A stretch of DNA of 64,000 bases. It comes from an uncultured Candidatus Binatia bacterium. Its GTDB lineage: Bacteria; Desulfobacterota; Binatia; UBA9968; JAJDTQ01. The stretch spans positions 384,001 to 448,000 of the forward strand of contig OZ243916.1 in assembly GCA_965213675.1 (NCBI GenBank). The letters are read 5' to 3'. Positions 1 through 64,000 of the stretch are shown here, piece after piece. Within the stretch, counting starts at the first letter, position 1. Each line of letters begins with the position of its first letter. Position numbers and translations under genes: made by a program. Under the pieces are notes generated by a model, which saw nothing but the letters and a program-made list of their open reading frames with translations, was not told the DNA's origin and searched no databases.

Positions 1-2
1 TG

Positions 3-728
3 ATTGCGGCGGCGCGGGAGATTCGCGATGGCGAGCGGGTCTTCGTGGGCATGCGGCTGCCGTTGCTGGGTTTTGCCGTGGCCAAGGAGCTGCACGCGCC
101 CCGCGCCATCGGTATTTTCGAGAGCGGGGTGGTGCGTGACTGGCCGGCGCTGGAGCCGATCTTCACCATGAGCGATCCGCCCAACGTGGCCGGGGCGCTC
201 TATTGCTGCGGGCTCATCGAGGTCATGAGCCTCCTTCAGAGCGGGCGCGTGGACATGGGTTTCATCGGCGGCGCGGAGGTGGACCGCCACGGCAATCTCA
301 ACACCCATTGGGTGGGCGACGACGGCAAGCGCGTGCGCCTGCCGGGCAGCGGCGGGGCCGCGGACATCGCCACTCTGGCGCGTCGCTGCGTCATCATCAT
401 GAACCACGAACGGCGGCGTTTCGTGCCCCGGGTGCAGTTCATCACCTCGCCCGGCTTTGGCGACGGGGCCGGCTGGCGCGACGCGCGCGGCCTTGCGGGC
501 GGCGGACCGAGCCGCACCATCACCAGCATGGGCATCTTTTCCTTCGATCCGGCCACGCGGGAGATGCAGGTGGAGTCGTACCACCCCGGCGTCACGGTGC
601 AGGAGATCCTGGACGAGACGGACTGGCCGCTCCAGGCGCCGCCCGGCGTCGTGCGGACGCCGGAGCCGTCGCGCGAAGAGCTTCAGGCGGTAAGGAAGTA
701 CGATCCGGAGGGGGTGTGGACGTCCTGA
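3..728 (+). CDS. CoA-transferase beta subunit (glutaconate CoA-transferase GctB-like), 5' end off window
   Basis: Frame is open from nt 3 (IAAAREIRDGERVFVGMRLP). Motifs FESG, GGAEVDRHGNLN, RLPGSGGA, FITSPG are typical of class I CoA-transferase B subunits. Confidence 0.85.
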   Translation: MAAAREIRDGERVFVGMRLPLLGFAVAKELHAPRAIGIFESGVVRDWPALEPIFTMSDPPNVAGALYCCGLIEVMSLLQSGRVDMGFIGGAEVDRHGNLNTHWVGDDGKRVRLPGSGGAADIATLARRCVIIMNHERRRFVPRVQFITSPGFGDGAGWRDARGLAGGGPSRTITSMGIFSFDPATREMQVESYHPGVTVQEILDETDWPLQAPPGVVRTPEPSREELQAVRKYDPEGVWTS

Positions 729-757
729 CCGGCCGTCCGCCCCGTGGATGAAGTTTG

Positions 758-3052
758 ATGCTCGTCGCTGTCCTCTCCGGTTTCGTCCTGGCCCTGCTGG
801 CGCCTTCGCTGTGCCGCCTGAACCTGCGCTGGGCGGGCGCCCTGTTCTCGCTTTTTCCGGCGGCGCTGGCGCTCTGGTTTGTGAGCCACCTGGACGCGGT
901 GGCGGCCGGGGAGGCGGTGCGCGTCAGCTATCTCTGGCTGCCCGCCCTGGGTCTCCAACTGTCCTTCAACCTGGACGGCCTGGGGCTTCTGTTTGCCCTG
1001 GCCATCACGGTGGTGGGGACGCTGATCATCACTTACGCCGGCAGCTACCTCCACGGCCATCCGTCGCTGCCCCGCTTCTATCTGTTCATTCTCATGTTCA
1101 TGGCGTCCATGCTGGGCGTCGTGCTGTCGGACAATCTGCTGGCGTTGTTCATCTTCTGGGAGCTGACCAGCATCACCTCGTACTTCCTCATCGGCTTCGA
1201 GCACCAAAAGGACACGGCGCGGGCGGCGGCATTGCAGGCGCTGCTGGTGACGGGCAGCGGCGGCCTGGCGCTCATGGGCGGCGTGCTGCTCATGGGGCAG
1301 ATCGGCGGCAGCTTCGAGATCTCGGTGCTGGCGGCGGACAGCGCCGCGCTGCAGGGCCACCGGCTGTATCCGCTGGCGCTGGCGCTGGTGCTGGCCGGGG
1401 CGTTCACCAAGTCGGCGCAGGTGCCGTTTCATTTCTGGCTGCCGTCGGCCATGGAGGCGCCCACGCCGGTGAGCGCGTACCTTCACTCCGCCACCATGGT
1501 CAAGGCGGGCGTCTACCTGCTGGCGCGCCTGAGCCCGGTGCTGGGCGGCAGCGACATCTGGCTCTACGTGGTCACGGGCTTCGGCGCCGCCACCATGCTG
1601 GCGAGCGCGTATCAGGCCCTTTATCAGACCGACCTCAAGAAGATCCTGGCCTACTCCACCGTGAGCGTACTGGGTACTCTCACCATGCTCATCGGTCTGG
1701 GCGACAAACTCGCCATCAAGGCGGCCATGGTGTTCCTCATGGCCCACGTGCTCTACAAAGCCGCGCTCTTCATGGTGGCCGGCTCCATTGACCATGAAAC
1801 CGGCACCCGCGACATCCGCCACCTGGGCGGTCTGCGCAAGACCATGCCCATCATCGGCGCTGGGGCCGCGGTGGGCGCGCTGTCCATGGCCGGGCTGCCG
1901 CCTTTCTTCGGGTTCATCGGCAAGGAGACCCTCTACGAGGCGGTGACCCACGGCAACCTTCTGGTGACAGTGGTGGCCGTGCTCACCAGCATGTTGCTGT
2001 TCGCGGTGGCGTGGCTGGCGGGGATACGCCCGTTTGCGGGCGAAGAGACGCATACGCCGAAGCATCCCCACGACCCGCCCTGGAGCATGTGCCTGGGGCC
2101 GGTGTTCCTGGGCTGCCTGAGCGTGCTCTTCGGCCTCGTGCCGGTGCTGCCCGAATCGCTTCTGTCCGCGGCCGCAAGTGCCGTGCTGGCCGAGGAGGCG
2201 CACATGCACCTGGCCTTGTGGCACGGCTTCAACGCGCTGCTGGCGCTGAGCCTCGCGACCTTCGGTCTGGGCGTGCTGGTCTATTGGAAACTGGACGCCA
2301 TCAAGCGGGTCACGGCGTTCGCGCTGCCCGCGGCGCGCCGCGGACCCTCCCACGGTTACGCCTTGTGGCTCCGATTCCTGACCTGGTCGGCGGTGGGCCA
2401 GACCCGGATCCTGCAGAACGGCTACCTCCGGCTCTACCTGGCCACCATCATGACGGTGACCGCGGCGTTGGTTTGGTACACGTTCTTCGCGCAGGCGGAC
2501 GCGGTGGCGGTGACCCTGGACTGGGGCGACATCGGCGTGCACGAGTGGGTGGTGGGGCTGATGGCGCTGGTGGGCGCCATCGCCACGGTGCGGGCGCAGA
2601 CGTTCCTGCGCGCGGTCATGGCCCTGGGGGTGGTGGGTTACAGCGTGGCGCTGATCTTCGTGCTCTACGGCGCCCCCGACCTCGCCATGACCCAGTTCCT
2701 CATCGAGACCCTGTCGCTGATCCTGTTCGTGTTCGTGTTCTACTACATGCCGCCGTTCAAGCGTTTCTCCACCCGCTCGGTGATCTTGCGGCACGCGGCC
2801 ATCGCCAGCGTGGTGGGCGCGTTCTTCACGCTGCTGGTGCTGGTGGCCACGTCGGTGCAGTGGCATCCGACCATCTCCACCTACTTCTCGGAGAACTCGT
2901 ACCTGTTGGGGCAGGGACGGAACATCGTCAACGTGATCCTGGTGGACTTCCGGGGCTTTGACACGCTGGGCGAGATCACTGTGCTGGGAGTGGCGGGCAT
3001 CGGCGTGTTCTCGCTCATCCGGTTGCGCCTCGGCAGGGGGAGGGGGACGTGA
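758..3052 (+). CDS. mrpA: Na+/H+ antiporter subunit A (MrpA/MnhA)
   Basis: Polytopic membrane protein with [45 protein letters not shown] and [18 protein letters not shown]. First gene of an operon with overlapping stop/start codons. Confidence 0.95.
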
Positions 3053-3474
3053 ACTCGCTGATTCTCAGGACGGCCAGCCGGTTTCTGCTGATCCTGCTGT
3101 TTCAGTTCTCGGTGTTTCTGCTGCTGCGGGGACACAACGATCCCGGCGGCGGCTTCGTCGGCGGGCTCGTGCTGGCCGCGGCCCTGACCCTCTACGCCAT
3201 CGCCTACGACGTGCGCTCCATGCGCCGGTTCCTTCCCTGCCACGCGCGCACCATCATCGGCTGGGGCCTGCTGACCGCGGCCCTGAGCGGCGTTTTCCCT
3301 CTATTCAAGGGGCTGCCGTTCATGACCGGCCTGTGGGGTCATTTCCACGTTCTCGGGCTCGACCTCCACCTGGGCACGCCGCTGCTGTTCGACATCGGCG
3401 TCTACCTGACGGTGGTGGGCATCGTCCTGATCGTCATCATCAGCCTGGCCGAGGAAGTGGAGGAGGACGACTGA
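3049..3474 (+). CDS. mrpB: Na+/H+ antiporter subunit B
   Basis: [16 protein letters not shown] and FDIGVYLTV motifs. GTGA overlap with mrpA. Confidence 0.95.
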
Positions 3475-3818
3475 TGGAAGCCCTCCTCGCCATTGTCATC
3501 GGCGTGCTCTACGGCACGGGCATCTACATGCTCATGCGCCGGAGCATCGTGAAGCTCATCATCGGGCTGGCGCTCATGGCCCACGGCGCGAGTCTGCTGG
3601 TGTTCACCGCCGCCGGCCTCACCCGCGCGGTGCCGCCGGTGATTCCCTATGGGGAGAAGGCCGTCACTGGAGTGGCGGACCCGTTGCCCCAGGCGCTGAT
3701 CCTCACGGCCATCGTCATCAGCTTCGGCGTACAGGCGTTCGCCATGGTGCTGGCCTACCGCGCCTACCAGACCGTGGGCACGGACGACCTCGACGACATG
3801 AAGGCGACGGACACGTGA
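3474..3818 (+). CDS. mrpC: Na+/H+ antiporter subunit C
   Basis: Starts [10 protein letters not shown] at a TGATG overlap. [17 protein letters not shown] motif. Confidence 0.95.
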
Positions 3819-5314
3819 ACGCGCTCATCGTCCTGCCCATTCTGCTGCCGCTGCTGGTGGGGGCGGCCTGTGTGGTGACGTGGCGCTACGTGGCCGCCCA
3901 GCGCGTTCTCACCCTGGCGGGCAGCATCGTCTACCTGGCGGTGGCCGTGGTCCTGCTGGAGCGGGTGGCCAGCGAGGGCATTCAGGCGGTGCAGAAGGGC
4001 GGCTGGATCGCGCCCTTCGGCATCACCCTGGTGGCCGACATGTTCAGCGCCGTCATGGTGGCCACCACCGGCGTGGTGACCCTGGTCATCGTCGTCTACT
4101 CCCTGGGCGCCATGGACCGGCGCCGGGAAACCTACGGCTACTATCCGCTGTTCAACATCCTCATCATGGGCGTGTCCGGCGCGTTTCTCACCGGCGACAT
4201 CTTCAACCTGTTCGTATGGTTCGAAGTGCTGCTGATCTCGTCCTTCGTGCTGCTGGCGCTGGGCGGCGAGCGCGCGCAACTGGAGGGCGCCATCAAGTAC
4301 GTCACACTGAACCTGGTGGCGTCGGCGTTCTTCCTGGCCGCGGTGGGGATTCTCTACGCCATGGCCGGCTCCCTCAACATGGCGGACCTGTCGCAGCGGC
4401 TCGGGAACGTGGCGCAACCGGGCCTGGTGACCACCCTCGCCATGCTGTTCCTGGTGTCCTTCGGCATCAAGGGGGCGATCTTTCCGTTGTTCTTCTGGTT
4501 GCCGGCGTCCTACCACACGCCGCCGGTGGCGGTCTCGGCCATCTTCGGCGGACTGCTCACCAAGGTTGGCGTCTATGCCCTGATCCGGGTATTCACGCTG
4601 CTGTTCCTCAACAACGTCGATTACACTCATACGATCATCCTGTGGGTGGGCGCCATCACCATGGTGACGGGCGTGCTCGGCGCCGTGGCCCAGTACGAGT
4701 TCCGGCGGCTCCTGTCCTTCCACATCGTGAGCCAGATCGGCTACATGGTCATGGGCCTGGGCTTCTTCACGCCGCTGGCGCTGGCGGGCACGGTGTTCTT
4801 CATCGTCCACAACATCTTCGTCAAGACCAATCTGTTTCTGGTGAGCGGCTACGCCCACCGGTTGCACGGCACCTACGATCTCAAGAAGCTGGGCGGTCTC
4901 TACCGCGCGCATCCGTGGCTGAGCCTGTTGTTCCTGCTGTCGGCGCTGTCGCTGGCCGGAGTGCCGCCTTTGTCCGGCTTCTTCGGCAAGCTGATGCTGG
5001 TGAAGGCCGGGCTCGACATCGAGCAGTTCGTGGTGGTGGCCGCGGCCTTGGGCGTGAGCCTGCTGACGCTCTTCTCCATGACCAAGATCTGGGCCGAGGC
5101 ATTCTGGAAGCCCTTGCCGGAGGGGACCCCGTCGGGTCCCGCGGGCGCCGGCAAGGGACCCATGCTCGGCGCCATCGTCACCCTCGCCGTGCTGGCGGTG
5201 GTGATGGGCGTGGCCGCGGGACCGCTCTTCACGCTGGCGCAGGAGGCGGGCGAACAGTTGATGAACCCGGCGCCCTACATCGAGGCGGTGCTGCGGGTGA
5301 GGGGAGGGTCATGA
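3815..5314 (+). CDS. mrpD: Na+/H+ antiporter subunit D
   Basis: [36 protein letters not shown] and LLTKVGVYA motifs. Confidence 0.95.
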
Positions 5315-5784
5315 CCGTCCTCCTGTGGAACATCATGCTGGCGCTGAGCTGGGCGGCGCTGACCGAAGAGGTGTCGGCGCTCAACCTCGCCATCGGCTTT
5401 GTGCTGGGCTTCCTGATCCTGTACTCGGTGCGCCGGCTGCTGCGGCCGTCCCGGTACTTCGAGAAACTCTGGCAGGGACTGCGGCTCGGCTCGCTGTTCG
5501 CCTGGGAGCTTCTGCTGGCGAACCTGCGCATTGCCTACGAGGTGGTGACGCCGTCCCACAACATGAAGCCCGGCGTGGTGGCGATCCCGCTGGACGTGGA
5601 GACCGACGCGGAGATCACGCTCTTGGCGAACCTCATCACCCTGACCCCCGGCACCCTGAGCCTGGACGTGTCCGACGACCGGCGCGTTCTGTACATTCAC
5701 GCCATGTACGTGGACGACCCCGAGGAGTTGCGCCGGTCCATCAAGGACGGCTTCGAGAAGAGCGTCATGGAGTTGCTGCGATGA
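5311..5784 (+). CDS. mrpE: Na+/H+ antiporter subunit E
   Basis: [12 protein letters not shown] start at an ATGA overlap. [12 protein letters not shown] and LYIHAM motifs. Confidence 0.93.
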
Positions 5785-6050
5785 CCACCCTGGCCTTCGT
5801 CCTGCTGGGCGTGCTGAGCCTCGGCATCGTGCTGGCGTTCGTGCGCCTGCTGCGCGGTCCCAACATCCCCGACCGGCTGGTGGCGCTGGACCTTTTGACC
5901 ACCGTGGGCGTGGGTATTGCCGCGCTCTATTCCATCGCCTACGACGAGCCCGTCTACCTGGACGTGGCCATCGTGCTGGCGCTGGTGGCCTTCCTGGGCA
6001 CGGTCACGTTCTCCCGCTACATCGAGAAATGGGCACACCATGGTGACTGA
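5781..6050 (+). CDS. mrpF: Na+/H+ antiporter subunit F
   Basis: RLLRGPNIPDRLVALD motif, three hydrophobic segments, ATGA overlap. Confidence 0.93.
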   Translation: MTTLAFVLLGVLSLGIVLAFVRLLRGPNIPDRLVALDLLTTVGVGIAALYSIAYDEPVYLDVAIVLALVAFLGTVTFSRYIEKWAHHGD

Positions 6051-6387
6051 CATCATCTGCGCCGCGTTCATGATCATCGGCACCGCTTTCATGTTCCTGG
6101 GGTGCCTGGGCATCCTGCGCATGCCGGACCTGCTCACGCGCATGCAGACCGCCACCAAGCCGCCCACCCTGGGCGTCTTCTGCCTGATGGTGTCGGTGGC
6201 CTTCTACTTCCCGGAGATCGGCGTCACGGTCCGGGTGCTGGCCATCACGCTGTTCGTCTTTCTGACCGCGCCCGTGTCCGCGCACATGATCGGCCGCGCC
6301 GGCTACCTGGTGGGCGTCAAATTCTGGAAGGGGACGGTGATGGACGAGTTGAAGGGCAAGTACCGCGGCACGTCCATCGACTCGTGA
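6040..6387 (+). CDS. mrpG: Na+/H+ antiporter subunit G
   Basis: GILRMPDLLTRMQTATK and FLTAPVSAHMIGRA motifs. Confidence 0.93.
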   Translation: MVTDIICAAFMIIGTAFMFLGCLGILRMPDLLTRMQTATKPPTLGVFCLMVSVAFYFPEIGVTVRVLAITLFVFLTAPVSAHMIGRAGYLVGVKFWKGTVMDELKGKYRGTSIDS

Positions 6388-6492
6388 CGGTCCGGGCGCT
6401 CGCGCCATGTTGGACGCGAGCCATGGCATTCGCCGTGGCGCGGCCGGGAAACCCAACGGGGTTGGCCGCGCCCAAGGGGAGTTGCCGCGTGG

Positions 6493-7434
6493 CTACACGC
6501 TGGCGAGCGGGCCGTACTCCAGGATGATATACGCGGCATAGACGCCGAGGCAGAGCGCGCCCGCCCCGCGTCCGAGGCGACCGCGAAAGGCGAGCCACGG
6601 AACCAGCAGGACCGTGGCGCCCAACATCGTCCACACGGCCAGATGCAGCAGGTGCGCGGGAACGTCCAGCGGATGGACCGCGGCCACGAGCCCGCCGATG
6701 GCCAGGAGGTTGAAGATGTTGGCGCCCAGCACGTTGCCCACCGCCACGTCGGAATGGCCGCGGTAGGCCGACACCACCGCGGTGGCAAGCTCGGGCAGCG
6801 AGGTGCCGACGGCCACCACGGTGACGCCGATGACCGCCTCCGACACGCCCAACAGGCGGGCGAGGGCAATGGCGCCTTCCACCAGCAGGTGAGCCCCCAG
6901 GACCACGCAGCCAAGGCCCGCGGCGAGGGTGCCGACGGCCACCCAGACCGGTCGGTCCCCGGCCTCGTCCTCCGTCTCGGCCGCGGGCGGATTGCGCCGC
7001 GCGCGGCGGATGGAAATGACCGTGAAGCCGCCCAGGCAGGCCAGCAGCAGCACGCCGTCCACACGGCTCAGGCTGCCGATCATGCCGAGGGCGATGAACA
7101 GCACGGCCACGCCAATGGCGGCGGCCCCTTCGAAGCGCACCTCCCGCGGGTTCACGACCATGGGGCTGACGCAGGCCGCCGCGCCCAGGATCAGGAGCAG
7201 GTTGCAGATGTTGCTGCCGACGATATTGCCGATGGAGATGCCGGGAGCGCCGCGAACGGCCGCTTCCAGGCTCACCAGCAATTCCGGCATGGTGGTGCAG
7301 TACGCCACCACCGTGAGCCCGACCATGAGCGGCGAGACGCCCAGCCGCCGCGCAAGCCCCACCGCGCCGCGCAACACGAACTCCGCCCCGCCCATGAGCA
7401 GGACGAAGCCACCGGCCAATTCGAGATAAATCAT
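6493..7434 (-). CDS. Ca2+/Na+ antiporter (CaCA family, YrbG-like)
   Basis: Two alpha-repeats (CTTMPEL...GNIVGSNICN and GTSLPEL...GNVLGANIFN). Start placed at MIYLEL. Confidence 0.9.
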   Translation of the reverse strand: MIYLELAGGFVLLMGGAEFVLRGAVGLARRLGVSPLMVGLTVVAYCTTMPELLVSLEAAVRGAPGISIGNIVGSNICNLLLILGAAACVSPMVVNPREVRFEGAAAIGVAVLFIALGMIGSLSRVDGVLLLACLGGFTVISIRRARRNPPAAETEDEAGDRPVWVAVGTLAAGLGCVVLGAHLLVEGAIALARLLGVSEAVIGVTVVAVGTSLPELATAVVSAYRGHSDVAVGNVLGANIFNLLAIGGLVAAVHPLDVPAHLLHLAVWTMLGATVLLVPWLAFRGRLGRGAGALCLGVYAAYIILEYGPLASV

Positions 7435-7604
7435 GGAGATCTTGGGGTCTGGTTCGCGAGGGTTCGAGAGACCGGGCCAGCCCGGAGGTTCCTGTTCAAT
7501 AGTCGGATAACCGGCGCGAGTCAAACCCGACTGTGGACGCGGCGGGCTGGGAGGCGCCCTGTTCGATCTGGTAGCGTCGGCAGTTCACAAGGAGACGGAA
7601 CGAC

Positions 7605-8525
7605 ATGGGAATCGGCATTGGCATCGGTTTTACGGGATGGCCCTTTGGCGCGCCCAACCCCGAGGGGTTCTGGAGCGCGGTGGACCTGGCGGAGAACCTG
7701 GCCATCGACTCGCTATGGCTGAGTGACCGCGTGGTGTCGGAGGCCCTGAGCCTGGAGCCCGTGGTGGCGCTCTCGTGGGTGGCCGCGCGTACCCGCAAGA
7801 TGAAGTTTGGCACCAGCGTCATGGCGCTCCCGCTCCGGAACCCCACGGTGCTGGCCAAGGAGCTGGCCACCCTGGACTTCCTGTCCGGCGGGCGCCTGTT
7901 GCTGGCTGTGGGCCTGGGCCGCGACGACGACACCGAGCTTCAGGCCTGCGGCATCCACCGCGCGGAGCGCGCCGGCCGCACCGAGGAAATGGTGCACCTC
8001 CTGCGCGCCCTCTGGTCGGGCAACAACGTCAGCTTCGAGGGGAAGTACTACCACCTCCAGGACGTCTCCATTCAACCCAGGCCCGCCCAGGCCGAGCCGC
8101 CCATCTGGGTCGGCGGACGGAGCGGCCCCGCCTTCCGCCGCACGGCCCGCCTGGCGGACGGCTGGCTCGCATCCCAGATGGTTCCCGCGGAGGTGGAGAG
8201 CGCCATCGCGCGCATCCGGAAACACGCCGCCGACTACGGCCGCCGCATCGACGACGACCACTTCGGCGTGCTCTTCAACTATTGCTTCGCCAAGGATTCG
8301 GAGGAAGCCGCCCGCATCGCCCACCCCTACGCCCTGCGCAACCGTACCGATGTGGCGTTCACCGAAACCTCCGCCCTGGGCACCGCCGGCGACATCGCCG
8401 CCGCAATCCAGCGCTTCATCGACGCCGGCGCCTCCAAGTTCGTTGCGCGCCCCGCTTGCCCCCCCGAGGCCATTCACGACCAACTGCGCCGCCTCGGCAC
8501 GGAGATCCTCCCGCGGTTCGCGTGA
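7605..8525 (+). CDS. LLM-class (luciferase-like) flavin/F420-dependent oxidoreductase
   Basis: DSLWLSDR, LAKELATLDFLSGGRL, PPIWVGG, RTARLADGW. GGAG RBS upstream. Confidence 0.88.
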   Translation: MGIGIGIGFTGWPFGAPNPEGFWSAVDLAENLAIDSLWLSDRVVSEALSLEPVVALSWVAARTRKMKFGTSVMALPLRNPTVLAKELATLDFLSGGRLLLAVGLGRDDDTELQACGIHRAERAGRTEEMVHLLRALWSGNNVSFEGKYYHLQDVSIQPRPAQAEPPIWVGGRSGPAFRRTARLADGWLASQMVPAEVESAIARIRKHAADYGRRIDDDHFGVLFNYCFAKDSEEAARIAHPYALRNRTDVAFTETSALGTAGDIAAAIQRFIDAGASKFVARPACPPEAIHDQLRRLGTEILPRFA

Positions 8526-8630
8526 GTGACGAGGAGGACGGGCGTACTTCTCTCTTGCCTTTGGGCGCTGAAGGCGGGGCTGTCAGGTGATTACCGTCTC
8601 AATACAGTCTGAGTGTCACCCAACGGGCCG

Positions 8631-10037
8631 TCACCGCACCTCGGCAATCTTGTTGAAGCCGTCGTAGGCGGCGACCTTGTAGGCTTCGGCGAAGGTGGGG
8701 TAGTTGAAGACGTTGTCCCGGAAGTACTCGATGGTGCCGCCCAGGGCGATGACGGCGTGGCCGATGTGGATGATCTCGGTGGCCTCCTCGCCGATGGCGT
8801 GGACGCTCAGGAGCTTCAGGGTGTCGGGGTCGAAGATCAGTTTCAGCATGCCGGCGCGGTCGCCCACCATCTGCGCCTTGGCGACATCCTCGTAGAGGGC
8901 CTTGCCCACCTCGTAGGGCACGCGCTCGGCGGTGAGTTCCTGTTCGGTGCGGCCCACCATGGAGATCTCCGGGATGGTGTAGATGCCGTAAGGGAAGAAG
9001 GGCGCGGGCGCGAGGGACGGGCCGTCGAATATGTGGGTACTGGCGAGGCGGCCCTGCTCCATGGACGTGGAGGCCAGGGCCGGGAAGCCGATGCAGTCGC
9101 CCACGGCGTAGATGTGCGGTCGCGTGGTCTGGAAGTGTTCGTTGACGGCGATGCGGCCGCGCGCGTCAATGTCGATGCCGACGCGTTCGAGGCCGAGCTG
9201 GTCGGCGTTGGACTGCCGCCCCACGGTGTAGAGCAGGGACTCGCCGACCACCCGTTTGCCGCTCTCCATTTCCGCGCGCACCAAGCCATTCTCCTGAATG
9301 CGCACGCCGGTGACGTGTTCGCCCAGGCGGAAGATGGCGTCGCGCCGGCGCATGTGGTAGCGCAACGCCTCGATGATCTCCCGGTCGACAAAGTCGAGCA
9401 TGGTGTCGCGCCGTTCGATGAGCGTCACGCGCACGCCCACCGCCGACAGCATGGAGGCGTACTCCAGCCCGATGACGCCGGCGCCCACGACGATCATGCT
9501 GCGCGGCAAATCGCCGCGGCCTGCGCTGCCGAAGTCTTCCGCCACCATCACCTTGCGCCCGTCGTAGGGGATGTCCGGGTTGCGCGCGGAACGGGTGCCG
9601 CACGCGATGATGATGTGGTCGCCGCGCACCTGCTGCCCGTCCTCCACCTCCAGCGTATGGGCGTCCACGAAGCGAGCCCATCCGTTCATCAGGGTCACGC
9701 CGTTGCGCTGGAGCTGATCGGTCACCTGCGCCTGTTCCCGTTCCACCACCTTGCGTACCCGGAACATGAGGTCGTCCACGGTGACGTGCGCCTTGGGCGA
9801 GTAGGCCTGCCCGTAGAACGTCTTCTGCTGGAAACCCGTGAGGTACAGCACCGCCAGCCGCAGGGTCTTGCTGGGGATGGTGCCCGAGTGCACGCACACG
9901 CCGCCGAGCATGTCGTGGCGGTCGACGAGCGCCACTCGCTTGCCCATCTTGGCCGCGGCGATGGCGCCCTTCTGGCCGGCGGGGCCGCTGCCGATGACCA
10001 CGAGATCGTAGGTTTTATCGTCCATGGGTATCGTCAT
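8631..10037 (-). CDS. sthA: Soluble pyridine nucleotide transhydrogenase
   Basis: GSGPAGQKGA. GGVCVHSGTIPSKTLR has a single Cys rather than a redox disulfide. Also FPALASTSMEQGR, YGIYTIPEIS, FNYPTFAEAYKVAA. Confidence 0.92.
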   Translation of the reverse strand: MTIPMDDKTYDLVVIGSGPAGQKGAIAAAKMGKRVALVDRHDMLGGVCVHSGTIPSKTLRLAVLYLTGFQQKTFYGQAYSPKAHVTVDDLMFRVRKVVEREQAQVTDQLQRNGVTLMNGWARFVDAHTLEVEDGQQVRGDHIIIACGTRSARNPDIPYDGRKVMVAEDFGSAGRGDLPRSMIVVGAGVIGLEYASMLSAVGVRVTLIERRDTMLDFVDREIIEALRYHMRRRDAIFRLGEHVTGVRIQENGLVRAEMESGKRVVGESLLYTVGRQSNADQLGLERVGIDIDARGRIAVNEHFQTTRPHIYAVGDCIGFPALASTSMEQGRLASTHIFDGPSLAPAPFFPYGIYTIPEISMVGRTEQELTAERVPYEVGKALYEDVAKAQMVGDRAGMLKLIFDPDTLKLLSVHAIGEEATEIIHIGHAVIALGGTIEYFRDNVFNYPTFAEAYKVAAYDGFNKIAEVR

Positions 10038-10110
10038 GCTGTCCGATGCGGGCCGAGGCGGAGGATGCTAGTGGGGCGCGGCGCCGGTTCCTGGACGGAT
10101 GGGCGCCTAC

Positions 10111-10465
10111 TCACAGTTTCTCATCGTCGGGCACCGTATCGGTCACGAGGTCGCGAATCAACGGACGCTTGGGCAACGGCTGCACCTGGGCTCCCTCGGG
10201 TGCGAGGCGCGCAGTGCACAGGTAGGCCACCTGTTCGTCCACCAGAGCCATGCAGGTCTTGCACGCGTTGGCGTTGACGCAGCCGTAGCGGAACGCGAGG
10301 CTCGAGTCCACATGGGCGCGCACCCACACTCAGTGCGTCGAGCACGGACATGCCTTCTTCGTAGGGTACCCGGTACACGTCGTAGCGGCCCTGGTCCGCG
10401 GCGCGCCCCCGCCACACGCGAAGCTCGGTCGTCGTCTGGCTGGTCCGCGGTGTCGTGTCGTTCAT
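10111..10465 (-). pseudogene. Stand-alone SdhB/FrdB-type 2Fe-2S protein, split by a 1-nt frameshift
   Basis: The N-half (LRVWRG...YRVPYEEGMSVLDAL) and C-half (VWVRAHVDSSLAFRYGCVNANACKTC...YLC...PLIRDLV) are in different frames, separated by one extra A (CTG A GTG TGG) at ~10330. Confidence 0.8.
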
Positions 10466-10546
10466 GTTGACGTCAGTCCTCTCCGCCCATGGATTCCTGC
10501 TTTACAGGCTGGCCAAAACTCGCCGAGCCGAGCATGACGAATACCT

Positions 10547-10866
10547 TATTCACGCGGAAGCGGGAATCCAGGGACAGGGTGGGGTCAACTGGCATGTTCC
10601 CCATCTCCCCGCCCCTGGATTCCCGCTTCCGCGGGAATGACATTTCGGGGGGTGGCTGCCATTTACGGTTCGTCCGGTGTTTTGTCACTTTGTTTCCCCG
10701 GAAATCGCCCATGCAGGTGTGGATCTGACACACGATAGGACGAACCGCCCCCCTGGATGAGTCAACCGGCCCCCCGGATGAGTCATTCACGCGGAAGCGG
10801 GAATCCACCGGGTCCAACGAGCAGGCGGCGACGGATGCGGCAGTCATTCCCGCGCAAGCGGGAATC
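10547..10866. repeat. Cluster of four REP-like palindromes (GTCATTCCCGCGNAAGCGGGAATCC family)
   Basis: Copies at 10547-10573 and inverted 10613-10641 (forming a long hairpin), plus 10782-10806 and 10843-10866. Confidence 0.85.
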
Positions 10867-10878
10867 GACCAACTACCA

Positions 10879-12576
10879 CTACCAGCGCGTCGCCAGTGCC
10901 TCACCGTCCATTTCGACGGCCTGGTTGCGGACGAGTCCCGGGTCGCTTTCGGGAAAGTCCAGGCGTTGGTGGGCGCCGCGGCTTTCGGAGCGTCCGAGGG
11001 CCGCCCGCGTGACCGCTTCGGCGGTGGTGAGCATGGCGCGCAATTCCAGTCGGTCCTGCAGATCGAGGTCGAAGCCCTGGGCTTCGTGCGCCGCCACCGG
11101 CGTTTCCCGGATCTCGCGGATGCCATCGAGCGCGCGGCGGAGTTGCTCGCCGGTTCGGAACGGTCCGACATCTTCCCACATGAGATCCTGGAGCCGCTGT
11201 TGCAGGACATTGGCGGGTACGCCGTCGTCCGCCCGTGCGTTCACGGCGTACCGGAGGCGCGCCATCGCGTCCTCGGCGGCGGCGCGGCTTCCGCTTGCGT
11301 GGCTCCCACCCGCAGAGCCATCGGCCGCGGCCTTGCCGGCCGCGCGCCCCGCGCATTCGCCGAAGACAAGCGCTTCGGTGATGGCGTTGCCCGACAGACG
11401 GTTGGCGCCGTTGGCGCCGCCCACGGCCTCGCCCGCGGCGTAGAGGCCGGGTACGCGGGTCTCCATGCGCTCGTCCACGCGGATGCCGCCCATATGGTAG
11501 TGCGCCGTGGGCGCCACCTCCACGGGCGTCTGCGTGAGGTCGATGCCGTTGGTCGCCAGCCGGTCGATCACCGGACCGAAGGAGTCCCGCAGCGTCTTCT
11601 CGGGCACGTGCCGGAAGTCCAGGTAGACGCCGCCGTGGGGCGAGCCGCGGCCGGCCTCCACCTCCTTCAGGATCGCGTAGGAGGCTTGGTCGCGCACGGT
11701 GGTGTACTTGCCGCTGTCCTGCCCGCCGTAACGGTGCATGAACTCCTCAAAGTCGCCGTTGAGGAGGCGGCCCCCCAGTTTGTAGCGGAAGGGGTCCCAC
11801 ATGATGGGGTCCATGCCTACCAGCCGCGGCGCCAAGTGCGCGATGGGAAAGAACTGCACGAATTCCATGTCGATGAGGTCGGCGCCGGCGCGCAACGCCA
11901 GCGCGTAGGCCTCGCCGCCCATGTTGGTGGAAGCGCTGTTGCGGCGATAGATCTTGGTGAGTCCGCCCGCCGCCAGGATCACCGCCTTGGCGGCGAAGGT
12001 GACCATGTCGCCGGACACCACGTCCAGGCCCACGGCACCAGCAGCGCGGCCGTCGCCTACGACGATGTCGTTGACGGTCACGTTGCTCACCCGGCGCACC
12101 GCGCCCAGGGTGCTCACCTGGCGCCGCAACGTTCCCGCGACCCCCGGCCCGGTGTTGAGGAAGTCCACATAGCAGCAGCGCGCCCGGCCGTGGCCCGGGG
12201 CCTGGACCTGGCGGATGCGCCCGCTCGGGCCGCGCGCCCAGTGGGCGCCCCAGCGGTCCATTTCGAAAATGCGGGCGGGGCCGTTCTCGCACAACAGGCG
12301 CGCCAGCTTCTCGTCGCACAACTCGCGTCCCGCCGCCAGGGTGTCGCCGAGATGGTCGCTCCAGTGGTCCCGCTCCTCGTGGCCAATGGCCGCGGCCACG
12401 GTCATCTGCGCCATGATGGTGGCGCCGCCGCGTCCCACCAGGGACTTGTCCAGCAGCAGCACGGACGCGCCTTCCCGCGCCGCGGCGATGGCCGCGTACA
12501 TGCCCGCCCCGCCCGCGCCCACCACGAGAACGTCCGTGGACAGATCGGCCGCCCGGCCCGTTCTAGTCACCGGCAT
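10879..12576 (-). CDS. FAD-dependent oxidoreductase, SdhA/FrdA/NadB family flavoprotein
   Basis: DVLVVGAGGAG, DMEFVQFFP, VAPTAHYHMGG, GLYAAGE, GANRLSGNA, RSESRGAHQRLDFP. GGAG RBS before ATG 12576. Confidence 0.9.
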   Translation of the reverse strand: MPVTRTGRAADLSTDVLVVGAGGAGMYAAIAAAREGASVLLLDKSLVGRGGATIMAQMTVAAAIGHEERDHWSDHLGDTLAAGRELCDEKLARLLCENGPARIFEMDRWGAHWARGPSGRIRQVQAPGHGRARCCYVDFLNTGPGVAGTLRRQVSTLGAVRRVSNVTVNDIVVGDGRAAGAVGLDVVSGDMVTFAAKAVILAAGGLTKIYRRNSASTNMGGEAYALALRAGADLIDMEFVQFFPIAHLAPRLVGMDPIMWDPFRYKLGGRLLNGDFEEFMHRYGGQDSGKYTTVRDQASYAILKEVEAGRGSPHGGVYLDFRHVPEKTLRDSFGPVIDRLATNGIDLTQTPVEVAPTAHYHMGGIRVDERMETRVPGLYAAGEAVGGANGANRLSGNAITEALVFGECAGRAAGKAAADGSAGGSHASGSRAAAEDAMARLRYAVNARADDGVPANVLQQRLQDLMWEDVGPFRTGEQLRRALDGIREIRETPVAAHEAQGFDLDLQDRLELRAMLTTAEAVTRAALGRSESRGAHQRLDFPESDPGLVRNQAVEMDGEALATRW

Positions 12577-12839
12577 CCATCCGCTCCAACAGCCAGAGTC
12601 TCCTGCCCATACTGCGCGTGCTCCTTGCGGCTCATGGTTCGTGTCGAGAACACCCGGGTCCGCGTGGCTGATCCGGAACACCTGATGATTCATGTTCACG
12701 GATACGTGTCGCATCCGGATCCCTGTTACGATCTCAAGCAGTGTAAAGGTCAGGGGCGCAAGTTGACAACCTCCACAGAAATGAAGGAATGTACTGCCAT
12801 CCGCTTCAACACCACGCTTCAACATCACGGTGATTCTCC

Positions 12840-13973
12840 ATGGACAGACACGACAAGTTCAACGGAATTCTCGCGTCGCTCCACGAGGCCATGCTCGACG
12901 ACAGTCTGTGGCCGGCCGCGTCCGTGCTGATCGACGAGGCGGTGGATATCAACGGCAGCCATCTGGTGATCTCCGAAGGCTTGGAGTTCCATTACCAACA
13001 ACTGAGATATCGTGGTGAGGGCAGCGATGAGTTGGAGCGGTGGTTCCTGGAACATGCCATGCACGACGTGCGTATCCCGCGTATCTACGGGCTTCCACAC
13101 GGGCGCGTGGCCCATGTTCGCGAACTGTATACCGACGACGAGATCAAGACCTCCTACGGGTTCAACGAGGTTCTTGCCATGGGAGGCGCCCAGAATGGTC
13201 TGAACGTACGCATGGACGTCATGGGCGGCATGTCCGTCACGTGGGTGCTGACCGACCCGTCGGGTGATCGCGTTTCGTGGGATAGCGAGCAGCTTGCGTT
13301 GGTGGAGGGGCTCCTGCCGCACATCCGTCAGTTCGCGCGGGTGCGTCAAGTGCTCGCCAACGCCGAAGCCATGGGCGCGACCCTTGCCGGCCTCCTCGAT
13401 CAGACGGGCGTTGGTGTGCTGCACCTGGACCAGAAAGGGCGCATCGTCGAAAGCAACGCCCCCGCGGACGCCATCCTGGTTCAGGACGACGGATTGTGCG
13501 CCAAAGGCCGTCAGCTCACCGCTCGTCTGAAAGCCGACAACACGCGACTCGAGAAGTTGCTGGCCGCGGCCATTCCAGGACCTGGACCCGAAGGCGTCAG
13601 CGGCTCCATGATGATTCACCGCTGGCCGGTCGGGGGATATGCGCTGCACGTCTGCCCGGTGCACCGTCAGAACGCCGGCTCGGGCCTTGCATGGGTCGCG
13701 GCCGTTGTCTTCATCGTCGACCCCGCAGCGCAGCCGCGACTGGACCCCGAACGGGTCGCCACCGTTCTGGGCCTCACCCCCGCCGAAGGCCAGGTGGCCA
13801 CCGCCCTGGCCCAAGGCCTCTCCGTCCGCGACATCGCCGCCACCACCCACCGCAACGAAAGCACCGTCCGCTGGACCATCAAACGCATCCACGCCAAGCT
13901 CGAGGTCACGCGCCAGGCCGACCTCGTCAGGATGGTCCTGGCGGCAGCGGGCGGCGTGGCCGGCGGGGGGTGA
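12840..13973 (+). CDS. LuxR-family HTH transcriptional regulator with N-terminal sensor and PAS-like domains
   Basis: C-terminal GLTPAEGQVATALAQGLSVRDIA...STVRWTIKRIHAKL...RQADLV. PAS-like GVLHLDQKGRIVESN. Confidence 0.88.
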   Translation: MDRHDKFNGILASLHEAMLDDSLWPAASVLIDEAVDINGSHLVISEGLEFHYQQLRYRGEGSDELERWFLEHAMHDVRIPRIYGLPHGRVAHVRELYTDDEIKTSYGFNEVLAMGGAQNGLNVRMDVMGGMSVTWVLTDPSGDRVSWDSEQLALVEGLLPHIRQFARVRQVLANAEAMGATLAGLLDQTGVGVLHLDQKGRIVESNAPADAILVQDDGLCAKGRQLTARLKADNTRLEKLLAAAIPGPGPEGVSGSMMIHRWPVGGYALHVCPVHRQNAGSGLAWVAAVVFIVDPAAQPRLDPERVATVLGLTPAEGQVATALAQGLSVRDIAATTHRNESTVRWTIKRIHAKLEVTRQADLVRMVLAAAGGVAGGG

Positions 13974-13992
13974 GCACCTCCGCGGCGAGTTC

Positions 13993-14027
13993 ACACCAAG
14001 GTTGCAGAAGCTGGAAGCAAGGAGAGG
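13993..14027 (-). repeat. Dispersed 35-bp repeat, copy 1
   Basis: Reverse complement CCTCTCCTTGCTTCCAGCTTCTGCAACCTTGGTGT matches 52973-53007 at 31/35. Confidence 0.7.
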
Positions 14028-14219
14028 CCGGGAGGGAGGTGGGCGTGTCTGCCCTTCGTCCTTCACTTTCCGCGAAGTCCCCAACCGCCGGGTTGTGATC
14101 GCCGCACGGTTCCTCCATTCCGTCCCCTGTTGTTGAGACCAGCGGGTTGTTCGCCGAAACGCGGCCTTCGACACTGATTCTGGTTCTGGCCACAACCAAA
14201 CCAATTGCCCATCAATAAA

Positions 14220-14239
14220 CCCTCAATTTTGAGGGCGAC
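14220..14239 (+). promoter_or_regulatory. Putative LuxR-type operator box 1 (CCCTCAATTTTGAGGG-CGAC)
   Basis: 16-bp near-palindrome followed by CGAC. The same layout recurs at 15052-15071. Confidence 0.5.
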
Positions 14240-14353
14240 AAGAGATCATCAACGTCGTACTCAATACAACCAAGCCAATCGCACTCCGACCAAGGCGTGC
14301 AGTTCACGGCGCGGTAAGGTTCAATCGAGTACGGACACAACAGCAATTACGGA

Positions 14354-15088
14354 TTGAAGGAAGCGGTGGGCTCCATCTTGGCTGACATGATGGAGCACTC
14401 CAGCGTCGGTTTGATCTGTGTGAATCACGCGGGGCGGGTGGTGGCGACAAATGATCGCGCCGACTCAATCCTCAAACATGGTAATGTTTTCGAAGGCAAC
14501 GGCAGCGGGTTGTCTCTTTGCGTGAACGCCGAGAACGCCGAGTTGGAGCGAATCCTGAACGCTGCGGTTTCGGCACCCCCGAAGGAAGCAACTGATGGCT
14601 CCATGATGGTCGGTCGATGGGACTGCAAACGCTTTTCCATCCACGTTTGCCCTGTGACACTCCCGGCCGCGCCCGAAGCCGTCCCCTCCGACGACGCCAT
14701 CGCCGCAATCATTTTGGTAGTGGATCCAGCCAGGCATCTGACAATCGATCCCGAGCGGGTGTCCGCAGCCCTGGGCCTCACGCCCGCCGAAGGACGCGTG
14801 GCCGCGGCCTTGGCCGAGGGGAATTCGGTCCGCGAGATTGCGGCGGCCGCACAACGCGCGGAGAGCACCGTGCGGTGGACAGTAAAGAATATTCGCGCGA
14901 AGCTCGGTAGCTCCCGGCAAGCGGACATCATTCGAATGGTTCTGAGCGCCGTTGCGGTTGCCTTGCCGCTACCCATGCCGCGCACAACGGATGCCGACGC
15001 ATCTGCTCTGAGGGGTGTGCACGGTTCTGCCCCTCCCCCCCCCCCCCCCCCCCCCCTAAATTGGGGGCGACGCCAAACAGATCAATGA
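14354..15088 (+). CDS. Second, shorter PAS-LuxR HTH regulator (paralog of the C-terminal half of 12840-13973)
   Basis: GLICVNHAGRVVATN and DPERVSAALGLTPAEGRVAAALAEG...STVRWTVKNIRAKL...RQADII. Start codon uncertain; the tail runs through a poly-C tract. Confidence 0.8.
   Translation: MKEAVGSILADMMEHSSVGLICVNHAGRVVATNDRADSILKHGNVFEGNGSGLSLCVNAENAELERILNAAVSAPPKEATDGSMMVGRWDCKRFSIHVCPVTLPAAPEAVPSDDAIAAIILVVDPARHLTIDPERVSAALGLTPAEGRVAAALAEGNSVREIAAAAQRAESTVRWTVKNIRAKLGSSRQADIIRMVLSAVAVALPLPMPRTTDADASALRGVHGSAPPPPPPPPLNWGRRQTDQ
15035..15056 (+). repeat. Homopolymeric C22 tract
   Basis: Counted 22 consecutive C. Confidence 0.95.
15052..15071 (+). promoter_or_regulatory. Putative LuxR-type operator box 2 (CCCCCTAAATTGGGGG-CGAC)
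   Basis: Same length, symmetry and trailing CGAC as box 1. Lies upstream of the secreted-protein genes. Confidence 0.5.
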
Positions 15089-15224
15089 GATAGAGAGGGT
15101 GTCTGTTGTTGGCGCCGAGCCCGATTCACTGCCTGAGCCAGCGGATCGAGCCAGCTTGAACCGGTTGCATGCGGCCCGCCCGCATAAGCTTGGCGACCAT
15201 AGTGGATTGCGAAGCGGCTGACCT

Positions 15225-15611
15225 ATGAAGTCCAAGACCATCAAAGCCATCATTGTTTCCGTCGCCTCCTTGATTGTCCTCGCATTGAGCGCACCTGCCT
15301 TGGGACACGACGACAAGCAGGCTCCCAAGCAGTCATCGGCGTCCTCGCCAGAAGTGGTAGGAGGGTTTGTCGGAAGTGTGACCGGCGCCACAGTCGCGGC
15401 GTGGGCCACCCTGGGAGCCAGTACGAAAACCGTGGTAGCCGGAGGACTCGCAGGTGGCAAGATCGGGGAGAAAGTCGGCGAACTCGTAGGGCGAGAAGCC
15501 GCGCGTGCGACGGGCCAGTTAGCCGAAAAGTTCAGCGAATCGTTCCCATCCACGGGGGAGGAGTTTTGCCGCGCTGTCGGCGGGCAAGCGGGCTGCGGAG
15601 GCGCCCAATGA
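15225..15611 (+). CDS. Secreted glycine-zipper protein, unknown function
   Basis: Sec signal peptide (MKSKTIK + hydrophobic core + ALG). GxxxG repeats (GGFVGSVTGA, GGLAGGKIGEKVG) and a C-terminal Cys pair. Confidence 0.7.
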   Translation: MKSKTIKAIIVSVASLIVLALSAPALGHDDKQAPKQSSASSPEVVGGFVGSVTGATVAAWATLGASTKTVVAGGLAGGKIGEKVGELVGREAARATGQLAEKFSESFPSTGEEFCRAVGGQAGCGGAQ

Positions 15612-15918
15612 GTTCACGAAGTGGTAGGCGGTCTATGTCGACCCTTACCGATCAATTTGACCAAGAATTTAGCGCGGAAGTCACCCTGCGTCGGCGGAAG
15701 AGTTGGGTTCAGCCATACGGCGGCGCGCAACGACATCCAAAGATCCGGGTACGCCGTAACGGGACCCGAGACAAGCTCCGTCGGCCCTACGGCCGCCTCG
15801 GGGGTACATATCGCTCAGGCCGTTGTGGTTCGTCGGCTGTAGGACCCTCCCGCCCGGCGGGCGCTTGACAGAGCACAAAACCCGACCGAAGCAGGGTTGG
15901 GGAACAAGGAGGTCACTT

Positions 15919-16455
15919 GTGCAAACAATGTCACGGGCGAACGAGAAAATTGGAAGTATGCCCTGCGCCGTAATAGACCTCAATCTCCCCGGCCGTGTCC
16001 ACGCAACGTTGTTGCGAAAAGGCACACCACAACGATGCCCACAGTCACACCTTTGGAAGCCGAATATCGCGAGTCCACGCGTTGTCAATGGCAACCGAAA
16101 ACTGCACGGTTTCTTCGCGGCGATGGTGTTCATGATTTTAGTTGTGGCAATGGTGGTTGCGTCGGGGTTTCCGCCGGTTCAGGCACAAGCCCTCATGGGC
16201 ACCGCGTCACAGGGCGACATCGACAGATCACGGGCGTGCTTCACCGCGCAGGAGAATGCGACGGATGCGGCAGCTCGGAACTGCCCCAAAACGTTCAATG
16301 TCGGGGGCTGCGTGTGTCTGGAGGACCTCAACGCCAGAGCGGGCGCGGACCGCTGGTCTTGCGACGTAGGCTGGTCCTGTACTTCGCGGACAACTACACA
16401 AGAAGCGCCCGAAAGCACTTCGGACGCCACCGTGGACACACCCGGTTCCCCCTGA
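15919..16455 (+). CDS. Exported 6-cysteine mini-domain protein, paralog A
   Basis: AAGGAGG lies 6 nt before in-frame GTG 15919. Hydrophobic segment ends VQAQA, followed by C-x14-C-x8-C-x-C-x14-C-x5-C. A paralog at 20081-20398 supports coding status. Confidence 0.7.
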   Translation: MQTMSRANEKIGSMPCAVIDLNLPGRVHATLLRKGTPQRCPQSHLWKPNIASPRVVNGNRKLHGFFAAMVFMILVVAMVVASGFPPVQAQALMGTASQGDIDRSRACFTAQENATDAAARNCPKTFNVGGCVCLEDLNARAGADRWSCDVGWSCTSRTTTQEAPESTSDATVDTPGSP

Positions 16456-16581
16456 AAACCGCACAATAAAAGTTGGCGACCGGAATTAGCCCACCGAACC
16501 GTGAGTAATAGAAAAGGAAAGCCGAACAATAAATATAACGAAGTTAATCACGCATGAACAGTTTTTGCGACAAGTACACTG

Positions 16582-16758
16582 GTGACACCTCGAGACCATC
16601 CATGGTTTGGTGGTCCTTGTACGGTGCTGTCAATGGCAGCGCCGGTCATAATTGTATTGATGCACATGAGTCAGGCAGCAGCGCAGGAATGCGAGGTCGA
16701 CAGCGGTCGCGTGACGAATGCTGCATCCCAGACATGTACAATGCCCACTTGGACGTAA
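16582..16758 (+). CDS. 58-aa ORF resembling the N-terminus of the downstream collagen-like protein (small secreted peptide or duplication remnant)
   Basis: Hand translation: VTPRDHPWFGGPCTVLSMAAPVIIVLMHMSQAAAQECEVDSGRVTNAASQTCTMPTWT. ECxVD-x11-C matches ECRVDKNKLVVTGQTAC. Absent from the ORF track, whose shortest entry is 60 aa. Confidence 0.45.
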   Translation: MTPRDHPWFGGPCTVLSMAAPVIIVLMHMSQAAAQECEVDSGRVTNAASQTCTMPTWT

Positions 16759-16772
16759 GGGAGGACATCCTA

Positions 16773-18542
16773 ATGTCACACGCACGAGCTACCGATAGCC
16801 GTCCTTATCCCCACCGTTACGCCGTATTGCTACCGTTGTTTGCGGTATTTGCCCTCTATCCCTCCACTCTTGTGGCCCAACTGGCCGAATGCAGGGTCGA
16901 CAAGAACAAGCTCGTTGTCACTGGGCAAACCGCCTGCTCCATTCAAGCCGACAGCCAAACCCTCGTCCTCGATACGTTAATCATGGGAGATGCGAGTCGG
17001 TTGGTGGTTCTGTCTACGCCGGGGACCGACGCGAACGATGCGGCGGGCGCTACCACACTCTGGCGTATGAACGTGAGGACTGCCACAATCGGTAACGACG
17101 TGGCGATTCTCGCACGAGGATCGACAGGACACACGGGCAGGGACGGTGCGCGCGGTCGTGATCTGTCTAATTGTATGAACGGAGGCGAAGGCCACAAAGG
17201 AAAACCCGGAGAACGGGGAACGTCGGGACTAAATGTCGAACTCAAGATGGGGTTTAGCGCCCTTGGTTCGCTTACAATCGATACAAGTGGAGGAAACGGA
17301 GGTAGCGGCGGTGTTGGTGGTCGTGGCGGTCAAGGATCTCGAGGAGTGAGGGACCACGTGACGACGAAGTGTAACGGGCACGCCGGCGGTAAAGGCGGGC
17401 GAGGCGGTAAAGGCGGAGACGGTGGCAATGGTGGACACATAAGTCTCAGCCTAATGATGTCGCAACAGGACAAGGTCGTCCCACTATTGTCGCGTTTGAA
17501 ACTGCTTGCATCGCCCGGAGAGCCGGGCGCAGGAGGAAAGGGGGGAGTAGGGGGCCCTGGAGGTGGCAGGGACTGTAACTTCTGGGGTTGTACGAAGTCC
17601 GGGGACGCGGGAGAAGGGGGGGGCGCCGGTAGTCATGGTGGCAAGGGGCAGGGAGGCAAGCTTAGAGCAAAGGTCGACCAACGGTTCACGCAGCAGACGT
17701 CCGGCGCCGGTTGGGCCAACGACAGTGTGAGGGATGCCTGCGGCAGAGTGGCTGAACTCTATCCCCGGTTCTTGTCCATGATGGGCAGTTACCTCATCGA
17801 TAACCATTTGAGTCATTACGTTCAGTCGCAACTGAGCCTTGCTACCCACCTGGAAGGTACCTTGCCAGGGAATGCTACGCAGGGATACATAGACATACGC
17901 AGTGAAATGGAGAACATTAATGCGGTTGTGAGTGATCGATACCGCGACGTGTCACTGATAGCCTCACAGAACGCAAATTTATACAACGAAATACAAAGGC
18001 TTGAAGGGATCCTACAGCAACCAGATCAGACGAGGTGTTTTGCCGGGTTGTCGAGTGAGGGGTTTGCCACATGCAGAGCGACCTGTGAAAAAAGGGAAAG
18101 CGAGGAGCAAACGAGCCATGACATCGTGAAAGAACATGACCAAAGTAGGGGAGGGAGCGACGCCGGAAGTACTAGGGTCGGCTCGAAGACAGGCCACAAG
18201 ACCGCTAAAAAGGTGACGAGCTATGTATCGGTGGTTCCGACTTGCGTGACGTCATGCCTAAAGGACGTCCACGACACTGAAAAATCCAAGGCGTGTGGGG
18301 AGGTTCACAAGCGTATCGTGAAACTGAGGGACATGGCCAGCAAGACCAAGCCAATCCCCACCGTTGACGTGGCAGGGATGATGATTCCGCATTCAAATTT
18401 GAAAACAGAGTTTAAGGAGCTGCCGTTTGCAGTTGTCGGCCCGGACGGTGCTAGGCAGATATGTGGCGTGTTAGTTGGTCGGAAGTGTGGGGAACAACGG
18501 GAGACGCGGTGGAACGTGAGCGACCAGTCGTGTTCACGATAG
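16773..18542 (+). CDS. Secreted collagen-like / glycine-rich repeat protein with a Cys-rich C-terminal region
   Basis: GGAGG RBS before ATG 16773 and a signal peptide. Gxx triplet runs (GHTGRDGARG, GEGHKGKPGERG, GGKGGRGGKGGDGGNGG). Many Cys, including CxxxC pairs, at the C-terminus. Confidence 0.75.
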   Translation: MSHARATDSRPYPHRYAVLLPLFAVFALYPSTLVAQLAECRVDKNKLVVTGQTACSIQADSQTLVLDTLIMGDASRLVVLSTPGTDANDAAGATTLWRMNVRTATIGNDVAILARGSTGHTGRDGARGRDLSNCMNGGEGHKGKPGERGTSGLNVELKMGFSALGSLTIDTSGGNGGSGGVGGRGGQGSRGVRDHVTTKCNGHAGGKGGRGGKGGDGGNGGHISLSLMMSQQDKVVPLLSRLKLLASPGEPGAGGKGGVGGPGGGRDCNFWGCTKSGDAGEGGGAGSHGGKGQGGKLRAKVDQRFTQQTSGAGWANDSVRDACGRVAELYPRFLSMMGSYLIDNHLSHYVQSQLSLATHLEGTLPGNATQGYIDIRSEMENINAVVSDRYRDVSLIASQNANLYNEIQRLEGILQQPDQTRCFAGLSSEGFATCRATCEKRESEEQTSHDIVKEHDQSRGGSDAGSTRVGSKTGHKTAKKVTSYVSVVPTCVTSCLKDVHDTEKSKACGEVHKRIVKLRDMASKTKPIPTVDVAGMMIPHSNLKTEFKELPFAVVGPDGARQICGVLVGRKCGEQRETRWNVSDQSCSR

Positions 18543-18784
18543 TCAAGCATGATAGGTTGTCGTGTCGGCGGGCTTGCGTCAATGGCGGCGAGAGGTGTGG
18601 AGACCGTCTATCTGGACCGCGAGACCCTCCAATCCCGCCGGAACACCGAGCTCTTCGGGTGCTGGAACAGTGGTACCCGACAGAGGGCTACCAGTTTCGC
18701 CTCGAACTCGCCGGCGGCATTACGAACGGAGGTGGGACGGCGGCCCGGCCGGCCACCCAGAGTTGCCTCTGGGCCCTCCCCTAG

Positions 18785-20080
18785 CAGGTTGTTGAAAAAC
18801 TTCGTCTGACGCGGATAACAGTAAATAACATATTGGTATCGACGGGGAGGAGGGGATGAGAGGAACGGATCCGCGTCAGGAAGGGATGTTCAGCTATGTG
18901 TCGCCGGAGGCGCGGGTGCCTGCGGACCATCCATTGCGAGCGATACGGAAGATGGTGAACCGTGCGCTTGAAGGACTGACGCGGGAGTTTGAGGAGATGT
19001 ACTCGCACACGGGGCGGCCTTCGATCGCGCCGGAGCAGTTGCTGCGGGCGTTGCTGCTTCAGGTGCTTTACTCGATCCGTAGCGAACGGTTGTTGGTGGA
19101 GCAACTGGACTACAACTTGTTGTTCCGGTGGTTTGTAGGACTGTCGATGGACGATCCGGTGTGGGACCACTCGACGTTCACCAAGAACCGGCAGCGGTTG
19201 ATCGGGTCGGACATCGCGCGGGCCTTTTTCGGTCAGATACTGGGCCAAGCCCGCGAAGGACGCCTTTTGTCGGATGAACACTTCAGCGTGGACGGGACGT
19301 TGCTGGAGGCGTGGGCGTCAATGAAGTCGTTCCGGCCGAAAGATGGAGGCGGACGGCGCGGTGGCGGCGGACGCAACGCCGAGGCGGACTTCCACGGCGA
19401 GAAGCGCAGCAACGCGACCCACCAGTCGAGCACCGATCCACAGGCACGGCTGTACCGCAAGGGCCAGGGGCAGGAAGCGAAGCTGTGCTACCTGGGCCAT
19501 GCGTTGATGGATAACCGCCATGGACTGATCGTCGATACCCGTACCACCGAGGTCGGCGGACGGGCTGAGCGCGAGGCGGGCTTGGCGATGATTGCGGCGC
19601 GTCCCGGCGCCGATCAGCTCACCCTCGGGGCAGACAAGGGATACGATACAAAAAACTTTGTGGAGGGACTGCGCTGCGCCAACGTCAGTCCGCATGTGGC
19701 CCAAAACGACACCCACCGGCGTTCCGCCATTGACCGGCGCACCACCCGTCACCGTGGTTACGCGGTGAGCCAGCGCGTCCGCAAACGGATCGAGGAAGGC
19801 TTCGGCTGGGCCAAGACCATCGGAGGCATGCGCAAACTCAAGCACCGGGGCCTGGCCAAGGTCGACTTCCAGTTCACCCTCACCTTCGCCCTCTACAACC
19901 TGGTGCGACTGCGTACCTTGGGAGTCGGAGGTTGAGCATGCGTCCATGGCCTCCGGGCGTCTGCGCCGGCTTCGTTGGCCTGAAATGGCCGGCGAAAGAA
20001 GTTCTGCTCCATGCCCTGAAGCCGGCTTTTCCATCGATGCTCTCACAAACGCTCAAATCTAGGCGTTTTTCCACGGCCTG
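18785..20080 (+). mobile_element. IS5-family insertion sequence, 1296 bp
   Basis: Imperfect TIRs CAGGTTGTTGAAAAAC / GTTTTTCCACGGCCTG, flanked by CTAG at 18781-18784 and 20081-20084. Confidence 0.92.
18856..19935 (+). CDS. IS5-family DDE transposase
   Basis: RVPADHPLR, GRPSIAPE, SIRSER, YNLLFRWF, VDGT, ADKGYD, RKRIEEGFGW. Strong RBS. Confidence 0.95.
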   Translation: MRGTDPRQEGMFSYVSPEARVPADHPLRAIRKMVNRALEGLTREFEEMYSHTGRPSIAPEQLLRALLLQVLYSIRSERLLVEQLDYNLLFRWFVGLSMDDPVWDHSTFTKNRQRLIGSDIARAFFGQILGQAREGRLLSDEHFSVDGTLLEAWASMKSFRPKDGGGRRGGGGRNAEADFHGEKRSNATHQSSTDPQARLYRKGQGQEAKLCYLGHALMDNRHGLIVDTRTTEVGGRAEREAGLAMIAARPGADQLTLGADKGYDTKNFVEGLRCANVSPHVAQNDTHRRSAIDRRTTRHRGYAVSQRVRKRIEEGFGWAKTIGGMRKLKHRGLAKVDFQFTLTFALYNLVRLRTLGVGG

Positions 20081-20398
20081 CTAGTAGTGGCAATGGTCGT
20101 TGCGTCGGGGTTTTCGCCGGTTCAGGCACAAGCGCTCAGTGGTACCGCGTCACGGGGCGACTTCGAAAGATCACGGGCGTGCGCCGGCGCGCAGGAGGAT
20201 GCGAAGGTCGCGGCTGCTCATAGCTGCGGCCAAACTTTCCGTGTCGGGAGCTGCGGTTGTGTGAACGACCGTGAGGTGGAACCGGGCGGGGACCGCTGGT
20301 CTTGCGATGTAGACTGGGTCTGCGAATCGCGGGAAACTACACGAACAGCTCCGGGAAGCACTTCGGACGCCACCGTGGACACACCCGGTTCCCCCTGA
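20081..20398 (+). pseudogene. Exported 6-cysteine mini-domain protein, paralog B, 5' end cut by the IS
   Basis: Begins at the IS-flanking CTAG (CTA GTA GTG GCA ATG vs paralog A TTA GTT GTG GCA ATG). Identical Cys spacing and an identical final 42 nt. Confidence 0.75.
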
Positions 20399-20446
20399 TT
20401 AGTGTCCGGCAGAAAGGTCCTAACTTACTGATATTATGGAGGAACA

Positions 20447-20890
20447 GTGTACGAATGGGAAGGTAAGAAGGGGTTTGGGGTAGTGAACGGGGGGGCAATA
20501 AGGGAGTCTCGCTACTTGCGCTCGCTTCGTGCTGGCCGGGTCGTCGTATTTTGCTGGGCCGTGGGTTTCGCTACCGCAGGGGACGCAGCTCTTCATCTGA
20601 CGTGCGATGCATCGGGAAAGGAGGTGCCTGTCTGTGTCGAGTATGTGCTGGAAGAAGTGGAGAGCTTTTTGCAAGCCCAGGATGTGTGTTCACGTTTTGG
20701 ACTTCTGGTGCGATTCGACTTGTCGTGTCCAAGGAATCGTGGAGCTTTCGCCTGTCGGTATGAGGGGCCTGGTGTCGTGAGCACCGGGTATAATTACCCA
20801 TTAAAGGAACACGGTGGGGCGGAGGGCGCGTGGCGGCGTCATCAGGAAGACTGTGAGAAGGGTAGGGGGCTTCCCTTGGGAACCAGGTGA
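20447..20890 (+). CDS. Cys-rich probable exported protein, unknown function
   Basis: GGAGG RBS before GTG. Basic region plus hydrophobic stretch (VVVFCWAVGFATA), then six spaced Cys (C...CVEY...C...SCP...C...YNY...C). Confidence 0.55.
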   Translation: MYEWEGKKGFGVVNGGAIRESRYLRSLRAGRVVVFCWAVGFATAGDAALHLTCDASGKEVPVCVEYVLEEVESFLQAQDVCSRFGLLVRFDLSCPRNRGAFACRYEGPGVVSTGYNYPLKEHGGAEGAWRRHQEDCEKGRGLPLGTR

Positions 20891-21354
20891 ACGGTGGTGT
20901 TTTCTGCGGGTGTCCGGCGGGCCAGATGAAAGGGACTGAGGTGGTCCGCTCTAACTGGGTGCGAACCCCGGTAAAGAAACCGTGGGATTGCGGTGAACCA
21001 CGAATTGACGACTGTGCAGCGGCAAGGTCTTTTTCTGTTGTACTGGTGGATTCGGCTCTGAAACAGTTCGGCACCACTTCAACCTTACAAGCCGCCAACA
21101 CGTCGACCGGAGACGTATGGGATGTGGTCATCAACTTGTGGGCCTCCGTGTCGCATGTCAATCGTGCATGCGACGGGGTGGCAACCATTGGGACTCGATG
21201 CCCGATCATCGCGACAGTCCCGTTTGCGGCACATCCCCAGTAACGGCATGAACTGCGGCAACCAACGGCGGACCCAAGCAACACCTATCCTACCCGAGCA
21301 CCACCCGCCCCACGGCGAATTGACCACCTTCCCGGGAACGGGCAGGATACGGAT

Positions 21355-22923
21355 ATGACTCGCCGCCAGCTTCCCATCGGGATTCAGGACTTCCGGACGA
21401 TTCGGGAGCACGACCGCTGCTACTACGTCGACAAGACGGCGTTGATCCGGGACTTGGTGGGCGCGGGGCGGTACTACTTCCTGTCCCGTCCGCGCCGGTT
21501 CGGCAAGAGCCTTCTGGTGGATACCTTGCAGGAATTGTTCGAGGGAAGCGAGGAGTTGTTCCGGGGCCTGGACATCCACGGGCACTGGGACTGGTCGGAA
21601 CGTCATCCGGTGGTGCGGCTCAGCTTTGACGGGAAATACAACGATCCGGCGGATGTCGAGCGCAGCGTCCTCAACCAGTTGGCGATCATCGAACACGATG
21701 CCGGGATTGACTCGGTGGCGGCCGTCAGCACGGGTCCCGAGCGCCTGCAGAACCTTCTGTATCGCCTGCATCGTGCCACCGGCCGTACCGTGGCGGTGTT
21801 GGTGGACGAGTACGACAAGCCGATTCTGGACGTGCTGGAGGACCGGGATTTGGCCAGGGCGAACCGGGACTATCTTCGGGGGCTGTACGGGATCATCAAG
21901 GGCAGTGCCCGGCATGTGCGGTTCGTGTTGGTGACCGGGGTGAGCCGGTTCTCGAAGGTGAGCCTGTTTTCGGGCCTCAACAACCTGAAGGACATCAGCC
22001 TGGACCGGCGGTTCGCGACGATCTGCGGATACACGGACAGGGATCTGGACACGGTGTTTGCGCCGGAGTTGCCGGGGCTGGATCGGGACGAGATCCGGCG
22101 CTGGTACAACGGCTATCACTGGCTCGGCGAGGAGCGTGTCTACAATCCCTTCGATATACTCCTGCTGTTCTCTGACAGGCGCTTCCGTCCTTACTGGTTC
22201 GAGACCGGTTCGCCGACGTTTCTGTACCGGATGCTGGTGGACCGGCAGGTGAATCCCATGACCCTGGAGAACCGCGTGGCGGACGAGGCACGGGTGTCCC
22301 GGTTCGACGTGGACGACATCGGCATGGATGCGCTGCTGTTCCAAACGGGGTATCTGACCATCGTGGACGAGGCGTGGGACGGGGTGGAGACGCTCTACAC
22401 GCTGGGCTATCCGAACTTCGAGGTGTGCCGGAGTTTGAACCACGGGCTTCTGGAGTACGTGACCCGGCGGGGGCGGGAGGCGGTGGACCGGGGCAAGGAG
22501 CTGGCGCGCCTTTTGTCGGCCAACGACTTCGAGGGATTCGGCGAGCAGTTGCGGGCGTATCTGTCGGGGCTGCCGCACCAGTGGTACGACCGGAGCGAGG
22601 TGGAGCGCTACGAGGCGCACTACGCGAGCATGCTGTACATGGGATTCCGGAGCATCGGGCTGGACCTTCGGGTGGAGGAGGCGTCGAGCCATGGCCGTTC
22701 GGACATGGTGGTGTTTCACGGGGGCCAGGTGTTCGTGCTGGAGTTCAAGATGGCGGAGGGAGACGGGGACACGGACGACATGCTGAGCCGGGCCATGTCG
22801 CAGATGCGCGACCGGGGCTATGCGGAGAAGTACCGGGACCGCGGCCAGCCGGTTCACCTGGTGGCGCTGGTGTTCGGCCGGGCCGAGCGGAACCTGCTCG
22901 GAGTGAGGGCCGCGCGGGCCTGA
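21355..22923 (+). CDS. AAA-ATPase-like domain + PD-(D/E)XK nuclease protein
   Basis: LPIGIQDF, YYVDKT, SRPRRFGKS (Walker A), VDEYDKP (Walker B), YNGY, YWFETG, C-terminal GRSD...VLEFK...Q...Y. Confidence 0.92.
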   Translation: MTRRQLPIGIQDFRTIREHDRCYYVDKTALIRDLVGAGRYYFLSRPRRFGKSLLVDTLQELFEGSEELFRGLDIHGHWDWSERHPVVRLSFDGKYNDPADVERSVLNQLAIIEHDAGIDSVAAVSTGPERLQNLLYRLHRATGRTVAVLVDEYDKPILDVLEDRDLARANRDYLRGLYGIIKGSARHVRFVLVTGVSRFSKVSLFSGLNNLKDISLDRRFATICGYTDRDLDTVFAPELPGLDRDEIRRWYNGYHWLGEERVYNPFDILLLFSDRRFRPYWFETGSPTFLYRMLVDRQVNPMTLENRVADEARVSRFDVDDIGMDALLFQTGYLTIVDEAWDGVETLYTLGYPNFEVCRSLNHGLLEYVTRRGREAVDRGKELARLLSANDFEGFGEQLRAYLSGLPHQWYDRSEVERYEAHYASMLYMGFRSIGLDLRVEEASSHGRSDMVVFHGGQVFVLEFKMAEGDGDTDDMLSRAMSQMRDRGYAEKYRDRGQPVHLVALVFGRAERNLLGVRAARA

Positions 22924-23019
22924 CCCCCGTCGTTGGCGTTCTTCCCCGCGCTGGCTCCGGGGACCTGCGTGGGCCGCCAGGTGCATTCAAGAGTGCTGTT
23001 TCCCCTCCCTTGTTTCCCC

Positions 23020-23260
23020 TTCCGTCATCTCCACCCCCCTTCCGTCATTCCAGTACACTTCTTCCGTCATTCCCGCGAAAGCGGGAATCCAGGTGGGGCG
23101 GGGTTCGTCGGTCTGGCCGCCCCACCGCCGCCCATGGATTCCCGCCCCCGATCGGGGTCGAGGGCAAGCTTTCGCGGGAATGACAGAAGGGGTGAACCGG
23201 GAATGACGAAAGGGGTGAGCCGGGAATGACAGAAGGGACGAGCCGGGAATGACGAAAGCG
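23020..23260. repeat. REP-like composite: inverted palindrome pair plus 23-bp tandem repeats
   Basis: GTCATTCCCGCGAAAGCGGGAATCCA at 23066-23091. The inverted copy at 23135-23184 is interrupted by a 24-bp insert. GGGAATGAC-led 23-mers start at 23176, 23199, 23222 and 23245. Confidence 0.85.
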
Positions 23261-23438
23261 AAACAGGACTTTGAAGAGCGGCGTGGCCCCGGCCTCTCCT
23301 TGACGCCGCAACGCCTTTCGTTCTAACAAGAACCGTCAACGGCAGGCTCGGGACAGGGGCGAGTGGGCACATTTTCCGAGTAGCTTCGAGTAGCCAGGCA
23401 GTCTACACAAGGCACAACGCCGCGAAGGGGGAACCACC

Positions 23439-25112
23439 ATGGCGCATGATCTGGTCGTAAAGAACGGGCTCGTGGTCGACGGTACCGGAAGTCCGGGATT
23501 CGAGGCGGATGTGGCCATCGATGGCGGGACCATCGCGAATATCGGCAAGGATGTGGGGCCGGGCGCGACCGAGATCGACGCCCGCGGCCAGGTGGTGGCG
23601 CCGGGCTTCATCGACGCCCACACCCACATGGACCTCTTCATCGTGCAGTATCCCCACGGCAATCCCGTGGTGAACTACGGCGTCACCTCCATCGTCATCG
23701 GCGACTGCGGCGCCTCCATCGCGCCGGTGCCGCCCGAGGGCGCGCCGCGCGACGTGCTCATCACGTACCTGCGCCGGGTGCTGGACGACTATGTGAACGA
23801 CGACGACTGGCGCTGGACGACCTTCCCCGAATATCTCGACTATCTCGAAGGCCGGGTGGGCGTGAACGTGGCCGCCTTGGTGCCCCATTCCCCGGTGCGG
23901 CTGACGGTCATGGGTGAGGCGGCGTACCAGCGCGAGGCCACGCCGGACGAGTTGGAGGCCATGAAGCAGATGGTGCGCGAAGGCATGGAGGCCGGCGGCA
24001 TCGGTTTCTCGTCCAGCCCGCGCGGTGGTCCGGCCATTCACGCCGGCACCCCCAGCACCCTGGCGAGCCAGGAGGAGATGGCGGCGCTGGCCAACATCGC
24101 CGGCGAGTACGGCGGCTGCTTCCAGTTCAACGGCTTCGGCAATCTCCTGAAGCCCGAGAGTGGCTTTCCCGAACTCGTGGAAAAGGTCCACGTGCCCATG
24201 ATCGGCAACGAGTTCCGCGTGCGCCCCGGCGAACGGAATGACGGCGAACGCGCCATCGATTACATGAAGGAGGCGCGCGAACGCGGCAAGGACATCTACG
24301 GCGTGGTGATCCCGTATTCGCACATCCGGCGCTTTGACGTGGACGACTGCTTCATTCTCGACGGCCTGCCCTTGTGGGAGGAGATCAAGCAGAACCGCGG
24401 CGAGCTGGCGCGAAAGCTCCGGGATCCCGACGTGCGCCGGAAGCTGGACGAGCAGCGGCGCGAAAACGCCGGCCAGCCCGCTTACATCGAGTGGCTCGGG
24501 TGGCAGGGCGTGACCTTCGACGTGATGCAGCGCGAGGAACTGAAGTCCCGCGAAGGGCAGAACGTCGCGGAGATCGCCGCGGCCAGCGGCAAGTCCGAGG
24601 TGGATGCGTTCTGCGACACCTGGCTGGAGGACGGGCTGGCCTCGAAGCTCTATTACCAGGGTTTCGCCAACGGGCACATGGATCTTCTCGCCGACATGAT
24701 CAAGACCACCGAAGGGCTTATCGGCACCGACGCGGGCGCGCACCTCGACCGGTTCTTCTGGCACGGCGCGCCCACCCGGGTGCTGGGTTACTGGCGCCGG
24801 GACAAGGGCCTGTTCAACCTCGAGGAGGCCGTGCACAAGGTCACCGGCCATCCCGCGGCCAAGCTGAGAATGAACCGCGGCATCCTCAAGACCGGTCTCC
24901 CCGCGGACGTCACGGTGTTCGACGCGGACAAGATCGACGACCTCGCCAGCAAGCGCATGCCCCGGAAGCTCGACGAGAGCGAGATTTTCCGCCATCCCCC
25001 GGGCATCGGCGCGGTGGTGGTTAATGGCCAGGTGGTGCTGGAAGACGGGGAGTGCAAGGATGTGTTCCCCGGTCAGGTGCGGCGCCAGCAGCTCTTCGTT
25101 CCCGGTCAATAG
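23439..25112 (+). CDS. Amidohydrolase, N-acyl-D-amino-acid deacylase family
   Basis: VVDGTG, APGFIDAHTHMD, GVTSIVIGDCG, GTDAGAH, ADVTVFD, VVVNG. Confidence 0.9.
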   Translation: MAHDLVVKNGLVVDGTGSPGFEADVAIDGGTIANIGKDVGPGATEIDARGQVVAPGFIDAHTHMDLFIVQYPHGNPVVNYGVTSIVIGDCGASIAPVPPEGAPRDVLITYLRRVLDDYVNDDDWRWTTFPEYLDYLEGRVGVNVAALVPHSPVRLTVMGEAAYQREATPDELEAMKQMVREGMEAGGIGFSSSPRGGPAIHAGTPSTLASQEEMAALANIAGEYGGCFQFNGFGNLLKPESGFPELVEKVHVPMIGNEFRVRPGERNDGERAIDYMKEARERGKDIYGVVIPYSHIRRFDVDDCFILDGLPLWEEIKQNRGELARKLRDPDVRRKLDEQRRENAGQPAYIEWLGWQGVTFDVMQREELKSREGQNVAEIAAASGKSEVDAFCDTWLEDGLASKLYYQGFANGHMDLLADMIKTTEGLIGTDAGAHLDRFFWHGAPTRVLGYWRRDKGLFNLEEAVHKVTGHPAAKLRMNRGILKTGLPADVTVFDADKIDDLASKRMPRKLDESEIFRHPPGIGAVVVNGQVVLEDGECKDVFPGQVRRQQLFVPGQ

Positions 25113-25131
25113 CCGGAGGCAGGAGGCAACC

Positions 25132-25878
25132 ATGGACGTGCTTGCGCCGGAAGCGCTCATCGACGACCTTCGCCGGATTCTCCGGGGCCGGTATCCGGTG
25201 CATCCCGTCCGCAAGCTGCTCCTGAGCGGCGAGCTTACCCGGGAGCAGTTGCACGGGTGGGCCAAGAACCAGTTCCACGAGTTCCGCAACATCCACCGGT
25301 TCTTCGGCATCCGCTACCAGAAGTGTCCGGTTCAGGATTTACGGCGCATGCTGCTGGAGAACATGGTGGAGGAGGAGGGCGAGGATCTGTTCGGCGGCGA
25401 GTACCCCAGCCACGCGGAACTCTGGACCCGGTTCGGCGAAGGCCTGGGCATCCCGCGGGAGGAGATGCAGGGCTACGAACCCCTGCCGGGGGTCAAGGCC
25501 GCTCTGGAGATGTACGTGCAACTCGTGCAGCAGAGCCACTGGGCGGTGGCCATCGGCACCGGTCTGGTCTTCGAAGGGGAGGGCCCCAAGCGTATGGGCG
25601 AGGAGCGCCAGGCCCTCGAGACGCACTATCCCTGGATTCCCTCCGAGGCGCTGGCGTTCTTCCGCGCCCACGAGTACCATGACGAAGGACACGGAAACTT
25701 TATCGTGGATGTTATCAAGGACCATATCATGGACGCGGGGCTTCAGGAGGAGATGCGCGCGGCCGTGAGAACCCGGGTGGACATCATGTGGCTGCAGAAC
25801 GAGTCCATCTATCAGACTTGTGTGCGCCCGCAACTCAGCCCTGAAGCCGCCGGTCGGCTGGAGGCTGCGGCCAACTGA
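25132..25878 (+). CDS. Heme-oxygenase-like diiron enzyme (CADD/PqqC/TenA fold)
   Basis: AGGAGG RBS. ENMVEEEG...SHAELW, VFE and FFRAHEYHDEGH (H-x3-D-x2-H) match the CADD-type ligand set. Confidence 0.85.
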   Translation: MDVLAPEALIDDLRRILRGRYPVHPVRKLLLSGELTREQLHGWAKNQFHEFRNIHRFFGIRYQKCPVQDLRRMLLENMVEEEGEDLFGGEYPSHAELWTRFGEGLGIPREEMQGYEPLPGVKAALEMYVQLVQQSHWAVAIGTGLVFEGEGPKRMGEERQALETHYPWIPSEALAFFRAHEYHDEGHGNFIVDVIKDHIMDAGLQEEMRAAVRTRVDIMWLQNESIYQTCVRPQLSPEAAGRLEAAAN

Positions 25879-25903
25879 TCCGGTCACCCGTGTCGGCGTG
25901 TCC

Positions 25904-26758
25904 ATGAGTTCGCTGTTCGGCAAGACGATCCTGTTCCTGGCGCTGGTGGCGGCCACCGCGGCGCTGGGGTACACGGCATGGGAGGTCCGCGATCTGAAGA
26001 TGGCCGCGGCCCGAACGGCCCAGGGCAACGAGACCAATGTCACCGAGATGATGATAGCGCTCGCCCAGACCGAAGGGCAGCTCGCCCGGGTGCGCGAGGC
26101 GGTGGAGTTGCTCGGAGCCGGCGGCCCGACCGAGGCGCCCGACGAGACCGCCTTGGAGGGCAAGCTCACGGCGGCCCTGTCGGTGGCGCACCGGGAGGTG
26201 TTGCAGCAGGAGTTGCAGAAGTGGGCGCAACAACTTCAGGACCAGCGGGACAAGAGCCTGGCCGCGGTGCGGGAGAGTCTTGAGCAGGAGGTGGGGCGCC
26301 GCCTGGAGCAAGGGAACCGGCAGTTGTTCGCGCTCGTTGAAGAGAACCAAGGGACGCTGACGAAGCAACTGAAGGATTTGGGAGCGAGCCTCGCCAGACC
26401 CTCGGAGGGCGGCGCGCCGCAAGGCCAGAGCCTGGCGAACCTGGAAGAGCGTTTGGCGGCGTTGGTGGAAACGGTGAACAGTCAGGGCGAGGCCCTTGCC
26501 CAGCGCAACGAACGCGACGACCAGCGCTGGGAAGAACTGTTCCTGGCGTTGCAGGAGAGCCGGGAAGCCACCCTGCGACGTTACGCCGAGGTGGCGGCGC
26601 GCCTGGAACCGAACGACCCGCCCACACCCGTCGATACGACGGAGCCGGGCCAGCCGGCCCAGGAGAGCGGCGCGCCGGACGGCGTCTTGACGGAGCGGGA
26701 AAGGTTGGATGCGTTCTGCGCGGAAGTCCCCCAGTCCGCCCTGTGCAGGGATCTGTAG
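25904..26758 (+). CDS. Membrane-anchored coiled-coil protein, unknown function
   Basis: N-terminal TM helix, E/Q/L-rich heptads, Pro-rich linker, terminal FCAEVPQSALC. Confidence 0.7.
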   Translation: MSSLFGKTILFLALVAATAALGYTAWEVRDLKMAAARTAQGNETNVTEMMIALAQTEGQLARVREAVELLGAGGPTEAPDETALEGKLTAALSVAHREVLQQELQKWAQQLQDQRDKSLAAVRESLEQEVGRRLEQGNRQLFALVEENQGTLTKQLKDLGASLARPSEGGAPQGQSLANLEERLAALVETVNSQGEALAQRNERDDQRWEELFLALQESREATLRRYAEVAARLEPNDPPTPVDTTEPGQPAQESGAPDGVLTERERLDAFCAEVPQSALCRDL

Positions 26759-26778
26759 CGGCGCTCGGCGGCAACCCC

Positions 26779-27402
26779 ATGCAGTACTACGACATCTCGC
26801 TCAGGTTGAGCCCCGCCAGCGCCCGTTGGGTGACCGCGGCCCCGTTCGAGTTGGTGGACCGCAAGCGCATGCAGCGGGGCGACGCCAACAACTCGTCCAG
26901 CGTGAATATGAGCGTGCACAGCGGCACCCACATGGATGCCCCGTTCCACTTCGTCCCCGAAGGCGCTTCCATCGACGAGCTTCCGCTGGATCTCTTCATC
27001 GGGCCGGCCTTGGTGCACGAGGTGAATGCGCACCGCTACATCACCGCCGAGCACGTGGCGCAGCTCCCGCCGGGCGAGCGGGTGCTGTTCAAGACGAGCA
27101 ATTCCGAGTTGCTCCGCCGCGCCGCGTATGACCCCGACTTCGTGGCCTTCTCGGTGGAGGCGGCCAGTGCCTTGGTGGCCAAGGGCTACCGGCTCGTGGG
27201 CCTCGACTACCTCTCGGTGGCCCACGCGGATGAGCAGGTGCCGGTGCACCGGGCCTTCCTGGATCATGGGGTGGCGCTGCTGGAGGGCGTCGAACTGACC
27301 GAAATCCGCCCGGGGCTCTACGAGTTGATTTGCTTCCCTGTCCGCATCGCCGGCGCGGACGGCGCTCCCTGCCGCGCTGTTCTCCGCGACCTCGAGTCCT
27401 GA
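26779..27402 (+). CDS. Cyclase-family metal hydrolase (kynurenine formamidase KynB-like)
   Basis: HSGTHMDAPFH signature, VGLDYLS, HRAFL, GADGAPCRA. Confidence 0.9.
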   Translation: MQYYDISLRLSPASARWVTAAPFELVDRKRMQRGDANNSSSVNMSVHSGTHMDAPFHFVPEGASIDELPLDLFIGPALVHEVNAHRYITAEHVAQLPPGERVLFKTSNSELLRRAAYDPDFVAFSVEAASALVAKGYRLVGLDYLSVAHADEQVPVHRAFLDHGVALLEGVELTEIRPGLYELICFPVRIAGADGAPCRAVLRDLES

Positions 27403-27648
27403 AGCATTCGTGGGACTTCTTGCCCTGTCCGTTTTCGTCAGCCTCCGTTGCGCGGCCCGCGGTTGGCGCGCCAACCCAGGTGCGTCCTGGCGCGCTGACG
27501 CCGGTGTCGCGTCCCGGGGATTCATTCCACTTCGCTCCGCGACCCTCTTTTTTGCAACATTGGGGTTATGCAAGGCGCACACTGCTGGCTGGGAGTCGCT
27601 GGACGCCGGTTCCACGGCGCAGGCTCCCAGCGCAATGAAAGGTACACC

Positions 27649-28608
27649 ATGAGCCAGTTGCAAGTTGCTTTTCTGGATGACTATCAGCACGTCGCCCACG
27701 CGCTTCTGGGAGCGCGGGAAGTCCCGGAAAGCCTGGAAACGACGGTGTTCCACGACCATCTGAGTGACGAGGACGCCCTGGCCGAACGATTGCGGCCGTT
27801 CGAAGCGGTGTGTGTCATGCGCGAGCGCACACCCTTCAGGCGCGCGCTTCTGGAGCGGCTGCCGAACCTGCGGCTGCTGGTGACGAGCGGCATGCGCAAC
27901 GCCTCCATCGACCTCGACTGCGCGCGCGAACGGGGCGTGACCGTGTGCGGCACGCCCAGCGTGGGCGCGCCCACGGCCGAGTTGACCTGGGGCCTGATCC
28001 TCGGACTGTTGCGTCACATCCCGCGGGAAGACCGGGCCACCCGCGCCGGCGGATGGCAGGAGACCGTGGGCACGGGCCTTCCCGGCAGGACCCTCGGGTT
28101 GGCCGGTCTGGGCAAGCTCGGCGCTCGCGTCGCGCGCGTGGGGCTCGCGTTCGACATGAACGTGATCGCGTGGAGCCGGAACCTCACCGAGGAGCGTTGC
28201 CGGGATGTGGGCGTAACCCTGGTGAGCAAGGAAGAGCTGCTGGCGCGCTCCGACGTCCTTACGATCCACCTGGTGCTGAGCGAGCGCACACGCGGCCTCT
28301 TCCAGAGCGCCGACCTGGCGCGAATGAAGCCGACGGCCCTGATCGTCAACACCTCTCGCGGTCCCATCGTGGACGAGGCGGCCCTGGTGGACGCCTTGCA
28401 GAACGGCGTCATCGGCGGGGCGGGTCTGGACGTCTTCGACACCGAGCCGCTGCCGCCGGATCACCCGCTGCGGCACTGCGAAAATACGATTATCACGCCG
28501 CACCTCGGCTACGTGGAGGAGGCGAACTACGGCGCCTACTTCGACGGCTACCTCGCCGCCCTCAAGGGCTATGTGGAGGGCTCTCCGGTGAACGTGGTCA
28601 AGAGGTGA
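27649..28608 (+). CDS. D-2-hydroxyacid dehydrogenase family protein
   Basis: LDDYQ, MRERTP, GLGKLG, NTSRGPIVDE, DVFDTEP, TPHLG. Confidence 0.92.
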   Translation: MSQLQVAFLDDYQHVAHALLGAREVPESLETTVFHDHLSDEDALAERLRPFEAVCVMRERTPFRRALLERLPNLRLLVTSGMRNASIDLDCARERGVTVCGTPSVGAPTAELTWGLILGLLRHIPREDRATRAGGWQETVGTGLPGRTLGLAGLGKLGARVARVGLAFDMNVIAWSRNLTEERCRDVGVTLVSKEELLARSDVLTIHLVLSERTRGLFQSADLARMKPTALIVNTSRGPIVDEAALVDALQNGVIGGAGLDVFDTEPLPPDHPLRHCENTIITPHLGYVEEANYGAYFDGYLAALKGYVEGSPVNVVKR

Positions 28609-28611
28609 GCG

Positions 28612-29544
28612 GTGGCTGAAAAGAATCAAAACGACAACGCGGCGCAGACCGAGAACCTGGCGCTCTACTGCGACTTCGAAAACATTGCCATCGGCGTGCG
28701 CGACGCGCGCTACGCCAGTTTCGACATGCGCAAGGTCCTCGACCGCCTTTTGGTCAAGGGCAAGATCGTGGTCAAGAAGGCGTACTGCGACTGGGAACGC
28801 TATCGCGAGTACAAGCCGGTCATGCACGAGGCCTCCTTCGAGTTGATCGAGATTCCCCACGTGCGTCAGTCGGGCAAGAACTCGGCGGACATTCGCATGG
28901 TCGTGGACGCCCTCGACCTCTGCTACACGAAATTGCACGTCGATACGTTCGTCATCATCAGTGGCGACTCGGACTTCTCGGCGCTGGTGAGCAAGCTGCG
29001 CGAGAACAACAAGGTGGTCATCGGCGTCGGCGTGAAGAACTCCACCTCGGATTTGCTCATCGCCAACTGCGACGAGTTCATCTACTACGACGACCTCGTG
29101 CGTGAGTCGAAGCGCCGCGGCGGCGTGAAGCGGGAGCGAACGGGCCGCGGAGCGCGCAAGACCGCGGCCGCGCCGCCGCCGGAGAAGGCCCCAACCGAAG
29201 AGAAGGCTACGGCGGAGGACAAGACGCCGGCCGATGACAAGGCGCCGCCCGAGGACAAGGCGGCCCCCGAGGAAAGGGAAATAAAGGAAGCCCAGGAGGC
29301 GCTGGACCTGGTGGTGGAGACGGTGACCCACCTCTTCGACGAGCGCGGCGCCAAGGACACGATCTGGGGCTCCATGGTCAAGCAGGCGCTGAGACGGCGC
29401 AAGCCCGGCTTCAACGAGCGCTACCACGGCTTCCGCTCCTTCGGGAAGCTGCTGGAGGAGGCCCAGGCACAGCACCTGCTGGATCTCGAAGCGGACGAGA
29501 AATCCGGCGACTACGTTGTCAAGGGAGTCCTGCAGGACGACTGA
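28612..29544 (+). CDS. NYN-domain protein with C-terminal OST-HTH/LOTUS domain
   Basis: YCDFEN, GKNSADI, SGDSDF, CDEFIYYD. C-terminal PGFNERYHGFRSFGKLLE. Confidence 0.9.
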   Translation: MAEKNQNDNAAQTENLALYCDFENIAIGVRDARYASFDMRKVLDRLLVKGKIVVKKAYCDWERYREYKPVMHEASFELIEIPHVRQSGKNSADIRMVVDALDLCYTKLHVDTFVIISGDSDFSALVSKLRENNKVVIGVGVKNSTSDLLIANCDEFIYYDDLVRESKRRGGVKRERTGRGARKTAAAPPPEKAPTEEKATAEDKTPADDKAPPEDKAAPEEREIKEAQEALDLVVETVTHLFDERGAKDTIWGSMVKQALRRRKPGFNERYHGFRSFGKLLEEAQAQHLLDLEADEKSGDYVVKGVLQDD

Positions 29545-29738
29545 CGTTCCGGGGACCAGACCATCGGAGCCGCGCGCCTTTGGACTGACTGGGCGCCGCG
29601 ATCCTGATCCCGGGGTGCCCGTCGCTGCTGTCGGGGCTGAGCCTGGGCGTCCACAGTGCTGGCGTTCGCCCCTGGTCCCGTGGTGGTTCCTCCGTGGTGG
29701 TTTCCGTTGGGAGCCGCGGCCATCGAGAGGTCACGCGC

Positions 29739-30899
29739 ATGACGCCTTCCTCCAACCTGCTCTACGCGCTGGCCTCCATCTGCATGGCCTCCGGCGCCAT
29801 CGGCAGCGCCATGCTGGCGCCGTTCTACATGCACGCCAAGGGATTCCCCGTGGCGGTGGTGGGCATGCCGCTGGTGGTCAACGGCGTCGGCGCGCTGTGC
29901 TCGGACGTGTTGTCCGGCACGCTGGCCTCCTATTTCCGGTCGAGTTTCTTGCTGCTGGGGTCGGTGGTGGTGGCCGTGGTGACGAGCCTTGCGGGCTATG
30001 CCTTCCAGGACAGCCTCGCCGTGTTCCTGGCGGCCTTCGCCATCATCGGGCTCACCGAGGCCATGTTCAGCCTCGCCATCCGGCGCATCGTGTTCGTGCA
30101 GTCCACGCCCGATCAGCAGGGCAGGGCGCAGGGTCAGGTGGCCGCGGCCCTGGGACTGGGCTTCGCCCTGGGACCGACCATGGGCGGATTCGTGGGCGAG
30201 TGGTGGGGCCTCGACAAGCTCTTCCTGGTGGTGGCGGCGCCCCAGAGCCTGGGACTGGTCTTCCTTCTGCTGGCCCGGGGCCACCGCACCGAGAAGCCGG
30301 TGGAAAGAAGCGACATGCCGCTGTGGCGGGTAGGCAAGGGCCTCCTGGCCCAACCGGCCTTCCTCGGCGCCTGCCTCGCCATTTTCCAGTCGTTTCTCTG
30401 CCTCATCGGCGTCACCCGCATCGCCTTCCCCTTCCTGGCGGCTCGCCGCGGCCTCACCCTGGACATCATCGGCACCATGGTCAGCATCTCGCGTCTGGCC
30501 GACACGGCCGGCAGGCTCACCGGCGGCTGGCTGTGCGACCGCGCCGGCGCCCGCACGGTGATCCTCCTGGGAGTCTTCGTCAGCGTCCCCGCCTTCGGCC
30601 TCCAGGTCTTCGGCCAGAGCTACATCGCGCTGGTGCTGCCCCTGTGCCTCATGACCGCCGGCTTCGGCCTCTCCAACGTCGGTTCCACCACCCTGGCGCT
30701 GCAACTCGCCGGCGACTCCAGCAAGGGCGTCGCCCTGGGGCTCATCCGCGGCGGCACCTCCATCGGCCGCATGATCGGCCCCCTCCTCGCCGGCCTCCTC
30801 GTGGCCGACCTGGGATTCCACTGGGGCTTCGTGGCCTTGGGGGTGATCTCGTTCGCCATTGGCGGCGGCGTGGCGGGGCTGTTCCGGCGGCAGCGGTAG
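29739..30899 (+). CDS. MFS transporter
   Basis: About 12 hydrophobic helices. GWLCDRAGAR loop motif and GPTMGG. Confidence 0.85.
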   Translation: MTPSSNLLYALASICMASGAIGSAMLAPFYMHAKGFPVAVVGMPLVVNGVGALCSDVLSGTLASYFRSSFLLLGSVVVAVVTSLAGYAFQDSLAVFLAAFAIIGLTEAMFSLAIRRIVFVQSTPDQQGRAQGQVAAALGLGFALGPTMGGFVGEWWGLDKLFLVVAAPQSLGLVFLLLARGHRTEKPVERSDMPLWRVGKGLLAQPAFLGACLAIFQSFLCLIGVTRIAFPFLAARRGLTLDIIGTMVSISRLADTAGRLTGGWLCDRAGARTVILLGVFVSVPAFGLQVFGQSYIALVLPLCLMTAGFGLSNVGSTTLALQLAGDSSKGVALGLIRGGTSIGRMIGPLLAGLLVADLGFHWGFVALGVISFAIGGGVAGLFRRQR

Positions 30900-30901
30900 A
30901 C

Positions 30902-31011
30902 CCTTGCGCCGCCACGATGGATACGACCCCACGATGGATACGACCCATAGACGCGTGCGCCGCAGGGACGGATGAGAGCGGAACTGCAGCCGTGAATTCC
31001 TGCGGCGCAAG
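30902..31011. repeat. Hairpin-ended repeat element (MITE-like family)
   Basis: CCTTGCGCCGC...GCGGCGCAAGG ends with an internal tandem CCACGATGGATACGACC x2. 30985-31011 is identical (27 bp) to 36436-36462. Confidence 0.7.
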
Positions 31012-31237
31012 GTCCCATGGTTCGCTCTTGCCCTGCCAAGCGCTCCACAGCGCATGCGCAGACGGCATGTTCATCCACAGGCGTCAGGTCGAAAACGTAT
31101 GGGGTGATGGCGCCGTTGAGCGTGTCCACTACGCGGGTTGCCAAGTCATGACAACACTGGTACGCGTCCGTGTGTGTATACGAGGCCCCTGTATTGAAAC
31201 GTGCGACGCCGCTTGGCAAACGCTGACAGCACGAACC

Positions 31238-32080
31238 ATGCGCAACTTCGATCTCCTTGAACCCAAGACCCTCGCCGAAGCCTGCCGGATGCTGGACGAT
31301 GGTGAAGACGCGCGCCCGGTGAGCGGCGGGACCGCGCTCCTGATTCTCATCAAGCAAGGGCTTTTGCGGCCCCGAACCCTGGTCAATCTCAAGAAGCTCG
31401 AAGGCGCCAACGCCATCACCCTGGATGACGCCGGCGCCGTCCGCATCGAGGCCATGGCCACGATCCACGAGGTGGAGACCTCGCCGGTGGTGCGGGAGCA
31501 CCTGCCGGTGCTGGCGACGGCCTGCCACCAGGTGGCCAACATCCGCATCCGGCACTTGGCGACCGTCGGCGGCAACCTGGCCCACGGAGATCACCAGTCG
31601 GATCCCCCCGGGGTGCTGGTGGCCCTTGACGCCGATGTGGAGTTGAGCGGTTCCCGGAGCACGCGGTCCATGAAGCTCGCGGACTTCCTCCTGGGCGTCT
31701 ACGAGACCGCCCTGGCGCCCGGTGAGATGGTGACCGCGGTGACGGTGCCGCCGGTGCGGGGGCGGCTGGTGGGCGACTACCTCAAGTTCACCACGGGCTC
31801 GTCAGAGGAGCGCCCCTGTGCGGGCATCACCGCGCTGGTGCGGCTGGAAGGGGACCGTCCGGTGGAGGCCCGGCTCGCGGTGGGGGCGGTGGCGGACCGG
31901 CCGCTGCTCTTGTGCGAGATGGATCCCACCGAGAGCGCGCTCCAAGACATGGCGAAACGCGCTGCGGAGGAGATCGATCCCATCCCCGATTTGCGCGGCT
32001 CCGCGGACTACAAGCGCCACCTCGTGCGGGTGCTGGGGCGCCGTGCCCTGGCGGCGGCGTGGCAGGAGGCATGCCCATGA
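31238..32080 (+). CDS. Xanthine dehydrogenase family FAD-binding (medium) subunit
   Basis: SGGTAL, IRHLATVGGNL, SDPP, DLRGSADYKRHL. Confidence 0.9.
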   Translation: MRNFDLLEPKTLAEACRMLDDGEDARPVSGGTALLILIKQGLLRPRTLVNLKKLEGANAITLDDAGAVRIEAMATIHEVETSPVVREHLPVLATACHQVANIRIRHLATVGGNLAHGDHQSDPPGVLVALDADVELSGSRSTRSMKLADFLLGVYETALAPGEMVTAVTVPPVRGRLVGDYLKFTTGSSEERPCAGITALVRLEGDRPVEARLAVGAVADRPLLLCEMDPTESALQDMAKRAAEEIDPIPDLRGSADYKRHLVRVLGRRALAAAWQEACP

Positions 32081-34500
32081 GCGTGGTGGGGAGCGACGTC
32101 CCGCGGGTGGACGGCAACGCCAAGGTTTCCGGGTCGGCCCAGTACACGGCCGACATCGAGTTGCCCGGCATGCTTCATGCCAAAGCGCTGCGGAGCCCTC
32201 ACCCGCACGCCCGGCTCGTCCACATCGACGCGAGCAAGGCCGCGGCTTTGCCCGGCGTCATGGCCGTCGTCACCCGCGACGACCTCGAAGGCCTGAATCC
32301 CTATTACGGCGCGGTGGTGGAGGACCAGCCGGTGCTGGCCATGGACCGGGTGCGCTGCGTCGGCGACATCGTGGCCGCGGTGGCGGCGGAAGAGCGCGAC
32401 ATCGCCGAGGAGGCGGTGGATCTCATCGAGGTGGAATACGAGCCTCTGCCCGCGGTTTTCGACGTGGTGGAAGCGGCGCGGCCCGAGGCGCCGGTGCTCC
32501 ACGAAGGGCGCTTCGAGACCCAGGCCGCCGTCTTCCGCGAGCAACTCAACCTCAACGCCGGCGGCAACGTGTGCAGCGTATTCCGGGCCGCGGACGGGGA
32601 TGTGGACGCGGGCTTCGCCGGGTCCGACGAGGTGTTCGAGAACACCTACCGCATGCCGCCGGTGCAGCATGGTCACATCGAGCCCCACGTGGCCACCGCC
32701 GTGTGGGAGTCGCCCAACCGGCTGGTGGTGCATACGCCGTGCCAGAACGCGGTGGGGCTTCAGGAGCAGTTGGCGCGCATCTTCGACCTGCCCGAGAGCG
32801 GCGTGCGCGTGATCGTTCCGTACGTCGGCGGCGGCTACGGCGGCAAGACCCACGCCCGCCTGGAGCCGGTAACGGCGCTCCTTGCGCGCAAGGCCGGCCG
32901 GCCGGTGCAGTGGGTGCTCACCCGCGAGGAAGTGTTCCTCACCGGGCGGCGCTACGGCGGCTTCGTGCGCATGAAGACCGGCTTCAAGCGCGACGGCGCG
33001 CTGGTGGCCCGTGAAGTGGATGTCTTCTACGATCTCGGCGCCTACGCCCTTTCCGGGCCGGCCAACGCCAAGACCGGCTCCTACGTGGCCAGCGGACCGT
33101 ACCGGGTGCCCAACCGCCGGCTCACGACCTACGCGGTGTACACCAACCTGCCTCCCGCCGGCCCCTACCGTGGCGTGGGCGTGCCCCACGTGGCCTGGGC
33201 CTACGAGTCCGAGATGGACCGCATCGCGCGCCATCTCGGCATGGACCCGCTGGAGCTGCGCCTCAAGAACCTGTTGCAGGAAGGCGACATCTTCGTCACC
33301 GGCGAGGCGCTGGTGTCGGTGGGCATTTCGGACTGTCTGCGGCAGGCGGCCTCGGGCATCGGCTGGCGCGGTCGCGAGGAACAGGCGAACCCGGAGCCGG
33401 GAAACGGGGGCGGGACGGACCGCCGGACGGAGCATTCTTCCGAGGAAGTGGGCGAGGCGCCGACGGCGCGCGTCGAGCAGGCGGACAGGGCGCCATCGGG
33501 CGGGGCAGCCCGTGGCGCGCTGCGGCGTGGCAAGGGCCTTGCGGTGATCATGAAGAGCACCACCACGCCCACGGCTTCGGCCGCCAGCGTGCGCCTCAAC
33601 GGCGACGGCTCGGTGATGCTCCTCACCAGCAGCACCGAAATCGGCCAGGGGGTGCGCACGTGCCTGGCGCAGATTGTCGCCGAGCGCCTCGGCATGCCAG
33701 TGGATCGGGTTACCGTGTCCGCGCCGGACACCGACGTGACGCCCTACGACAAGTCCACCAGCTCCAGCCGCACCACCTTCCACATGGGCAACGCCGCCCT
33801 GCGCGCCGCCGAGGAAGTGCGCGACCAACTCCTGGAGGCCGGCGCCCAGGCGCTGGAGGTGGACAAGGCGGACCTCGAATTCGGCGCCGCCGGCGTGAGC
33901 GTCCGAGGCGTGCCCGACCGGAACCTGACCATCCCGCAACTGCTGCGGGTCAAGTACGGCGATTCCGTGGGCAGTGTCTTCGGGAGCTGCAACTTCCAGG
34001 TCCAGGGCGGGCTCGATCCCAAGACCGGCAAGGGCAAGGCCGCGGCCTTTTGGTTCTTTGCGGCCTGCGGCGCGGAGGTGGAGGTGGACGTGGAGACCGG
34101 CAAGGTGCGCGTGCTCGACATCGCCACTTCCGTGGATGTGGGCAAGGCCATCAACCCGCTCCAATGCTGGCTCCAGAACGAGGGCTCCATGCTGGAGGCC
34201 CTGGGGGCGGCGTTTTTCGAGGAGATGGTGTTCGAGCAGGGGCAGCCGGTGAACGGCACACTGCTGGAGTACATGCTTCCGTCCATGGAGGACCACCCGG
34301 AACGCTTCCAGTCGCTGCTGGTGGAGACGCCGCACCCCGACGGCCCTTTCGGCGCCAAGGGCGCGGGCGAGGCCGTGATTCCGGCCGTGGCCCCGGCCAT
34401 TGGCAACGCCGTGGCCAACGCCTTGGGCGGCGTCAATATCACCGAGTTGCCGCTCCGCCCGGAACGGATCGTGGCCGCGCTGGCCGAGCGCCGACTTTAA
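32077..34500 (+). CDS. Xanthine dehydrogenase family molybdopterin-binding (large) subunit
   Basis: KVSGSAQY, RSPHPHA, VGGGYGGK, YRGVG, EIGQG, SSSR, AKGAGE. Confidence 0.92.
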   Translation: MSVVGSDVPRVDGNAKVSGSAQYTADIELPGMLHAKALRSPHPHARLVHIDASKAAALPGVMAVVTRDDLEGLNPYYGAVVEDQPVLAMDRVRCVGDIVAAVAAEERDIAEEAVDLIEVEYEPLPAVFDVVEAARPEAPVLHEGRFETQAAVFREQLNLNAGGNVCSVFRAADGDVDAGFAGSDEVFENTYRMPPVQHGHIEPHVATAVWESPNRLVVHTPCQNAVGLQEQLARIFDLPESGVRVIVPYVGGGYGGKTHARLEPVTALLARKAGRPVQWVLTREEVFLTGRRYGGFVRMKTGFKRDGALVAREVDVFYDLGAYALSGPANAKTGSYVASGPYRVPNRRLTTYAVYTNLPPAGPYRGVGVPHVAWAYESEMDRIARHLGMDPLELRLKNLLQEGDIFVTGEALVSVGISDCLRQAASGIGWRGREEQANPEPGNGGGTDRRTEHSSEEVGEAPTARVEQADRAPSGGAARGALRRGKGLAVIMKSTTTPTASAASVRLNGDGSVMLLTSSTEIGQGVRTCLAQIVAERLGMPVDRVTVSAPDTDVTPYDKSTSSSRTTFHMGNAALRAAEEVRDQLLEAGAQALEVDKADLEFGAAGVSVRGVPDRNLTIPQLLRVKYGDSVGSVFGSCNFQVQGGLDPKTGKGKAAAFWFFAACGAEVEVDVETGKVRVLDIATSVDVGKAINPLQCWLQNEGSMLEALGAAFFEEMVFEQGQPVNGTLLEYMLPSMEDHPERFQSLLVETPHPDGPFGAKGAGEAVIPAVAPAIGNAVANALGGVNITELPLRPERIVAALAERRL

Positions 34501-34581
34501 GACTTGAACTTGTCACGTCTGCGCGTCCTTCGACTTCGCTGCGCGAGCCGCGGGACGTAGCCATACGAGCGAGGCGGCACC

Positions 34582-35109
34582 ATGCGACATCTCATCACCG
34601 CAACGGTCAATGGAAGGCAACGCGAGTTGTCGGTCAGGTCCAGCCAGACGCTGCTGGACGTGTTGCGCGACGACCTGCGGCTCAAGGGAACCCACGAGGG
34701 TTGCAGCGTGGGCGTGTGCGGCTCGTGCACCGTGCTGTTGGACGGAAAGCCGGTCAGCTCGTGCCTGATGCTCGCCGCCAACGCCGAGGGACGCGAGGTG
34801 CTCACCATCGAGGGCCTCGGCCGGGGAAGCGACCTCGATCCGGTGCAACAAGCGTTCCTGGATAAACAGGCGTTCCAGTGCGGCTTTTGTACGCCGGGCA
34901 TGATTATGGCCGTCAAGGGCCTCTTGAACGAAAACCCCAAGCCGGGCGAAGCCGAGGTGCGCGACTACCTGTCGGGCAACATCTGCCGCTGCGGCACCTA
35001 CGTCGAAGTGATGGCCGCGGTCGAGCAATTGACCCGCCGGTCCGCGGGCAGGGACGACCGGCCGGTGGACCCTGCGGGACAGGAGCAGGCGGGGACAGAG
35101 CCGGGGTAG
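34582..35109 (+). CDS. Xanthine dehydrogenase family 2Fe-2S (small) subunit
   Basis: GCSVGVCGSCTV...SC, QCGFCTPG, GNICRCG. Confidence 0.93.
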   Translation: MRHLITATVNGRQRELSVRSSQTLLDVLRDDLRLKGTHEGCSVGVCGSCTVLLDGKPVSSCLMLAANAEGREVLTIEGLGRGSDLDPVQQAFLDKQAFQCGFCTPGMIMAVKGLLNENPKPGEAEVRDYLSGNICRCGTYVEVMAAVEQLTRRSAGRDDRPVDPAGQEQAGTEPG

Positions 35110-35300
35110 CTATCCCGCGGCAGGGCCGACCAGCAGCCCGCTCAGTTGCAGGAAGAGACAAGGACAGAACCGGGTTAGCCACCATGAGGCGGGAGCGACC
35201 GGTGGTCGCCCGCGGCACGCGCGTCGTATCGGCCGAAGCGATGACTCGATGCGATACTCCGACGGCCTGTGCCGCAACAGATGAACCGGGAGGCACGGCA

Positions 35301-36347
35301 ATGACCGAACGCATACTGGCGGGAACGCAGGAAGGCTTGCAAGTGTGGCGCAACCGGGGCAGCGGCTGGGAAGAACTTGACGTGCAACTTCCTCCCGGCA
35401 CGGTGGACGCCATCGACGGCCCGGCGCAACGGCCCGGGACCGTTTACGCCAGCGTGGCCGGCGAAGGGTTGTGCCGCAGCGACGACGGCGGGCAACACTG
35501 GCGCGCCGTCTTCCACGGCAACGTGCGCGCCGTCACCGTCGATCCCGTAGATCCGGACGTGGTCTACGTGGGCACCGAGCCCATCCACCTGTTCCGCAGC
35601 GAGGACGGTGGCCTGACCTGGGAGGAACTGTCCGCCTTGCAGGCGTTGCCGCCCGAGGTGCGCGCCAAGTGGACCTATCCGCGACCGCCGCATCGCGAGC
35701 ACGTCCGCCACATCTTCGTCTCTCCCGACGACCCCCGGACCCTGTACGTGTGCCTGGAACACGGCGGCATCGTGCGTACCTTCGACCGCGGCGCTTCCTT
35801 TGAGGACGTGAGCGGCGGTATCGATTATCTCGATATTCATCACATCAGCACCACGCCGGCGGGCGCGGGTCCCATGTTCGTGGCCACCGCCCAGGGCTTT
35901 TTCCGCAGCGCCGAACCGGGCACGGGCTGGCAGCGCGCGGAACACGGCATGACCCGCGACTACTTTCACGACTTCGTCTTCCTGCCGGGCGATCCGCCCG
36001 TCATGCTGGTGGCCACCGCGGACAAGTCGCCGGGTTACTGGGATCGCCCGGAGAAAGCTCAAGGGGCGCTGTTCCGCAGCCGCGACCTGGCCGGCTCCTG
36101 GGAACGGGTGGGCGTGGAGCGCGGGTTGCCCGACCGCATGCCGCAGATGGTATGGGCGCTGACCCAGCATCCCGAAGAACCGCGCCGCGTGTACGCCGGC
36201 CTGGGCGCGGTCTCCCGCGGTCGTTCCAGTGATGCCACCCAGAGAGGCAACGGCGACATCCTCGTCTCGGAAAACGACGGCGAGTCCTGGGAACGGCTGC
36301 CGCTGGAGCTTCCGGCGGACCGGGTGCTGTTGGTGCGCCCGGAGTAG
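35301..36347 (+). CDS. BNR/Asp-box beta-propeller protein (sialidase/VPS10-like fold)
   Basis: Repeated Asp-boxes RSDDGGQHW, RSEDGGLTW, RTFDRGASF, SENDGESW. GGAGG RBS. Confidence 0.85.
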   Translation: MTERILAGTQEGLQVWRNRGSGWEELDVQLPPGTVDAIDGPAQRPGTVYASVAGEGLCRSDDGGQHWRAVFHGNVRAVTVDPVDPDVVYVGTEPIHLFRSEDGGLTWEELSALQALPPEVRAKWTYPRPPHREHVRHIFVSPDDPRTLYVCLEHGGIVRTFDRGASFEDVSGGIDYLDIHHISTTPAGAGPMFVATAQGFFRSAEPGTGWQRAEHGMTRDYFHDFVFLPGDPPVMLVATADKSPGYWDRPEKAQGALFRSRDLAGSWERVGVERGLPDRMPQMVWALTQHPEEPRRVYAGLGAVSRGRSSDATQRGNGDILVSENDGESWERLPLELPADRVLLVRPE

Positions 36348-36355
36348 AAGCCGGT

Positions 36356-36462
36356 GCCGCGGGAATTCGTGGGACACGACACTCAGGTCCTGTTTGATGA
36401 AATCGAGCGGCTGAGGGCACGACTGAGAGGGGATTTGCAGCCGTGAATTCCTGCGGCGCAAG
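36356..36462. repeat. MITE-like family copy
   Basis: GCCGCGGGAATTCGTGGGACACGACACT and TGCAGCCGTGAATTCCTGCGGCGCAAG in inverted arrangement. Related to 30985-31011 and 59622-59649. Confidence 0.65.
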
Positions 36463-36549
36463 TTTTCAGGCAAGGGATGGCGCCCTTCGGTCCGCGCGCA
36501 CAGGCTGCGCCACGCGAGCCACGCAAGATCGAAGGATGCCCGCGGTACG

Positions 36550-37278
36550 ATGATCTACGCCGTTTTCGACATCGAAACCCGCATCGACAAGGCTCTGGTC
36601 AAGTCGGTCTACGCGCCTGACGACGATGTCTCTGAGCGGGTGGCGTACGAGAAGGTGCGCGCCGAGCGGCTGGCGGAGTCCGGCACCGACTTCCTGCCAC
36701 TCTCTTTCCACGTGCCCATCTCCATCGCCGTGGGCATCGTGAACAGCGACGCGACGCTCGTCGACGTGGAAACCCTGTGCGCGGACGCCTACAGCGAGGA
36801 GGCCATCGTCCGGGACTTCTGGGAGCGGGTGGAACGGTTCAGCGGCACGCTCGTGTCGTTCAACGGCCGGAACTTCGACCTGCCCGTGCTGGAGCTCCAC
36901 GCCCTGAAATACGGCTGCCGCGCACCGCGATACTTCAACGAGCGCTACGGCCACCGCTACCGTTACTCGGAGGAGCGCCACTACGACCTCTACGAATTCA
37001 TCGGCAACCACGGCGTCAACCGCATTCGCGGCGGTTTCGACCTCCTGTGCAAGCTCATCGGCCTGCGCGGCAAGGGGGCCGTGGAGGGCGCCCTGGTCCA
37101 GGACATGTGGGACGCGGGCCGTCTGGAAGAGATTCACGAGTACTGCCGCCAGGACGTGATCCAGACCTATTTCCTGCTGCTCCGGGTAGAGCGAATGCGC
37201 GGCCGCATCGACGAAAGCCAGTACGAGGCCGCTTGGGCCGCCACGGAACGCTTCCGGAAACAGCTCGAAGCGGAGTAG
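36550..37278 (+). CDS. Predicted 3'-5' exonuclease related to the PolB exonuclease domain
   Basis: DEDDy motifs: VFDIET, SFNGRNFDLP, HYDL, EYCRQDV. Confidence 0.88.
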   Translation: MIYAVFDIETRIDKALVKSVYAPDDDVSERVAYEKVRAERLAESGTDFLPLSFHVPISIAVGIVNSDATLVDVETLCADAYSEEAIVRDFWERVERFSGTLVSFNGRNFDLPVLELHALKYGCRAPRYFNERYGHRYRYSEERHYDLYEFIGNHGVNRIRGGFDLLCKLIGLRGKGAVEGALVQDMWDAGRLEEIHEYCRQDVIQTYFLLLRVERMRGRIDESQYEAAWAATERFRKQLEAE

Positions 37279-37426
37279 TTGGCGACGTCGCACCGGGCAA
37301 GGCCGCGGTGAGACGGAAGCGGCCTCCTGAAGAGGGAGATGGCGCGCCGCAAACCTGGAATGGCCATGCACCGCAGACACCCGCGCCGGGAACGGGCCTC
37401 AACAGACCGCGTGATGCAACACCGCC

Positions 37427-38671
37427 CTACCGCTCCAGCGTCTCTTTCGCCACGAAGGCCAGCAGTCCCGCGGACAACCAGAGTATCGGCGTGAGCGCGA
37501 GAAACGGCACGCCGGGATAGAACGCGTTGGCGAGCATGCCGCCAGCCAGGGGCGCGCCCAGGCCGCCCACGTCGGCCACGGTGCGGCGCATGGCCTGAAG
37601 GCGCCCGCGGGCATGGCGCGGCGCCACGTCGTAGGTGGATGTGGCGAGGCAACCCAGAGACAGCCCGTTGGCGATGCCGGTGAGGGACACCAGCACGGTC
37701 AGTTCGAGGAACGTGTCGGCCAGCGGTATGATGAGGAAGACCACCGCCGGGATCACGCTGCTCGGTACCGTCGCCCACTTCCTGCCCACCTTGTCGAGCA
37801 CAAAGCCCGCGGGAACGATCATGAGAAAGACCACCACGCCCGAGATGGAGAAGAGGGCGCCCACCTCCACCGGGGTGAATCCCAGGTACGCGCCGGCATA
37901 GAGCGGCAGCATGCTTTGAAGCGTGAGCCGGAACATCAGGCTGGCGCCGGTGGCCACGACAAGGACGGCGTAGGTCGGACGCAGCGACGGCTCCACCTCG
38001 CGGTAGAGTGCGACGATGCGGCCGAGCCAGTGGCGCGGGCCAACGCCCCTGTCTGGGCTTCGCACGGGGGGGCTCGGCGCGGCATCGGCCTTCGCGGGCC
38101 GGTCCACCGCGAGACTGCACAAGGTCGCCAGCGCGGCCCAGAGCGCGGCGGCCAGGAACACCGTGCGGAATCCCCAGGACACGGTGAGGAAGCCGCCCAC
38201 CAGCGGCCCCAGGGTCAAGCCGCCGTTGTGAACCCCGTGAAAGCCGCTCATGACCCGGCCGCGCTGAGTCTGGGCGGTGAGGTCGATGCCCGTGACCTCC
38301 CGGCCCATGGCCCATATGGCGTCGGCCACGCCGATGACGAAAAGCGCCATCAGGAGCCCGGCGAAGGAGGGGCTCGCGAATGCCCCGAGGGCGGCCAGCC
38401 CGGTGGTGGCGGCGCCGGCCACCATCATCACCCGCGGGCCGATGCGGTCGAGCATGATGCCGCTCATGGGGGTGCCGCAAAAGCGCCCCGCCGCCCACGC
38501 GGTCACGGTCTGCGCGGCCGCGCCCATGGAGATGTCGAAGGAGCCGGCCAGCACCGGGATGGTGGGCAACACCATGCCCCAGGCGAGTCCCGAGAAGAGG
38601 GCGCCGCCATAGAGCAGCGTGAAGTTGCGCAGCACGCGCGGTTCGAGTCCGGCCATGGTCACGGCGCCCAT
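37427..38671 (-). CDS. MFS transporter
   Basis: About 12 TM segments. GIMLDRIGPR and GFVLDKVGRK loop motifs. Confidence 0.88.
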   Translation of the reverse strand: MGAVTMAGLEPRVLRNFTLLYGGALFSGLAWGMVLPTIPVLAGSFDISMGAAAQTVTAWAAGRFCGTPMSGIMLDRIGPRVMMVAGAATTGLAALGAFASPSFAGLLMALFVIGVADAIWAMGREVTGIDLTAQTQRGRVMSGFHGVHNGGLTLGPLVGGFLTVSWGFRTVFLAAALWAALATLCSLAVDRPAKADAAPSPPVRSPDRGVGPRHWLGRIVALYREVEPSLRPTYAVLVVATGASLMFRLTLQSMLPLYAGAYLGFTPVEVGALFSISGVVVFLMIVPAGFVLDKVGRKWATVPSSVIPAVVFLIIPLADTFLELTVLVSLTGIANGLSLGCLATSTYDVAPRHARGRLQAMRRTVADVGGLGAPLAGGMLANAFYPGVPFLALTPILWLSAGLLAFVAKETLER

Positions 38672-38681
38672 TCACACGTTC

Positions 38682-39563
38682 TCATCGCGCCGCCCCTCCC
38701 AGCGTGATGGCCAGCGTCCCGGTCACCACCGCCAGGCTGCCGCCCACGGTGCGCCGGTTCACCATTTCGATGTTGTGCAGGAACACCACGGCGTAGAGCA
38801 GCACCCACATGGGCTGGGTGGCGACCATGGGGGTGACCAGCACCACCGGGCCGACGCTGAGGCCGGTGGTGAACAGCAGGAACCCCAGATTCTCCAGCAA
38901 GGCGGCGGCCAGGAACGGTCCCAGGGATTGTCGGTTCCACACGGGGCGGGTGGGCGTTCCCGGCAACGCCAGGTAGCTGGCGAAGGACGCCAGCGACACG
39001 GCTCCGACCACGGCCGCGAACAGGATCGGGTAGCCGTCCCCCTGCAACGAGTAGCGCGCGAGGTTGTGCACCGCGGCCGCGCTCAAGGCGCCGCCCAGGG
39101 AGTAGACGCCATGCCACCAGCGGGCGCCGGCGCGCCGCTCCTCGTCGCGCCACGAGATCAGGGTGATGCCCGCCACGATGAGGACAATGCCGGCAAGGAC
39201 CGGCAGGGTGGCGTCCTCGCCCAGGAAGCTCAGCGCCAGCAGAGTGCTGAAGAGCGGGTGGGTGGAGCGCAGGGCCGTGCCGCGGGCGGCGCCGATGCGC
39301 GCGATGCCGGTGTAGGTGAGCCAGCGCACCACGGGCATGAGAAAACCCACGAGCACGGCAGGCCACAGGAACGCGGCGCCCACGGCCGGAACCCCCGTGA
39401 AAAGCGCCACCAACGTCCACAGCACCACGGTCTGGGAGATCAGCGAGAGCAGGGTAATGGTGGTGGCGTTGGAGTATTGCAGACCCCGGCGCGCGGAGAT
39501 GATGCTGACGCCGTAGGTCCAGGCGGTCAGAAGGCCGACGGCTTGAGGCAGGTACGGCGTCAT
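38682..39563 (-). CDS. DMT/EamA-family transporter
   Basis: About 10 TM segments with two EamA-like halves (PLFSTLLALSFLGE; PMWVLLYAVVFLHNIE). Confidence 0.85.
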   Translation of the reverse strand: MTPYLPQAVGLLTAWTYGVSIISARRGLQYSNATTITLLSLISQTVVLWTLVALFTGVPAVGAAFLWPAVLVGFLMPVVRWLTYTGIARIGAARGTALRSTHPLFSTLLALSFLGEDATLPVLAGIVLIVAGITLISWRDEERRAGARWWHGVYSLGGALSAAAVHNLARYSLQGDGYPILFAAVVGAVSLASFASYLALPGTPTRPVWNRQSLGPFLAAALLENLGFLLFTTGLSVGPVVLVTPMVATQPMWVLLYAVVFLHNIEMVNRRTVGGSLAVVTGTLAITLGGAAR

Positions 39564-39600
39564 GGGCGCGCGTGCGGCGCCAACCAGACCCGCCGGGCCA

Positions 39601-40662
39601 TCAGTTGCGGATGTCCTGCTGGAACCACTCCAGCGGCAATTCGTGGCCGAGGCCGTTGTCCCTGGCGTAGCGGTAGACCAGATAACCGACGGCGGCGAAC
39701 TGGATGCCGGCGGAGAAGTTGTGGTGCAGGGTGGTCTGTCCGTCGTTCTCCCGGCCCGGTTTCTCGCCCATCAACACTTCGGACAGCGTGGTGTGGTTCC
39801 GGTCGGTGTAGCGCCGCATGTAGTTCTTGTCCATGGGGCGCCGGTCGCGTTCTTCCTGCGTGCCCAGCGCGTAGTTGAACACGGCCTGGTTGGAGGTGCC
39901 GATCACCACGTCCGCCTTCTCGTAAGTCTCGTCCTCGAGTTCCTCCGGACGCACGTCCACCACGTGCATGCCGGTCTGGAGCCAGTCCGCCTGAAACAGG
40001 GGCACGCGCGAGTCCGTGCAGGTGGCGCCGATGTCGGCGCCGCTCATGGCCTCCCGCGCGGAGTTCACCGCGGTAACCTTGATCCCCAGGGTCTCCGCCA
40101 TCTTCTTCGCGTAGGCCTCCCGGTTGGCCTGGGTGGGGCTGAAAACCTTGATGTGTTCGATGGGGCGGACGGCGCAGGCGGCCATGGCATAGGTACGCGC
40201 CATGGCGCCGGATCCCAGCACGCCCATCACACGGGAGTCGGCGCGGGACAGATGCCTGACCCCGACCCCGGCGGTGGCGCCCACCCGGTAACTCTGGAGA
40301 TAGCCGTCGTTCATGATGCACAGGAGTTCGCCCGTGCGCGTGTCCACCAGCAGGATGATCCCGCAGTACTTGCCCGGTTCGACGTTGAACCAGTGTTCGG
40401 TGACCGCGCCGTTGTATTCCTGCCAAGTCATGATGTCGAGCTTGAATCGAAACGCCAGGACCGGCGGGTCCTTGATGGCGCCCAGCAGGGAGCCCCAGCG
40501 GAAGTAGTCGCCCACAGTGGCGGTGGGCGACCACAGGTCGGTGCGCGGCTGAAAAACGGCGTCGCCCTCGGCAAGCTGTTTGAGCGCGTTCTCCATGGCA
40601 TCGACGGCGTCGTTCATGCGTAGCGCCTGTTCAGCGATGCGATTGTCGATCATCAGTGGCAT
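39601..40662 (-). CDS. Ornithine cyclodeaminase / mu-crystallin family protein
   Basis: FQPR, LVDTRTGELL, RVGAT, GVLGSGAMA, KVFSPT, TCTDS, GRENDGQ. Confidence 0.88.
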   Translation of the reverse strand: MPLMIDNRIAEQALRMNDAVDAMENALKQLAEGDAVFQPRTDLWSPTATVGDYFRWGSLLGAIKDPPVLAFRFKLDIMTWQEYNGAVTEHWFNVEPGKYCGIILLVDTRTGELLCIMNDGYLQSYRVGATAGVGVRHLSRADSRVMGVLGSGAMARTYAMAACAVRPIEHIKVFSPTQANREAYAKKMAETLGIKVTAVNSAREAMSGADIGATCTDSRVPLFQADWLQTGMHVVDVRPEELEDETYEKADVVIGTSNQAVFNYALGTQEERDRRPMDKNYMRRYTDRNHTTLSEVLMGEKPGRENDGQTTLHHNFSAGIQFAAVGYLVYRYARDNGLGHELPLEWFQQDIRN

Positions 40663-40692
40663 GGTGTTCTCCGGTGATGCGCAAGCTGCTGG

Positions 40693-40849
40693 TGTGGTGT
40701 CTGGTTAATTCGCGTCATAATCTACGGAGGATATTTTGTCGTCGGCAAGGCGCGATGACGAGCAGTGGCGGGTACCACGCGAGGAAGAGCAACGCAGCCG
40801 ACGGCGAAAAAGACCCGCAGATTATGACGCGTATTAACCAGACACCACA
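40693..40849. mobile_element. 157-bp MITE with 35-bp terminal inverted repeats
   Basis: TIRs 40693-40727 and 40815-40849 match at 33/35. Flanked by CTGG and CTAG, with no transposase ORF. Confidence 0.8.
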
Positions 40850-41161
40850 CTAGCTCTCGTGCTAGCAGCTTTCCGCCGCGGGTGTCCAACGGTGTTCGCC
40901 CTGGGTGTTCCCCGTGTCCTGTGCCGCGCAGGTTGCGCAGGGATGACGGAAGTTGGAAGTTCGGACGGGGTCGATCCGGCGGAACGAGTCCCTGTGAGGA
41001 CAGGAACGATGTCCCACCGGCCCTGGACGCGGGCGCCCGGTCCGTGTGGGAACGTCTTGCATCCTGTGTTCGAAACAGGGTTGCGACGGGAGTCTGTGTC
41101 CGGTAGTCTTTCGCGGACCATTTGCCAGGACAATTCGTTCCGGAACAGGAGGACCGACAAC

Positions 41162-42244
41162 ATGAACAGACGTGCCCGTCGATACTTGCTTGTGGTGGCC
41201 GCGTGGGTCGCCGTGGCGCTGACATTGCCGGCGTTCAATGCCGCCGCCGCGGATCTCAGCGGCAAGACCGTTACCTGGACGATTCCGTTCAGCGAGGGCG
41301 GCGGTTCCGGCCGCTGGGCCCGTTTCGTCGAGCCGTTTCTGCGCAAGCACAGCGGCGCCGACATCCGGTTGAAGTTCGTTCCTGGTGGTGGCTCCACCAA
41401 GGGCGCGAACCTCTACGCCAAACGCGCCAAGCCGGACGGCCTGGATTTGTTGGGCACCTCGGGTTCCACCCAGTTTCCGTTCCTGCTGGGCGACAAGCGC
41501 GTGAAGTACGACTACGGCGCGTGGCGTCCGCTGCTGGCCTATGCCACGGGCGGCGTCGCGTATATCAGTCCAAAGTTGGGCGCCAAGACCGCCGCTGAAC
41601 TGGTGGCCAGTAAACCGTCGCTCAAGTACGGCTCCCAGGGCGCCACGTCGCTGGACCTCGTGCCGTTGCTGGCGTTCGAAATGCTCGGCCTCGACGTCAA
41701 GGCCGTGTTCGGCATGAAGGGCCGTTCCGCGGGTCGCAAGGCGTTCATGACGGGCGAGACCAGCATCGACTACCAGACGTCCGCGGCCTACCTGTCCAAG
41801 GTGACCCCGCTGGTGAAGGAGGGCAGCGCGCTGCCGATCCTGTCCTGGGGCGCCCTCGACGCCAAGGGCAACCTGGTTCGCGATCCCAACTTCCCGGACC
41901 TGCCGCACTTCGCCGAAGTCTATGAGCAGGTCCACGGGAAGAAGCCCTCCGGCACCTGGTTCGACGCGTGGAAGGCTTTTTTCACCGCGGGTTTCCCGGC
42001 CCAGAAGTTCGTGGTGGTCCCCAAGGACACGCCTGACGACGTGGCGAAGGCCTACGAGGACGCCTTCAACAAGATGCTGGCGGACCCGGAGTACATCGCC
42101 AACAAGGACAAGAAGATCGGCACCTACGCCCAGGTGACGGGGTCGGCGGCGGCACTGAAGTTCAAGGCGGCCACGCAGGTTCCGGCGGAGGCCCGGAAAT
42201 GGGTGCGGGATTGGCTGACCAAGAAGTACAACGTGGTTTTCTGA
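41162..42244 (+). CDS. tctC: Tripartite tricarboxylate transporter substrate-binding protein (TctC/Bug family)
   Basis: Signal peptide, IPFSEGGG, VPGGG, KPDG. AGGAGG RBS. Adjacent to tctA. Confidence 0.88.
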   Translation: MNRRARRYLLVVAAWVAVALTLPAFNAAAADLSGKTVTWTIPFSEGGGSGRWARFVEPFLRKHSGADIRLKFVPGGGSTKGANLYAKRAKPDGLDLLGTSGSTQFPFLLGDKRVKYDYGAWRPLLAYATGGVAYISPKLGAKTAAELVASKPSLKYGSQGATSLDLVPLLAFEMLGLDVKAVFGMKGRSAGRKAFMTGETSIDYQTSAAYLSKVTPLVKEGSALPILSWGALDAKGNLVRDPNFPDLPHFAEVYEQVHGKKPSGTWFDAWKAFFTAGFPAQKFVVVPKDTPDDVAKAYEDAFNKMLADPEYIANKDKKIGTYAQVTGSAAALKFKAATQVPAEARKWVRDWLTKKYNVVF

Positions 42245-42314
42245 GGACCTGTCCCGCGTGTCCGCGTCCTGTGGGGCGCGGCCGCGCTCGGACGGGTTGC
42301 AGAGCCTGAAAGCG

Positions 42315-42346
42315 AGGGCGGCCGGTCTTGCACGGCCGCCCTTTTT
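42315..42346 (+). terminator. Rho-independent terminator / attenuating hairpin after tctC
   Basis: AGGGCGGCCG-loop-CGGCCGCCCT followed by a T run. Confidence 0.75.
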
Positions 42347-42423
42347 CATTCCAGGCTCCGGGGCCGCGCGGTTCCGGGCCGGACGCGTTCCAGGCGGTGC
42401 GCCGAAGTTGGGAGGACCGCGGG

Positions 42424-44412
42424 ATGATCGATGCGCTCGTTGAAGCCTTTGCGACCCTGTTGCATGCCCAGCACATGGCCTTCCTGGTGGTGGGTGTGCT
42501 GCTGGGGCTGGTGGTGGGTATCTTCCCGGGGCTCGGCGGCATCGTCGGCCTGTCGCTGCTGATCCCGTTTCTTCACGGCATGGATCCGGTGTCCGCGCTG
42601 GCCATGCTGGTGGGGCTGGTGGCCGTCATCCCCACCTCGGACACGTTCACTTCCGTGCTCATGGGCATCCCCGGTTCCAGCGCCTCACAGGCCACGGTGC
42701 TGGATGGGTTCCCGCTGGCGCGGAAGGGGGAGGCGGCGCGCGCCCTGGGGGCGGCGTTTTCGGCCTCGCTCTTCGGCGGCCTCTTCGGCGCCGTCATCCT
42801 CACGTTTTTCGTCCTCATCGCCCGCCCGGTGATTCTGTTCTTCACCACCGCGGAACTGTTCATGCTCGCGGTGCTGGGCATTTCCATGGTCGGGGTGCTG
42901 TCGGGCAATTCCATCTGGAAGGGCGTGGCCTCCTGCGGCCTGGGACTGGTGGTGGGCGCCATCGGCGGCGCCCCGGCCACGGGCGAGGAGCGGCTCGTGT
43001 TCGGCGTGGATTACCTGGCCGACGGCATTCCCCTGGTGGTGGTGGGGCTCGGCATCTTCGCGCTGCCCGAGGTGGTGGACCTGCTGCGCGGCTCCGGCGC
43101 CATCTCCCGCGCCCACGCGCTGGGGAAGGGTTGGCTCGACGGCCTGCGGGACATGATCCGCAACCGCTGGCTGTGCCTCCGCTGCGCCGGCATCGGCACG
43201 CTCATCGGCGCCATTCCCGGGCTCGGCGGCTCGGTGGTGGACTGGATTGCCTACGGCCACGTGGTTCAGACCGCGCAGGACAAGTCGCAGTTCGGCCACG
43301 GCGACATCCGCGGCGTGCTCGCGCCGGAGTCCGCCAACAACGCCAAGGAGGGCGGCGGGCTTATTCCCACGCTGCTGTTCGGCATTCCCGGCAGCGGCAG
43401 CATGGCGGTGTTCATCGGCGGCCTGGTGCTCATCGGCCTGGAGCCCAGCCCGCGGATGCTCACGGCGGAACTGTCCACCACCTACACCATCGTGTGGAGC
43501 CTGGCCCTGGCCAACGTCGTGGGCGCGGGCCTGTGCCTGTTCCTCTCGCCCGCCATCGCGCGCCTGACCACCATCCGTTACCACCTGCTGGCGCCGTTCA
43601 TGCTCATGGTGATCTCCTTCGCCGCGTTCCAGGCGAGCCGCGACATCATGGACTTCGTCGCCCTGGTCGCCATCGGCCTCCTGGGCGTGGGCATGAAGCG
43701 CTTCGGCTGGTCGCGTCCGGCCATGCTCATCGGCTTCGTGCTCGCCGATCAGGTGGAGACCTACCTCTACCAAGCCATTCAGTTCCACGAGTGGGGCATG
43801 GCCACCCGTCCCGGCGTGTTGATCATCGGGGCCATCATCGTCGTTTCCATCTGGCTCGGCGCGCGCAACCGGCCCGACGGCGAACCCGATCCCGGCGCGC
43901 CGCAACGGCACGCGCGCGACATGACACCGCAGCTTCTTTTCGCCGGCTTCGCCGTGGCGGTCTTCGTCATCGCACTCGCGGATTCGCTGCGGCATACGCT
44001 CTTGGCGGCGGTATTCCCGGTCAGCGTGGCCGCGGTGATGCTGGTGGCCGGCCTGTGCGTGTTTCACGGTATCTGGCGCAGCGCGGGCGCCCCCACGGCG
44101 TACAACGAAGACGCGGAACGCCCGGGCGTCGAGGGCCACGAAACACCCGAACGAGGCATCTGGTACTACCTCAACTGGCTGCTCGCGCTGCTCGGGACAA
44201 CCGCCCTCGCCGGGTTCTTCATCGCGTTGAACCTGTTCTTCCTGGCGTTCCTGCGGCGGGAAGCCGGGGTGCGCTGGTCTCGCGCCGTGGTGCTCACCAT
44301 CATGGCGGACCTCGTGCTGCTGTTCCTGTCGTGGCTCATGACCCTGGATCTCCCGGAGGGCCTGCTGCAGCGCCGCGTTCCCGACCTGCCCTGGCCGCTG
44401 GGTCCGATCTAG
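42424..44412 (+). CDS. tctA: TTT permease TctA with a fused C-terminal TctB-like domain
   Basis: Duplicated PGLGG motifs, GIPG, LDGFPLA, APESANNA, plus about 160 extra residues with four or more TMs. Confidence 0.9.
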   Translation: MIDALVEAFATLLHAQHMAFLVVGVLLGLVVGIFPGLGGIVGLSLLIPFLHGMDPVSALAMLVGLVAVIPTSDTFTSVLMGIPGSSASQATVLDGFPLARKGEAARALGAAFSASLFGGLFGAVILTFFVLIARPVILFFTTAELFMLAVLGISMVGVLSGNSIWKGVASCGLGLVVGAIGGAPATGEERLVFGVDYLADGIPLVVVGLGIFALPEVVDLLRGSGAISRAHALGKGWLDGLRDMIRNRWLCLRCAGIGTLIGAIPGLGGSVVDWIAYGHVVQTAQDKSQFGHGDIRGVLAPESANNAKEGGGLIPTLLFGIPGSGSMAVFIGGLVLIGLEPSPRMLTAELSTTYTIVWSLALANVVGAGLCLFLSPAIARLTTIRYHLLAPFMLMVISFAAFQASRDIMDFVALVAIGLLGVGMKRFGWSRPAMLIGFVLADQVETYLYQAIQFHEWGMATRPGVLIIGAIIVVSIWLGARNRPDGEPDPGAPQRHARDMTPQLLFAGFAVAVFVIALADSLRHTLLAAVFPVSVAAVMLVAGLCVFHGIWRSAGAPTAYNEDAERPGVEGHETPERGIWYYLNWLLALLGTTALAGFFIALNLFFLAFLRREAGVRWSRAVVLTIMADLVLLFLSWLMTLDLPEGLLQRRVPDLPWPLGPI

Positions 44413-44525
44413 TGTGGTCGCGCTTCCCGGGGCACGGGTGCTTGGGCGGCGCTCGAATCGTGTTATCATTTGCCATGCCGCCTTTCAGCGCCGGTGGTGC
44501 GGGGCGGTCTGCGCACAGGTGATCC

Positions 44526-45881
44526 ATGGCCGGATTTCTCAAGAAGCTGCTTTTCTGGGTACCCGTTGGCATTGGCGTGCTCGCGGTGGTGTACGCGTTG
44601 GGTTCGCGGGAAGCGCCGCCGCGCATCGAGGCCGAGGAACGGACGACGGCCGTGCGCGTGGTGGAGGCCGTTTCCCTGCGGGTGGTGCCGCGGGCCGTGG
44701 GGCACGGCAGCGTCAAGCCGGCCAAGGTGTGGGAAGCCGTGGCCGAGGTGAGCGGCACGGTGGTCTATCGGCATCCGGAGTTGCAGCGCGGGGCGATACT
44801 CGCCGCTGGAACGAAGCTTCTGCGCATCGACCCCACGGACTACCGTCACGCCGCCGCGGAAATCGAAGCCAACATTCGCGCCGCGGATTCCCAGCTTGCC
44901 TTGCTGGACGTGCGCGCGGTGAATGCGAAACGTTCGCTGGCCATCGAGGAGCGGAACCTGGCGTTGGCGCGCAAACAGTTCGAGCGCACGCGAGAGTTGC
45001 TGCGCCGGGGCGCGGTGTCGCGTTCCGACGCGGACCGCGAGGAGCGTTCGGTGCTCGCCAGCGAGCAGGCGGTACAGAACCTGCGCAACTCCGTGCGGCT
45101 GCTTCCGGCGGAACGCGCGGCGCAGAAGGCGCAGCGCGACCGGCTCCAGTCCCAGTTGGAGACGGCCAAGCGCAACCTGAGCCGCACCACCGTGGTGGCC
45201 CCGTTTACGTGCCGCATCGCCGCGGTGAACGTCGAGATGAGTCAGTTTGCCGCCAAGGGGCAGGTGCTGGTGGAGGCGGACGGCCTCGACGTGGCCGAAG
45301 TCATCGCCCAGGTGCCCATGAGCCGCGTGCTGGCGTTGTCGCAGTCGCGCGTCGAGCGGGAGCCGGCATTGGGCGGCGGCATTCCGCGGTTGCGCGAGCA
45401 AGTCCGGGCCGTGGTGCGCCTGCGCTCAAGGGATGTCGCCGTCCAGTGGCCCGCGCGCTTCTCACGGATGAGCGACACGGTGGATCCGCGTACCCGTACG
45501 GTGGGGATCATCGTCGCGGTGGACCAGCCCTACGGGCAGTCCCAGGAGGGCCCCCGGCCGCCGCTGGTGAAGAACATGTACGTGGAGGTGGAACTTCGCG
45601 GGGAGCCCCGGCCCGACGCGGTGGTGATTCCGCGCGCGGCCCTGCGGGGTAGCCAGGTCTACGTCGCAGGGCGGGCGAACCGGCTGGAGTTCCGCGCGGT
45701 GGAAGTGAGCTTCACCCAGGCCGATTTCGTGGTCCTCCGGTCAGGACTCCAAACCGGCGAGCGCGTGGTGATCTCCGACCTGCCCTTTGCCGCCGAGGGC
45801 ATGCTTCTGCGCCCGGAACCGGATCCGGTGGTGTCGGCCAACCTGGTGGCGGAGGCCACGGGCGTGGCCCCCGTCCGGTAA
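44526..45881 (+). CDS. RND efflux periplasmic adaptor (membrane fusion protein)
   Basis: N-terminal TM, EVSGTV lipoyl half, long coiled coil, APFTCRI, VDPRTRT, SGLQTGERVV. Confidence 0.9.
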   Translation: MAGFLKKLLFWVPVGIGVLAVVYALGSREAPPRIEAEERTTAVRVVEAVSLRVVPRAVGHGSVKPAKVWEAVAEVSGTVVYRHPELQRGAILAAGTKLLRIDPTDYRHAAAEIEANIRAADSQLALLDVRAVNAKRSLAIEERNLALARKQFERTRELLRRGAVSRSDADREERSVLASEQAVQNLRNSVRLLPAERAAQKAQRDRLQSQLETAKRNLSRTTVVAPFTCRIAAVNVEMSQFAAKGQVLVEADGLDVAEVIAQVPMSRVLALSQSRVEREPALGGGIPRLREQVRAVVRLRSRDVAVQWPARFSRMSDTVDPRTRTVGIIVAVDQPYGQSQEGPRPPLVKNMYVEVELRGEPRPDAVVIPRAALRGSQVYVAGRANRLEFRAVEVSFTQADFVVLRSGLQTGERVVISDLPFAAEGMLLRPEPDPVVSANLVAEATGVAPVR

Positions 45882-45888
45882 CGATCCC

Positions 45889-48800
45889 ATGATCCGTTTC
45901 TTCGCCGGCCATCCCACGGCGGCCAACCTGCTCATGATCGGGTTCATCCTGCTGGGACTCGTTTTCGCGGGAACGGTCAAGCGCGAGACTTTTCCCGACA
46001 TCGCGTCCGATTCCGTGCGCGTGCAGATGCCTTGGCCCGGGGCTTCGTCCGCGGACGTGGAGCAGGGCATCTGCCTCAAGCTGGAGACCGCCGCGGACAG
46101 CGTGGATCAACGGGAGGAAACCCGTTGCGAGGCACGGGAAGGGTTGGCGGTGGCCACCCTGGTGATGCGCCAGGGCGGCGATCTCGAACGTTTCCTGGAA
46201 GACGTCAAGAACGAGGTGGACGGCATCCGCGACTTCCCCGCGGATGCCGAGGCCCCGGTGGTGCGCGAACTGGGGCGCGTGGACCTGGTGGCGTCCATTG
46301 CCGTGGCCGGGCCGTTGACGCCGGCCGGACTGAAGGCCTACGCGGAACGCATGAAGGATGATCTCCTGGCGATTCCGGGCGTGGCCAATGTGGACATCCA
46401 GGGCTTTTCCCAGCGCCAGATCCGGATCGAGGTCCCGGCGTCGACCATGCGTCAATTCGGTCTCAGCCTGCGCGACCTCGCCAACGCCGTGGAACGCCAG
46501 AACGTGACGCTGCCGGCAGGGTCGGTGCAAGCCCGGGACTCGACGGTGCTGATCCGCTTTGATGACGAACGGCGCACGCCGCGCACCTTCGAGGACTTGG
46601 TGGTGGTGGCCTCGGCCAGCGGCGCCGTGATCCGCCTGGGAGACATCGCCGCCATCACCGACCGCTTCGAACACGCCGAGGAGAAGAACCTTTTCAACGG
46701 CCGCCGCGCGGCCTGGCTCACGGTGGAGAAGGGCCGCTCCGATGACACCCTGAGGGTCATCGATGCCGTCCGAGCGTATCTCGACGAGCAACGGGCGCTG
46801 GCGCCGCCGAACATGGTGTTCGATATCACCCGCGACGTATCGTCCATTGTGCGCGACCGCCTGAACATGCTGTTGGCCAACGGCGGGCAGGGCCTGGTGC
46901 TGGTGTTTCTGGTCATGTGGTTGTTCTTCGGCCTGCGTTACTCCTTCTGGCTGGCCGCGGGGCTTCCGGTGGCGTTCATGGGCACCATCGCCGGCATGGC
47001 GGCCATCGGCTACTCCTTCGACATGATCACCATGGTGGCTCTTCTCATCGCCCTCGGCCTGATGATGGACGACGCCATCGTCATCGCGGAGAACATCGCG
47101 CGCCACCGTGCCGCCGGAAGCTCGGTGGTGGACGCGGCGGTGGAAGGGACGCGGGAGGTGGCCCCGGGAGTGCTGGCGTCTTTCCTCACCACCATCGGCG
47201 TCTTCGGCGCCCTTGCCTTCCTGCAAGGGAACATCGGCGCGGTCATGGCCGTTCTGCCGGTGGTGTTGATCCTGACGCTGGCCTTCAGCCTGGTGGAGGC
47301 GTTCCTGATCCTGCCGCACCACCTGCTGAGGTCGTTGCGCGCCACGCGCCACACGTCGCCTCCCAGGTTGCGGGTGCTGTTCGACGCGGGTCTGGCGCGC
47401 TTCACCGAAGGGTTTGTGGGGCGGCTGGTGGATGCGGCCGTATCCTGGCGTTACCTCACAGTGGGTTTGATTACGGGTCTGTTCCTCTTGTCCGTGGCCG
47501 CCATGGCCGGGGGTGTGGTCAAGTTCAGGACCTTTCCCGATGTCGAGGGCAACGTGGTCGAGGCCAGCCTGCTCCTCTATCCCGGGACGCCGCTGGCCCG
47601 GACCGAGGCGGTGGTGGAGCGGGTGGTGGCGGCCGTCCGGGCTGTGGACGAAGCCTACGCGGCCGAGCGACCGGACGGCCGCCGCATGGTGCGGAATATC
47701 GGAGTTCAGTTCAGCCGCAACCGGGCGGCCAATGAGACAGGCGAGCACCTGGCCACCGTCCTGGTCGATCTGGTGGGTCCGGATGCCCGCTACGCATCGC
47801 TGGACGAGATCATGAGCCGATGGCGCGCGCGCGTGGGCACACCGCCGGATGTCATCGCGCTGACCTTCGGCGAACCGCAGTTGGGGCCTGCGGGCAGGCC
47901 CATCGACATCCGGTTGGTGGGCGAGGACATGAAGTCGTTGAAGGCCGCCGCCCTGGAACTGCGCGAGTGGCTGGGCGGGTATCGCGGCGTGTTCGATCTG
48001 ACCGATGATCTGCGTCTGGGCAAGCCGGAGCTGCGCGTGCGCCTGCGCGAAGGCGCTCTGGCACTGGGAGTGAGCGCATCCGACGTTGCCGGGCAACTGC
48101 GGGCGGCGTTTCAGGGGCGCCGGGCGGGCGAGTTCCAGGTGGGGTCGGAGGACTACGAGGTGGACGTCCGCCTGTACCAGCGGGACCGGGACAGTCTCGC
48201 CGACCTCGCTCGCTTCACCGTGACCGTGCCCACCGGCGAGCAAGTGCCGCTGTACACCGTGGCTACGCTGATCTCCGAGCGCGGTTACAGCCGCATCCAT
48301 CGCGTGAACGGGCGCCGCGCCGTAACCGTCCGCGGCGACCTGGATTCGGACCAGGCCAACGCCGCGGAAATCATCGCCGATACCCAATCCCGTTTCTGGC
48401 CCGGCCTGCAGGCGCGCTATCCTGACATCCGCATGGAGTTGGAGGGGCAGGCCCGCGAATCGGCCGAGACCGGGGCGTCCCTCGGGCGTAACTTCCTGGT
48501 GGGGCTGGCCGCCATCTTTCTTCTCCTGAGCTTCCAGTTCCGCGGCTACGTCGAGCCCCTGGTCATCATGGCTTCCATTCCCGTGGGCCTCGTGGGCGTG
48601 GTCCTCGGGCACCTCGCCATGGGTCTGGAACTTTCCATGCCCAGTCTCGTGGGCTTTGTTTCCCTTGCCGGCGTCGTGGTCAACAACGCCATCGTGCTCG
48701 TGGTCTTCATCAAGACACGCCGCGCCAGCGGCGAGACCGCGGAAGCCGCGGCGCGCGGCGCGGCCCGGGACCGGTTCCGCGCCGTCCTGCTGACGTCGCT

Positions 48801-49038
48801 CACCACGGTGGCGGGGGTGCTGCCGTTGTTGCTGGAGACCAGCCTCCAGGCCCAGGTGCTGGTGCCGCTGGTCACCAGCCTGGCCTTCGGTCTCGGCGCG
48901 GCCACGTTCCAGGTGTTGTTTCTCGTGCCGGCGCTGTACTGCGTCGTGGACGACTACGGCGGCACCGTGGCGGTGGAGACCGACCTGGAGACGGAGGCGG
49001 CGCGGGTGACGCAGGCGCCCACCGCCGCAAACCCGTGA
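45889..49038 (+). CDS. RND efflux permease (AcrB/AcrD/AcrF family)
   Basis: HPTAANLL, ETFP, GLMMDDAIVIAENI, GVVVNNAIV, RFRAVLLTSLTT. Confidence 0.93.
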   Translation: MIRFFAGHPTAANLLMIGFILLGLVFAGTVKRETFPDIASDSVRVQMPWPGASSADVEQGICLKLETAADSVDQREETRCEAREGLAVATLVMRQGGDLERFLEDVKNEVDGIRDFPADAEAPVVRELGRVDLVASIAVAGPLTPAGLKAYAERMKDDLLAIPGVANVDIQGFSQRQIRIEVPASTMRQFGLSLRDLANAVERQNVTLPAGSVQARDSTVLIRFDDERRTPRTFEDLVVVASASGAVIRLGDIAAITDRFEHAEEKNLFNGRRAAWLTVEKGRSDDTLRVIDAVRAYLDEQRALAPPNMVFDITRDVSSIVRDRLNMLLANGGQGLVLVFLVMWLFFGLRYSFWLAAGLPVAFMGTIAGMAAIGYSFDMITMVALLIALGLMMDDAIVIAENIARHRAAGSSVVDAAVEGTREVAPGVLASFLTTIGVFGALAFLQGNIGAVMAVLPVVLILTLAFSLVEAFLILPHHLLRSLRATRHTSPPRLRVLFDAGLARFTEGFVGRLVDAAVSWRYLTVGLITGLFLLSVAAMAGGVVKFRTFPDVEGNVVEASLLLYPGTPLARTEAVVERVVAAVRAVDEAYAAERPDGRRMVRNIGVQFSRNRAANETGEHLATVLVDLVGPDARYASLDEIMSRWRARVGTPPDVIALTFGEPQLGPAGRPIDIRLVGEDMKSLKAAALELREWLGGYRGVFDLTDDLRLGKPELRVRLREGALALGVSASDVAGQLRAAFQGRRAGEFQVGSEDYEVDVRLYQRDRDSLADLARFTVTVPTGEQVPLYTVATLISERGYSRIHRVNGRRAVTVRGDLDSDQANAAEIIADTQSRFWPGLQARYPDIRMELEGQARESAETGASLGRNFLVGLAAIFLLLSFQFRGYVEPLVIMASIPVGLVGVVLGHLAMGLELSMPSLVGFVSLAGVVVNNAIVLVVFIKTRRASGETAEAAARGAARDRFRAVLLTSLTTVAGVLPLLLETSLQAQVLVPLVTSLAFGLGAATFQVLFLVPALYCVVDDYGGTVAVETDLETEAARVTQAPTAANP

Positions 49039-49166
49039 CCGGCCGCAAACCGTAACCGGACGTTTTCCGTAGAGGCGGCCGGTCGCCCGTGCCTGGAAAC
49101 TACTGGGAGGAAGGGAAACAGGTCCGCCGGAGTTGCAGTACGGGCGCGAAACGCTATTCTGGATTC

Positions 49167-49535
49167 ATGACAAACCGTGACCGCATGATCGGAACCTGGC
49201 GCCTGTACGCGTTTCGCTTCACCGACGGCGACGGCAACCCGGGTTCGACTGACGAGGCTCCGGTGGCGGGGCGGATGGAGTACACCGCCGACGGCCACAT
49301 GGCCACGGCCACGCGCCGCCCCGACGGCACCTGGTTCAGCTACTTCGGGGAGTTCGAGCTTCAGGGCGACATGGTGCTGCACCACATCGAATTGGCCTAT
49401 AATCCCGGGCTCGACGGCGCGACCACGCGGCGGGAAGTATCCTTTGAGGGTGAACGCCTCGTGTTGACCGCGGCGCCGCCGGTCATGGGCGGACCCGGCA
49501 GCCGCGCGTCGCTTGTCTGGGAAAGGATTTCGTGA
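49167..49535 (+). CDS. Lipocalin-like domain protein
   Basis: IGTWRL...GRMEYTADGHM...SYFG...VLHHIE...LVWER pattern. Confidence 0.8.
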   Translation: MTNRDRMIGTWRLYAFRFTDGDGNPGSTDEAPVAGRMEYTADGHMATATRRPDGTWFSYFGEFELQGDMVLHHIELAYNPGLDGATTRREVSFEGERLVLTAAPPVMGGPGSRASLVWERIS

Positions 49536-49537
49536 CC

Positions 49538-50635
49538 ATGTCGCGACAAACTGCGATCCCCTGCACGATGATGCGCGGCGGCACCTCGCGCGGGCCGTAC
49601 TTCCTGGCCGGCGACCTGCCCGCGGATGAGGCCACGCGCGATCAGGTGCTGCTGGCGGCCATGGGGTCGCCCGACTCGCGCCAGATTGACGGTGTGGGCG
49701 GAGCCACCACGCTTACCAGCAAGGTTGCCATCGTGTCCCCGTCGAACCACGCCTGGGCGGAGGTGGACTACCTTTTCGCGCAGGTGTCCGTGGACAAGGC
49801 GTTCGTGGACTACAGCCCCACCTGCGGCAACATGCTGGCGGGAATCGGTCCCTTCGCCATCGAGCACGGGCTCGTGCCATCGGACGACCCCCGGACGCGG
49901 GTGAACATTCGCAACGTCAACACCGACGCGCTCATCGAGGCGGTGGTGGAGACCCCCGAAGGAGACGTGGAGTACGACGGCGACACCGCCATTGACGGGG
50001 TCCCCGGAACTGCGGCGCCGGTACTGCTCAACTTCATGGATGTCATCGGCTCCAAGACCGGGGCGCTTTTTCCCACCGGTCAGCGGCGGGAGATCATCGA
50101 AGGCGTGGAGGTGAGTTGCGTGGACGTGGCCATGCCCATGGTGCTGGCCACGGCCGAGAGCATGGGAATTCAGGGTGACGAGGGCAAGGCCGAACTGGAC
50201 GCCCACCGGGCGCTCCTGGAGAAGCTGGAAGCCGTTCGCGTTGTGGCCGGCGAACGGATGGGGCTGGGAGACGTGCGTGGCAAGGTCATTCCCAAGTTCG
50301 GCATCCTCTCGCGGCCGCGCCGCGGCGGCGCGCTGACCTCGCGTTACTTCGTGCCCACGGACTGCCACGCGGCCCACGCCGTATCCGGCGCCATCTGCGT
50401 CGGAAGCTGCGCCCTGGTGCCCGGCACCGTTGCCGACGGCATTGCCGAAACCGGCGGCGGTTTCTCCGAGCAGGTGGAGATCGAGCACCCCAGCGGCTCC
50501 ATCACCGTGGCCTTCGAACTGAGCGGCGCCGGCGACAACTTCGCGTTGGCCAAGGCCGGCGTGATGCGAACCACCCGGAAGCTCTTCCAGGGGCAGATAT
50601 ATGTACCCGGGAGGGTGTGGCGCCCGCGCAACTGA
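49538..50635 (+). CDS. PrpF/FldA-family isomerase, 4-oxalomesaconate tautomerase-like
   Basis: MRGGTSRG, QIDGVGG, TSKVA, CGNML, IDGVPGT, EHPSG, RTTRKLF. Confidence 0.88.
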   Translation: MSRQTAIPCTMMRGGTSRGPYFLAGDLPADEATRDQVLLAAMGSPDSRQIDGVGGATTLTSKVAIVSPSNHAWAEVDYLFAQVSVDKAFVDYSPTCGNMLAGIGPFAIEHGLVPSDDPRTRVNIRNVNTDALIEAVVETPEGDVEYDGDTAIDGVPGTAAPVLLNFMDVIGSKTGALFPTGQRREIIEGVEVSCVDVAMPMVLATAESMGIQGDEGKAELDAHRALLEKLEAVRVVAGERMGLGDVRGKVIPKFGILSRPRRGGALTSRYFVPTDCHAAHAVSGAICVGSCALVPGTVADGIAETGGGFSEQVEIEHPSGSITVAFELSGAGDNFALAKAGVMRTTRKLFQGQIYVPGRVWRPRN

Positions 50636-50758
50636 GCCGGCCTCCGCGCCCTTGGAGGCTGGACTGTCCGTTCGCCTGGAACGCAGCGGGACACAGCCGA
50701 AGGAGATCAGAACATCGCGTGGTCCCGAAGGGGGCCGATGCGACCCTTGGGGTGCGTG

Positions 50759-51931
50759 ATGTACGTGACGTTCCTCGAATGTGCGCGTTGCGGCATGGAG
50801 CATGAGCGCGGGAAGCTGCACAACCTGTGCCGGGAATGCGCCAGCCCGCTGCTGGTGCGCTACGACCTTGAGCAAGCGGGGCGGACCCTGACGCGCGCGA
50901 GCTTGCGGGAGCGGGTGGCAAGCCTTTGGCGCTATCGCGAGGTGCTGCCGGTGACCGACGGCGCCGCGGTCACTACGTTGGGGGAGGGGTGGACGCCGCT
51001 GGTACACGCCCGGCGGTTGGGTGATCGGCTGGGTATGAGCCGGCTGCTGCTCAAGGACGAGTCCTTGAACCCCACCGGCTCCTTCAAGGCCCGCGGCATG
51101 ACCGCGGCGGTGTCCATGGCCCGGGAACTGGGGGCGAAGCGCCTGGCCGTGCCGTCGGCGGGTAATGCCTCCGGAGCGCTGGCCGCTTACGCGGCGAAGG
51201 CAGGCCTGGAGGCGCACATCTACATGCCGCAGGACGCATCGCAGGTCAGCATCGTGGAATGCCGGCAATATGGCGCGGACGTGGTGCTCGTGGACGGCTT
51301 CATCAACGACTGCGGGCGCATCATCGGGGAGAACAAGGAGCGCGAGGGCTGGTTCGAGGTATCGACCCTGAAGGAGCCCTACCGGGTCGAGGGCAAGAAG
51401 ACCATGGCCTACGAGCTGGCCGAGCAGTTGGACTGGACGCTGCCGGACGTCGTGCTATACCCCACCGGCGGCGGCACCGGGCTCATCGGCATGTGGAAGG
51501 CCTTTGACGAGATGGAGGCACTGGGCTGGATCGATTCCCGGCGCCCGCGCATGGTCTCGGTCCAGGCCGAAGGCTGCGCGCCCATCGTCGAGGCATTTCA
51601 GGCAGGGGCGGACGAGGCGCAACCGGTGACGCGACCGGACACGGTGGCCGCCGGTCTCCGGGTACCCGTGGCCATCGGCGACTTCATGCTTCTGCGCATC
51701 CTGCGGGCGAGCGGCGGCTCGGCGGTGAGCGTGTCCGACGCTGAAATTCTGGAGGACGTGCGGGAGATCGGCGCCACCGAGGGCATCTTCGTGGCGCCAG
51801 AGAGTGCGGCCTGCCTCGCGGGCCTGCGCCGGTTGCTGGAGCGCGGCGCCGTGGACCCGGACGAGCGCGTGGTGCTGATGATTACCGGGTCCGGACTCAA
51901 ATACCCGCACTTGTGGAGCGAGTCTTCTTGA
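50759..51931 (+). CDS. thrC: Threonine synthase family PLP enzyme
   Basis: N-terminal CxxC pair, LWRYREVLP, LGEGWTP, NPTGSFKARG (PLP Lys), SAGNA, EGKKT, PTGGG, TGSGLK. Confidence 0.85.
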   Translation: MYVTFLECARCGMEHERGKLHNLCRECASPLLVRYDLEQAGRTLTRASLRERVASLWRYREVLPVTDGAAVTTLGEGWTPLVHARRLGDRLGMSRLLLKDESLNPTGSFKARGMTAAVSMARELGAKRLAVPSAGNASGALAAYAAKAGLEAHIYMPQDASQVSIVECRQYGADVVLVDGFINDCGRIIGENKEREGWFEVSTLKEPYRVEGKKTMAYELAEQLDWTLPDVVLYPTGGGTGLIGMWKAFDEMEALGWIDSRRPRMVSVQAEGCAPIVEAFQAGADEAQPVTRPDTVAAGLRVPVAIGDFMLLRILRASGGSAVSVSDAEILEDVREIGATEGIFVAPESAACLAGLRRLLERGAVDPDERVVLMITGSGLKYPHLWSESS

Positions 51932-52027
51932 AGGCTCTTGCGGGCGTCCGCGGTGACGCCCGCAAGCGTGAAATGGCGGGTTCAGACCGGCCGGTCGGAT
52001 GACTTGGACCGGGGAGAGGATGACAAC

Positions 52028-52843
52028 GTGACGTCCATCGAGAAATGGCCCGATGATGCCAAGGTGGCGGTGCTGGTGACGCCGATGTTCGAAACCTGGT
52101 CGGTGGGCAAGGCGCCGTCCTATTCGCCCATGTCCTCGCCCCTCAAGCCGGGGGTGGTGGACCGGCTCGGGGTGTCCTGGTCGGAGTATGGCGGGCGCAC
52201 GGGCGTGTGGCGCTTCATGAAGATATTCCGGGAGTTCGAGGTGCCGGCCACGGTATGCGTGAGCGGGCGCTCGGCGGAGATGTTTCCCGAAGCGGTCCGG
52301 GCGCTGCATGACAACGGGCACGAGTTGGCAGGACACTCCTACACCCAGGACACCTTCCTCACCGATCTTTCCGCGGAGGAGGAGAAGGCGGTGATCGGGC
52401 GCTGCTTCGATCTCATCGAAGCGGTGGCCGGCGTGAGGCCGGTGGGCTGGCTGAGCCCCAGGGCGACGCCCACGGAGCACACCGCGGGGTTCCTGGCGGA
52501 AGCCGGTTGCGTCTGGCACGGCGATTACAACGACACCGATGTGCCCTACCGCATCGTTACCGGCGCGGGGGACATCGTGGCCATTCCCCACAGCGACTTT
52601 GCCGACAACCGGGTGCTGCGGGGCAGTCCGCGCGATTTCCTCAACGTCTACAAGGATACCTTCGACTTCCTGTACCGGTCCGACGCACCTGAGATGATCA
52701 ACCTCACCGTCCACGCGCACTTCGGCGGTCGCCCCATGATCGCCAGCATGCTGACCGAAATCCTCCGTTACATGAAGGGCTTCTCACGGGTCTGGTTCGC
52801 GCGCCACGACGAGGTGGCGCGCTGGATGTTGAAGCAAGGGTAG
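52028..52843 (+). CDS. Polysaccharide deacetylase (CE4) family protein, PuuE-like
   Basis: WPDDAKVAV, EYGGRTGVWR, HELAGHSY, RPVGWLSP, DTFDFLY, VHAHFGGRP. Confidence 0.85.
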   Translation: MTSIEKWPDDAKVAVLVTPMFETWSVGKAPSYSPMSSPLKPGVVDRLGVSWSEYGGRTGVWRFMKIFREFEVPATVCVSGRSAEMFPEAVRALHDNGHELAGHSYTQDTFLTDLSAEEEKAVIGRCFDLIEAVAGVRPVGWLSPRATPTEHTAGFLAEAGCVWHGDYNDTDVPYRIVTGAGDIVAIPHSDFADNRVLRGSPRDFLNVYKDTFDFLYRSDAPEMINLTVHAHFGGRPMIASMLTEILRYMKGFSRVWFARHDEVARWMLKQG

Positions 52844-52934
52844 GACGTCCTCTGGCTGCCCGCTTTCCCGGAAATGGCACACTCGTGGGTCCGGTTTCCC
52901 TCTCCCAGCGCGTCGGCTCCAAGCCGACATGGGA

Positions 52935-52959
52935 GATTCCCGCGGAAGGCGGGAATCCC
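52935..52959. repeat. Degenerate REP-like palindrome
   Basis: GATTCCCGCGGAAGGCGGGAATCCC, same family as the 10.5 kb and 23.1 kb copies. Confidence 0.7.
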
Positions 52960-52972
52960 GGGGCGCGCTGAG

Positions 52973-53007
52973 CCTGTCCTCGCTTCCAGCTTCTGCAACA
53001 TTGGGGT
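52973..53007 (+). repeat. Dispersed 35-bp repeat, copy 2
   Basis: 31/35 match to the reverse complement of 13993-14027. The core TGCAACATTGGGGTT also occurs at 27553-27567. Confidence 0.7.
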
Positions 53008-53012
53008 TTCAC

Positions 53013-53588
53013 TTACCCCAGCGGTATGTCCACGCCGTTGAGGGTCAGCTCCGGCACCACTTCCACGGGCCGCCGCAGCGTGTTGGTGGTGTAACAGGAG
53101 CGTTCCAGCGCCTCGGTGAACTCGACGATGCGCTCCTGACTGTCCGGACTTTGCAGATCGAGCCGATACACGAGCCGGGTGCACGCCGAGGGGACGTCCG
53201 ACAGCCCGAACTTGCCTTTCTGGTCGAACTCGCCGCGCACCGACATCTCCGCGCGCTCAATGCGGATTTCCATGAATGACGCCAACTGCGTCACTTGGCT
53301 GAGCATTCAGAAGCCGATGGACGCGATGAAATATTGCAGCGGGGCCGCGCCCTTGCCGGTGCCGCCGCGCGACTCTGGCTCGTCGCACAGGATGGTGTAA
53401 CCTTCCGACGTCCTGGCTTCCTTCAGGTGGTCGTTGACCAGGCGGATGCGCGCCTCATGCACTGTGACCGCCTTGGACGGATCCTCCCGGTAGACCTTCT
53501 GCCGCCGTTCGAATACGGCCTTGTGGCGCCGGTAGTCGATGGAGCAGCAGCCGGGATCGTCGAATTCCCGTTCTTCGTCAATGGCCAT
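53013..53588 (-). CDS. OsmC-family protein with in-frame UGA (probable selenocysteine), 191 aa
   Basis: ORFs 53307-53588 and 53013-53306 are contiguous in one frame: DEPESRGGTGKGAAPLQYFIASIGF-UGA-MLSQV...ERSCYTTNTL. The UGA sits at the first conserved OsmC Cys. GGAGG RBS. Confidence 0.85.
53273..53309 (-). promoter_or_regulatory. Candidate bacterial SECIS element of the OsmC-like gene
   Basis: UGA + 13 nt + UGACGC-AGUUG-GCGUCA perfect 6-bp hairpin. UGAA can also pair with the downstream UUCA. Confidence 0.7.
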
Positions 53589-53770
53589 GTTTCCTCCGTT
53601 TCCGTTGGCTGATCCCCGTTTCTTCCCTGGAATGGTTCCCGCATGTCAAGCCGCGGCGGCCACGATTGCTTCGGGCCTTCTAAACAACAGATGGGTTTTC
53701 GATTAGACTTGAGGGCGGGGGCGATGGCCCGGAACGCGCGCCTCACGAAATTTTCGAGTTCAGGGGACCC

Positions 53771-55120
53771 ATGCCACAAGACCTGAGAAGCTATCTGGAG
53801 TTGGTGGAATCCAGGGACGACCTGGTCCGCATCGCGGATCCCGTGGACCCGCGTTACGAAGTGAGCGCACTGGTGGCGAAACTGGCGCGGGTACGGCGCC
53901 GCCGGCCGGTGCTCCTCCTGGAGAACGTCAAGGGCAGCGCGTTCCCGGTGGTGACCAACCTCCATGCCGGCCGCCGGCGCATGGCATTGGCCATGAACAG
54001 CGAACCGCGGGACGTTCAGCGCGCGTTTCTGCGGGCCATGGAGCGCCCGGTGGCGCCCGTGGTGGTGGACAGCGGGCCGGTCAAGGATGTGGTGCATACG
54101 GGCGCCGGCGTGGACCTGCTGGCGCTGCCGCAGATCGTCCATCATGCCGCGGACGCCGGCCCCTACATCACCGCCGCCATCTCCTTCGCCCGGGACCCGG
54201 AGAACGGCGCCTGGAACTGCGCCTACAACCGCCTGATGATCATGGGGAAGGACCGCACGTCCATCCACATTACCGCGTCCAAGCACCTGTGGGAGTTCTA
54301 CCAGAAGGCGGAGGCCCGGGGGGAGGCGCTGCCCGTGGCCTTTGCCGTGGGCGTTCACCCCGCCATCGGTCTGGGCGCCCTGGCCATCGGCTCCATCGAC
54401 GAAGACGAGCGCGCCATCATGGGCGGTGTCCTGGGGGAGCCGCTGGAACTGGTGCGCTGCGAGACCTCGGACCTGCTGGCGCCGGCCCACGCCGAGATGA
54501 TCCTGGAAGGGGAGATTCTTCCCGGTGAGCGCACTCCCGAGGGGCCGTTCAGCGAGTTCACGGGCTACAGCCTTGGGGAGCGCCAGCGCGAGGTGGTGCG
54601 CTACCACGCCGTGACCATGCGCGAAGGAGCGCTGTTCCACGACATCTCCGTGGCCCAGGTGGACCATCTGCTGCTGTCCACCATTCCCATGGAAGCCAAC
54701 CTCTACCGCGCCGTGCGCGCCATGGTTCCCTCTGTGACCGCGGTGCGCGTGCCCGCGCCCTACAGTTGCTACGTCGCCATCGAACAGCGCGTCTCCGGCC
54801 AGGCCAAGAACGCCATCCTGGCGGTGCTGGGCGCAGACATGTACATCAAGCGCGTGGTGGTGGTGGACCACGACGTCAACATCTTCGACGACCGCGAAGT
54901 AGCCTGGGCCCTGGGCACCCGCTGCCAGGCGGACCGCGACATCACGGTGATCTCCAATACCCGCGGCTCCGACCTCGACCCGTCCACCGACTCGGACGGC
55001 CACACCGCCAAGTGGGGCATCGACGCCACCGCCAAGCCCTCCCTGGCCGCGTACACGCCGCGAAACCGCATCCCGCGGGACGTGCTGGAAGGCATCGACC
55101 TGGACAAGCTGGGGCTCTGA
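53771..55120 (+). CDS. UbiD-family (prFMN-dependent) decarboxylase
   Basis: DAGPYIT, YNRL, AEMILEG, EGPFSEFTGY, VVVDHDVNI, VAWALGTR, LDPS, KWGIDAT. Confidence 0.93.
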   Translation: MPQDLRSYLELVESRDDLVRIADPVDPRYEVSALVAKLARVRRRRPVLLLENVKGSAFPVVTNLHAGRRRMALAMNSEPRDVQRAFLRAMERPVAPVVVDSGPVKDVVHTGAGVDLLALPQIVHHAADAGPYITAAISFARDPENGAWNCAYNRLMIMGKDRTSIHITASKHLWEFYQKAEARGEALPVAFAVGVHPAIGLGALAIGSIDEDERAIMGGVLGEPLELVRCETSDLLAPAHAEMILEGEILPGERTPEGPFSEFTGYSLGERQREVVRYHAVTMREGALFHDISVAQVDHLLLSTIPMEANLYRAVRAMVPSVTAVRVPAPYSCYVAIEQRVSGQAKNAILAVLGADMYIKRVVVVDHDVNIFDDREVAWALGTRCQADRDITVISNTRGSDLDPSTDSDGHTAKWGIDATAKPSLAAYTPRNRIPRDVLEGIDLDKLGL

Positions 55121-55244
55121 AAGCCCGCCCCGCAAGTACCGTGACCGGCTGTGGTGGGACGATGTCGGGACGATGCCCCGTCGGGGCTGTTGCGGGCGAC
55201 CGCTTGGCCAGCCTGCTTCCCGGGGACACGCCGTTTGCCGACTG

Positions 55245-56077
55245 CGTTGGCTGCGTCTGAAGATTTTCCTTCGCACGGATCAGGCCGACGAAAACCGCAT
55301 CGCCGACTTCCCGGACGCATCCAAGGTGCTGTCTTCCTCGGCGGAACTGGGTTGGCCCGCGCGCGAACTCTACGGCCTGTTGTGGCAGTGCCTGATCAAC
55401 GGGGCGACCGGGGACCAGTTTCGGGCCTTCCTCGCCCAGGAGGGCTGGCCTTCCGCGGAAATTGCAGGCCAAACGCTGTATCACGTTCCACGTCGACTTG
55501 TTTCCGCCGACGACGCTCAGCGCCGGAAATTTTACGAGATCTCCGGACCGTGGACGGGCCGGAACGCAAAGCGCGGCTTTCCCTACACATGGATTCCCAA
55601 CCACTTGGGAGATACAAGAGGCCAGGTAAGTCCACGGTCGTTTCTTGTCGCCTTGCGTGAAGCCGCTCGGGACACGGCGGAGCGCCACCCGGAGCATGAC
55701 CACGCGCTGCACTTCGAGAGCATCAAGCACGGCGTGCAGAAGGTGTCCAGCATACGGGTTGCCGAAATCAGGGAGGACTATCCATGGATGCCCGCGTACT
55801 CGCCCCGCTCGTAGGCATGATGGTTCCATGTGGATTCGAGGCAATTGTCGAGCGCTGGAACCGGGAGAGGAGTCTGAAACTCCTGATTGAGGATTCCCAA
55901 CAGGATGAGATCAAGCTTCCGCCTCGTCACGCCGACCATGGGGCGGACGGAGTTCTCCAGGACCTCGAATCGCTGGGCGTGTTCCAGCCCCTGTACGACG
56001 GGCGCGTGAATATCCCCGACGTGTTCCGGGTTGGCCATGGCCTGGGCCGCAAGGGCGGCGTGAAACCGGCCCAATGA
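55245..56077 (+). pseudogene. C-terminal remnant of a P-loop ATPase (Sll1717-like), 5'-truncated and frameshifted
   Basis: LKIFLRTD...YTWIPNHLGD...SPRSFL...EDYPWM, then after a 1-nt shift at ~55791 RVLAPL...LESLGV...RVNIPDVFRVGHGLGRKGGV. No Walker A part present. Family call from memory. Confidence 0.65.
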
Positions 56078-56103
56078 CCAGGACGCCTCCTCCTGGGCGG
56101 CGT

Positions 56104-56367
56104 TCAGGCGCGGGAACCCCGGCCCATCAAGTGCTCGAACCGAGGCATCCAGGACTGTTCCCGAAACTCTTCGTCGAACACGTCCGCGAACTTCACGGGC
56201 TCCGTCATGTACGGCGGACCCTGGGCTCTCTGAAACAGCGTCAGCGGAATGATGGGTGACAACTTCGCGCAGCCGGCCCGCCGTTCCTCGTCCCAGAGAT
56301 CCATGCAGGACTTCAACAACTGGAGCCGCACCCACGGATCCGGGTGGGAATTCCGGTCTTCTCGCAT
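56104..56367 (-). pseudogene. Fragment of an Rpn/YhgA-like recombination-promoting nuclease
   Basis: SHPDPWVRLQLL...LW...KLSPIIPLTLF...FADVF...WMPRF resembles the segment following the Rpn EHKS motif. No N- or C-terminus. Confidence 0.55.
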
Positions 56368-56556
56368 TACATTCTGGTACTGTGGGAGCTCGTCGGACTA
56401 ATCAAGAATCTGCTGCGAGGCATGGAGTTGGGTCCATTTCCGGTTGGATTTTCGTCCAATATTACCAATATTTTCCTCAAATCCGCCCGAAACTGGCCTC
56501 CAGTTCTCGGCCTCTCGCTACGATTCGATAAATCCGACAGGCTCCCAGCGATCATC

Positions 56557-57972
56557 ATGGACCATCCTGAACCGGTCGAGCCGACTCGAAACTTCGTCTG
56601 TCTGCTGGAGGACACGGCCGCGCGCTTCCCGGAGAAGGCCGCGCTGGTCTGTCCCGAAGAGACGCTCACTTACAGAGTGCTGCACGAACGCGCCGCGGGC
56701 TTTGCGCGGGAACTCGCGGGCCGGGGGGTTCGGCCCGGCGACCGGGTGGCGCTGGTGTTGCCCAATCACTGGAGCTACGCGGCCGCGCTGCTGGGCGCCT
56801 GGAAGCTGGGCGCCACCGCGGCACCGTTGAGTCCGTTGCTGAAATCCGGGGAGCGGGACGCGATCCTGGCGGACGTGGAACCGGCCGAGGTGGTGGAGCG
56901 TGTGGAGGCGCGGGCGGGCGCGTGGGACACCGCGACGGAAACGGCCGCGCCAAGCCACTTCGGCTACAGCTCGGGCAGCACCGGCCGGCCCAAGGGCGCG
57001 GTCTTCAGCCACGGGGCGCTGGCCTTCGCCAACCACTCCTGGGCGGATATGATGGCGCTGGCGCCGGAAGACGTGGTGCTGTCGGTGCTGCCACTGCCCC
57101 ATTCCTTCGGCCTGAACGGCTCTCTGCTGGCGCCGCTGCTCAGAGGCGCCACGGTGGTGCTGCCCGGCGGTTTCGCCCCGGCCGCGGTGCTTGCCGCCAT
57201 GCAGGAACACCGCGTCACGCTGTTCCTGGGGGTGGCCACGATGTTCCGGCGGCTCCTGAGCGCTTCGGATTTCGCGGACGCGGACCTGTCTTCGCTGCGT
57301 CTCTCGGTGTCGGGCGCGGCGCCGTGTCCCTGGGACCTGGCTTCGGAATGGCGCCGCCGGGCCGGCCACCGCATCCTCCGAGGCTACGGCATGACCGAGT
57401 TGTTCCGGCCCATCTCGTACTTGGCGTCGGAGACGGAGGATCGCCCGGAGTGCATCGGTCGGGCGGTTCCGGGCGTGGACATCCGGGTGGTTGCGGACAC
57501 GGAAACAGGAACCGGGGGCGGCGACACGGGGGAACTGTGGATCAGGACCCCGGCCGCCATGCAGGGCTACTGGAACGACCCGGCGCCGGCGCTGGAGGAT
57601 GGCTGGTTCCGCACCGGGGATCTTGCCCGGATCTCCGCCGGCGGGTACGTGGAAATCACCGGACGCATCCGGGAACGCATCCTCCGGGGCGGATATTCGG
57701 TCTTTCCCCAGGAAGTCGAGGCGGTGCTGGTCGCGCACCCGGACGTTGCCGAGGCCGCGGTGGTGGGGGTGCCGCACCCGGAACTGGGCGAAGAGGTGGC
57801 GGCGTTCGTGGTGGTGAAACCGGGCGCCAAGCCGGGAACGGACGCCCTGGCGGCCTACTGTGCGGACCGGCTGGCCCGCTTCAAGTATCCGCGGCACATC
57901 CGTTTCGTGCCCGAGTTGCCCAAGGGGGCGACCGGAAAGGTATTGAAGGCGGAATTGCGAAGCGGCTGGTGA
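56557..57972 (+). CDS. AMP-binding acyl-CoA ligase
   Basis: YSSGSTGRPKG, GYGMTE, GWFRTGD, PQEVE, LPKGATGK. Confidence 0.93.
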   Translation: MDHPEPVEPTRNFVCLLEDTAARFPEKAALVCPEETLTYRVLHERAAGFARELAGRGVRPGDRVALVLPNHWSYAAALLGAWKLGATAAPLSPLLKSGERDAILADVEPAEVVERVEARAGAWDTATETAAPSHFGYSSGSTGRPKGAVFSHGALAFANHSWADMMALAPEDVVLSVLPLPHSFGLNGSLLAPLLRGATVVLPGGFAPAAVLAAMQEHRVTLFLGVATMFRRLLSASDFADADLSSLRLSVSGAAPCPWDLASEWRRRAGHRILRGYGMTELFRPISYLASETEDRPECIGRAVPGVDIRVVADTETGTGGGDTGELWIRTPAAMQGYWNDPAPALEDGWFRTGDLARISAGGYVEITGRIRERILRGGYSVFPQEVEAVLVAHPDVAEAAVVGVPHPELGEEVAAFVVVKPGAKPGTDALAAYCADRLARFKYPRHIRFVPELPKGATGKVLKAELRSGW

Positions 57973-57983
57973 GGGGAAGAAAA

Positions 57984-58012
57984 GGGGAGGGGAGCCGCGG
58001 GTTCCCCTCCCC
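57984..58012. terminator. Hairpin between convergent genes (probable terminator)
   Basis: GGGGAGGGGAGCC-GCG-GGTTCCCCTCCCC, preceded by an A run (a U tract on the minus strand). Confidence 0.65.
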
Positions 58013-58024
58013 GTCATCCTGCGA

Positions 58025-59074
58025 CTACTTCTTCGCTTGACTGACCAGGAAGGACAGGCTCTCCTTGACCTCTGGCGGCATGTTGATGATCCCGTCCACG
58101 AGTTTCTCTACCTCCGGACCCGGCACATAGGTGAACACGAGTTTCGCCTTCTTGGCTTCAGCCAGCAGTTGGGGGTCCTTCACGGTTTTCTCGTAGGCTT
58201 TCCGCAGGATTTCCACGCGGTCTTTGGGCGTGCCCGGCGGCAGCGCCAGCATCCTCTGGAACGCCATCTGGAACGCCCATGAGTTGTAGAGCTTGAGACC
58301 TTCCTCGTTCAGCACGTCCTTGAACAGCGGAATGTTCTGGATCTCCGGATCCGGATAGCTGTGGCTGTGGATGACGAAGGGAACCAGTTTCTGGTCGCCC
58401 TCGGCGTCCAGCATGCTTCGGGCGGTCACCCTCATGGACTCCCACTGGGAGCAGAAGCCGTCCACCTCTCGTCCTTCCAGCGCCAGCCGTATGGTGGCCG
58501 TGCCCCGGTACCCGGTGATGATCTTCAAGTTGGTGCCCAAGGCCTTGTTGAGAATCGCCGGGATGTCGTGGCCGGTGGAGCCGGCCCGGGTGGCGCCGAT
58601 TTTGATGGGCTCCTTGGAGTTGACGACGTCTTTCCACGTGGTCTTGCCGGTGAAAGCCATCATCATGCACACGATCTCGCCCCGGCTGGGGGCGCCGACC
58701 CATTCCAGCTTGTCGAAGGGCACCGCGCCGGCCTTCTTGTCGCCCAGTGCCGACTGCACGATGAGCGAGTTGTTGAACACCGCGCCGCTGAGCCCGTCGG
58801 GTTTGGCGCGCCGGCCGATGTAGTTGGCGGAGATGAGGCTGCCGGCGCCGGTCATGTTCTGAACCAGCGTGGTGGGGTTGCCGGGGACGTACTTGCCGAA
58901 GTAGCGGGCGATCAGCCGGGTGTAGGTGTCGTAGCCGCCTCCGGGAGAGAAGCCCACGATGAAGCGGAATGTCTTGCCCTTGTAGAAGTCTTCGGCGCGT
59001 CCCTCGGGCGCCGCGAACAGGGCCGCGCCCCCGATGATGGCCGCGGCCAGAAAGGATAGACCTTTGCGTGTCAT
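58025..59074 (-). CDS. Bug/TctC-family substrate-binding protein (orphan)
   Basis: Signal peptide, DFYKGKT, GFSPGGGYD, QNMTGAG, KPDG, GYRG, PPGTP. Confidence 0.92.
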   Translation of the reverse strand: MTRKGLSFLAAAIIGGAALFAAPEGRAEDFYKGKTFRFIVGFSPGGGYDTYTRLIARYFGKYVPGNPTTLVQNMTGAGSLISANYIGRRAKPDGLSGAVFNNSLIVQSALGDKKAGAVPFDKLEWVGAPSRGEIVCMMMAFTGKTTWKDVVNSKEPIKIGATRAGSTGHDIPAILNKALGTNLKIITGYRGTATIRLALEGREVDGFCSQWESMRVTARSMLDAEGDQKLVPFVIHSHSYPDPEIQNIPLFKDVLNEEGLKLYNSWAFQMAFQRMLALPPGTPKDRVEILRKAYEKTVKDPQLLAEAKKAKLVFTYVPGPEVEKLVDGIINMPPEVKESLSFLVSQAKK

Positions 59075-59232
59075 GGATGTCCCTCCGTTTCGGTTTTGCC
59101 GGCGTTGCCGGCGCCAAGCCCCCTTGGCTACAGAAGTGGGCCTGTCATGTCAAGGCGCGCGGTCAGCGCATTGAGAAATGCGCCGGCCGGTGTTATGGGA
59201 TGACGGTAGACAAACCAGGGAGGTACTTGTTT

Positions 59233-59466
59233 ATGGCAGATTCCATCGTTCTGTTCACTCAGCCCGGTTGACCGCCTTGTCATCGAGAGAAGGAGTATCT
59301 TTCTCAAAAAGGCGTTGATTTCGTGGAGAAGAATATTCGTGAGGACCAGGACGCCCTGAAGGACCTGCTGGCCCGGGGCTTCCAGAGTACGCCGGTGGTC
59401 ATCATCGACGGGGAGGCGGTGGTCGGTTTCGATCAGGATCGGATCGACACGCTTCTCGGGCTCTGA
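59233..59466 (+). CDS. Glutaredoxin/NrdH-like redoxin with UxxC active site (probable selenoprotein), 77 aa
   Basis: Hand translation: MADSIVLFTQPG-U-PPC-HREKEYLSQKGVDFVEKNIREDQDALKDLLARGFQSTPVVIIDGEAVVGFDQDRIDTLLGL. TGA at 59269-59271. GGGAGG RBS. cis-Pro motif TP and GF are present. Confidence 0.9.
59269..59314 (+). promoter_or_regulatory. Candidate bacterial SECIS element of the glutaredoxin gene
   Basis: Lower stem CGCCUU/AAGGCG. Upper stem GAGA(G)AAGG/UCUUUCUC starts 13 nt after the UGA, with loop AGUA. Confidence 0.7.
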
Positions 59467-59585
59467 TCCGAAGACCGTGCCCGGGGTTTCCGAACCACGG
59501 TGGCGGGCGGCGCGGCGTGCGCCGGATGGCTTGTTCGGTTGGTCGAATCGTGGCGCGTCGCAGGGACACGGGAAACGCACCTGCG

Positions 59586-59649
59586 GTCGCGCCTTGCCGA
59601 CAACGAAAAAAACCTGCGCAACTTGTCGCAGGAATTTACGGGACACGAC
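59586..59649 (-). repeat. Partial MITE-family copy overlapping the stop codon of the Mo-subunit gene
   Basis: Reverse complement GTCGTGTCCCGTAAATTC...GTCGGCAAGGCGCGA aligns with the left arm of the 40693 MITE (GTGGTGTCTGGTTAATTC...GTCGGCAAGGCGCGA). Confidence 0.6.
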
Positions 59650-61867
59650 CCTTGGCCTTGAGCGCCTTGACGATCTTTTCCGGTGTGAGCGGAAGGTCGT
59701 GGATGCGCACGCCCACGGCGTCGAACACGGCGTTGGCCATGACCGCGGGTGGCGGAATGATGGGCGGTTCGCCCACCCCTTTGGCGCCCAGTGGCCCAGA
59801 CGCGCAGGGGTGCTGGATGAGGCGCACATCCACTGCGGGGGCGTCCAGCGCGCTGAATATCTTGTAGTCCAGCAGGTTGGGATTATCCATTTTCCCGCGG
59901 GTGAAGGTGCATGCTTCGCTGAGAGCCTGCCCCAGCCCTTGCAGGACCCCGCCTTCGATCTGACCGCGCACCGACAGCGGATTGACCGCGGTGCCCACAT
60001 CCTGCGCCGCCACGTAGCGCAGGATGCGTACGTGGCCCGTCTCCGGGTCCACCTCCACCTCGGCCGCGTGGGCCGCCATGGCGGGGTGCGGGGTGAGCTG
60101 CGACACGGACTGTGCGCTCACGATGGGGCCGCGCGCGTGCTCCAGGGCCATCTGACCCACCTCCCGCAGCGTCACGGAGCGCTCCGGGCTACCCTTGACG
60201 AATACCTTGTTGCCGTCGAGTTCCAGGTCGCCGGCGTCGGCTTCGAGCCGATCCGCGGCCACCTGCTGAATCTGCCGCTTTGCCTCCCGGGCCGCCTGCA
60301 GCACCGCGCTGCCCATGCTCTTGAGCGCCTGACTGCCCGCGCTGAGGGTGGAATGGGGCGCGAAGTCGGTGTCCGCGGTGCGCACATGCACGTCGTCCAG
60401 GGACACGCCCAGCACTTCCGCCGCGATCTGGGCCAGTGAGGTGCTCGCCCCGCTCAGGTCCACCAACCCGGTGAGGATGGCGACGGTGCCGTCCTCGTTG
60501 AGCTTCACGCCGGCGCTGGAGGCCATGCCGCCCACGAGCCAGTGGGCCATGGCCACGCCGCGTCCGATGTGCTTCCGCCGCGGTTTCGGGGCCGCGTTCA
60601 GGGCCTCCGCCGCCGTGAGCAGCGTTTCCCTGGCGTGCACGTCCTCGAGCCGGACGCCGGCAGGGGTCTCGTCGCCGTCCACCATGGCGTTCCGCAGCCG
60701 CATCTCCACGGGGTCGACGTCCAGCTCCCGGGCGATGATGTCCATCTGCGACTCCGAAGCGAAGGCGAGCTGCGGCCCGGCCGGCCCGCGGTAGGCGCCG
60801 CACGTCGGCGTGTTGGTGTAGACGCAATAGCTGTCGATCCTGAGGTTGGGGATGCGGTAGGGGCCTGGCGCGCGCACCGCCGCGCCCTGGCTGATCATGA
60901 CGCCCGAGCCGGAGGAGAAACCGGTCCCCAGCACCACTTCGATTTCCCGCGCCGTGATGGCGCCGTCGTTCCTGACGCCGGTCTTGTAGCGGAGGTGAAA
61001 CGGATGCCGCGGGTTGGTGGTCTGGAAGTCCTCGCTCCGGCTCATGACGATGCGCACCGGGCGCCGCGCCTTGCGCGCCAGGGCCACCGCCGCGGGCTCC
61101 ACCGTGGGCGACAGCTTGCCGCCGAAGCCGCCGCCGATCTCGGTGGGGATCACCCGTACCTTGGTCATGGGCATGCGCAGGATCTGCGCGATGGCGGCGC
61201 GCAGCGGGAACTGCGCCTGGGTGGGCGCCCACACGGTGGCCTTGCCCGAAGCGTCGAAGCGCGCCAACGCGGTGTGCGGCTCGATGTAGGTCTGATGCAC
61301 CATGGGGGCGTGGAAGCGGTGCTCGAAGATCCGGTGGGCTTCGGCGAAACCACGCTCCACGTCGCCGCGCACGATCCGCTTGTGGCCGCAGACGTTGCCA
61401 CGGCGGTCCAGGTCCGGCTGCGACCAGTATTCGGCGTAGTCCTCGTGCAGCAGCGGCGCGTCCGGCGCCATGGCCTCCAGTCCGGAGGTCACCGAGGGCA
61501 GCACCTCGTAGTCCACCTCGATGAGCCGTGCCGCCTCCTCCGCGGTCTCCTCGTCCATCGCCGCCACCGCGGCGATGCGGTCGCCGGCGTAGCGCACCTT
61601 GGTGGTGGCGAAGTAGGCTTCATCGCGGACGAAGCGGCCGCAGCGGATGTCCGGCAAATCGGCCGCGGTGACCACCGCCCGGACGCCGGGCAACCGCTCG
61701 GCGCCCTCGGTGCGGATGGCGGTGATGCGGGCGTGGGCATGCGGGCTCAACACCATCTTGCCGCACAGCACCCGGCCGCCGGGTGAGACGTCGGCGCCGA
61801 ACACCGACTGTCCGGTGACCTTCTCCATGATCTCGACCCTGGGAAGCTCCTGACCGACGACTCTCAT
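59636..61867 (-). CDS. Xanthine dehydrogenase family molybdopterin-binding (large) subunit
   Basis: KVTG, SPHAHA, IGGGFGGK, AYRGPAG, SAGS, GQIEGG, AKGVGE. Confidence 0.92.
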   Translation of the reverse strand: MRVVGQELPRVEIMEKVTGQSVFGADVSPGGRVLCGKMVLSPHAHARITAIRTEGAERLPGVRAVVTAADLPDIRCGRFVRDEAYFATTKVRYAGDRIAAVAAMDEETAEEAARLIEVDYEVLPSVTSGLEAMAPDAPLLHEDYAEYWSQPDLDRRGNVCGHKRIVRGDVERGFAEAHRIFEHRFHAPMVHQTYIEPHTALARFDASGKATVWAPTQAQFPLRAAIAQILRMPMTKVRVIPTEIGGGFGGKLSPTVEPAAVALARKARRPVRIVMSRSEDFQTTNPRHPFHLRYKTGVRNDGAITAREIEVVLGTGFSSGSGVMISQGAAVRAPGPYRIPNLRIDSYCVYTNTPTCGAYRGPAGPQLAFASESQMDIIARELDVDPVEMRLRNAMVDGDETPAGVRLEDVHARETLLTAAEALNAAPKPRRKHIGRGVAMAHWLVGGMASSAGVKLNEDGTVAILTGLVDLSGASTSLAQIAAEVLGVSLDDVHVRTADTDFAPHSTLSAGSQALKSMGSAVLQAAREAKRQIQQVAADRLEADAGDLELDGNKVFVKGSPERSVTLREVGQMALEHARGPIVSAQSVSQLTPHPAMAAHAAEVEVDPETGHVRILRYVAAQDVGTAVNPLSVRGQIEGGVLQGLGQALSEACTFTRGKMDNPNLLDYKIFSALDAPAVDVRLIQHPCASGPLGAKGVGEPPIIPPPAVMANAVFDAVGVRIHDLPLTPEKIVKALKAKGRVP

Positions 61868-62337
61868 GATTCCTTCGCTGCCTCCATGACCGCCTGGATG
61901 ATGGTACCGTAGCCGGTGCAGCGGCACAGGTTGCCGGCGATGGCGTGGGTCACCTCCTCGCGGGTGGGGGAAGGGTTGCGGTTCAGCAGGGCCTTGCCGG
62001 CCATGAGCATGCCCGGCGTGCAATAGCCGCACTGGGCTGCGCCGGCGGCGGCGAAGGCGCGCTGCAGCGGATGCAGAGACTCACCGTCGGCCAGCCCCTC
62101 CACCGTTTCCACGCTCCGGCCGTCCGCTTCCACCGCGAACACCAGGCAGGCATCCACCAGCCGCCCGTCGAGCGTTACCGAGCAGGCGCCGCATTCGCCC
62201 TCGCCGCAACCTTCCTTGGTACCGGTGAGATCCAGGTCGTCGCGCAGGAAATCCAGTAGCGAACGGGTCACCGGCACTTCCTCCAGGAACGGCTCGCCGT
62301 TGACGGTTACCGTGATACGGATGCGTGGAGTCTCCAT
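61864..62337 (-). CDS. Xanthine dehydrogenase family 2Fe-2S (small) subunit
   Basis: GCGEGECGACSV...AC, QCGYCTPG, GNLCRCTGY. Confidence 0.93.
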   Translation of the reverse strand: METPRIRITVTVNGEPFLEEVPVTRSLLDFLRDDLDLTGTKEGCGEGECGACSVTLDGRLVDACLVFAVEADGRSVETVEGLADGESLHPLQRAFAAAGAAQCGYCTPGMLMAGKALLNRNPSPTREEVTHAIAGNLCRCTGYGTIIQAVMEAAKES

Positions 62338-63221
62338 CAACCCTCGCCGCGCGCGCGCCGGAACGCGCTCCGGATGGCCCGCCGGGTCAACACCCGGACC
62401 ATCTCCCTGCGATAATCCGCGCTCGCGCGCACGTCGTCGATGGGCCGGGCGTCGGTGGCGGCGCATTCTCCCGCCTCCTCCACGACATGCTCGTCCAGAC
62501 GTGCGCCCGCCAGTCGTTTCTCCGCCGACGTCGAGCGCAGCGGCGTGGGTCCCACAGCTCCCAGCGCGATGCGCGCCTCCGCGATGGTGTCGGGATCGTC
62601 TGGGTCCAGCCGCACGAACGCCGCGCAGTTCACCAGCGCGATGTCCATGGCGGTGCGCACACAGCGCTGGAACGCGCTGCCCGAGCGGGCCGGCAAGGCG
62701 GGAAGGCGCACGCCCGTGAGCAGTTCGCCGGGTCGCAGCACCGTCCGGCCCGGACCGAGGAACAGTCGCTCCACCGGTATGTTCCGGGCTTCATGGGCGG
62801 CCGCGGCCTGCGCCACCGCGCCCAGCGCCATCAGGGGCGTGGCCGTGTCCGCGGCCGGGGACCCGTTGGCGAGATTGCCGCCCACGGTGGCGCGGTTGCG
62901 GGTCTGAATCGAGCCCACCACCCGGGCCGCTTCCGCCAGGGCTTGGTAACCTTCCCGAACCACGGCCGCCGTCGAGATAGTTTCCATCAAAGCCAGAGCG
63001 CCGACGCGCACACCGTCCTCAGCGGCCGTCAATGCATCCAGGCCCGGGATCCGTTTGAGGTCGATGACCATGTCCGGCAGCGTCTGCCGCCGCTCCATCC
63101 TGAGAAAGAGGTCCGTCCCCCCGGCCAGGGGAACAGCCTCGGGGCTCATTAACGCCAGCGCCTCGTCGAGGCCTCGGGGGGCATGGTAGCGAAAGGGGTT
63201 CATGCGTTCAGTGGGATTCAT
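62337..63221 (-). CDS. Xanthine dehydrogenase family FAD-binding (medium) subunit
   Basis: LAGGTDL, RNRATVGGNL, SPAAD, DDVRASADYRR. Start at 63221 or 63203. Confidence 0.92.
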   Translation of the reverse strand: MNPTERMNPFRYHAPRGLDEALALMSPEAVPLAGGTDLFLRMERRQTLPDMVIDLKRIPGLDALTAAEDGVRVGALALMETISTAAVVREGYQALAEAARVVGSIQTRNRATVGGNLANGSPAADTATPLMALGAVAQAAAAHEARNIPVERLFLGPGRTVLRPGELLTGVRLPALPARSGSAFQRCVRTAMDIALVNCAAFVRLDPDDPDTIAEARIALGAVGPTPLRSTSAEKRLAGARLDEHVVEEAGECAATDARPIDDVRASADYRREMVRVLTRRAIRSAFRRARGEG

Positions 63222-63581
63222 CGCACTTTTCCGGGGGTGGTGCAATGCGACCGCGAAGGCAGGCCAAAGGGAGAATAGCGAGTGGGGGGCCTGCGGGACG
63301 GCGAGTCCGCCGGCAGGGGGCTGTCTTGGCGGAAGGACGGCATTCCTGATAACTCTTGGCAATCGGGAAGTTTCCACCTGATGGAAGGGGACAAAGGTAC
63401 ATGGCCCTGTTCGGCGGATTCGACGGCTTGAATGGTCGTCGGAGTCTGCCATCTTCGAGGCGGGAGAAATCCCGGACCGCGACTACCTTGTCAGGTTGGT
63501 GAAGTGATCCTGGTTCACGAATGCGCTGTACCGTGAACGAGAGCCCCTCGACGGAGCCTTGGTTCGAGAAGGACGATTGAG

Positions 63582-64000
63582 ATGATGAAAACGAAAACAA
63601 GCGACACTGTGTTGTTCCGCGGTTGTGCCTCCGTCCGGAGCCTCGCCGTTTCTCCCGGAACCACCGTGGGGGCTGTCGGTGGTGCGCTCCTTCTCGCGCT
63701 GTGGTGCATGCCGCTTTCGGCGTTCGGTGCGTCTCCGGACCTCAAGACCCCGGCGCCGGTGATCTATCTTGCGGACAACCTGGGTGAGAAGGACAGGCTG
63801 GGTTGGTGTATCGACACCGTCGGGCGGGGGTTTAGCGAACGCCTGCATACCCACTCGTGCAAGCCGCGGGGCGGCGATGTGCAGTTCCGCTACGATGGGG
63901 AGTCGCGACGGATCGCTTCGGCCACCTACGATGGCAAGTGCGCCACGCTGGCGGCGCCGGCCGCCGCGGGGGTGTCACTGGGTCTGGTGGATTGCGCGAG
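63582..64000 (+). CDS. Secreted ricin-B (beta-trefoil) lectin-like protein, 3' end off window
   Basis: Hand translation is open to the window end: signal-like GGALLLALWCMPLSAFG, then WCIDTVG...LHTHSCK..GGDVQF and KCAT...GVSLGLVDC. Confidence 0.7.
   Translation, partial: MMKTKTSDTVLFRGCASVRSLAVSPGTTVGAVGGALLLALWCMPLSAFGASPDLKTPAPVIYLADNLGEKDRLGWCIDTVGRGFSERLHTHSCKPRGGDVQFRYDGESRRIASATYDGKCATLAAPAAAGVSLGLVDCA

Follow-up and report, generated by a model that had tools for sequence, protein, structure and literature searches.

A predicted selenocysteine glutaredoxin-like protein encoded by an uncultured Candidatus Binatia bacterium

The redoxin gene and its neighbourhood

The window, i.e. the whole stretch of 64,000 nt that was analysed, contains a reading frame that starts with ATG at 59233 and ends with the stop codon TGA at 59464-59466. 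A single internal TGA (59269-59271) occupies the position of residue 13. Read through, the frame encodes an 8.6-kDa redoxin of 77 aa with the motifs U13-P-P-C16 and T53-P54. With table 11 the sole call was a stub with a GTG start (59068-59271), which stops at the internal TGA. This agrees with the original prediction, which had noticed nothing but the stub in the list of open reading frames and had proposed a complete 77-aa read-through product with UGA at the nucleophile position of a CxxC motif. The features of the locus, together with the TGA-bearing peroxiredoxin matches of the genome, are given in Table 1.

Table 1. Coordinates of features in the window and of peroxiredoxin matches elsewhere in the genome (C1, contig of the window; C12, another contig)
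Feature	Position	Strand	Remarks
OsmC-related selenoprotein gene	53013-53588	-	split by in-frame TGA; NF041052 135.2 bits (cut-off 95)
TctC/Bug-like solute receptor gene	58025-59074	-	divergent; PF03401 25.4 bits, E 1.2e-5, just below cut-off 27
Probable sigma-70-type promoter	59171-59199	+	TTGAGA, 17 nt, TATGGG; TG ahead of second hexamer
Shine-Dalgarno sequence GGAGG	59219-59223	+	9 nt 5' of ATG
Sec redoxin CDS	59233-59466	+	77 aa with TGA as U; Cp9/YruB/BC3987/cGrx1-like thioredoxin fold
Thr9	59257-59259	+	four residues ahead of nucleophile; aligns with Thr8 of BC3987 (3ZIJ)
In-frame TGA as Sec13	59269-59271	+	nucleophile of U-P-P-C
bSECIS	59273-59314	+	upper stem 59287-59294/59298-59305, loop GUA; lower stem 59273-59278/59309-59314
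Cys16, resolving residue	59278-59280	+	aligns with Cys16 of cGrx1
Thr53-Pro54	59389-59394	+	Pro54 at cis-proline position of thioredoxin fold
True stop codon TGA	59464-59466	+	no second Sec
Molybdopterin hydroxylase large subunit gene	59636-62032	-	xanthine-oxidase family; convergent
AhpC/TSA match with TGA	C1:574114-574500	+	
AhpC/TSA match with TGA	C1:1006697-1007074	-	
AhpC/TSA match with TGA	C1:1471141-1471497	-	
AhpC/TSA match with TGA	C1:2958251-2958625	+	
AhpC/TSA match with TGA	C1:3533667-3534062	-	
AhpC/TSA match with TGA	C12:20639-21016	-	

The GGAGG sequence is present upstream of the redoxin ortholog in 25/25 loci of the genus, in keeping with the good ribosome binding site that had been claimed. 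A promoter scan with strict consensus found none upstream of the redoxin gene, and the one terminator returned by the same scan (59613-59632, minus strand) was at chance level. With a pattern of our own (TTGA[GC]A, a spacer of 16-18 nt and TA[TC]G) a match was obtained upstream of the redoxin gene in 22 of the 25 genus loci. On the minus strand TTGACA is followed 17 nt later by TAGCCA (59119-59154), pointing to the Bug gene; these hexamers probably constitute a divergent promoter, placed back to back with that of the redoxin gene. The word TGTCAA recurs upstream in many loci of the genus.

The predicted protein scored well above the cut-off of the Pfam glutaredoxin model (PF00462; 55.5 versus 22.9 bits) and its AlphaFold model had a pLDDT of 91.3. 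The position of Thr9 is occupied by Thr in 25/25 genus orthologs and by Thr or Ser in other families, and Cys16 was kept in 40/40 orthologs. Pro54 was invariant in an alignment of 35 sequences, which upholds the TP cis-proline motif of the original prediction; its geometry is presumably cis, as in the thioredoxin fold generally.

The gene stands alone between the Bug gene and the molybdenum hydroxylase genes, as first described. It is transcribed away from its upstream neighbour and towards its downstream one, and so probably forms a transcription unit of its own. The OsmC-like gene, a member of a known family, lies 5.6 kb upstream, and its TGA is followed 19 nt later by a hairpin of 8 bp. The Bug neighbour was found in all 23 close loci and in 0/5 short loci of other families; 19 of the 23 also had the molybdenum hydroxylase subunit next to the gene, and 15 had the OsmC-like gene no more than 5 kb away. 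In 12 of 15 sister-family loci the upstream neighbour was a divergent glutathione S-transferase (GST) gene, with two further loci cut by contig ends, and SDR, M28 peptidase and isochorismatase genes also lay nearby. A scan of 45 of the 89 flanking ORFs found neither OsmC nor TctC near the sister-family redoxin, and no partner gene of the redoxin was adjacent in the window or in the scanned neighbours. The best match to the sister-family GST in the genome itself is about 412 kb away from the redoxin gene. Because the Bug/molybdenum hydroxylase context is specific to the genus, it says little on function, and gene order suggests that the neighbours in the window reflect lineage history.

Some further observations concern the surrounding DNA and the sequencing runs. 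Two overlapping ORFs in different frames (55173-55814 and 55784-56077, plus strand), located between UbiD-like and AMP-ligase genes, seem to be parts of a single gene, either decayed or inserted; in most relatives the UbiD-like and AMP-ligase genes adjoin directly. In run X1 the contig depth jumps 15-30-fold, with many loose ends, at about 59569-59670 and 60028-60078. These places are intergenic after the molybdenum hydroxylase gene and within that gene, which suggests a short repeat or a sequence common to other organisms. The redoxin gene was not covered by the RNA runs X20 and X21. RNA run X23 gave one contig over 59233-59387 with nine differing letters and a depth of 2.7, a kind of evidence that cannot show transcription. 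Runs with a small share of the sequence were labelled sponge metagenome, a label that was not taken as a habitat.

Selenocysteine at codon 13 and the SECIS hairpin

The redoxin gene was matched in 41/41 genomes searched in the order, comprising the genome of the window, 24 others of the genus and 16 of two other families. Codon 13 is TGA at all 25 genus loci, at 15/15 loci of the other families and at one partial locus (G040). TAA or TAG never occurs at this codon in the 41 genomes, and the frame remains intact down to 62% identity. The cysteine homologs expected of such a protein were abundant: among the best 150 representatives the residue aligned to Sec13 was Cys in 135, Trp in two and Arg in one, the other 12 not reaching the site. 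Further TGA-containing homologs were found in the samples of the class and the phylum.

The original prediction presupposed that the genome possesses a selenocysteine machinery and that the reads have TGA, not TGC or TGT, at 59269-59271. The genes selA, selB and selD were all found above their cut-offs in one cluster on the contig of the window (C1:2713784-2718389), and selD itself carries a TGA. Two tRNA-Sec genes are present, one on the same contig (C1:323213-323307) and one on C4 (C4:3174-3268), and the tRNA with the TCA anticodon is of the 95-nt Sec type. The genome is 97.7% complete with 8% contamination; the C4 copy, like a duplicate peroxiredoxin on C12, may stem from the latter. As to the reads, a contig of run X1, which may be the source sample, spans 58763-59315 including the TGA with 0 differing letters.

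The hairpin that follows UGA13 has an upper stem of 8 bp, a loop starting 23 nt past the UGA and a lower stem of 6 bp, and it fits the bacterial SECIS consensus model as quoted in PMC13188914. Folding energy was dropped as evidence for the element, its z value being -2.29 in one 49-nt folding window and -0.15 to -0.76 in four others. When 6000 TGA triplets were drawn at random from the contig, 109 (1.8%) had an 8-bp stem by our own bSECIS rule. Because folding energy stood out in only one of the five windows, conservation was used instead. Across 43 loci (27 of them distinct) 99.5% of the cells of the upper stem were paired, compared with 72.8% of those of the lower stem. In other words, the upper half of the two-stem hairpin that had been claimed held up, with 8 bp and covariation, whereas the lower half is poorly supported beyond the genus.

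Two pairs of the upper stem were changed on both sides (A-U to C-G and A-U to U-A), each probably in one event, and two were changed on one side. With the register fixed, 8/8 pairs are kept at 52 of the 54 TGA loci and 7 at the other two, all with GU at the start of the loop, while 10 Cys loci keep 3-7 pairs and have GU in two cases; this contrast is favoured by the greater distance of the Cys loci than of most TGA loci, and the counts are not independent as the genomes are kin. Five Cys loci keep the peptide K/M-E-F/Y-L and yet lose the full hairpin. Within the genus synonymous divergence was 0.12 in codons 14-28 versus 0.29 in codons 30-77, Mann-Whitney tests on this being descriptive only since they treat codons of related genomes as independent. 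The GC3 of the redoxin gene was 0.33 and 0.83, respectively, in the same two regions.

It might be argued that the TGA is a real stop codon, an assembly error or a recoded Trp codon, so that the product would be a pseudogene or a fragment of 47 aa. Database entries are indeed mostly fragments of 43-60 aa, two have W at position 13, and the folding energy of the hairpin is unremarkable in four of five windows, but this explanation is scarcely tenable in the face of a codon that is TGA in 41/41 genomes within a frame that stays open, a full Sec machinery whose TCA-anticodon tRNA is of the Sec type, the covariation of the SECIS together with the contrast to Cys homologs, and a terminal stop for which TGA interchanges with TAA and TAG (TGA 24 and TAG 1 in the genus; TAA 7, TAG 6 and TGA 2 in the other families). 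Because UGA13 lies at the nucleophile site, does not vary within the order and precedes a conserved SECIS, and because SelA, SelB, SelD and tRNA-Sec are present, SelB should insert selenocysteine there; judged from the sequences, we predict incorporation with very little doubt. The invariant TGA, the machinery and the conserved SECIS likewise sustain the original claim of an unannotated selenoprotein.

Relatives, distribution and database records

The redoxin is a selenocysteine glutaredoxin-like protein, and since this class has been catalogued and experimentally studied it is not a new one. PMC13188914 lists Sec-glutaredoxin with UxxC (PF00462, one Sec) among the known prokaryotic selenoproteins. 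The redoxin resembles this class in reaching the PF00462 cut-off, in its UxxC motif, its one Sec and a bSECIS within limits, its glutathione dependence being only putative.

The best match by sequence was cGrx1, the dithiol glutaredoxin-1 of Clostridium oremlandii OhILAs (E 4.9e-20, 47% identity; PDB 7C10 and 7C12). The 77 residues align without gaps, Sec13 and Cys16 are at identical positions, and the two proteins share a C-terminal G-F-D motif. They differ in the active site, which is U-P-H-C in cGrx1 and U-P-P-C in the redoxin, and come from different phyla. PMC7642778 and PMC4479559 describe cGrx1 as a selenoprotein in its native form, with U13 and C16, and propose that it reduces Sec-MsrA. 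According to the latter source, Grx and not Trx reduces the Cys-free Sec-MsrA of C. oremlandii; cGrx1 is termed a glutaredoxin and modelled with GSH as the reductant. While the partner of cGrx1 is this Cys-free Sec-MsrA, both MsrA matches in the Binatia genome are without TGA.

A fold search with the AlphaFold model retrieved cGrx1 (TM 0.92) and BC3987 of Bacillus cereus (TM 0.87-0.93; PDB 3ZIJ), followed by NrdH proteins. BC3987 has Y-T-Q-P-D-C-P-P-C where the redoxin has F-T-Q-P-G-U-P-P-C. The P-P dipeptide, T-Q-P-x before the nucleophile and the Thr before the cis-Pro are common to the BC3987/Cp9/YruB-like redoxins, from which our protein differs by Sec in place of the first Cys and by an identity of only 38-41%. 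The BC3987 gene is stand-alone, as is the redoxin gene; the Cp9 gene, in contrast, is situated in an operon between TrxR and Prx genes, neither of which adjoins the redoxin gene. According to PMC3720550, Thr8 of BC3987 is proposed to stabilise the buried Cys thiolate, and BC3987 is closest to Cp9, an electron shuttle from TrxR to peroxiredoxin. The same source states that BC3987 reduces class Ib ribonucleotide reductase (RNR) in vitro and is thought not to be the RNR donor in vivo.

No NCBIfam model reached its cut-off with the redoxin. The best was the YruB/Cp9 model TIGR02196 (74.5 bits, cut-off 88.55), and the NrdH model TIGR02194 gave 58.1 bits (cut-off 85.75). The redoxin shares the compact fold of NrdH-redoxins, with a TM of 0.82-0.85 for four of the five NrdH chains listed. 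An identity as NrdH was nevertheless rejected on the grounds of this score, the lack of a C-[VIM]-Q-C motif, the lack of an nrdHIEF operon and a class II RNR. Thus the glutaredoxin part of the NrdH/glutaredoxin fold proposed originally is borne out by PF00462 and the structural model, while membership of the NrdH family is contradicted by motif, operon and RNR class. The UXX-star families, which have a glutaredoxin-like fold and a second Sec at a C-terminal position, matched weakly. They were rejected too: all their models remained below cut-off (NF041212 51.7/66, NF041114 27.7/72, NF041211 37.3/100, NF047338 32.8/97), and the redoxin has one internal TGA only, its terminal stop interchanging between TGA, TAG and TAA. 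For NF041114 two Sec are listed in PMC13188914, and the definition of the NrdH motif is that of PMC3720550.

At E <= 1e-12 the redoxin gene was found in 26/26 other genomes of the order and in 12/174 other genomes of the class sample; at E 1e-14 it was found in 14/301 of the phylum sample, several with one TGA. The active site is U-P-P-C in the genus and U-G-P-C in the sister families; one genome of another family (L113) likewise has U-P-P-C. Four loci of the sister families (L086, L087, L088, L120) belong to an additional Sec-redoxin paralog, in which the active site is U-[AG]-S-C and the SECIS is the same with a compensatory change of A-U to C-G. In a quick tree of 108 sequences and 78 columns, in which 65 of 105 inner branches were open, the genus was one clade (SH-aLRT 98) within a weak order-level group (88) that also took in three representatives. 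Because the tree is mostly open and this group weak, it was not used to count the origins of Sec. The records of close relatives are labelled as Candidatus Binatia, Deltaproteobacteria, Syntrophobacterales or Thermodesulfobacteriota MAGs.

Of 14 near-length database matches 12 were fragments of 43-60 aa without the active site, and the two full-length ones had W at position 13, probably as a result of gene calling with an alternative code. The clusters of 47-aa fragments take in sequences from NCBI, ENA, JGI and Logan. It had been foreseen that standard pipelines would miss the gene, and what the databases hold is indeed mostly the 47-aa fragment without the active site. Seven database proteins (P0022, P0080, P0100, P0127, P0133, P0160 and P0165) start just past the nucleophile (M-F-C... 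or M-R-A-C...) and are probably truncated Sec-redoxins of other lineages; the P0080 cluster contains Acidobacteria records.

The BSepDB screen includes at least 11 Binatia genomes according to PMC13326102 (Table S1), and BSepDB may already contain orthologs of the redoxin. Binatia and sponges are unmentioned in the available part of the review PMC13188914, and a term search of the deep-Sep paper gave no mention of glutaredoxin, NrdH or Binatia. Our literature searches found no paper joining Binatia, sponge and glutathione, and none on selenoproteins bearing the names Binatota or Binatia was among the matches listed.

Redox partners and possible role

The genome encodes a thioredoxin reductase (TrxR; C1:3897892-3898797) above the cut-off. 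Glutathione reductase (gor; C1:1752815-1754143 in the genome of the window) was found in 25/25 genomes of the genus and in 7/16 of the sister families, and gshA in 41/41 genomes (25/25 in the genus). In contrast, gshB was found in 0/25 genus genomes versus 14/16 sister-family genomes. That gshB was not found where gshA and gor are kept suggests glutathione uptake, the use of gamma-Glu-Cys or an unrecognised synthetase; the eukaryote-type glutathione synthetase model PF03917 had no match anywhere, controls included, and is uninformative. A separate Grx3-like gene encodes CPFC and GG-F-DD, GG-x-DD being the glutathione-binding motif. The single RNR match is a class II, B12-dependent NrdJ (C1:520295-523084) about 77 kb from the redoxin gene.

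Among 11 AhpC/TSA matches in the genome six have one in-frame TGA at the redox site, in the contexts T-P-G-U, T-G-G-U, U-Y-N-C, U-G-K-C and T-U-P-P; the six include one near-identical pair, with one copy on C1 and the other on C12. The BCP-like match at C1:574114-574500 translates without any Cys. The genome appears rich in candidate Sec redox proteins.

What might the redoxin do? Our tentative preference, with a probability of roughly 0.45, is for a stand-alone Se/S redox shuttle that is fed by TrxR and recycles peroxiredoxin-type selenoenzymes. By the chemistry of the family, the exposed selenolate of Sec13 would attack an oxidised S or Se atom on the target protein. Cys16, helped by Thr9, would then resolve the mixed bond, leaving a Sec13-Cys16 selenenylsulfide that would be re-reduced mainly by NADPH and thioredoxin reductase. 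The likeliest targets would be the Sec-peroxiredoxins of the genome and above all the Cys-free BCP-like protein, by analogy to the recycling of Cys-free Sec-MsrA by Sec-Grx1 in C. oremlandii. The outcome would be housekeeping peroxide defence and not a role in the neighbouring operons. This assignment is favoured because the top folds are cGrx1 and BC3987, because Cp9 provides a precedent for electron transfer from TrxR to Prx and TrxR is present, because gshB was found in none of the 25 genus genomes, because a separate Grx3-like gene exists, and because the genome has Sec-peroxiredoxins including a Cys-free one. The choice of the latter as target follows from its parallel with the Cys-free Sec-MsrA, which needs a glutaredoxin. 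The lack of a partner gene nearby, the modelling of cGrx1 with GSH, the retention of gor (25/25) and gshA (41/41), and the divergent GST (12/15) and gshB (14/16) of the sister families would all speak against feeding by TrxR.

A close rival, though a somewhat less likely one, is a true glutathione-type glutaredoxin like cGrx1. It would be reduced via glutathione reductase by gamma-glutamylcysteine or by GSH, the latter imported because gshB was not found, and its clients would be MsrA, 1-Sec peroxidases or deglutathionylation. That cGrx1 is the best relative by sequence and structure, with Sec at the same residue 13, is well accommodated here, as are the presence of gor and gshA throughout the genus and the GST neighbour of the sister families. 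Against this, gshB was found in none of the 25 genus genomes, a dedicated Grx3-like gene is available, and the redoxin itself is without the GG-x-DD motif. Moreover, both MsrA matches are without internal TGA, and the GST of the sister families is encoded on the other strand, while what matches it best in the genome lies about 412 kb away.

A further and rather unlikely possibility is that the redoxin of the genus has switched partners and has become the hub of a Se-to-Se antioxidant relay, which would serve other selenoenzymes as well as Cys-free Sec-peroxiredoxins. The bacterium would be unable to finish glutathione synthesis and would run on TrxR, gamma-glutamylcysteine or glutathione from its surroundings. 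The sister families combine U-G-P-C with the divergent GST and gshB, whereas the genus combines U-P-P-C with a changed gene position and the lack of a detectable gshB, gshA and gor being kept; this correlation rests on one evolutionary branch, and U-P-P-C is also found in L113.

Less probable again is an NrdH-like role with electron delivery to RNR, here the class II NrdJ, as the main job. NrdH models and structures are among the matches, presence in 41/41 genomes of the order is what one would expect of a housekeeping gene, and BC3987 can reduce class Ib RNR in vitro. This role is nonetheless hard to reconcile with the missing C-[VIM]-Q-C motif and nrdHIEF operon, with an NrdH score below its cut-off, with a single RNR gene about 77 kb distant and with the view that BC3987 itself is not the RNR donor in vivo. 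Finally, we give little credence to a local Sec redox relay of the redoxin with the OsmC-like selenoprotein (NF041052), the Bug receptor and the molybdenum hydroxylase: their association in the 23 close loci comes from close relatives with broad conservation of gene order, the sister families have GST, SDR, M28 peptidase and isochorismatase genes instead, and genes on opposite strands cannot share a transcript.

To a selenoprotein specialist a protein of this kind will come as no surprise, since the class and the near-identical architecture of cGrx1 are known. Its recognition sets right an error that recurs systematically in the annotation of an order of uncultured bacteria. Its hairpin is useful for SECIS models, being a clean bacterial element that covaries and for which the Cys homologs serve as an internal control, and the natural pair of U-G-P-C and U-P-P-C redoxins provides a test of how the dipeptide and Sec tune the choice of reductant.
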